Source of the DNA: Pachysolen tannophilus NRRL Y-2460
Lineage: Eukaryota
DNA length: 37,949 bases
Assembly (NCBI GenBank): GCA_001661245.1
Contig: KV454019.1
Span: 1 to 37,949, forward strand
Direction of reading: 5' to 3'
Shown: piece after piece, positions 1-37,949 of the stretch
Layout of the letters: each line of letters starts with the position of its first letter
Position numbering within the stretch: position 1 is the first letter of the stretch
Made by a program: the position numbers and the translations under genes
Notes under the pieces: model-generated
Databases searched by the model: none
What the model saw: the letters and a program-made list of their open reading frames with translations, nothing else
Told to the model about the DNA's origin: nothing

Positions 1-547
1 TTATTTTCTTTTTTTATTTCAGGTATCATAAATTTTCATCAAGTACTTCTAATTACGTTTATATTGTTTGTTTGTTTTTTTTGTTTTCTTGTTTTCAAAT
101 TTGCTGCTCTTGTTGTTCAGATAGGGGGATTTTCTTTAAAATAATTCCAAGGGTTAAAAATACAATATCTCATCTCTTTATATTTTTTTATTATTATTAT
201 ATATTTTTTTTATTCATTTATAATTTGTTTTGCTGATTTTATTTTGATTTCTCATTTGTGGTATCTTTATCCCACTGCCACTCACATTTCTGCTTTACTG
301 AAAAAAAAAATGAAAAAAAAAATGAAAAAAATAGAACAGCTTTTAATTTTATTTTATTTTATTATTTTTTTTTTTTTTTATTTATTTTGTTTTTTTTGAC
401 TCTCTTACCAACTTCTTCAATTTTTATATATCATTTTCTCTGATATGAGAGTAAAATAAAGATCATAATTGTAAGATTGTTTGATTATAATTAAAAGTAA
501 AAATAATAAATAAAATGGATATTAATACTAGCTCTATATAGTAGAAT

Positions 548-2095
548 TCATGTTGATTTATATTCCCTCAATATAACAGGAACAGATGAAGGAGGTAATG
601 AACCAACTTCAGTAATGATTTTTTTGATGTATTCAGGAGGGGTTAGATCGTACATGATATTTAAAATATTCAAATTACTTATTTCTTTCCAATTAGCCAA
701 GGGTTCAGTTTTTGTCAAAAAATTCATTTCACCTTCTTGTTCTTTAGTAATTTTTTTGGATCCATTATTATTATTATTGTTATTACTATTTTTTTGAATT
801 TTTAATTTCTCCTTTTCTTCTTCTAAAGATTTTTCTTTTAAAAATTGATCTAATGCAAAACCTAATTTTTTTATAGGTTTTTTATCTATCTTTACTAAAT
901 CATCACCATCTGCCAATTCATTCAAGGTAACACTATCCAATTGAACTTTATCAGTAAATTTAATACTTTCACAACAAACTAAAACTGGAATATTTCTTGA
1001 AGTTGCACTCATTGCTATCAATGCAGTACCAACTCTTGAATATAATCTACCATTTGATAAAACAGCGTGGGCACCTAACATTATATAATCAACATCATTT
1101 AAAATAGAAGACAATGCATTTATCAAAACATATTGACATTTAATTCCTGATGAGCATAATTTTTTAGCTAATTTTTTACCTTCAAATAAAGGTCTAGAAT
1201 CGACAATTATAACCCTAAATTTCTTATTTTCTTTTGAATGACAATATTCAAATATTTTTGATAATACTTCTGAATTTCCATAAGTCAATATTGTTGAATT
1301 ATTTTGAATATGTACAGAACAATTTGAAATGATTAAATCATGAGCTAATTCTAATTTTTCCCTTATGAATTGATCAATTTTATCACATAATTCCTTTTTA
1401 GCGTCTTTATCGGAAACATCAATTGAAATTAAAGAAATTTCTTGTTTTAACCATCTAATTGCATTACCCATGGTGGCGCTAAGAGGTCTTGAAGTTTTCA
1501 AATATTCAATTTGATGAGAAAGATGAGAAGTTAAATTTCTTGATAATGTTGTTCCTTCTGGAGTATCATAAGATGATATAACTTGTTTAAAAGCCAATAA
1601 CATTGCTCTACATCTCGGTGTAGATCCAACAATATTATAAGTTGAATATTTTAAAGTTAAAGATAATATTGAAGGATGAACTATATTTGCCAACTGAGGT
1701 GTTGTAGCCAAGATTCTCTGTTCTCTAGTTTCCAAATGCGAAAATAATGGAGGTACTTTTTTAAATTCTTTAATTTTTGTTTGATTCAATTGTTTCTTAA
1801 TATTTGAAGATGTTTGTAATTTATTTTTTTGATGATCATCATGTTTAATATTTTGAGAACCAGCAGAAGTATTCCCTCCCGTGATACCATTATCCCCAGC
1901 AGCAGCCTTGGCTGCTGCTCTTTTAGCACTCTTCTCCTTCTTCTTCAACTCCTTCAACTCCTTATTAGATAATTTCTTCGGTTCAGGTAACACCTCTGTT
2001 CCCGATGAATGAGTAGAAACTTTCACATCTGTTGAATGTTCTGATCCTGATGCCTTAGGCGATACTGGCACTTTTTCACCCAGATTTTCAGACAT
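548..2095 (-). CDS. GCD2: Translation initiation factor eIF2B delta subunit (515 aa from ATG 2095)
   Basis: Motifs PLFSHLETRE, GSTPRCRAML, RPLSATMGNAIRWLK, IVDSRPLFEG, LYSRVGTA, MYDLTPPEY and PPSSVPVILREY. The ORF-track upstream TTG extension is low-complexity and is not used. Confidence 0.96.
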   Translation of the reverse strand: MSENLGEKVPVSPKASGSEHSTDVKVSTHSSGTEVLPEPKKLSNKELKELKKKEKSAKRAAAKAAAGDNGITGGNTSAGSQNIKHDDHQKNKLQTSSNIKKQLNQTKIKEFKKVPPLFSHLETREQRILATTPQLANIVHPSILSLTLKYSTYNIVGSTPRCRAMLLAFKQVISSYDTPEGTTLSRNLTSHLSHQIEYLKTSRPLSATMGNAIRWLKQEISLISIDVSDKDAKKELCDKIDQFIREKLELAHDLIISNCSVHIQNNSTILTYGNSEVLSKIFEYCHSKENKKFRVIIVDSRPLFEGKKLAKKLCSSGIKCQYVLINALSSILNDVDYIMLGAHAVLSNGRLYSRVGTALIAMSATSRNIPVLVCCESIKFTDKVQLDSVTLNELADGDDLVKIDKKPIKKLGFALDQFLKEKSLEEEKEKLKIQKNSNNNNNNNGSKKITKEQEGEMNFLTKTEPLANWKEISNLNILNIMYDLTPPEYIKKIITEVGSLPPSSVPVILREYKST

Positions 2096-2418
2096 TTCCA
2101 ATTCTAAATCTAAAAATAAAATTAAAACCACCCAATAACCAAAAAAATAACAACTTTCTTTTTCTCTTTTTCTTTCCCTCAATATATCTAGGAATATCTA
2201 TCTTTTTAAATTCCACAAATTATTTAAAATATATAGCGGTTAAAATCTATTCTTCTTTACCTTTCCACTTTCAAGGGCCAAATTGTATGTACAAAAATTA
2301 AAGAAAAAAAAATTTTGAAAAAAATTGAAAAAAAAAAAAAAAAAATGGAAAAAAAAGAGCTAAATTGGGAAATTACTTAAAACGGAAGTCTAAAACTGGG
2401 TAGGTGGGTAGGTGGACG

Positions 2419-2482
2419 GGCGGTAAAGTAGGCGGTAAAGCAGGAGTTAGGCAGGCGGTACGTAGGCGGTACGTAGGCGGTA
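2419..2482. repeat. Five GGCGGTA motifs, the last three in an 11-bp tandem (GGCGGTACGTA), between the MRP13 3' end and the GCD2 promoter
   Basis: Copies at 2419, 2431, 2454, 2465 and 2476, forming a GC-rich island in AT-rich DNA. Confidence 0.8.
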
Positions 2483-2631
2483 CTGGTGGTACATGTGAGA
2501 TACGAGACTACAAATGGTGGTTAATTGGAACAACGAGGAAAAGACGCTATGAACAAGTTTTTTTTTCAGTGTTGATAAACTTTGGTGGTTATGAGGTTGC
2601 TATATAACAGATCTATAAGAAACTATGTGGA

Positions 2632-3732
2632 TTAGTTTTCACTTTTATTATCTTGTTCTTCATTTGTTTTTGAATTTGAGTAAAAATTACTTTGAGATTC
2701 AATTTCAACAAATAAATCAGATTTTTCACATGGAATTAAGATTTTTTGTTCCATTTTATTCAAGAAAGGTGAAACATGATTTTCCAATATTTCCTTAACT
2801 TGAAGGTCAACTTTAGCAAGATTTTCATTTAAAATTATTGAACATAATTTTAAATAAGAATAATCATATTTCAAGGTATTATAAATTGATAATTTTTTAC
2901 CAAATGAAATATTGGTATCAATTTTTGAAAACAAGTTCAGTTGTGGGATTTGGAAATTTTTTGATGTTAAATTGTTCAAGTAAGGTTTAGTAAAATTTGT
3001 GAAAGATTGTGAACTTGACTGATCAAAATTATTATCATTATAATTTTTGAAAAAATTTGAATAAGCTAATAAATTTAATACTGAAGAATAAGATTCCAAA
3101 TTCTTATTATTATAATTTTTTAACCCATTATTCAATTTTGAATTTAAAGTATCCATATCTAGACTAGTAACTTTATCCAATTTATATTGTTTTAATAATT
3201 GTAAGAAAAAAATCAGTTTAACAATATTTTCTGTATAAATTTTTTCTAAATTTTTCAAAGTATAAACAGTTGTTAATGCAATTGAAAATTTACCCAATTC
3301 AACAGATTTAAATAAAAAATTAACAATATGTTGATCATTTAAATATCCTGTATTCAATTCTGCTAATTGGAAAATATAATTTCTAATTTTTAAAAAATCT
3401 TCATAATTTGATATTCCAGAAATTAATTTTAATAAATAATTTTTTTTAGGATTACCTTTAAAAATAATTGGTAATATTGGTCTACCTGTTTCCTTATCAA
3501 TCATATTTGCAGCCAATATATCAGAAGCATGTTTCGGCCTAAATAAATATGGCTTCAATCTTTTTGGTTGCCTCTCATAAAAAATATAATCATCAATCTC
3601 TTTTTCATATTCCAGTTGTAAATTTTTTAAAAATAATGATTTACTAAAATACCGTAAACTGGAAAAACCTACAAAATTTTTTGTACCACTAACATGGCGT
3701 AACGGTAACGCCAAAATACTAACACTAGACAT
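2632..3732 (-). CDS. MRP13: Mitochondrial small ribosomal subunit protein mS44 (Mrp13-like)
   Basis: R/S-rich presequence. IDDYIFYERQPKRLKPYLFRPKHASDIL resembles recalled S. cerevisiae Mrp13 [28 protein letters not shown]. Adjacent to GCD2 as in S. cerevisiae. Confidence 0.8.
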   Translation of the reverse strand: MSSVSILALPLRHVSGTKNFVGFSSLRYFSKSLFLKNLQLEYEKEIDDYIFYERQPKRLKPYLFRPKHASDILAANMIDKETGRPILPIIFKGNPKKNYLLKLISGISNYEDFLKIRNYIFQLAELNTGYLNDQHIVNFLFKSVELGKFSIALTTVYTLKNLEKIYTENIVKLIFFLQLLKQYKLDKVTSLDMDTLNSKLNNGLKNYNNKNLESYSSVLNLLAYSNFFKNYNDNNFDQSSSQSFTNFTKPYLNNLTSKNFQIPQLNLFSKIDTNISFGKKLSIYNTLKYDYSYLKLCSIILNENLAKVDLQVKEILENHVSPFLNKMEQKILIPCEKSDLFVEIESQSNFYSNSKTNEEQDNKSEN

Positions 3733-3828
3733 CTTGAAAACAATGGAAAATCCTCCTTATTTCAATATATCTTTAATATATTCAATATATTCAAATATAT
3801 CTAAATTTCTCTCGTTGGTTTCCGGTGT

Positions 3829-3839
3829 TGAAAAATTTT
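3829..3839. promoter_or_regulatory. RRPE motif TGAAAAATTTT in the MRP13/SCP1 divergent promoter
   Basis: Exact consensus match about 100 bp upstream of the MRP13 ATG. Confidence 0.55.
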
Positions 3840-4003
3840 TGATTTCAATTAATTTTTTTATATACAAATTTGGTGACACAAGGCTCAAAGAAGAGTTGGC
3901 AGAAGTCTCTTTTATAAATCTATTCTTATCTATCTATCTATATATCTAATTCATTAATTAATGAATTAGATATATATATAGTTGAATGGGCGGGTGATTG
4001 AAG

Positions 4004-4704
4004 ATGTCACTAAATTTTGATTCATCGTTATATAGTTTGAAGAAAAAAGATGTTGCATCATTGGATGATGATTTGAGGAAATCTCGAATGTTGAAATATG
4101 AGAATTTAGTTCAAGCAGTTAAAGATTGGTTAAAAATTTATGTTTCAATTGATGATGAGACGGATTTAATTGAACAATTGAAATCTGGTGAAATTCTTTG
4201 TGAATTGATTAATGTTGTGGAATCAAAGTATGGTAATAATAATTTTGTTAAATATAAGAAAAGTAATATTCCATTTGTTCAAGTTAGTATGATTTATGTT
4301 TTTAAAATAAAATTATTTTTATATACAACTTTTTACTAACAAGTTTTATATATATGTATTTTCTTTAGATGGAGAATATTGAAATTTTTTCAAGATATTG
4401 TATGAGTTTAGGAGTTCCACAAGATGAATTATTTCAAACTGTGGATTTATTTGAATCTAAAGATCCTTATCAAGTTTTAATAACTATACAATCTTTTTCA
4501 AGAGCTTTAGGAAGAGTTTTCAAGATACCAAAAATAATTGGTCCTCAAATTTCTGAAAAGAAACCAAGGCCTCCCATCCCTAAAAAACCAATTAATTTGA
4601 AAAATAGTAGTTATCCCGGTTGGAGTACTATAGAATATGGTTATATGGGAGGAGCAAATCAAAAAACTGAAAAAGTTGTATTTGGTGGTACCAGACATAT
4701 ATAA
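4004..4704 (+). CDS. SCP1: Calponin/transgelin homolog, exons 4004-4282 and 4369-4704 (204 aa)
   Basis: KKDVASLDDDLR N-terminus, CH domain (LKSGEILCEL) and C-terminal YGYMGGANQ..E repeat. Splicing restores the conserved PFVQ|MENI. Confidence 0.93.
4283..4368 (+). other. Spliceosomal intron in SCP1 (86 nt, GTTAGT donor)
   Basis: GTTAGT at 4283, TACTAAC at 4334-4340, TAG at 4366-4368. Phase 0 join. Confidence 0.9.
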
Positions 4705-5189
4705 TTTTTAATTAAAATTTTTAAATCATTTGTTTCTAAAAAATCAATCTTTGGTAAAAAATTAATTAATTCATTTAATTCTTTATTAATTTCTTGGAAA
4801 TCTGATAAATAAATTAAATTATCATTAAATTTTAAATGTTTTAAAATATGTATAATACCAATTAAAGTCTCACATTCAATTATCTTAAATTCTAAATCTT
4901 TATCATCACCAATAATTTCATCTTTACTAATACCCAAATTTGGAGGTATAATTAATACAAGATCTTCTATATTCTGTAAATATTCTAACCAGGGAAAATT
5001 TAAACTAATCAATTTTGGTGAAAGTACAATAACAATAGATCTCTTTGTATACTTTCTTTCTCCATCAATTCTTGTAGCACTATTAGCAAAAGTATATCGA
5101 TATACCGCATAAGAAACCAGAATCAAGGAAGAAGTCACTGCTAATACTTTCAAGTTTCTTCCTATCCTCTTATTATGATTATACACCAT
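4659..5189 (-). CDS. PEX22: Peroxin Pex22 (membrane anchor for Pex4)
   Basis: N-terminal TM ending YAVYR, then KY..RSI.IV.S, LV.IIPP.L and KIIEC.T.IGI.HILKHL, resembling recalled methylotrophic-yeast Pex22. Confidence 0.75.
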   Translation of the reverse strand: MVYNHNKRIGRNLKVLAVTSSLILVSYAVYRYTFANSATRIDGERKYTKRSIVIVLSPKLISLNFPWLEYLQNIEDLVLIIPPNLGISKDEIIGDDKDLEFKIIECETLIGIIHILKHLKFNDNLIYLSDFQEINKELNELINFLPKIDFLETNDLKILIKNYICLVPPNTTFSVF

Positions 5190-5441
5190 TCTCTCTTGGT
5201 TGGTTTAAAGAATTATTTATTCTTATCAGTGATTTAAAAATGAAAAAAAAAAAAAATGAATGAAAAATAATAATAATAATAAAAAATAGTTGAAAAATTT
5301 AAATAAATAAATAAAATCAGGTTTCCTCTGATAAGATCTTTTTATTTATAATCAAAGACAAAAAGATAACGTGGTAAGCTGGGTATTGAGAAAAGAAGAA
5401 GGAATAAATAAAAGGAAACTTTCTTTTTTTTTTCCGAATAA

Positions 5442-7025
5442 ATGGCCTCGTTTAATGATTCATTATTATTCACAGCATCAACAACTTCGTTATCCCATAT
5501 ATCTAACGTTTTAAATTCAATAACTCCTTTAGGTTCTAAATGTCTTGTTACTATTAATGAAAATGGGTTATTTTTCACAGTTAACGATAACAATATTTGT
5601 AAAGTTCAATTAAACCTTGATAGTAAATTTTTTGATTCGTTTAATTATAATCCCATAAGTAAGGATGATGGAATTAGTGCTGATAGTGAGGAAAGAGAAG
5701 GTTCAAGTACAGAAACATCAAGTATTTCTGACTCAAAGAATATTAAATTTGGTCTTGATTTGTTTTTATTTGTTGAAAGTGTTAGTTTGGTGAATAACTA
5801 CAATTCAAACTTATCTAATAGTAATAATCATAATAATGGAATTGGTGGTGTAACGGTTAAAACAATATGTACTTTAAGCTACGAAGGTTATGGGAATCCT
5901 TTTATATTATCATTTGAAGATGATAAGATGTTAGAAAGAGTTGAATTTCAAACATATGATGATCTTGATGAAGATGAAGATTTCCCACATTATTTTGAAA
6001 TTGATAATGATAAATTGATTTTAGAAATTATATTGAAAAGTCCAATTTTATATGATATATTAAAAGATTTAAAAGAAATTCAAACAGAAGAAATTTTAAT
6101 TTATGGAGATACAAAGAATGGGAAAAAAAATTTAATATTTATATCAAAAGGTGAATTAGGTTATTCAAAATTGGTATTCCCATCCAATAGATCAATATTG
6201 GAACAACTTGTCATATATAAAGCCATTGCTTTAAAAAATGTTTCATATGATGATGAAGTTTATAATTTCCCAGATGAAGAAAATATTGAATATATACCAA
6301 CAAATACTGATTCGCTAACATCATTTTATAAATTCAACTATTTTAATAAGCTAACAAGAGCAGTCAAATTATCCTCAAAGTTAAAAATTAAAAAAGATGC
6401 AAAAGGTTTAACTTCTATAAATTTGTTAATTAAAGACGAGAAAAATTTAAGTAATTCAGTAATTGAATTTCAAATATTAGAATTCATGAACAGTTCGGAT
6501 TCTCAAGATGGTGGGAAGTCTTCTTCAACTTTGAATAATAAAAATAATAATTATAACAATACTTATGTTGAAAATTTATTACGAGATGACGATATAACAG
6601 AATTACAAATTTTTCGTAATCCAAGATTTGATCTAGATCAAATGAGATTAGATGATTTTGTTGGTATGCAAAATAATCAAGAACAAGAAAGACAACAAGA
6701 CTATGGTTTTAGAAATGACGAAAATGAATATGAATTTGAAAACCATAATAATAATAATAATAATGATAATGACAGTAATGGAGATCCTTCAAATTTATTG
6801 GAAAGAATAGCTACTAGCGATGAATCAGTATTACGAAACAGAAATAATAGTAATGAAATAGTAGAAGATAATGAAGTGATTGATAATCACAACAGTCAAG
6901 GTAAACTGAAAAGTAAAAAACATTCTAAAAATGATCAAGAGGAAGGAGGTAGGAACAAGAAAAGTAAAAAGGATAGTGGTATTGATATTGTAGGTGGTGC
7001 AATCGAGGTTCCTATGTTTTTATAG
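5442..7025 (+). CDS. RAD17: 9-1-1 checkpoint clamp subunit (Rad1/Rad17 family) with long acidic, Asn-rich C-terminal tail
   Basis: FTASTTSLSHISNVLNSITPLGSK...GL.F, SYEGYGNPFILSFED and SKGELGYSKL. SCP1-RAD17-RPS12 neighbourhood. Confidence 0.88.
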   Translation: MASFNDSLLFTASTTSLSHISNVLNSITPLGSKCLVTINENGLFFTVNDNNICKVQLNLDSKFFDSFNYNPISKDDGISADSEEREGSSTETSSISDSKNIKFGLDLFLFVESVSLVNNYNSNLSNSNNHNNGIGGVTVKTICTLSYEGYGNPFILSFEDDKMLERVEFQTYDDLDEDEDFPHYFEIDNDKLILEIILKSPILYDILKDLKEIQTEEILIYGDTKNGKKNLIFISKGELGYSKLVFPSNRSILEQLVIYKAIALKNVSYDDEVYNFPDEENIEYIPTNTDSLTSFYKFNYFNKLTRAVKLSSKLKIKKDAKGLTSINLLIKDEKNLSNSVIEFQILEFMNSSDSQDGGKSSSTLNNKNNNYNNTYVENLLRDDDITELQIFRNPRFDLDQMRLDDFVGMQNNQEQERQQDYGFRNDENEYEFENHNNNNNNDNDSNGDPSNLLERIATSDESVLRNRNNSNEIVEDNEVIDNHNSQGKLKSKKHSKNDQEEGGRNKKSKKDSGIDIVGGAIEVPMFL

Positions 7026-7171
7026 AATATTTGGCTATATATATTTATTTTTTTTTTTTTTTTTGCCTTTACATTTGCATTTGGTGTTGCTACAATAAAA
7101 TTGAATATTCAGAAAGAGTTGAAAATTTAAAAATTAAATTATATAATTCTAAAATAACAATACAACATTTC

Positions 7172-7609
7172 TTAAGCAGCAGTTAAATGCTCCAATAAGA
7201 TATTTCTTTCTTCAGAATCTTCACCCCAGTTCTTGATGACAACACATGAAGCACCAACAACTTTTCTGGCTTCACCTTCTCTGTCCAAGACACATAAACC
7301 AGCCATTTCACCTAATTTCTTAGCATCTGAAACTTTGATTAATGGAATTTTTTCATCAGATTGATTACATAAAGCTTCAACTAACTTAATAATTGATTCA
7401 TCAGTAACCGAATCACACAAGACACACAATTGAGCTTCACCTCTTGATAAAGCCTTTGAGCATTCTCTTAAACCTCTAGCTAAACCATCATGAACTAAAG
7501 CAGTTCTTAAAACAGCTTTTAAAGCATCTTCAATGGTAATAGTACCAGAAGTTTGTTCAGCAACAACTTCGACTTCTTCAACGATTTGATCTTGTTCAAC
7601 GTCAGACAT
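7172..7609 (-). CDS. RPS12: 40S ribosomal protein eS12
   Basis: [40 protein letters not shown]. Confidence 0.98.
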
Positions 7610-7769
7610 TTTAAATTTTCTTGATATTAAATAACTAATTTAACTTATTTATAGACTTCTTCCTCAGATATATCCGGTCAGTTCTACAGAGAAAAGAAGA
7701 AGAAAAAAAAAAAAAAATAAAATAAAATAAGTTAAAACCCCAAGTATTCAAAAACAAAAAATATCAAGG

Positions 7770-7780
7770 TGAAAAATTTT
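7770..7780. promoter_or_regulatory. RRPE motif in the RPS12 promoter
   Basis: TGAAAAATTTT exact match about 160 bp upstream of the ATG. Confidence 0.55.
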
Positions 7781-7873
7781 TTGGTAAAAGAAAAGGGTAC
7801 TAAACAATAGTAGTGTCTGTTTTTAACAAAATTCCAAAAAAGAAAAAAAAAAAAAAAAAAAAACGACTTTAAT

Positions 7874-7892
7874 TTAGGGCTCGTTGCCCTAA
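7874..7892. promoter_or_regulatory. Tbf1-like inverted repeat TTAGGGC-N5-GCCCTAA in the RPS12 promoter
   Basis: Perfect 7-bp arms about 270 bp upstream of a ribosomal protein gene. Resembles the Candida albicans RP-promoter Tbf1 palindrome. Confidence 0.65.
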
Positions 7893-8174
7893 TAAGAAAA
7901 GCAAATACAAAAACCAAAAACAAAACATCCTTACATCGCGGCCGTTAATTTGGTGGTAAGATTCAAATGGTGAATGAATTTGGTTAAATATATAATAATA
8001 ATAATAATATAGTATAAAATAAATAAATTAATAAATAAATAGATAGATAAATAAATAAATAAGTTAGTAGATAAATAAATAAATAAATAAATAAGTTAGT
8101 AGATGGGTAGGAAGAGATGGAAGTTCTTTTTTTTTTTTTGTTCTTTTTTTTTGAATTTGTTGCCTGGATATTAC

Positions 8175-8795
8175 TCAATATGATCTATACCACATTCTGT
8201 GGATATTTGTATCCATCATCTTTTTCTGTAATTGGAATATACCATACATTAAAGCCTCTGATGTTGGTGGACAGCCAGGAACATATACATCGACGGGGAT
8301 AACTCTATCGCATCCTCTGACGACACTGTAGCTATAATGATAGTAACCACCACCATTTGCACAAGATCCCATACTGATGACCCATCTCGGATAAGGCATT
8401 TGATCATAAACTTGTCTCAATGCAGGAGCCATCTTATTGGTCAAGGTTCCAGCAACAATCATAATATCAGATTGTCTTGGTGAAGCTCTAAAAATAATAC
8501 CTAATCTATCCTGATCATAACGTGGAGCACTAACATGCATCATTTCAATAGCACAACAAGCTAATCCAAATGTCATCGGCCAAAACGAAGACTTTCTTGC
8601 CCAATTCTTGATCTTATCCAATGTTGTAAAAGTGTAATCTAAAGCATTTGCATTAGGTCTTTTAGATAAAACAGGTGTATCAGTTGGAAAATTCTCACTA
8701 GGAGTTATATCTTTTGAAGATATAAATCTTAATCCAACAATACGAGTTGATTGCCTAATTAATGGTAATGTATGCTTTGCCGGTAACATCATCAT
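8175..8795 (-). CDS. NDUFS7: Mitochondrial complex I PSST/NUKM (NDUFS7) Fe-S subunit (206 aa)
   Basis: [47 protein letters not shown] and [10 protein letters not shown]. First ATG at 8795. Confidence 0.97.
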
Positions 8796-9193
8796 ATTGC
8801 AAGTAAAGCCTATAAAATTGATCGATTGCAAAATAGATGATGATGATTCAAAAACCCCAATGTTTTATTTATAATCTTTAATATATAATTTGGTCTCAAG
8901 TATTTCTTTTTTAAATTTCCCTTAGTATATTTATTACCGTAAAATATACACGACTAGGGTTTTCACTATCTTAAAAGAGATTAATTAGCACAAATTCCAT
9001 TAGAAAAGAGATTATTCTATTCCAATTGAATGATAGTTGAAGATTGTTAGCCTATCAGAGAGATTCCAAAAGAAAATAAAGAAGAAAAAAAAAAAAATTT
9101 CTTTCCCAATTGTAGTATTTAATAATTGTTATTAAAATGTACCCCCAAAACCTAATTAGAAATCAATTAACCTGCCATATACACTAAATTTTT

Positions 9194-9968
9194 CTATAAA
9201 TTATTTTCCATTGATTGCCTCAAAGCTTCAAATGGTGACTGCTGATAGTTCTTGTCAGTGAAAACTGCGGCAAATCGTTGTTTTTCTATTTGTTCTACTT
9301 TTCTCGCTCCTCTTAACGATTTATGAGGATTTGGCAGATGGTTCAACTGTTTTTTCTCCTGTACGTATCTTGGTCTATCATTACCTGAGCTGTGATTATT
9401 ATTATTATCGACGTTGAAGTTATTGTTTGCTGCTTCAGAAGGTAAGTTATCCAACAAATCTTCCATTTTCGCTCCCAATTGAGCTTTCATTTTTCNNNNN
9501 NNNNNNNNNNNNNNNNNNNNNNNNNNNNNNNNNNNNNNNNNNNNNNNNNNNNNNNNNNNNNNNNNNNNNNNNNNNNNNNNNNNNNNNNNNNNNNNNNNNN
9601 NNNNNNNNNNNNNNNNNNNNNNNNNNNNNNNNNNNNNNNNNNNNNNNNNNNNNNNNNNNNNNNNNNNNNNNNNNNNNNNNNNNNNNNNNNNNNNNNNNNN
9701 NNNNNNNNNNNNNNNNNNNNNNNNNNNNNNNNNNNNNNNNNNNNNNNNNNNNNNNNNNNNNNNNNNNNNNNNNNNNNNNNNNNNNNNNNNNNNNNNNNNN
9801 NNNNNNNNNNNNNNNNNNNNNNNNNNNNNNNNNNNNNNNNNNNNNNNNNNNNNNNNNNNNNNNNNNNNNNNNNTTAGTACCTCTTTCACAAAAATCAAAA
9901 CTTTCCAAAACCTTGAATTTAGAAAACCCAAGAATAAAAAAAAGAAAAGAAAAAAAGAAACATACCAT
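9194..9968 (-). CDS. SLX9: Ribosome biogenesis factor Slx9/FAM207 family. ATG-only exon 1 (9966-9968), middle hidden in the N gap, C-terminal part at 9194-9495
   Basis: C-terminal PNPHK..RGA.K....E..RF..V.....YQ.SPF.ALR..M.N motif. Divergent from TOM20 as in S. cerevisiae. ATG is followed directly by GTATGT. Confidence 0.75.
9496..9873. other. Assembly gap
   Basis: Run of N. Confidence 1.
9874..9965 (-). other. Visible part of the SLX9 intron (3' end lies in the gap)
   Basis: GTATGT donor at 9965-9960 immediately after the ATG. TACTAA at 9879-9874 abuts the gap. Confidence 0.75.
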
Positions 9969-10072
9969 CTTCTCAATAATCAGCCCCACCGTTGCCCAAC
10001 AAAAAGTTGTCGACTAAACTAGAATACGTAATCTTTAGTTTCCAATACAAAACAATGGGTGAAGGAATAAGT

Positions 10073-10103
<31 letters not shown>

Positions 10104-10360
10104 GTGAAAAAAAAAATAAAAAAAAAATAATAGAAGTGCCCTCGGTAATCTTTTCGGGACCTCGTAACTTTACCGGTAAGGTTCCGTAACTTGTCTTATC
10201 GAACGCTTGTTTCAAAAAAAATTTTCAATAACCTGTTGCAAACCTTCCAAGAAATATATATAAGATGGTTAGTTTTTTCATACCTTATTAATAATTATTT
10301 AATTTTTTTGTTTGGACTTTGAGATTAATCCGAAAAAAAAAAAAAAAAAGAAAAAGAAAA

Positions 10361-10873
10361 ATGTCTAGATTATTGACAGTTGCAACAATTGTTGGAGGTG
10401 CTATAGTAGCTTATGGTTTTTATTTTGATTATCAGAGAAGAAATTCTCCTGAATTTAGAAAGAAGTTGAAGAAGAATTTTAAAAAATATAAAAATGAATT
10501 GAGTAAAAAAGAACACGAAGAGAAAAAGGAAAAATATGTTTCAATTAAGGATAAATTGGAGGAATCTTTAAGTGTTGATCCATTGCCAACTGATATCAAG
10601 GAAAAAGAACAATATTTCTTGAAACAAGTTAGTGCTGGTGAACAATTGGCTGCAATTCCAGGTATGGAATATGATGCTGCTATTGGTTTTTATAAAGGTT
10701 TGGCTGTATATCCATCACCAACAGAGCTTTTGAATATTTATCAAAAGACAGTTCCAGAGAAAATTTACGATTTGGTTGTTATGTTGATTGCTATTCAGCC
10801 ACCTCAAGCTGTTATTAACATTTTAGGTGATAACGTCAATGGTGGTGTAGCTGTAGAGATTGAGCAGGATTAA
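10361..10873 (+). CDS. TOM20: Mitochondrial import receptor Tom20 (170 aa)
   Basis: Signal anchor followed by YFDYQRRNSPEFRK, KE.YFL..V..GE.L and FYKGLAVYPSP.ELLNIYQKTVP. Confidence 0.96.
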   Translation: MSRLLTVATIVGGAIVAYGFYFDYQRRNSPEFRKKLKKNFKKYKNELSKKEHEEKKEKYVSIKDKLEESLSVDPLPTDIKEKEQYFLKQVSAGEQLAAIPGMEYDAAIGFYKGLAVYPSPTELLNIYQKTVPEKIYDLVVMLIAIQPPQAVINILGDNVNGGVAVEIEQD

Positions 10874-12024
10874 AAATTGTTTCAAAAACTATTTTAGTGG
10901 GAAAAAAGGGATTCAATATATTCTTTTATTTTTTATATTTACATTTATAAAAAAAAAAAGGTACACCGGGTATCATTGTTAAAAAAAGATATGAAATTAC
11001 TTACAATTTTTTTCTTTTTTTTTTTTTTTTGGTTATTTTTTTTTTCTCTTTTTCTTGTTGATTTCGTATATGAATACTAATTGCTTTATTATGATGATGA
11101 ATGGTTGGTTGATTTTTTCTATTTCAAAAAAATTGTTTTTTTTTTTTTCTTAGAAATTTTTGTTTCACTGTATATATTTGCAAAATCAGGCTTCTCTATC
11201 TTTCTTGAAATAGTTTTATATAAGACAAATATTCAAATTTACAATTTTGATTTAAGTTTGATGCGTACTTCTACTTTTTAGCTAATTACACTTTATTTGA
11301 AGTGAATTCATATGAATTGAGAAAAAAAAAGGTAATTGTTATATTGTAACAGGAATGATTGGGAACTTGCTTAAGAAGAGACCATTTTTCGGTACATATT
11401 TCTGCATATATGGCTAAAAAAAGTATCATTTTAAAACGGCCTGATTCGCTTTCAACCCCCCTTTTTTTTTCTCTCAAATCTTTCTTCTATAGTTCCCAAA
11501 GTTTCCCAAACAAAAAATTAGAGTTCAATCGAGAAAAGATTACTGGAATCAGTTTAAAGTGACATCGAGAGATGGATGGTTTCTTCTTAATCCTACTTTA
11601 TGCAGATCCTCATATTTTTTTGTTATTATTAAAACAATTAAATTCTTTATAAAAATACAACTTTGAATTTGTCTTGACTAACTACTTCAGACTGGTAGTT
11701 TAGAGTTTAAGTTTTGCACATATAATTATCTAAAATTTAGATTGTTTATTTGATGATTTGAATTTTGGAGTAAATATTACAAAAACTTTTGATAAGTGAT
11801 AACAAAATTCTTATCAAATAATCTAAATAACTTACAACAACTTTACTAAACTAACCTTTTATGTAGAACTAGGTTGTAGATTCAGAACTCTAAATAAGAT
11901 TCATGTAATTTATCAAATGAAAACGTACCAACTTGAAGCATCTATTTATACAATTTATTAATCAAGTGGTGTTGATGATGGTGTAGGTGGTGTGCAAGGT
12001 GTGGGGATAATACTAGTAGGGTGA

Positions 12025-12108
12025 GTGGTGTAGGTGGTAATGCATGGTGTAGTTGGTGTGCGTGGTGTAGGTGGTAATGCATGGTGTAGTTGGTGTGCGT
12101 GGTGTAGG
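12025..12108 (+). repeat. 37-bp tandem repeat (about 2.3 copies) built from degenerate telomere-like 9/10-mers, within a GT-rich patch at about 11965-12115
   Basis: GTGGTGTAG-GTGGTAATGC-ATGGTGTAG-TTGGTGTGC at 12025-12061 and 12062-12098, plus a partial copy. Confidence 0.85.
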
Positions 12109-12321
12109 GCGGTAGAAGTTATTTTTTTATTTTGCAGAAGTCATTTTTCAGAGTTAATTTTTGTTTTCTTGCACTCTTATCTTGGAAGAAGTCAAAAATA
12201 GCAAAAAAGGTAAAACACGAAGTTTTCAAATATATAATAAATATCCTATTAATTCAAGACTTGAATTGTTTTTGTAATTACTCTTGAATAGATCAAATTT
12301 TAACTAAGATTTCATTTAAAA

Positions 12322-12864
12322 ATGTTTCCAGCAGTATCGAAAAGGATTATTTTTTCAAGATTTTCTACAATTCATAGAGCAAGTGTTCTTCCAGCTGCAA
12401 CTAGTTTTGTTAGATTTAATTCATCAATTAATAAGATTAATCAAGAATCTATTGTTGGGAAATATTCACCTGGTCCAATTGTACTAAGGTATTCACAAGA
12501 ACATGAATGGGTTGCTGCTCATCCGGATGGGACCACTTTTATTGGAATAACAAAATATGCAGCTGATGCAATTGGTGATGCTACATACGTTGAACTTCCA
12601 GATGTTTCTGATGAGGTTATTGAACAAGGAGCATCATTAGGATCAGTAGAAAGTGTAAAATCTGCATCTGAAATTTATTCTCCAGTTAATGGTGAAATTA
12701 TTGAAGCTAATAAGGTATTATCGGAAAAACCTGATCTTATTAACAGTGATCCAATGGGTGAAGGTTGGATAGTTAAGATGAAAATTTTTGATACAAAACA
12801 ATTAGATGAAGGTGATTTATTTGATGAGAAAGGTTATCAAAAATACTTGGAAGATCTCGATTAG
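12322..12864 (+). CDS. GCV3: Glycine cleavage system H protein
   Basis: Presequence, RYS.EHEW, IGIT.YA.DA.GD.TYVELP, lipoyl site VESVKSASEIYSP and DP.GEGW. Confidence 0.97.
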   Translation: MFPAVSKRIIFSRFSTIHRASVLPAATSFVRFNSSINKINQESIVGKYSPGPIVLRYSQEHEWVAAHPDGTTFIGITKYAADAIGDATYVELPDVSDEVIEQGASLGSVESVKSASEIYSPVNGEIIEANKVLSEKPDLINSDPMGEGWIVKMKIFDTKQLDEGDLFDEKGYQKYLEDLD

Positions 12865-12957
12865 TTTTAAAATATTTCAATTTTTTTTTTTTAAAATTTA
12901 AAATCAACTTACTTTTATACTTAAATTTTAAAATTAACTTGACTAAATTTAAACTAA

Positions 12958-13559
12958 NNNNNNNNNNNNNNNNNNNNNNNNNNNNNNNNNNNNNNNNNNN
13001 NNNNNNNNNNNNNNNNNNNNNNNNNNNNNNNNNNNNNNNNNNNNNNNNNNNNNNNNNNNNNNNNNNNNNNNNNNNNNNNNNNNNNNNNNNNNNNNNNNNN
13101 NNNNNNNNNNNNNNNNNNNNNNNNNNNNNNNNNNNNNNNNNNNNNNNNNNNNNNNNNNNNNNNNNNNNNNNNNNNNNNNNNNNNNNNNNNNNNNNNNNNN
13201 NNNNNNNNNNNNNNNNNNNNNNNNNNNNNNNNNNNNNNNNNNNNNNNNNNNNNNNNNNNNNNNNNNNNNNNNNNNNNNNNNNNNNNNNNNNNNNNNNNNN
13301 NNNNNNNNNNNNNNNNNNNNNNNNNNNNNNNNNNNNNNNNNNNNNNNNNNNNNNNNNNNNNNNNNNNNNNNNNNNNNNNNNNNNNNNNNNNNNNNNNNNN
13401 NNNNNNNNNNNNNNNNNNNNNNNNNNNNNNNNNNNNNNNNNNNNNNNNNNNNNNNNNNNNNNNNNNNNNNNNNNNNNNNNNNNNNNNNNNNNNNNNNNNN
13501 NNNNNNNNNNNNNNNNNNNNNNNNNNNNNNNNNNNNNNNNNNNNNNNNNNNNNNNNNNN
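12958..13559. other. Assembly gap
   Basis: Run of N. Confidence 1.
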
Positions 13560-13715
13560 TTTTTTTTTTTGAATTAGTTGTTTACTTTATTGGGGCAAAA
13601 AGAAAAAAAAAGTAAAGAAAAATAAAAATAAGAAATTATTCGGATAATAAATTTAATTGAATAGTATTATAAATATAAAATAAAATCAAACAATAATAAT
13701 CAATTTAAATAAAAC

Positions 13716-14048
13716 ATGTCTTCATCAGTTCCGTACGATCCATATGTTCCATCATCGACTGAAAATGAGCAGCCATCAAGGACTCTGGAAATCCAGCTGC
13801 AAATTGATGATACAGTTGATATAATGAGGGACAATATTAATAAAGTTGCAGAAAGAGGTGAAAGATTAGATTCTATTCAGGATAAAGCTGATAATTTAGC
13901 TGTAAGTGCCCAGGGATTTAGAAGAGGAGCAAATAGGGTTAGAAAACAAATGTGGTGGAAAGATATGAAGATGAGATTATGCATTATAATTGGTATAATT
14001 GTTCTTTTAATTGTTATAATTGTTCCAATTGTTGTACATTTCAGTTGA
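13716..14048 (+). CDS. SNC2: Synaptobrevin v-SNARE Snc1/Snc2, intronless
   Basis: [41 protein letters not shown] and C-terminal TM ending IVPIVVHFS. Confidence 0.97.
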
Positions 14049-14561
14049 AGTTATTGACAAAAGAGAAGTAGAAAGACTTATCGAAAAATTATCTTTCTTT
14101 TTTTTTTTTTTTTTTCTTTTAATGTTGATTTATGTGTATATTTTGTTCTGTGGTGGTTATTTATAACATATTTTTCTTTTTTTTTTGTGTTACGGAAAGA
14201 AAAAAAAAAAGTGTTTACTGTTTGTTTAACGCTTTCGTCATTTCTAATCAAGCTTATCTATGAGATTTTATTTTTTCTTTTTTTTTTTTTTTTTTATTTT
14301 AGTATAATTATATGAAGTCTCAGGCAAAATTATATTATATTTAATGTAGTTTTAGTATTATTTAATTGTGAAGAGTAATTAATCACACTAATTTTTTTTT
14401 TTTTTTTTTTATATCTTTGTATAGAAACATTTCAAAACCTGTTTTGTATTAGAAATAAATATAACACATAAGGGAATCAATACAATGGAAACTTTAATCT
14501 CAACATAACAAAAAATGATGAAAAAAAGTATATATATAATGGAATTGGTAAGAAAACAAAG

Positions 14562-14595
<34 letters not shown>

Positions 14596-14779
14596 AAATA
14601 ATTAATAAAATTAAAAATAGTAAAAGCAAAGTTTTAACAAATCACAACAAAAAAAAAAAAAAGAAAAGTAAAAAAATAAAAAATAAGAAAAAATAGAAAA
14701 AAAAAAAAAAAAATAATGGAAAAGGGTTACTATATATAAAACAACGATTGATCTGCTCTAGAAAAAAAACATATCAACC

Positions 14780-17700
14780 TCAAATTGAAGATTCAAATTC
14801 TGCATTTCGCGAAACTAATTCAACAATACGTCTAATGGCAGGTAAATTGAGGAAACTTGGTATATATGCTTCAACTTTAGTAAATCCTCTTAAATCAACA
14901 TTCCGGAATGGATCATCGAAAACTCCATCACCACTTCCGCCTGTAACATCAAGGAAAAATCCACCTTCTTTATCATCTTCTTTAACTCTTTTAGCGACAG
15001 CAGCTAAAACTCCAGGCGCTATCGGTGTCTCATAATCTGCAACATAGTATTGACTAATTAATTTTTGAACTTGAGAAGGTTTTAATGCATAACAAATTTC
15101 ATAAATTATATCAATATCATCTGGTGTGTTCTTTCTTAATTGTAATAACTTAGCTGCTTGTAACAAATGTACTAAATAGTTTCCACCTTCATTAATAGAA
15201 TGACTTTTACACCATTCTTCTAATCGCGTAACATTGTAGTTTAATTGTAATCCTCTCTTCCAACTCAAAAAGTTTCTTCTCATTATTAAATCATTAAAGC
15301 ATAAGGCATCGACAAATCTTAATAATTCAATGATAACTTCATTCATCACCTCTGGTTCAAAGAAATATGATTTCATGGCCCAGTATACAGAATTAAAGAA
15401 ACTCAAAATATCATCCATTTTATATTGAACACCTTGTGAAAATACTTTTGACAAAAATGGAGATGATTCTGGAGCCATAAATCCAGGTAAGGATTGAGAT
15501 AGAACAACAGCACTGACTGCTTTCTTTTCTAAATCTTTCTCCATTTTTTTCATCCACATATTGTATATGTTATAACTTAAAGATTCAAAATCTTCCTTGA
15601 CGACTGCAACCAATTTTAAGTACTCATCATATTCCGAATCACTCATTTCGTTAGATATATTATCATTAGCAATAATTGTAGATTGTGCATAGCTAACAAA
15701 AGAATAAAGTTCATGGGTATTTGATAACCAAAATGCACCATGAGAAATCACTTCTTCATCCTTTAATGCTGAAACTAAATTCTGAATGACAGATAATACT
15801 TCACCAAGGAAATCTTCACTCTCTTTTGTTAAGCCCAATCTCCACATATCACTCAATACGATAATAACAATTCTTGCTGGAAATAATACTTCTTTTCTAG
15901 TAAGATCTCCGGCAACAGTTGCAGGTGGAATTTTTATTCCTTTCAATAATCCGTCAACAATTTCTTTATGTAAAGATCTAGAATCCCGCAATAACTTCCA
16001 TAATTCATCGTTAATTTGATTAACATTTGAAGTTAAAATATCATCTCTAGAAATTTGCATAACAGAAACTGGTCTTGGGGTAAAACTTTGTATTGGTGAA
16101 CTCCAAGGCAAATTTTGATTGCTTGATGGTGATAATGAATGTCTATTATTAACTTGTTGGTTTCTTGTTGGAGTTGAAAGTACTTTAGCTTGTGGTTGTT
16201 GTTGCTGTAAAGAAATTATGTCTGATTTCAATTGAAGAATAGTTTTGTTTAAGCTATCTTTTTCAGCATCGTATGCCTCCAAGTCCAGTCTAGCTTTATC
16301 TAACAGTTCAACATTACGCTTGACATCATCCTTTAATTGTTCTTGTTCCTTAAGAAGTTCCTCTATTCTTGCTTGTGACGAGCCAAACTCTGATTTGACG
16401 CTGTTTAACTCCTGTGTTAACTGAGTAACTTCTTCCAAATGCTTTTCTGAAGTAGTATTCAACTTTTGATTGAACTCTACATGTTGTTGTTGTAGAATCT
16501 CCTTGTCATTTGAAGATTCATCTAATAAAGCTTTCAATTTAGTGATCTCAGTAACTAAGTTCTTATTATCCTGAATCTTAGAAGTAAGGCTTTGCGTTAA
16601 CTCAATAACTTTATTTTCAAGATTGTACTGGACTTCCTTCATTTTGTTAACAGATTTTGCTTCAACTTTAAGCAGTTTCAATTCTTTTATTGCCAATTTA
16701 CGACGGAGACAGCATTGGACAAATATAGTAGCCTTGATATATTTTCTGAATTCACGCTTACCGAGATACGATCTGCAAGAGCGCTGTATAACTAAAGCAC
16801 CATTTAAATTTCTTCTTTCCATAGTTTCTCTTCTCGTCTTGAGACCACGAATACTACTTTGGAGAATTATAATTGAGTGCAAAGCTAATTGGAAATTAGT
16901 TCTTGCCAAGTATCCTCTTGCCAGAGTTTGAATCATCGTGGCAGCATGTTCTTCAATTTCTCTTTGAATTCTGACTCTGACTAATTTACCCCTGATAACA
17001 GATTGTATACCCATTATTGAATTTCTAATCTCCAAGTATTTTCTACGATGGTAAAGCATTCTCAAATTCTTTTGAATCAAAACAGCGCTTCTGAACAATT
17101 TATCACTTCTCAATTTTTCTAGATGAGCCAACATTCCTGCTTTAAAGAAAATCTTTGTGTTTCCAAGTTGGTATTTTGCTTCTGAATCGATGGAAATTGA
17201 CAAGATTTTATTACATAAACCGGACACCTCTTCCTGAGTTGTTTCACCACTGGCTACTTTTAACCACTCATCTGACGAAACTAATATATGATATCTGTCG
17301 GCAAATTCAACATAGGTCCATCTTGATGGAAAACCAGCACAAGATATTCTGATAGTCTCCAAAACACCACAAGCTCTTAATTGAGATAGCACCATCAATG
17401 GATCAAACTCCCAAGCTTTCTTCTGTTCATTAGGTTTTATACAACGAATATAATGGGCATTTGTAGAATTTATTGTTTTCATCAACTCTACTAATGAATT
17501 TTTGAATATTGAACCCAAGGTTGGCTTCTTATTTATTCCTCTTCCCTGCTTTGCAGTTTGTAACAACTCAGCACTTTTATCAACAGTAGCTAAAATTTCT
17601 TGCAACAATTGATTTGAAGTAGCTTTTAATGTTTCTAAATGTCCATCAGAAACTGTATCTCTGTTTTTTTCTATAAAGCCTTCGTTATCGTAGGTAACAT

Positions 17701-19508
17701 CCAAAGCATAATGAGAAACTGTGAACTTATTGTTTCCGAATCTTGGTTTAGAGAAAACTTTGTTGGTAGGTGGTTTTGCCAAAGTCTGGTACATCTTTTC
17801 TACCCATGACAGGTCATTACCTGATGGCAATCTCGACTCTTCATCTAACAATGCTAGAATACCAACTTTTTGTTCGATTAAATCAATACATGGTTGATTA
17901 TCTGAAAATTCAATAAACGACCATTCTATTTCTTCTTTTATATATTCTTCTTGTTCTAATTTGAAAACATGCAGATTAAATTCTTGTTGTAATTTCTCGT
18001 TAGCATAATTAATACAAAATTGTTCAAATGAATTTTTATCAAAATGCTCAAACCCATAGATATCTAAAACACCAATAAAAGAATTAATTTTTGATTCAAC
18101 TTCTGAAGGACACAAATCTGAATTCACATAATCGACTAACCAATCAAACAAGGCAGAATATATATACTTTGCAACAGAATCTCTAGCTACTAAAGCTTGC
18201 AGGTGATTTAAGTTAGAAACAATTTTTTCTGATCTTGTTATGATTTGTTTTTTAACAATCCATTTACTAAAATCATTAGGATCGATTTCCAAAAGTTCAC
18301 ATGCTTTTACAAGATTTGGATCTTCAGATGAAATATGTGCATCATTTCTTGTTTTAGCAACTGCAATGTTACCTATATGTAACAATGCTGCCAATATTTT
18401 ATATATTTCATATTGTTTATCAGCTTCAATTCCAATTAATGCCAATGCATCACTTGTATCTTTAAATTCCTTTGCATCATCAACTCCTTCAATTTCTGGG
18501 ACACCGCCTTGATTTAAATAATGGAAATCTTCAATTTTTGTTAATCCTAATTTTTCCTTATCTTCATCTTTCATACCTTTAATTATTTGATAAAAAATAT
18601 GATAATTTCTTTCTGTTTGTGGTTGAAAAACTAATCTTGAACGTTCTAGCAAATATGTTCTAACTCTTGCACCGATGATGGAAGGTTCTTTATCAAATAA
18701 GATTTCCAAATATTTACCAAATCTAGAAGAATTATCATTTCTTGTTGTCTTTGCATTACCAAAAGCTTCCATAATTGGATTTGTAGCCAAGATTTGCTTT
18801 TCAGTATCAGACATATCATGATTTGTTGAATCTGCCTCCACAGAAGCAAAAAATCTCATAATATATTTAGCTGAGACAGTTTTACCAGCACCTGATTCAC
18901 CACTAACTATTATAGTTTGATTTTTACCATCTCTTTTCATACATCTATAAGCATCTTCTGCAACAGCGAAAAGATGAGGTTCTAATTCACCACGTCTTTT
19001 ACCTGCATAAGCTTGGATAATATCAGGTGAATATAATTGATCAACTCTTTGGAAAGGATTTGTTGCTATTAACACGATACCAGAATATGTATAAATATTC
19101 AATTGTGAATAACGAATTTTAATGGCGTTTAATACAGCAGGTTCATTAAGATACGATAAACTGGTCAAATCTTCATTTGCTTCTAATATTGGTGGATTTC
19201 TTAATTGTGGCAAATCTTTATTGTTTTCATCTAAGGAATCTGCTTCAACTGTAAATTCTCTACCATCTTCTGCAACTAATCCTATTATATACTTGTTACC
19301 CTCATGTTTATGTGAAGTTACTTCAGTTCCAACCCAACCTTCTTTTTCATCTGGATACCAACAACGACTAATAAGAAAATATTAAGAAACAATTAGTAAA
19401 TCGACCTTAAAAAGAACCTTTATCATCTTGTGATAAAGAAGAAAATTTCTAAAGAAAATAAAAAAAATAAATCACAACTTACGTTCCAACTTCATATGTA
19501 GAGGACAT
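14780..19508 (-). CDS. MYO2: Class V myosin, exons 19508-19483 and 19367-14780 (1537 aa)
   Basis: GESGAGKT, EAFGNAKTTRNDNSSRFGK, IQ repeats, coiled coil and DIL tail. Splicing gives MSSTYEVGTRCWYP, matching Myo2 N-termini and in frame with the long ORF. Confidence 0.97.
19368..19482 (-). other. Spliceosomal intron in MYO2 (115 nt)
   Basis: GTAAGT donor at 19482, TACTAAT branch at 19398-19392, TAG acceptor at 19370-19368. Confidence 0.9.
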
Positions 19509-20275
19509 TATCTCGTCTTTTCAATCTCCAAACAAAAAAAAAAATTATTCTTCCCACTTTCAATAATTATCTCCTCTATCTTTATAAATATATTAGATCA
19601 GGATAAATCTTCAAAATAAATCAATAGAAAAAAAATAAAATAAATAAAACAAGTTTCGAAAAAAACAAATAATAAAAAGAAAAAATAATTAAAAAAACAC
19701 ACAAAAAATTGATCAATTAAAATAAATTAAATTCTTTTAATTAATATAGGCAACCTAAATCAAATTATAACTCTCTTTTTTTTTTAAAAAAAAAAAGTTA
19801 ATAGATCTCAATTCAATTACCTTTGACTTGATTTCTATTTTAATTGCCTTGATAGATTTTTCTTGTAGTATTTTTAATTTCAAACAATTAATGATAATGT
19901 TTGTTGTTATTTTACGTTTTGGACTTTTTCTTTTTTTTATTTTTTTGTTCTTTACTGTTGAAAACGCGATGTTTCTTTATTGGCGACCTTTTCTGTTATT
20001 TACCTTAAGAAAAAGATCGAAACAGGGGCTTTGATTTGGGCGGGAGGAGGAAATAAAGAGAAAGAAAGGCAGAAAGAAAGGGCTCCAGCCGGAAAGTTTG
20101 AAGGAGGAAATTAGACGGGGAAATTAGGCGGAAGAGATGGCAGTCATTTGACAGTCATTTGACTGAATGAATGAATGAATGAATGAATGCATTAGCTACA
20201 AAAATAAGGTATAGCAAAACGTTTTATTAAATATTATGCAGATGCAGTAGTAAATACTATTTATTTTATTATTCT

Positions 20276-22575
20276 CTAATGGGGTTGTTCCTCTATATCC
20301 ACTTGTCTCTGATCATTTTGAATTAGCAGATAATTGAGTTGTTCATTGAAAAAATCTGATTTTTCTCTTGTGTAATCAGCCAATTTATTTCTATATATCT
20401 TGAGTGATGTTAACATTATTTCTAGTGCATCTGATTTTTCGTAAAAATTTTGTGAATCAATTGTTGGTTCTATTTTGTCAGATGTTGTTATCAGTTGTTC
20501 TATCTTTGTTTGCTGATTATTTATTGATTCTACATCTTTATCTTCTTGTAATTCATCTAAAAGATTAGGTAATGACTGTCTTTGTTCTAATTGAACTTGT
20601 TCAATTTGTGAAAGTCTGTCTTCTGTTTTTACGGGAATTGACGCTTCCAAGAAATTATACCAATATGATAAAATTGATATTAATCTTGAATTTAAAATAT
20701 ATTTTGGTGATAATTTTTCTTGATCAAATTGAATCTCATGAAAAATTTCAGTATCAGATTCTTGAATAGGATTAACAAAATTTTTAATGGGATAATCTTC
20801 ATTTTGTGAGTCTGAAAAATAATTTAATGAACCTAATAAAGTATAAAGAATTTTAAATAATGATAATGTTAATTTTGTGGAATCATTTAAAAATTTAATT
20901 TTTTCAATAAATCTTGTTGTTGTTGTTGTTGTTGCTGCTGCTGTTGTTGTGCCAATAATTCAGATGTGCTTGGCAGTTCTTGATCTTCAACAAAAACAGT
21001 TTGTTCCTCTGTCATTACTTGATCGCCATCATTATCAGTTTTACTAAGTGATTCTTGTTCTTGATCTTGTTGTTCTTCTTCTTTTTTTTCCAAATCTTTA
21101 ATATTTTCCAATAAATTTTTTGGTTGTAATTTTTTCATTAATCTATAATCATCTGCTTCATTCAATATTTCCACTGTTTTATCAATATAATTTATTCTTA
21201 AATTTATAAGTTTCCCCGATGATATTAATCTTAATAATAAATTTTCAACTTCATCAATATTACAATTAAATATCTTTCCTAAATATGATAATTCCAAACA
21301 ATCATAATATTTAATGACTTTTAAAATTGTCTTTAAACGAATAATTGTTTGTAATTCATCCATATGATCAATTAAACTTGAATCAGATAATTTCCCAATT
21401 GTTTGATCCATCAATATTAAATTGTTAAATTTTTTAATATCAACATTTATAAAAGCATAATATAAATCTATATAAGTTTTAATTTCATCAAGTGAAATAA
21501 AACTTTGAAATTCTTTTGATTGGAAAGGATTAATTTCTGATTGACTTAACATATTAGATATTATTAATTTTTTCAAAATATGTAATCTTTTAGAATAATT
21601 ACCAGATTCATCATAATTTTTAAAACTTTCATAAAATTCATTTGAAGCTTTATTATAATAATTTTTTTTCATGTACATTTCACCACCAAATTCTTTAATA
21701 ATACCAATAATTCTTGGATGAGGAACAGCTGAACTTACCAATAAAGTTTTCCTATATAATTTTTGCAGTAAATGAAATTTCGATTCATCACCATTTAATA
21801 ATTGAATTTGTAAAGCTAATAATTCTAACATATATCTTCCTTTTAAAGTTTCTGAATTAGAAGATTCGCAAATTTTTTGTAAAGAAGATAATAATTTTAA
21901 TGCTTCATCATTAAAATTTTGTGATATTAAAAGGTTACATTTTTTCAAATTTGCCTTTAACCATAATCTATCATTATTTATATTTTTAAAATTTTCAATT
22001 ATACCTTTTAAAGTCATTTCAATAAATTTATTTAAAAAATTTAAATTTGAATTATCATAATGATCTAATATTTTATTAATTGATTCTTCAGCATAAAAAT
22101 AATTATTTAATTTTGGTATAATTTCAAATAATAAATTATATTTTTGTAAAAAATTATTAAAATCACCTAATTGAAAATAAATTTTTAATAATTGTTTTAA
22201 AGATTTAAAACAATATTTAAAACGATATTCTGAATTAATATCATTTCTATCTTGAATTTTTAAAATTTTAGAAAATTGTTTAATTGCCAATTGTAAATCT
22301 TCTTCCTTCAGAGCTTTGGCACTAAAATATTCATTATCCAAATCTTCATGAGAAATTTCGTCATCATTATTTTTTTTTACATCATCATCATCATCATCAT
22401 CATCACCAGTACGAGTACCACTAGCTCTAGCTCTAGCTTCAGCTCCAGCTTCAATTCCTGCGTTATTACCGTTGTGCTCATCATCCATTAGATCATCATC
22501 ATCATCCTCATACTCAAAAGAGTAATCGTCCTCGTCCTCGGACATTTGCATAAAATCATCATCTTCCTCCGACAT
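20276..22575 (-). CDS. CSN2: COP9 signalosome subunit 2-like PCI protein. Frame 0 runs 22575-20887 (562 aa) and an overlapping -1 frame continues to 20276 (about 766 aa if joined)
   Basis: Acidic N-terminus, FKSLKQL.K, Y.EESIN.ILD, NDRLW.K.NLK, SAVPHP.I.GIIKE.GG.M.M, F.ESFKNYDESG, SEINPF.S.E. The -1 frame is stop-free from 20959 to 20279. Confidence 0.8.
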
Positions 22576-22597
22576 TCCTAACCGCCTATACCAATAA

Positions 22598-22632
<35 letters not shown>

Positions 22633-23476
22633 ATCAGTTTTAAATTGTTCTTTTATTATAGAGGAAACTACAAGTAGTGCGCTCCGTATCAAATTGAAAT
22701 CGTATATATAAAACAAAAAAAGACAAAAAAGAATCTCATCTCAATCAATGTCATATGTCTTAATTTTTTTTGATTTTTAAAATATGATTTTAATAGTGGT
22801 CGTGCACTGAATGAAAACACAACACAACACAGCAAAACACTTCCAAGGCAGACCCGTGTCAATACCAATACAAAACTTTATTACCATAAAAAATTTATCC
22901 GTTCTCCCTCACGTTTTTCTTTCTCTCCAAGATTGAAAAAAAAAAATCTCAGCCGCATATTTTGTGTTAAATTTTTTTCTTTTCTTTTTTCTTTTTTCCA
23001 AATAAATAAATTTATACTAAACAATAGGCGGCGGCAGCGGCTTAAAAAAATATATATATATATATAAGAAATAAGCCCGGTTACGTAACACTTTTATTCC
23101 ATATTGGAAGATTAAGTAAAGTTTTCACCGTGAAAGGAAAGGAAAAAAAAATTAAGAAAAAAATTAACAAAAAAACAAAGAAAAAAAAAAAGGTGAAAGG
23201 TGAAAAAGCGTGTTGTTCAACGAAATTCATTTTGTACGCACATATATAATATTATAATTATTAAAATTATAATAACTATTTATTACAATTATAATAATTA
23301 ATTGAATTTAATTTAATAGATATAAGAATATATAATAATTATAAAAAAAATATTAATTGAAATATATTATTATTTTTTAAAAAAAAAATTAATTAATTAT
23401 TATAATATTATATTAATATTGATATAAAACTAACTTTACTGAATATTTTAGGTTCTTGCTTTAAAGAGAGATTTAA

Positions 23477-23883
23477 NNNNNNNNNNNNNNNNNNNNNNNN
23501 NNNNNNNNNNNNNNNNNNNNNNNNNNNNNNNNNNNNNNNNNNNNNNNNNNNNNNNNNNNNNNNNNNNNNNNNNNNNNNNNNNNNNNNNNNNNNNNNNNNN
23601 NNNNNNNNNNNNNNNNNNNNNNNNNNNNNNNNNNNNNNNNNNNNNNNNNNNNNNNNNNNNNNNNNNNNNNNNNNNNNNNNNNNNNNNNNNNNNNNNNNNN
23701 NNNNNNNNNNNNNNNNNNNNNNNNNNNNNNNNNNNNNNNNNNNNNNNNNNNNNNNNNNNNNNNNNNNNNNNNNNNNNNNNNNNNNNNNNNNNNNNNNNNN
23801 NNNNNNNNNNNNNNNNNNNNNNNNNNNNNNNNNNNNNNNNNNNNNNNNNNNNNNNNNNNNNNNNNNNNNNNNNNNNNNNNNNN
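23477..23883. other. Assembly gap
   Basis: Run of N. Confidence 1.
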
Positions 23884-23933
23884 TTTTTTTTTTTTGATTT
23901 TTTTTTTATTGTTTTTTTGTTTTTCTGGAAGCA

Positions 23934-26018
23934 ATGTCATATCAACAAAGAGCCATAAACAATAGTTCTAATAATAATAATAGCTCGGCAGCTGCGTCGA
24001 GGTTAAGATTAAACGATTTACTTGATAGCGTTAGAAAAGAATTTGATAGTTTATCCAATGAAACTTCAATTTATAAGAATCATCAAAATGAGGTGGATTT
24101 AAAATTTAACCAACAAAACCAGGAGTTGGCAAATATAAGAAATACTGTATATGAATTAGAAATGGCTCATAGGAAGATGAAGGAAGCTTATGAGGAGGAG
24201 ATTTTGAGGTTGAAGCAAGAGGTTGAAAATAGAGATCGATTGATTGCTCAACAACAACAACAGTTGATTGAAGGACCTCAAAGTACAAACAATGCAAACT
24301 CCAATAATGGTGTTAATAATAATAATAACAATAATAATAAGTACTATCCTCCAACTCCTCAACAATTGCCTCCTCCTCAACTAAGTCAACAACAACAACA
24401 GCTGCTGCAACAACAACTGCAACAACAACAACACCAACTGCAACAACTGCAACAACTGCAGCAGCAGCAGCAGGCTAATAACCAATTACCACCGCTTCCT
24501 CTTTCTAGAACCTCGCCAAATGGAGACGTTCAAGTCCAACCACCGTTCAATAATAATAATCTTCCGAAAGTTGAAGGTTCTGGTCAACTGACTGCCCCTC
24601 AGTTGCCTCCTCCACAGCAGTTACCACCACACCTGGGTGCACAGCAACAACAACAACCGCAACAGCAGCAACAGCCAATCCATCCAGGTGGGCATGGTGC
24701 TGGTGCTGGTGCTGGTACTGGTACTGGTGCTTCAAGTCAGCAACCACCGGCACCAGAACTGTCGCAGCAGCTGCTGCTGCAACTGGCCTCATCAGAGAGA
24801 CCTTCTCGCAGAGACGATCAAGGTTTGTCTCCATCTTCCCAGGCACTTTCTTTAAGATCTCAGCACGATAAAGAAATTCCTCCTTTCTTGCAGGATTTGG
24901 ATTCTGCTCCTGTTCCTTCACAATTTAAGAAACAAGCCAATGACTATTATGTGTTGTTTAATCCAGAACTTCCAAAGACAATTGATATTGATTTAATACA
25001 TTCATTGGATCATTCTTCAGTTGTATGTTGTGTTAGATTTTCTAAAGATGGTCATTTTTTGGCAACAGGTTGTAATAAAGTTACTCAAGTTTTTGGTGTT
25101 GAAACTGGTGAGTTGGTTGCTAGGTTATCTGATGATTCAGCATCACAGACAACCACCAATAGCGATGGTACCACTACAACGAACTATCAAACCGATTCTG
25201 GTGATTTATATATAAGATCTGTTTGTTTCTCACCGGATGGGAAATATTTAGCCACCGGTGCAGAAGATAAATTAATTAGAATTTGGGACTTATCAACAAG
25301 AACTATAGTTAAAGTTTTGAAAGGACATGAACAAGATATTTATTCTTTGGATTTCTTTCCAGATGGTTCGAAATTGGTTAGTGGTTCTGGTGATAGAACA
25401 GTTCGTATTTGGGATTTGGTTTCTTCTCAATGTGCTTTAACCTTATCAATAGAAGATGGTGTCACTACTGTTGCTGTATCACCTGATGGTAAACTCGTTG
25501 CTGCAGGTTCATTGGATAGAACTGTAAGAGTTTGGGATGCTTCTACTGGATTCTTGGTGGAAAGATTAGATCCTGAAAATGAAAATGGTAATGGGCATAA
25601 GGATTCAGTTTATTCTGTTACTTTTACCCATGATGGTAGAGAAATTGCTTCGGGTTCCTTAGATAGAACTGTTAAATTATGGGCATTGAACAAATTGACT
25701 AACTCACCATCATCACAAGAAACTTCAGCAACTGCAAGACCATCATCGACTTGTGAAGTCACATATGTTGGTCATAAAGATTTTGTACTTAGTGTCTGTA
25801 CTACTCCAGATAATGAATTCATCTTATCTGGTTCTAAAGATAGAGGTGTTATTATTTGGGATAAGAAAGTTGGTACTCCATTGTTGATGCTTCAAGGGCA
25901 TAGAAACAGTGTAATTTCGGTTAGTGTTAGTGCTTTAGTCGATAATGGTAATAGTGGTTATTTTGCAACCGGTAGTGGTGATTGTAAGGCAAGAATTTGG
26001 AAATGGACTAGAATTTAA
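23934..26018 (+). CDS. TUP1: Transcriptional corepressor Tup1
   Basis: RLNDLLD..R.EF and YELE.AHRKMK..YEEEI helix, Q-rich linker, WD40 repeats ([44 protein letters not shown]). Confidence 0.98.
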
Positions 26019-27042
26019 TTAAGTAACTAAAAAAAAAAAAAAAAATTAACTTTTCACACTTGTCGTTAATGTTTGCTTTTGTATTTCTGAACTTTTTCCT
26101 TTTTATTTTTATTTTTATTTTTTATTTTCTCGCCTTATACTTTTTATATTTACTTTTTTTTTTTCTTTTTCCTTTGAATTATTATCCTTATAGGATGATT
26201 TCATTTGTGCTATAACGATTTTATATTTTTTTTTATTTTTATTTTTATTTTTTAATCTTTTTTTTTATTATTATTTTATTTGTGTTTTTGAGTTTCAATA
26301 TCTTATGGATTAATTCAATTTTTTATTTTTAGTTTCAAATATGCTCTTTCTGTTTTGTATATTTATGAAAATTATTTATGAAAAAACTTTCTAGGCTCAC
26401 TTTTTTAGATCACGAATATTAAAATATATATTATAAGAAGTATTCTTAAATTTGAATCAAGTGTATAGGAAACTACATTTATGATGCAATAATGTTAATA
26501 ATACTGTTCATTTAAAAATGTATATATTGAAAAAATTGAAAAAATTGTATCATGCAGCTTTATCACGCGAGGCCTAACTATACTTAACTCTATCTAGACA
26601 TTAAAGAAAAAAACAAAATATTAACTATGCTCTCACACGACATGAAGCCCAATGATAAGTATTAAGATGGACCAAAGATTGTTTGTACCCCCAAAAAAAT
26701 GATAAATACCTTCATTAACTAACGATGAGTTTTATCATCAAATTATAGGACACATTATATAGATAAAAAGATGCTTAGCGGTAGTTAATATTGCTTCTTA
26801 AAAGGGAAATTTTAGTTGAGGTTTTGGGAAAAAAAGAAATTTTCTGCGTGTTGAAACGCATGGATCAACACTATCTCGTTAAATAGCATATCACATCCGG
26901 TTTAATAGGTAATCTTTTTCGTGTCAGCCTTATGATAGAAAAGTATTATTTTCTTCTCTTTTTTTTTTTGGTTTTTTCTTCTCAATAAGTTTCTTAAGGA
27001 AGAGAAGGAGAATAGTTAAAAGATTCAGGAATATCTGGGTGC

Positions 27043-29457
27043 ATGGAAATGCGTTTGATGTTCTTGACTTTTAGAAGTGTTCCTACAAAAATTTTCAGGG
27101 TTTTAATTATACTGGTAATTGTTAGTACTATATCCTACTTATCCTTTGTGGATCGTAATATACTGTTGAGAAATGGTAATTTACACTTATCATCTGAGGG
27201 TAAAACTTTTGGAAATATTATAGGGTTAAACACTTCTATTGATGAGAAAGAATCTAGAGTTAGAACTTTTCTTCCTTCTAATTTGTACCCTCAAGAATTA
27301 GTACCGCATGTTCAACAGGCGAAAAATTTCGGAAAGTTTGATCCAAGACTTTTACCAGCGCTTTATATTGATATTATTAATGATGCACTTTTATCATCTG
27401 GTGAACTCTTTGACGATTTTAAATTACCATTTAATTGGAATATGCTTTTAGATTTCACAACGAAATTGATGGAAACTTCTTTAGTGGATAAATTTGTTAA
27501 AACTGAAGCCAGTTGTGAATCATTTAGATCTGAAATAGGATATAAGGATAAGGATAATTTTGCCTGTAAAGAGTATACAAAAAACTCAAAAGATAATATT
27601 TATAATTTGAATTTTGAATTATACGCAAACTGTTTAACTTATTTCAAAAGTGATGCATTAAGAAAAATATATGCATATATACATGGTTTGACTTCTTTCC
27701 AAATTCCAGATAAAATTGTATTTTTAGGTATTGTTGGAGGAGGAAATGGTTCTTTAGTTTTGCCTACATATAAAATAGAAGATAATAAGCAAAATTTGAA
27801 AGTTAACAAAAATATTGATGATAGCAAATCATTGGCAATTGATAAGTTGTCATTGGAATTTTTAAATAGAAAATTAAAAAAAAACATAAATCAGAAGTAC
27901 CAACTTTTGTTTGACGGAATATCAGTTTATAAAACTGTCAAAGAGTTTAATAATATTATATTGGATTTTTCAATAAATGAAAAATTTCTTATGAGTAATG
28001 CAAAAACAAAACAGGATTTGCATAAGCTTCATGCACCAGATTCTGAACTCTTCTTGTGGAATTCAAAAGAAGAACTAAATAAGATTAAAAAGGAAATGGA
28101 GTTGGATAAGAATAATATTTCAGTTTTGAAAAAATTATCAATTTCTTTAGAAACATCTTTATTACCAAACTTTAGGGAAAAAAAATATTTTGGAGAAGCA
28201 TACATTAGTTCAAGAAAGGTAGAGAGTGGTCACTTTGATTGGAGATTTTTTGATTTATTTACTCAAGATTCTGCTCCCTTACATCAAGCTACCATTCACA
28301 GAATGGCAAGATCTTGGTTTAAACTATGTCAAGACAGTGATGTACCTACATGGCTTAATCATGGTTCATTAATTGGTTGGTACTGGAATGGTTACAACTT
28401 ACCTTACGATAACGACATAGATGTTCAGCTTCCAATTCAGTCTTTATATAAATTGGCTAAAAATTTGAACAATTCTTTAATATTTGACGTTACCAATGTT
28501 AAAGATTATGTTAATGATGATTTAAAAATCGATAACATGGCAGAAATGGGATTTAGGAGTTATTATTTAGATATTAATCCAGGTTTTGTAACTCGAGATA
28601 AATTACAAAATAAACACAACTTAATTGATGCTAGATTCATTGATGTTAGAACCGGATTATACATTGATATTACAGCATTGGCAGATTTTAATTATCATAC
28701 CAATAAAGATATTGATTTACTGTATAAAATTATGGATAAGTTTGATAAACTGGATAGTTCTAGATTCATGCAAAATTTAAATTATGATTTATTTTACAAT
28801 GGTTTAAAAGAAAAGACAGATTTAGTTGGTAAATCCAAAAAACAATCAAAGGAAAACAAAAAACTGAAAGCCGATGAAGAATTTCAAAAAATTAAAGAGA
28901 ATTTCTTGGTAACAGCAAATGAATCACCAGAAATGGCCACTCTGATTTTTCAAAATTTAGTACATTGTCGTAATTACCATTTTTACAATATTAGTGAATT
29001 ATTACCATTGATCCCAATTTATTTTGAAAACACTTTAAGTTATATACCTTCAAATTGGTTAAGAAATTTAATAATTGAATATGATTCAAGTGTTTTAACC
29101 ACTGAATCTTTCAGAAGATATAGATTTTTCCGTGAATTAAATATATGGGTTAATAAGGATAGATGCCAATATAACTTTGAACAAAGTGACGCAGAAAATG
29201 CTCAAACATGTCTAGAAAAAGATGTTGTCGCTAGAAAAGAATTTAATAGAGTCAAAGAGTATGTGCGATCAAATAATAAGTTGCTAGAAAAAATTCTTCC
29301 ATTTCCCTCATTAAATGATATTAAAGACATTAAGTATACCCTTTCTGCTCAATACTTTCAAGAAGACATAATGAACAGTATATTAAATGAGTTTGATGAA
29401 TGTTTGCTAAAACCAGAACCTTGGATAACTAGAAACCTATTTCTATCGGATATTTAG
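27043..29457 (+). CDS. MNN4: Mnn4/Mnn14/Pno1-like LicD-family mannosylphosphorylation protein (type II membrane)
   Basis: N-terminal TM, FDPRL, LPF.W, HFDWRFF, WL.HGSL.GWYWNG..LP.D.DIDVQ and IDARFID..TGLYIDIT. The exact paralogue is uncertain. Confidence 0.8.
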   Translation: MEMRLMFLTFRSVPTKIFRVLIILVIVSTISYLSFVDRNILLRNGNLHLSSEGKTFGNIIGLNTSIDEKESRVRTFLPSNLYPQELVPHVQQAKNFGKFDPRLLPALYIDIINDALLSSGELFDDFKLPFNWNMLLDFTTKLMETSLVDKFVKTEASCESFRSEIGYKDKDNFACKEYTKNSKDNIYNLNFELYANCLTYFKSDALRKIYAYIHGLTSFQIPDKIVFLGIVGGGNGSLVLPTYKIEDNKQNLKVNKNIDDSKSLAIDKLSLEFLNRKLKKNINQKYQLLFDGISVYKTVKEFNNIILDFSINEKFLMSNAKTKQDLHKLHAPDSELFLWNSKEELNKIKKEMELDKNNISVLKKLSISLETSLLPNFREKKYFGEAYISSRKVESGHFDWRFFDLFTQDSAPLHQATIHRMARSWFKLCQDSDVPTWLNHGSLIGWYWNGYNLPYDNDIDVQLPIQSLYKLAKNLNNSLIFDVTNVKDYVNDDLKIDNMAEMGFRSYYLDINPGFVTRDKLQNKHNLIDARFIDVRTGLYIDITALADFNYHTNKDIDLLYKIMDKFDKLDSSRFMQNLNYDLFYNGLKEKTDLVGKSKKQSKENKKLKADEEFQKIKENFLVTANESPEMATLIFQNLVHCRNYHFYNISELLPLIPIYFENTLSYIPSNWLRNLIIEYDSSVLTTESFRRYRFFRELNIWVNKDRCQYNFEQSDAENAQTCLEKDVVARKEFNRVKEYVRSNNKLLEKILPFPSLNDIKDIKYTLSAQYFQEDIMNSILNEFDECLLKPEPWITRNLFLSDI

Positions 29458-29470
29458 TTTTTTAATAGAC

Positions 29471-29508
<38 letters not shown>

Positions 29509-29534
29509 CAATATTATTATATATATAATATATA

Positions 29535-29804
29535 NNNNNNNNNNNNNNNNNNNNNNNNNNNNNNNNNNNNNNNNNNNNNNNNNNNNNNNNNNNNNNNNNN
29601 NNNNNNNNNNNNNNNNNNNNNNNNNNNNNNNNNNNNNNNNNNNNNNNNNNNNNNNNNNNNNNNNNNNNNNNNNNNNNNNNNNNNNNNNNNNNNNNNNNNN
29701 NNNNNNNNNNNNNNNNNNNNNNNNNNNNNNNNNNNNNNNNNNNNNNNNNNNNNNNNNNNNNNNNNNNNNNNNNNNNNNNNNNNNNNNNNNNNNNNNNNNN
29801 NNNN
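29535..29804. other. Assembly gap flanked by (AT)n microsatellites
   Basis: Run of N with (AT)n on both sides. Confidence 1.
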
Positions 29805-29808
29805 TTAT

Positions 29809-29846
<38 letters not shown>

Positions 29847-30273
29847 GTTATAATACACATATTTATTTAATCATTACTAAATAGTACTAATTTGGCTTTG
29901 ATCTTGATTCAAATCCATCTCTATTGAAATTTGTGAAATTTCAATTTGAGTTTCCAAAATAGGTTTAATGCACAAGACATTTAATTTACTCGCTCGCTTA
30001 AAAAAATAATATTGAAAAATTATATCTAAATCTAACTAATTTAAACTAATTATTCAGAGATTTATCACTATTTCAGAGTTTCATTCAACTTATTAATCTT
30101 TTCATTAGAAGAGTTTAAGGTTAATATTATTGATTGATATAATTGCTTTATTTTTTTTATTAGTTGGTTTTCTTTATTTTTTTCTTTTTCAATTTTTTCG
30201 ATTTTTTACAATTTTAGTTATTATTAATGGCCTTTGATACTTTTTTATTGTTAGATTTCAACATTAGTTGGTC

Positions 30274-31443
30274 ATGAACAGTTCAGGACTTGATATATTA
30301 ATTGAAGAGAAAGAACATGATTTATATAATCTGGAAGAGGAGGTGAGAGATACGGAGAAATTTACAGTGCCACCTGAAAATATTTGTTTACTTCCTCCTT
30401 TACCATCATCTGTTTCTTTAATTTTACAAACAGGTGTGAATCTGGCAACAGATGGAAATAGAGCAGCAGATGGTGATCTAAAACAAGTTTCCTCATCGAG
30501 CACAACAGTTCCTACGCCGCTGTCTAGTCCGATTTTGGGTTCCACTGTTAATCAATCGTTTAAGAACTTGGGTAATAATGGAAAATCTATTTCTTCTTCC
30601 CAGATCTTATTGGCGAATTCGTATAATATTGAAGATGATGATAGAGGTAATGAGAATACTGAAGCTGGTGATATGCTGGCTAGGGGTACTTCGAAAAATA
30701 ATATTTTGAAAAGAATCAAATCAGGTATTCGGAAAATTTCATCACCGTTGCAGTCTAATTTCCCATTAGAAGATTCTCCACAACCGTATGGGAAATCAGA
30801 TCTCTCACCGTGTTTGCATGATTCTGATGGAGAAACAGATGAACAACAACAACAGCAACAACAGCAGCTGCTGCAGCTGCTGCAGCTGCAAGGATTTTCT
30901 AGAAAAACTTTTACGCCCAAACATATTTCTACATTTTCCAATACGTCGAATTCATCATCTGTTTCATTATCTCTGAGCCCTTTTCACATTTCAAGACATT
31001 CACCTAATACTAGTATAAGTAACACTAGAAGTTTAGACGCCACTAGTCGTTCTGGGTATCTATTACCAACATCGCCTATTATCACGGTTAATGAGAAAGG
31101 CAATACAAACATGGGCGATAAATCAAATGGATCAGATTATGATTATGGCTATTGCAATTCAAACGATTTTACTGGATTGGATTTTGCTCGAGGTAGTGAC
31201 AATTTATTTAGCATAGACCATCTCAAGACAAAAGAGGATCAGGAGTTGTATCTACAACTGTTGAAACAACAGTTTCAAGATGAAATCAATGCCTTTGAAG
31301 TCACAGAATTCCATCTAAGTAATTCGGGTTGGTATTCAGATAGAGATTTACTGGAAATAAAGAAAAAAAGAGAAACCACTGTAAGATTTTGGAAAGAAAA
31401 TATTGAAAGATTGGAAATTTTAATTGCTGGAAATCAAAAATAA
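30274..31443 (+). CDS. Uncharacterised Ser/Pro-rich protein with a Q/CTG tract and short helical C-terminal domain
   Basis: 389-codon ORF from ATG 30274. No family recognised. Confidence 0.75.
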   Translation: MNSSGLDILIEEKEHDLYNLEEEVRDTEKFTVPPENICLLPPLPSSVSLILQTGVNLATDGNRAADGDLKQVSSSSTTVPTPLSSPILGSTVNQSFKNLGNNGKSISSSQILLANSYNIEDDDRGNENTEAGDMLARGTSKNNILKRIKSGIRKISSPLQSNFPLEDSPQPYGKSDLSPCLHDSDGETDEQQQQQQQQLLQLLQLQGFSRKTFTPKHISTFSNTSNSSSVSLSLSPFHISRHSPNTSISNTRSLDATSRSGYLLPTSPIITVNEKGNTNMGDKSNGSDYDYGYCNSNDFTGLDFARGSDNLFSIDHLKTKEDQELYLQLLKQQFQDEINAFEVTEFHLSNSGWYSDRDLLEIKKKRETTVRFWKENIERLEILIAGNQK

Positions 31444-31969
31444 CATGAGGTATACATACCACATTCATTAATTTGAATAGGTAGATGGGAAATAATATAT
31501 ATATAAAATATAAAGGTATAAAAGTATAAAGGTATAAAAGGTATAAAAGGTATAAATATATAAAATTAAGTAATTGCAAATGTTCACCAATAAAGGCTTC
31601 TTAATTTGTTAAAATGTAAACAATTTTTTTCTGTTTTGTTTTTTATTTTTTTTTAATTGTTTTTGGTGTATTTTTTTGCTTGTTTTCAAATTTTTGATTT
31701 ATTGGTATTATAATCAGAATTTTAAAGAGCAGATATCTAAATAGCTAGATAATATAGAGAGTCTTTTTGGCGTTTGAATTTTTGCTCTTAGAACTGGAGG
31801 TAAATATCGTTGCTTATGCTGTATTGTATATGAATACAGGAGTTGTTTTTTTTTTTTTTTGTAATTGAAAATAAATTATAATAAATTATTTTGGTATTAA
31901 TTGTCAATGTCTAGAGATAACATTTTAAAATAACACAAATAAAATCGCAAGTTCGAATTCATATTAATC

Positions 31970-33442
31970 ATGTTTAAGTTATTTTGGCCCTTAACACATT
32001 TAAATTCTCCAACTTTAACTATTCCGAATTATTTACAAGGAGAAGAGGAAGATTCAATTGATTTACAAATTAAATCATTAACTTATATGTACAAAAGATT
32101 TCAAATAGATAAGTTGAACCCTTTTTTAACTGTATCAGAAAATGAAGGACATAAATTAAGTTTAGAAAATGCTATAGATGAAGATACAGAAAATGATTTA
32201 AAAAGTAAAGAGCAACAAGAGAATTATTTTAGTACAACAAGTGATAAATTGGATATAATTTATAATAAATCACGATTTGAAGAACAATTAATTAATGATG
32301 AATATAGAATATTAATTGATTATATTAAAAATAAATTTAGATCATTTTTAATATTAAGTGATAAACCAAAAGAGATGAAGGAAATCCCATCATTAACAAA
32401 TAACTCTAATACTTTTAAATTTACAATCTTGGAACCGGATTCTTCGGATGATAAATATATTGATGTTTTACTCAATAAGAGTAATTTTTATGTTGAACAC
32501 AATATTGATGTGGGTGTTAAATTAGATATAATAACTTCTGTATTATCAAATCAAAGAAGACTCAAATCTGAATTTGATAAAAATGATAGATCACTAATAG
32601 TCAGAAAATATTTACAAAAATTAGCATTTCATGTCCAGGTTGACAGAATTTTTAAAGCTTCTTTAAAATCAAATGAAAGAATTTCAGTACCAAATGAAGA
32701 AATGTCAAATTCGATTTTACGAAATGGCAACTTAAATTCTCGTAAATTAACTTCAAAACCATCAATAATCAAGTTGCTGCCAAAAGAGAATTCATACGTA
32801 TCTAAACCAGTTCCATTATTTCCAACTAGTTCCACAGTTAGATATCAAAGTCCATCAAGAAGAGGGGTATCAGTATCTCCTGAAAGACCGAAACTGCCAT
32901 TAAAAGGCAATAGAGATGTTATAATCAATAGTAATTTAATGAAAACATCGTCATCCACAAGGGAAGATAGTTCTCAACAAGAACAACTGGAAAATCAAAA
33001 GACTTTGAAGCCTTGTAGCTCATTATCAAACTTGAATGCTCAGAATCTTGAGTACGATTCTTCTATTTTGCCGAAATCAGATAAATCATCGAGATCACCA
33101 AGCCCATCACGAGTTAAACCTTCAATTAGATCACTTAAGAAAAAACAGTCACAATCAATTTTGAAATTTGATAAAGCCTTTCAGCAAAATACTTCCTTGA
33201 GTACTATTCCTTCAACACCTTGTATTCCTTCAACACCTTGCAGTATTCGAAGAAACTCAAGTAATAGTACCGACAATTTTTCCGAAGAAAGTAATAGTAA
33301 TCTGGGTGGTTATATGTATGATTCTCAAGGTATTGGAATTGCCATATCTGATCAAGAAAGGGAATCAATTTATGAGCAAAGTCGTTTGGCAGTTAGAATC
33401 AGAATTGAAAGGGAACTGGCTGAACTTCGAGTTTCGGATTAA
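31970..33442 (+). CDS. Uncharacterised protein with helical N-terminal half and Ser-rich, SP/TP-containing C-terminal half
   Basis: 490-codon ORF. No family recognised. Confidence 0.75.
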   Translation: MFKLFWPLTHLNSPTLTIPNYLQGEEEDSIDLQIKSLTYMYKRFQIDKLNPFLTVSENEGHKLSLENAIDEDTENDLKSKEQQENYFSTTSDKLDIIYNKSRFEEQLINDEYRILIDYIKNKFRSFLILSDKPKEMKEIPSLTNNSNTFKFTILEPDSSDDKYIDVLLNKSNFYVEHNIDVGVKLDIITSVLSNQRRLKSEFDKNDRSLIVRKYLQKLAFHVQVDRIFKASLKSNERISVPNEEMSNSILRNGNLNSRKLTSKPSIIKLLPKENSYVSKPVPLFPTSSTVRYQSPSRRGVSVSPERPKLPLKGNRDVIINSNLMKTSSSTREDSSQQEQLENQKTLKPCSSLSNLNAQNLEYDSSILPKSDKSSRSPSPSRVKPSIRSLKKKQSQSILKFDKAFQQNTSLSTIPSTPCIPSTPCSIRRNSSNSTDNFSEESNSNLGGYMYDSQGIGIAISDQERESIYEQSRLAVRIRIERELAELRVSD

Positions 33443-34368
33443 AGTATGATTTATTCTTATTTACACAATGGATTTATCAATGATAAGAAGTTTATTATTA
33501 TTATTATTATTTTTTATTTTCACTTAATATTCTATTTTTCCACCAAGACTATTTCAAGATATTTTATCAGAACGCGCTGCATTAAAGTCGAAATAAGGTA
33601 AGGTAACCTTCATATTACCATTTTGTATAATTTTATTTACTAGGCATTTTTTTATTATCATTATATTATTATTATTTTTATTATTATTGTTTTATGATCT
33701 CTTAACAAGAACATTCATTATATTCATTTTTATTCCACTTTGAATTTTTTATCTTTTTTTTATTTGTTGCATTCAGAATATATTTGTTAGATATGAATAA
33801 CAATAAAAATCCCAAACTCTTCATATATCAAAGGATTTGAGTAACAATCAAGTCAAAGGTTTTTCCATTTTTTTCTTAGAAAGAAAGCGTCGAGAGAAAC
33901 ATAAAAACATCTAGTGGCTCAGCTTACAGGAAAAACTTCATATTCTCATAAAATTTTTGAATAATCTTTCTTGTCAGTTCCCTTAATTCTTAAGGCAGCT
34001 AAATATTTGTAAATGCTCGAGTTTATTGTAAAATATAGTTCATAATATACAGAAGATTTCAATAGTTAACGTATGTCACAAAATTCATTGACACATTGAA
34101 ATTGCGATGAAACTTGAATATTTTGATTATCCGATAAATATTATATTTACTCTTCAAAAAGAACTGATTTTAAAGGTTTTTTTAGATAAAACAAAAATCC
34201 CAACTCCTGCTCATTACTGTAATTTCTAATTTGAAATCCTGGAGATAAAAGCACACTGTTTGTTATAAATAAGAAAAAAATGAAAAGAAAGAAAAAATTT
34301 CTCCTTTAGAACTTTCTTTAAACAGCACACAGATATATTAATTCGATTATTAACTTTATCGGGGTTCT

Positions 34369-36285
34369 CTAAGCAAGTAGTGCCTTAATTTTTGTTCTTT
34401 CATGCTTAATCCAAACTCTAAAGTCTTCACCTGGATTATTGTTGTTTGTAATAAAATAAGGTATAAATTTACAAGTAAGTCCATTCATTTTAGTAAGTAG
34501 GGAATAATAATTCACACCATTCTTATCTTCAGAATGAAGAGTAAACGTTGTATCGGAACTTATCGCAACTTCATCCAAGGTTCCGTCGCCATCATAATCA
34601 GATTCTTGAATAGCGTAAATAAAAGGTCCTCTTTTAATAGCTAGCTTGTTTTCGTTAGCTGAAACATTAGGATTTGGGTTGATAATCTCAACATTAATAT
34701 CAAATTCAAGAATGATTTTATTATTCCACACCTTAGGAGCAAAAAAAATATATCCATCAGCAATTTTGTAGTGAGTATCGGATATAAATAGTTTCTCACT
34801 GTCTGGTTTTCTGATTGCTAATATTAAAGGCTTTGAAGTAGTAATATCTATTATAACTTTGCCTTGCATAGGATATTCTGAAATAACTTTCAATTTAATA
34901 TCTCCGTAAGGTTCTTTAAGTTTTGTTTCATAAACTCCGCCTATGAAAAAATTTATAGCTATCAAGTGGTCCTTCAAGGTGAAAAGATAATCTTCCAAAT
35001 TATTGAACAACCTAGAAACATTAGGGGGGCAACAACTACATGAAAACCATTTTTGACGTTTCAACCTTGCGCTTCCAGTTATTGGTTGATTATAATAAAA
35101 TGCTGTTCCATCCAATGACACTGCACCAAGAACATTATTATATAAAGCACGTTCCATAACTTGAGCTACTTCACCTTTCAAACTGCTCATTAGAATCTGC
35201 CTTCCTAAAAAAAGCACACCGCAAGATGCACATGTTTCAGAGTAGCCATCCCATCTCAATTCAAAAGGCGTTCCAAATCCTTCCCACTTTCCGATTGATC
35301 CAATACCACCATGAATGTACATTTTTTTCTCCACCATATCTCTCCATAAAGTCCAAACTGCATTTTCTAAGCTGATGTCATTCTTAATACGAGCAAGACC
35401 TTGAGCACCAGCCAAATAATAAGTTGCACGCACACAATGTCCTTTAATCTCCTTCAATTCTCTGATTGGAGCTTCCGCTTGGTGGTACCAATAAGATCGA
35501 GGTTCTGGATATGCAGTGTTGTATATTTCCTCATTAGCAGCAGTCCTTAAATGTTCGGTGGCCTCAGTATTATCACAAAAAATAAGAGAATATGGGTTTA
35601 TACCACGTTCAAATGCTTCATCGTCAAAAAATTTACCACCCTCATACCCTCTTTGTTCGATAAAGTAATTCAACAATGTGAGATATCTTTCAACAGGACG
35701 AAATTCGTATAACTTGACTAATGCTAATTCAATTTCTTCATGACCAGGGTAACCATGTATTTGGCCTTCACCAGGACCGAAAACTATGCAAAGTAAATCA
35801 ATGTATCTGCACATTATTTTTAAAAATTTTTCAGATTTAGTTGCCTTACAATGGGCAATAGCAGCTTCTAATAGATGTCCACAACAATACAATTCATGCA
35901 TCCAACAAATATTAGTGAAACGCTTTCCCGGCTCAACCACTGTATAATAAGTATTTATGTATCCATCATTGTGCTGTGCCTTCCTCAACATATGAATTGC
36001 TTCATTTATCCATTTCAAGTACTGTTCATATAACTTTGAATTCTTATCTAAATATTTTAGTCCAAGACAAAGGCTTTCCACAAACTTTGCAATATCAGAA
36101 TCCCAGAAATGATGAGGTTTAGGAATTCCATTACCTTCCTTATATATCAATTTCAAAGAGTCCCATCTTCCTGTTTTCTTTAAGAGGTCGAACATTGAGG
36201 GTAGCGTCGCCGTTCTTATCACCGAAATTCGAGAATTCCAAAACACATCATCAATATACTTCGTTGTTACTGAATTTGCTTCCAT
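34369..36285 (-). CDS. Glycoside hydrolase family 127 (DUF1680) beta-L-arabinofuranosidase-like protein (638 aa)
   Basis: FWDSD.AK..E, HELYC.GHL.EAA, YPGHEEIELAL, GH.VRA.Y, EGF, Y.ETCAS, MER.LYN and WF.C.CCPPN. ATG at 36285, no signal peptide. Confidence 0.9.
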   Translation of the reverse strand: MEANSVTTKYIDDVFWNSRISVIRTATLPSMFDLLKKTGRWDSLKLIYKEGNGIPKPHHFWDSDIAKFVESLCLGLKYLDKNSKLYEQYLKWINEAIHMLRKAQHNDGYINTYYTVVEPGKRFTNICWMHELYCCGHLLEAAIAHCKATKSEKFLKIMCRYIDLLCIVFGPGEGQIHGYPGHEEIELALVKLYEFRPVERYLTLLNYFIEQRGYEGGKFFDDEAFERGINPYSLIFCDNTEATEHLRTAANEEIYNTAYPEPRSYWYHQAEAPIRELKEIKGHCVRATYYLAGAQGLARIKNDISLENAVWTLWRDMVEKKMYIHGGIGSIGKWEGFGTPFELRWDGYSETCASCGVLFLGRQILMSSLKGEVAQVMERALYNNVLGAVSLDGTAFYYNQPITGSARLKRQKWFSCSCCPPNVSRLFNNLEDYLFTLKDHLIAINFFIGGVYETKLKEPYGDIKLKVISEYPMQGKVIIDITTSKPLILAIRKPDSEKLFISDTHYKIADGYIFFAPKVWNNKIILEFDINVEIINPNPNVSANENKLAIKRGPFIYAIQESDYDGDGTLDEVAISSDTTFTLHSEDKNGVNYYSLLTKMNGLTCKFIPYFITNNNNPGEDFRVWIKHERTKIKALLA

Positions 36286-37800
36286 GGCTAATGACTTGGG
36301 ATCAGAAAAATTGTAAATACTTCTGAATGTAAACCGATTAATGTATATATATACATATATATACATATATACAAAGCTTTATGCATCTCTTGCCTATCTG
36401 AGATAACTCCACCGCAGAGTTAGCTCTGGGATTTATTGAAACAATTCAGTTCTGCCCACCCGTGATTTGTAAATTTTTAACTAAATACATTATGAGAGCA
36501 CTCTTATCTATGTGAATAATTTCCAGTTCTTGATTAACATAAAAGAAGTCTTAAAAACAAAACTAATGAGTCAGCTCAAGGAAGAGACAGCGTACCTTCA
36601 TTTCGCTCATAGTTAAATCAAATTGGAATATAGTAGTGTATATCTTATGTTGAAGACCAACCTAGCAGAAGAATAAATCAAAGAACACCTATCGTTTAAT
36701 CTTAAGCAGGTGGTGATAAATATTACTGTGATTTACCATTTGTGAAATTAAAGTACGAAAAAAGTCATATACAATGTGATTATCTCTTAGATTGATCTTT
36801 TAGATAAACACTATCTAAACACTATTTAATACGGCGATAATGACAAAAGTAGCAAAAACAACATCATTTATAAAATACAATATCGATTGTAGTAAAGATT
36901 CAACATGCTCTAATATGATGAACCTTCACATCTTTTACTGTGAAGATGAAGTGTATGAAAGATTTAACAACAGATACATAATATACCGTAAATGTGGAGC
37001 TCAGCTATGATATCCCAAAATTAAAAGAAATTGTTCCTATAGCTTTGAGAATAAGTTCATATTGGCATGAACAAACCAGATTTTGAGATAGGAATAATGA
37101 TATAGGAACAAAGTGATTGATAGATTATTAAAATGTTTCTTTCCGTGGTCAATTGAAGTACTTTAAAAAGGTATCTGTGGTGCAAGTGGTGTAAGGTGTA
37201 AACAATTTGTGAAGGGAACAGATTTGACTTTTTCACAATAATGGAAAGAAAAAATGAAAGAATTCTTCTTATAACTAGTCACATTTCTTTGAATTTAAAT
37301 AGAAAATCATTTATAACAATCAAAGACTGAATAGTCAATGTAGTATTGAAAGCTGACATTTTACTTAAAAGGTTCGAAATCGTGAGTACCACGAAAAAGA
37401 AGAAAAAACAAAAAAATAATGAACTTTACAAAAGTGTTTAATTTTCATTGTAGTAAACGAAAATCTGAAATCACCAGCAAAAGGAATGATATGATGGAGC
37501 ATTTGCTAAAGTTCAAAACGAAACCATCAATATATCTATCAAACATTGTTAGACTAAGTTGATTATCAGCCCTTACTGCTTTATCTTACATGCAGTTCAA
37601 TGCAGTGTACAGTATAGAAATAAAGATAATAGAATCAATTAATAAAAAATATATTAGCCTTAGCTTACTGAACAAAAAGGAACATGGATCCTTTGATGAA
37701 TATTTTGCTATATATGGGATTCTCAGCTCTGTTGATCCGAACTTACCAAGTGTTGTTCACAAAAGTAAAGGGAACCATCAATCACGACTATAAAGGAAAA

Positions 37801-37949
37801 GTGGTGTGAGTGGTGTGAGTGGTGTGAGTGGTGTGAGTGGTGTGAGTGGTGTGAGTGGTGTGAGTGGTGTGAGTGGTGTGAGTGGTGTGAGTGGTGTGAG
37901 TGGTGTGAGTGGTGTGAGTGGTGTGAGTGGTGTGAGTGGTGTGAGTGGT
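37801..37949 (+). repeat. Probable telomere: (GTGGTGTGA)n, about 16.5 perfect copies running to the window end
   Basis: Homogeneous G-rich 9-mer oriented 5'->3' towards the sequence end, with a GGTGT core typical of yeast telomeres. Confidence 0.88.

Follow-up and report, generated by a model that had tools for sequence, protein, structure and literature searches.

Alanine at CUG in a 38-kb scaffold of Pachysolen tannophilus NRRL Y-2460, with a side observation on where its CTG codons lie

Which amino acid does the codon CTG specify in the DNA studied here, and how far can this DNA by itself provide the answer? The question is raised by a small gene at 13716..14048 (+ strand), an ATG-to-stop reading frame of 110 aa with two CTG codons, encoding a v-SNARE of the Snc1/2 type (synaptobrevin). 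The frame matches the Pfam family Synaptobrevin (PF00957) with an E value of 7.5e-33 and the S. cerevisiae protein deposited in PDB as 'Synaptobrevin homolog 1' (9cru_J) with an E value of 2.9e-36. The codons TCA AGG ACT CTG GAA ATC CAG CTG CAA ATT GAT GAT were found at 13776-13811 with both CTGs in frame, just as a preliminary description of this DNA had reported. They are codon 24 (13785..13787, + strand) and codon 28 (13797..13799, + strand), and each would be alanine under translation table 26. The same description had quoted the corresponding stretch of S. cerevisiae Snc1, and it had done so correctly: 9cru_J and 3b5n_A give SRTAELQAEIDD opposite SRT[CTG]EIQ[CTG]QIDD.

A homologue search with the Snc protein yielded 2501 proteins at E <=1e-5, of which the best 119 were aligned, the window's own records being excluded (by the window we mean the whole stretch of DNA analysed, 37,949 bp). 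Among these best 119 of 2501 homologues, the column of codon 24 consists of A 88, Q 27, T 2, L 1 and N 1, and the column of codon 28 of A 101, Q 14, S 3 and N 1. The contention that both CTGs stand opposite alanine, and not opposite leucine or serine, is thus borne out, Snc1 itself having A at both sites. VAMP2 (rat/human-type, 2kog_A) has Q opposite codon 24 and A opposite codon 28. The sole L in column 24 belongs to P0122, the protein of the closest relative, which is 86% identical and derives from a Logan assembly.

How often would such columns be met by codons of undisputed meaning? Over the four alignments that we examined (Snc and three further proteins, see below), Ala-majority columns were found at 73 of 115 ordinary Ala codons, at 3 of 285 Leu codons, at 20 of 199 Ser codons and at 2 of 107 Gln codons. 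Since alanine majorities are so rare for ordinary Leu codons, two such columns out of two in Snc would be very unlikely for a leucine codon. The Snc pair is a true alanine signal, beyond chance. It is also the best case available, picked by the preliminary description, and in this sense a fortunate sample: the columns of codons 24 and 28 are the only ones with an alanine majority among the 13 usable CTG columns that were tallied.

Next, we examined what the window is and what else it contains. It is a whole scaffold of Pachysolen tannophilus NRRL Y-2460 with 28.7% G+C. Of its ATG-to-stop ORFs, 18 reach 100 aa or more; they comprise 7607 codons, 55 of which are CTG. Pfam matches reveal a budding-yeast gene set: Snc, Myo2, Tup1, LicD/Mnn4, Std1/Mth1, a PCI protein, an eIF2B subunit, Pex22, Rad17, Tom20, GCV-H and the 20-kDa subunit of complex I. 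The scaffold is interrupted by four runs of N, at 9496-9873 (378 bases), 12958-13559 (602), 23477-23883 (407) and 29535-29804 (270); the run at 12958-13559 stops 157 bases upstream of the Snc start codon. A tRNA scan of the 37,949-bp window detected no tRNA genes. Six public sequencing runs from three studies contain the stretch, five of which carry half or more of its words, and there is no RNA run among the six. For five runs, from two studies, coverage of the words sampled from 13600-19000 is 93% or more, and some of these runs may be the source of the assembly.

The best database match to the Myo2 ORF is 'hypothetical protein PACTADRAFT_19036 [Pachysolen tannophilus NRRL Y-2460]' (P0001, 99% identical). 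Compared with the ORF translated by the standard code, it departs at seven residues, which are exactly the seven CTG codons, and all seven are A. The same is true of the stored Snc protein (P0121, A at both CTGs), of the stored LicD protein (P0241, A at six of six) and of the stored CSN2 protein (P0335, 99% identical, A at the two CTGs that it covers, aa 89 and 270). Taken together, the four database proteins have A at 17 of the 17 CTGs covered, and CTG codons are the only sites at which they differ from the standard translation. Public annotation of the scaffold, then, already uses table 26. The A residues in stored proteins are annotation and no independent proof of decoding. The translation tool lists table 26 under the name 'Pachysolen tannophilus nuclei: CTG=A', which confirms its earlier mention as the CUG=Ala code of Pachysolen. 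Riley et al. (PNAS, 2016) is reportedly a source for this nuclear code as well. A literature search combining Codetta with Pachysolen found no paper.

To see where the other CTG codons lie, their reading frames have to be introduced. The class V myosin (Myo2) ORF at 14780..18940 (- strand, 1386 aa) contains seven CTGs, at aa 247, 323, 377, 673, 756, 879 and 885. Among the 119 aligned homologues, most of these columns are occupied by Q, E, K or D. The residues of mammalian myosin Va at codons 247, 323, 377, 673 and 756 are L, M, D, Y and K, respectively. Codon 323 (17972-17974, - strand), in the motif EFN-Q-HVFKLEQEEY, is CTG where 119 of 119 class V myosin homologues, the closest relative included, have Gln and where mammalian myosin Va has Met. 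Either glutamine has truly been replaced by alanine at a site that fungi otherwise keep invariant, or the assembly is wrong here, CAG and CTG being one base apart. The database Myo2 protein has 1537 aa compared with 1386 aa in the ORF, that is, 151 extra N-terminal residues, from which it follows that the 5' part of the gene lies outside the ORF (window position 18941 onward, - strand), in another exon or frame.

The ORF of COP9 signalosome subunit 2 (CSN2) at 20887..22575 (- strand) matches human CSN2 with an E value of 2.6e-67 and has three CTGs, at aa 89, 270 and 534. Codons 270 (21766-21768, - strand) and 89 (22309-22311, - strand) stand at Leu-type columns, and at either site the human protein has Leu. 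If CUG is Ala, both are Leu-to-Ala replacements, one base from TTG. For CSN2, the annotated model does not agree with the open frame: the database protein P0335, of 428 aa, omits 42 in-frame residues of the ORF (Gly/Ala/Asp-rich, following aa 35) and stops at aa 469, while the ORF ends at aa 562.

The LicD/Mnn4-like ORF at 27043..29457 (+ strand, PF04991) contains six CTGs, at aa 24, 41, 560, 570, 608 and 634. Its CTG columns are mainly gaps among 93 homologues, and column 24 lies within a hydrophobic L/I/V segment. The Tup1-like ORF at 23934..26018 (+ strand, with Tup_N and WD40 matches) has 13 CTGs, all of them in Gln/Pro-rich low-complexity sequence (aa 157-284), and a 389-aa ORF at 30274..31443 (+ strand), matching no Pfam family, has 12, of which five fall in a poly-Gln run at aa 199-205. 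The codons are clustered in these poly-Gln/Pro runs, at 24402-24458 and 24759-24785 (+ strand) in Tup1 and at 30868-30888 (+ strand) in the 389-aa ORF, where five CTGs occur within seven codons. Table 26 turns the tracts of both proteins into Gln/Ala-rich ones, not Gln/Leu-rich ones.

For the column tally, 18 of the 55 CTGs in ORFs were used (Myo2 7, Snc 2, LicD 6, CSN2 3). The remaining 37 lie outside it, in Tup1 (13) and in the 389-aa ORF (12), where Gln-rich low-complexity sequence surrounds most of them, and in a 366-aa ORF, Pex22, Rad17, eIF2B and Std1. Homologues were aligned in numbers of 119 for Myo2, 119 for Snc, 93 for LicD and 149 for CSN2, in each case without the window's own records; the statistics additionally exclude the rows of the closest relative and four P. 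tannophilus paralogues. A column was considered usable at an occupancy of at least 50%. Thirteen CTG columns qualify, and four of the six in the LicD alignment, with an occupancy below 50%, are unusable. Apart from the two alanine columns of Snc, a leucine majority was found in four, namely CSN2-270 (116/149), CSN2-89 (41/113), Myo2-673 (L 50, A 38 of 119) and LicD-24 in its hydrophobic segment. Three columns have a glutamine majority (Myo2-323 with 119/119, Myo2-377 and Myo2-756), two a lysine majority (Myo2-247 and LicD-41), one a glutamate majority (Myo2-879) and one an aspartate majority (Myo2-885). None of the 13 has a serine majority.

Comparison with ordinary codons in the same alignments revealed that CTG columns differ from those of every codon class compared. 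Leucine majorities occur at 4 of 13 CTG columns against 187 of 285 for ordinary Leu codons (Fisher P 0.016), alanine majorities at 2 of 13 against 73 of 115 for Ala codons (P 0.0017), serine majorities at 0 of 13 against 97 of 199 for Ser codons (P 0.0003) and glutamine majorities at 3 of 13 against 53 of 107 for Gln codons (P 0.08). Columns with at least 80% Ala number 1 of 13 for CTG and 53 of 115 for ordinary Ala codons (P 0.004). When the 13 columns were scored by Codetta-like sums of log-odds, Gln came out highest (+2.8), followed by Ala (-2.8), Leu (-17.5) and Ser (-18.4); the lead of Gln over Ala rests on one invariant column, Myo2-323. An empirical model based on majority residues did not separate the candidates (Q -39.1, K -39.2, A -39.84, L -39.88).

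The window alone, therefore, tells us that CTG is no ordinary leucine or serine codon here, but it does not single out alanine, since 13 columns do not suffice and the outcome varies with the model used. The lesson for the method is that column tallies of a 38-kb sample cannot call the reassignment of a sense codon: two well-chosen Snc codons gave the right answer, whereas the other 11 usable CTG columns do not. Database proteins can bring a distortion of their own. Three Myo2 homologues from Logan assemblies, P0109, P0080 and P0108, show 'L' 36, 29 and 21 times, respectively, at columns with at least 60% Ser. They are most likely from CUG-Ser yeasts translated with the standard code, and proteins of this kind can distort column tallies.

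What settles the decoding is published work on this very strain. According to the accessible part of the report by Muhlhausen et al. (Genome Res, 2016; PMC4937558), CUG=Ala in P. tannophilus NRRL Y-2460 was established by tRNA identity and LC-MS/MS. The Pachysolen tRNA(CAG) clusters with alanine tRNAs, has the discriminator base A73 and a G3:U70 pair, and is without the extended variable loop. The LC-MS/MS data covered 1433 of 16,824 CUG positions; fragment ions fully support 907 of them, with Ala at 97.2%. Eight CUG positions were found with Ala plus another residue and 18 with another residue; differences at AUG were similar in number, and CUG was judged to be as unambiguous as AUG (PMC4937558, same part). 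The alanine clade is composed of Pachysolen, Nakazawaea and Peterozyma in the accessible text of Krassowski et al. (2018, PMC5951914), in agreement with the preliminary description, which had named the latter two as relatives sharing the code. An earlier study (Muhlhausen and Kollmar, 2014, PMC4986446), based on counts in 26 cytoskeletal and motor proteins, had, in the part available, found highly conserved Leu positions to be free of Pachysolen CUGs. It wrongly gave Pachysolen the Ser code from such conserved-position counts, and the same authors later replaced Ser by Ala using mass spectrometry (PMC4937558). As far as these sources show, the wrong call of 2014 means that small positional samples can mislead.

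Against this background the competing readings can be weighed. If the standard code applied, CTG would be leucine and the Snc sites true Ala-to-Leu replacements. This has a very small chance of being correct, even though Leu holds the majority at 4 of 13 CTG columns, human CSN2 has it at both 89 and 270, and the empirical majority model puts it level with Ala. A column with at least 80% Leu is found at none of the 13 usable CTGs but at 120 of the 285 ordinary Leu codons (binomial P 0.0008), the nearest to this cut-off being CSN2-270 with 78% Leu; for Myo2 alone the counts are 0 of 7 and 108 of 143. Leucine is also nearly absent from the Snc columns (1/119 and 0/119), lies far below Ala in the Codetta-like sum, and is contradicted by the mass spectra and tRNA data published for the same strain (PMC4937558, accessible part). 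Serine, inserted at CUG as in the Candida clade (table 12), was the 2014 assignment for Pachysolen, as the accessible text of PMC4986446 has it, and Ser codons are frequent partners of Ala columns (the 20 of 199 given above). That CTG is read as Ser here is nevertheless very improbable: not one of 13 CTG columns reaches even 50% Ser, the Codetta-like sum for Ser is the lowest of the four, the Snc columns contain Ser in 0/119 and 3/119, and the authors of the serine assignment themselves moved to Ala by mass spectrometry (PMC4937558, in the part at hand).

Glutamine is the reading that the window's own tally would put forward. It has the top Codetta-like score, a majority at 3 of 13 CTG columns with the invariant Myo2-323 among them, and the largest share of the close relative's residues at CTG positions (4/14), and CTGs are scattered in the poly-Gln runs of Tup1 and the 389-aa ORF. 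Its lead, however, depends on that single Myo2 column. Moreover, CAG becomes CTG by a change of one base, so that glutamine columns are the expected birthplace of new CTGs under any reading, which counts against Gln as the decoded residue. In the Snc columns A outnumbers Q by 88 to 27 and by 101 to 14, and mass spectrometry gave Ala at 97.2% (PMC4937558, same part). We rejected CUG=Gln because of the published peptide data and the single-step origin of CTG from CAG; its probability is vanishingly small. Ambiguous decoding, finally, would mean that CUG is read mainly as Ala but that some codons, for example those at the leucine columns of CSN2, receive Leu often enough to matter for function. 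The presence of CTGs at such Leu-type columns and the published CUG positions with Ala plus another residue (8) or with another residue (18) speak for it; the similar number of differences at AUG, the verdict that CUG is as unambiguous as AUG, and a tRNA(CAG) without the long variable arm speak against it, all as given in the accessible part of PMC4937558. We consider its chance very small.

Alanine is left as the reading in best accord with the evidence, and it is nearly certain that the window is nuclear DNA of P. tannophilus NRRL Y-2460 in which CUG is read as alanine (NCBI table 26). The published tRNA(CAG) retains G3:U70 and A73, the marks by which alanyl-tRNA synthetase knows its substrates, and is without the long variable arm of leucine and serine tRNAs; a tRNA of this description would be charged with alanine, and alanine would be inserted at CUG. 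The Snc CTGs would then be Ala codons restoring the conserved motif SRTAE(I/L)QA, and all 55 in-ORF CTGs of the window would be read as A. We observed the codons themselves, the alanine columns of Snc, the organism, the A that database proteins have at CTG and a depletion of this codon at conserved leucine columns; the tRNA identity and the peptide evidence come from the literature (PMC4937558, as far as accessible). The broader claim of the preliminary description, that this genome uses CUG=Ala and that every CTG is to be read as A, is accordingly supported by the identity of the organism and by the literature, not by the window alone. In practice, every 'L' encoded by CTG in translations of the window's ORFs is A, and the genome needs table 26.

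The system is the known Pachysolen nuclear code (table 26; PMC4937558, accessible part), with the same organism, strain and reassignment and with nothing different in kind. The window comes from Pachysolen itself, a member of the CUG-Ala clade together with Nakazawaea and Peterozyma (PMC5951914, accessible text). In other budding yeasts, CUG-Ser1 (Candida, Debaryomyces; table 12) and CUG-Ser2 (Ascoidea, Saccharomycopsis), the same codon has been reassigned, likewise through a tRNA with a CAG anticodon taken from another amino-acid family. Those codes insert Ser whereas Pachysolen inserts Ala, and serine majorities are found at none of the 13 CTG columns of the window. CUG=Ala in this window is therefore already known, the strain's reassignment, its tRNA and the proteomic proof having been published in 2016, and the only new element is a side observation on where the CTG codons sit.

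The closest relative in the alignments was looked at separately. Its proteins P0002 (Myo2), P0122 (Snc) and P0242 (LicD), which are 77%, 86% and 42% identical to those of the window, are from one assembly and appear to be encoded on a syntenic contig of a close relative. At 14 aligned CTG positions this relative has four Q, three L, two each of E, K and T, one I and no A. Its frequency of A, 0 of 14 at these positions as against 65 of 108 at the GCN Ala codons of the window, differs strongly (P 9e-6). The three L may be CTG codons read by the standard code. The relative also shows 'L' at Snc-24, where A is found in 88/119, and at Myo2-59, where the others have A 104 and S 14. Among the eight Pachysolen alanine sites at which it has 'L', the signature of CUG=Ala is seen at one (Myo2-59), the others being hydrophobic or gappy columns. 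These sequences contain hints, too weak to support a claim, that CUG may be Ala in the relative too, the standard code having been used for its translation.

Where, then, do the CTGs of the window come from? For the most part they do not lie at ancestral alanine sites; homologues have Gln, Leu or charged residues there, which suggests that the CUGs are young. New CTGs would arise from CAG (Gln) or TTG (Leu) by single-base change and, under CUG=Ala, would be expected mainly at former Gln or Leu sites that tolerate Ala. The Gln- and Leu-majority CTG columns, Gln as the second residue in both Snc columns, the CTGs in poly-Gln runs and the residues of the closest relative at the 14 aligned positions, Gln being commonest and Ala absent, all fit such an origin, which would explain why most CTGs stand at columns other than alanine. 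Many CTGs of the window, we infer, appear young and born from CAG or TTG. That Pachysolen CUGs as a whole are young, with fast turnover and mainly former CAG or TTG codons, even at Myo2 Q323 or CSN2 L270, is possible though rather doubtful.

The observation is in mild tension with the statement, in the accessible part of the paper on the Pachysolen code (PMC4937558), that CUGs of this species are placed 'mainly at conserved alanine positions', two alanine columns out of 13 being a small sample. If true genome-wide, the pattern seen here would qualify that statement, and it would offer a direct view of a captured codon repopulating a genome.
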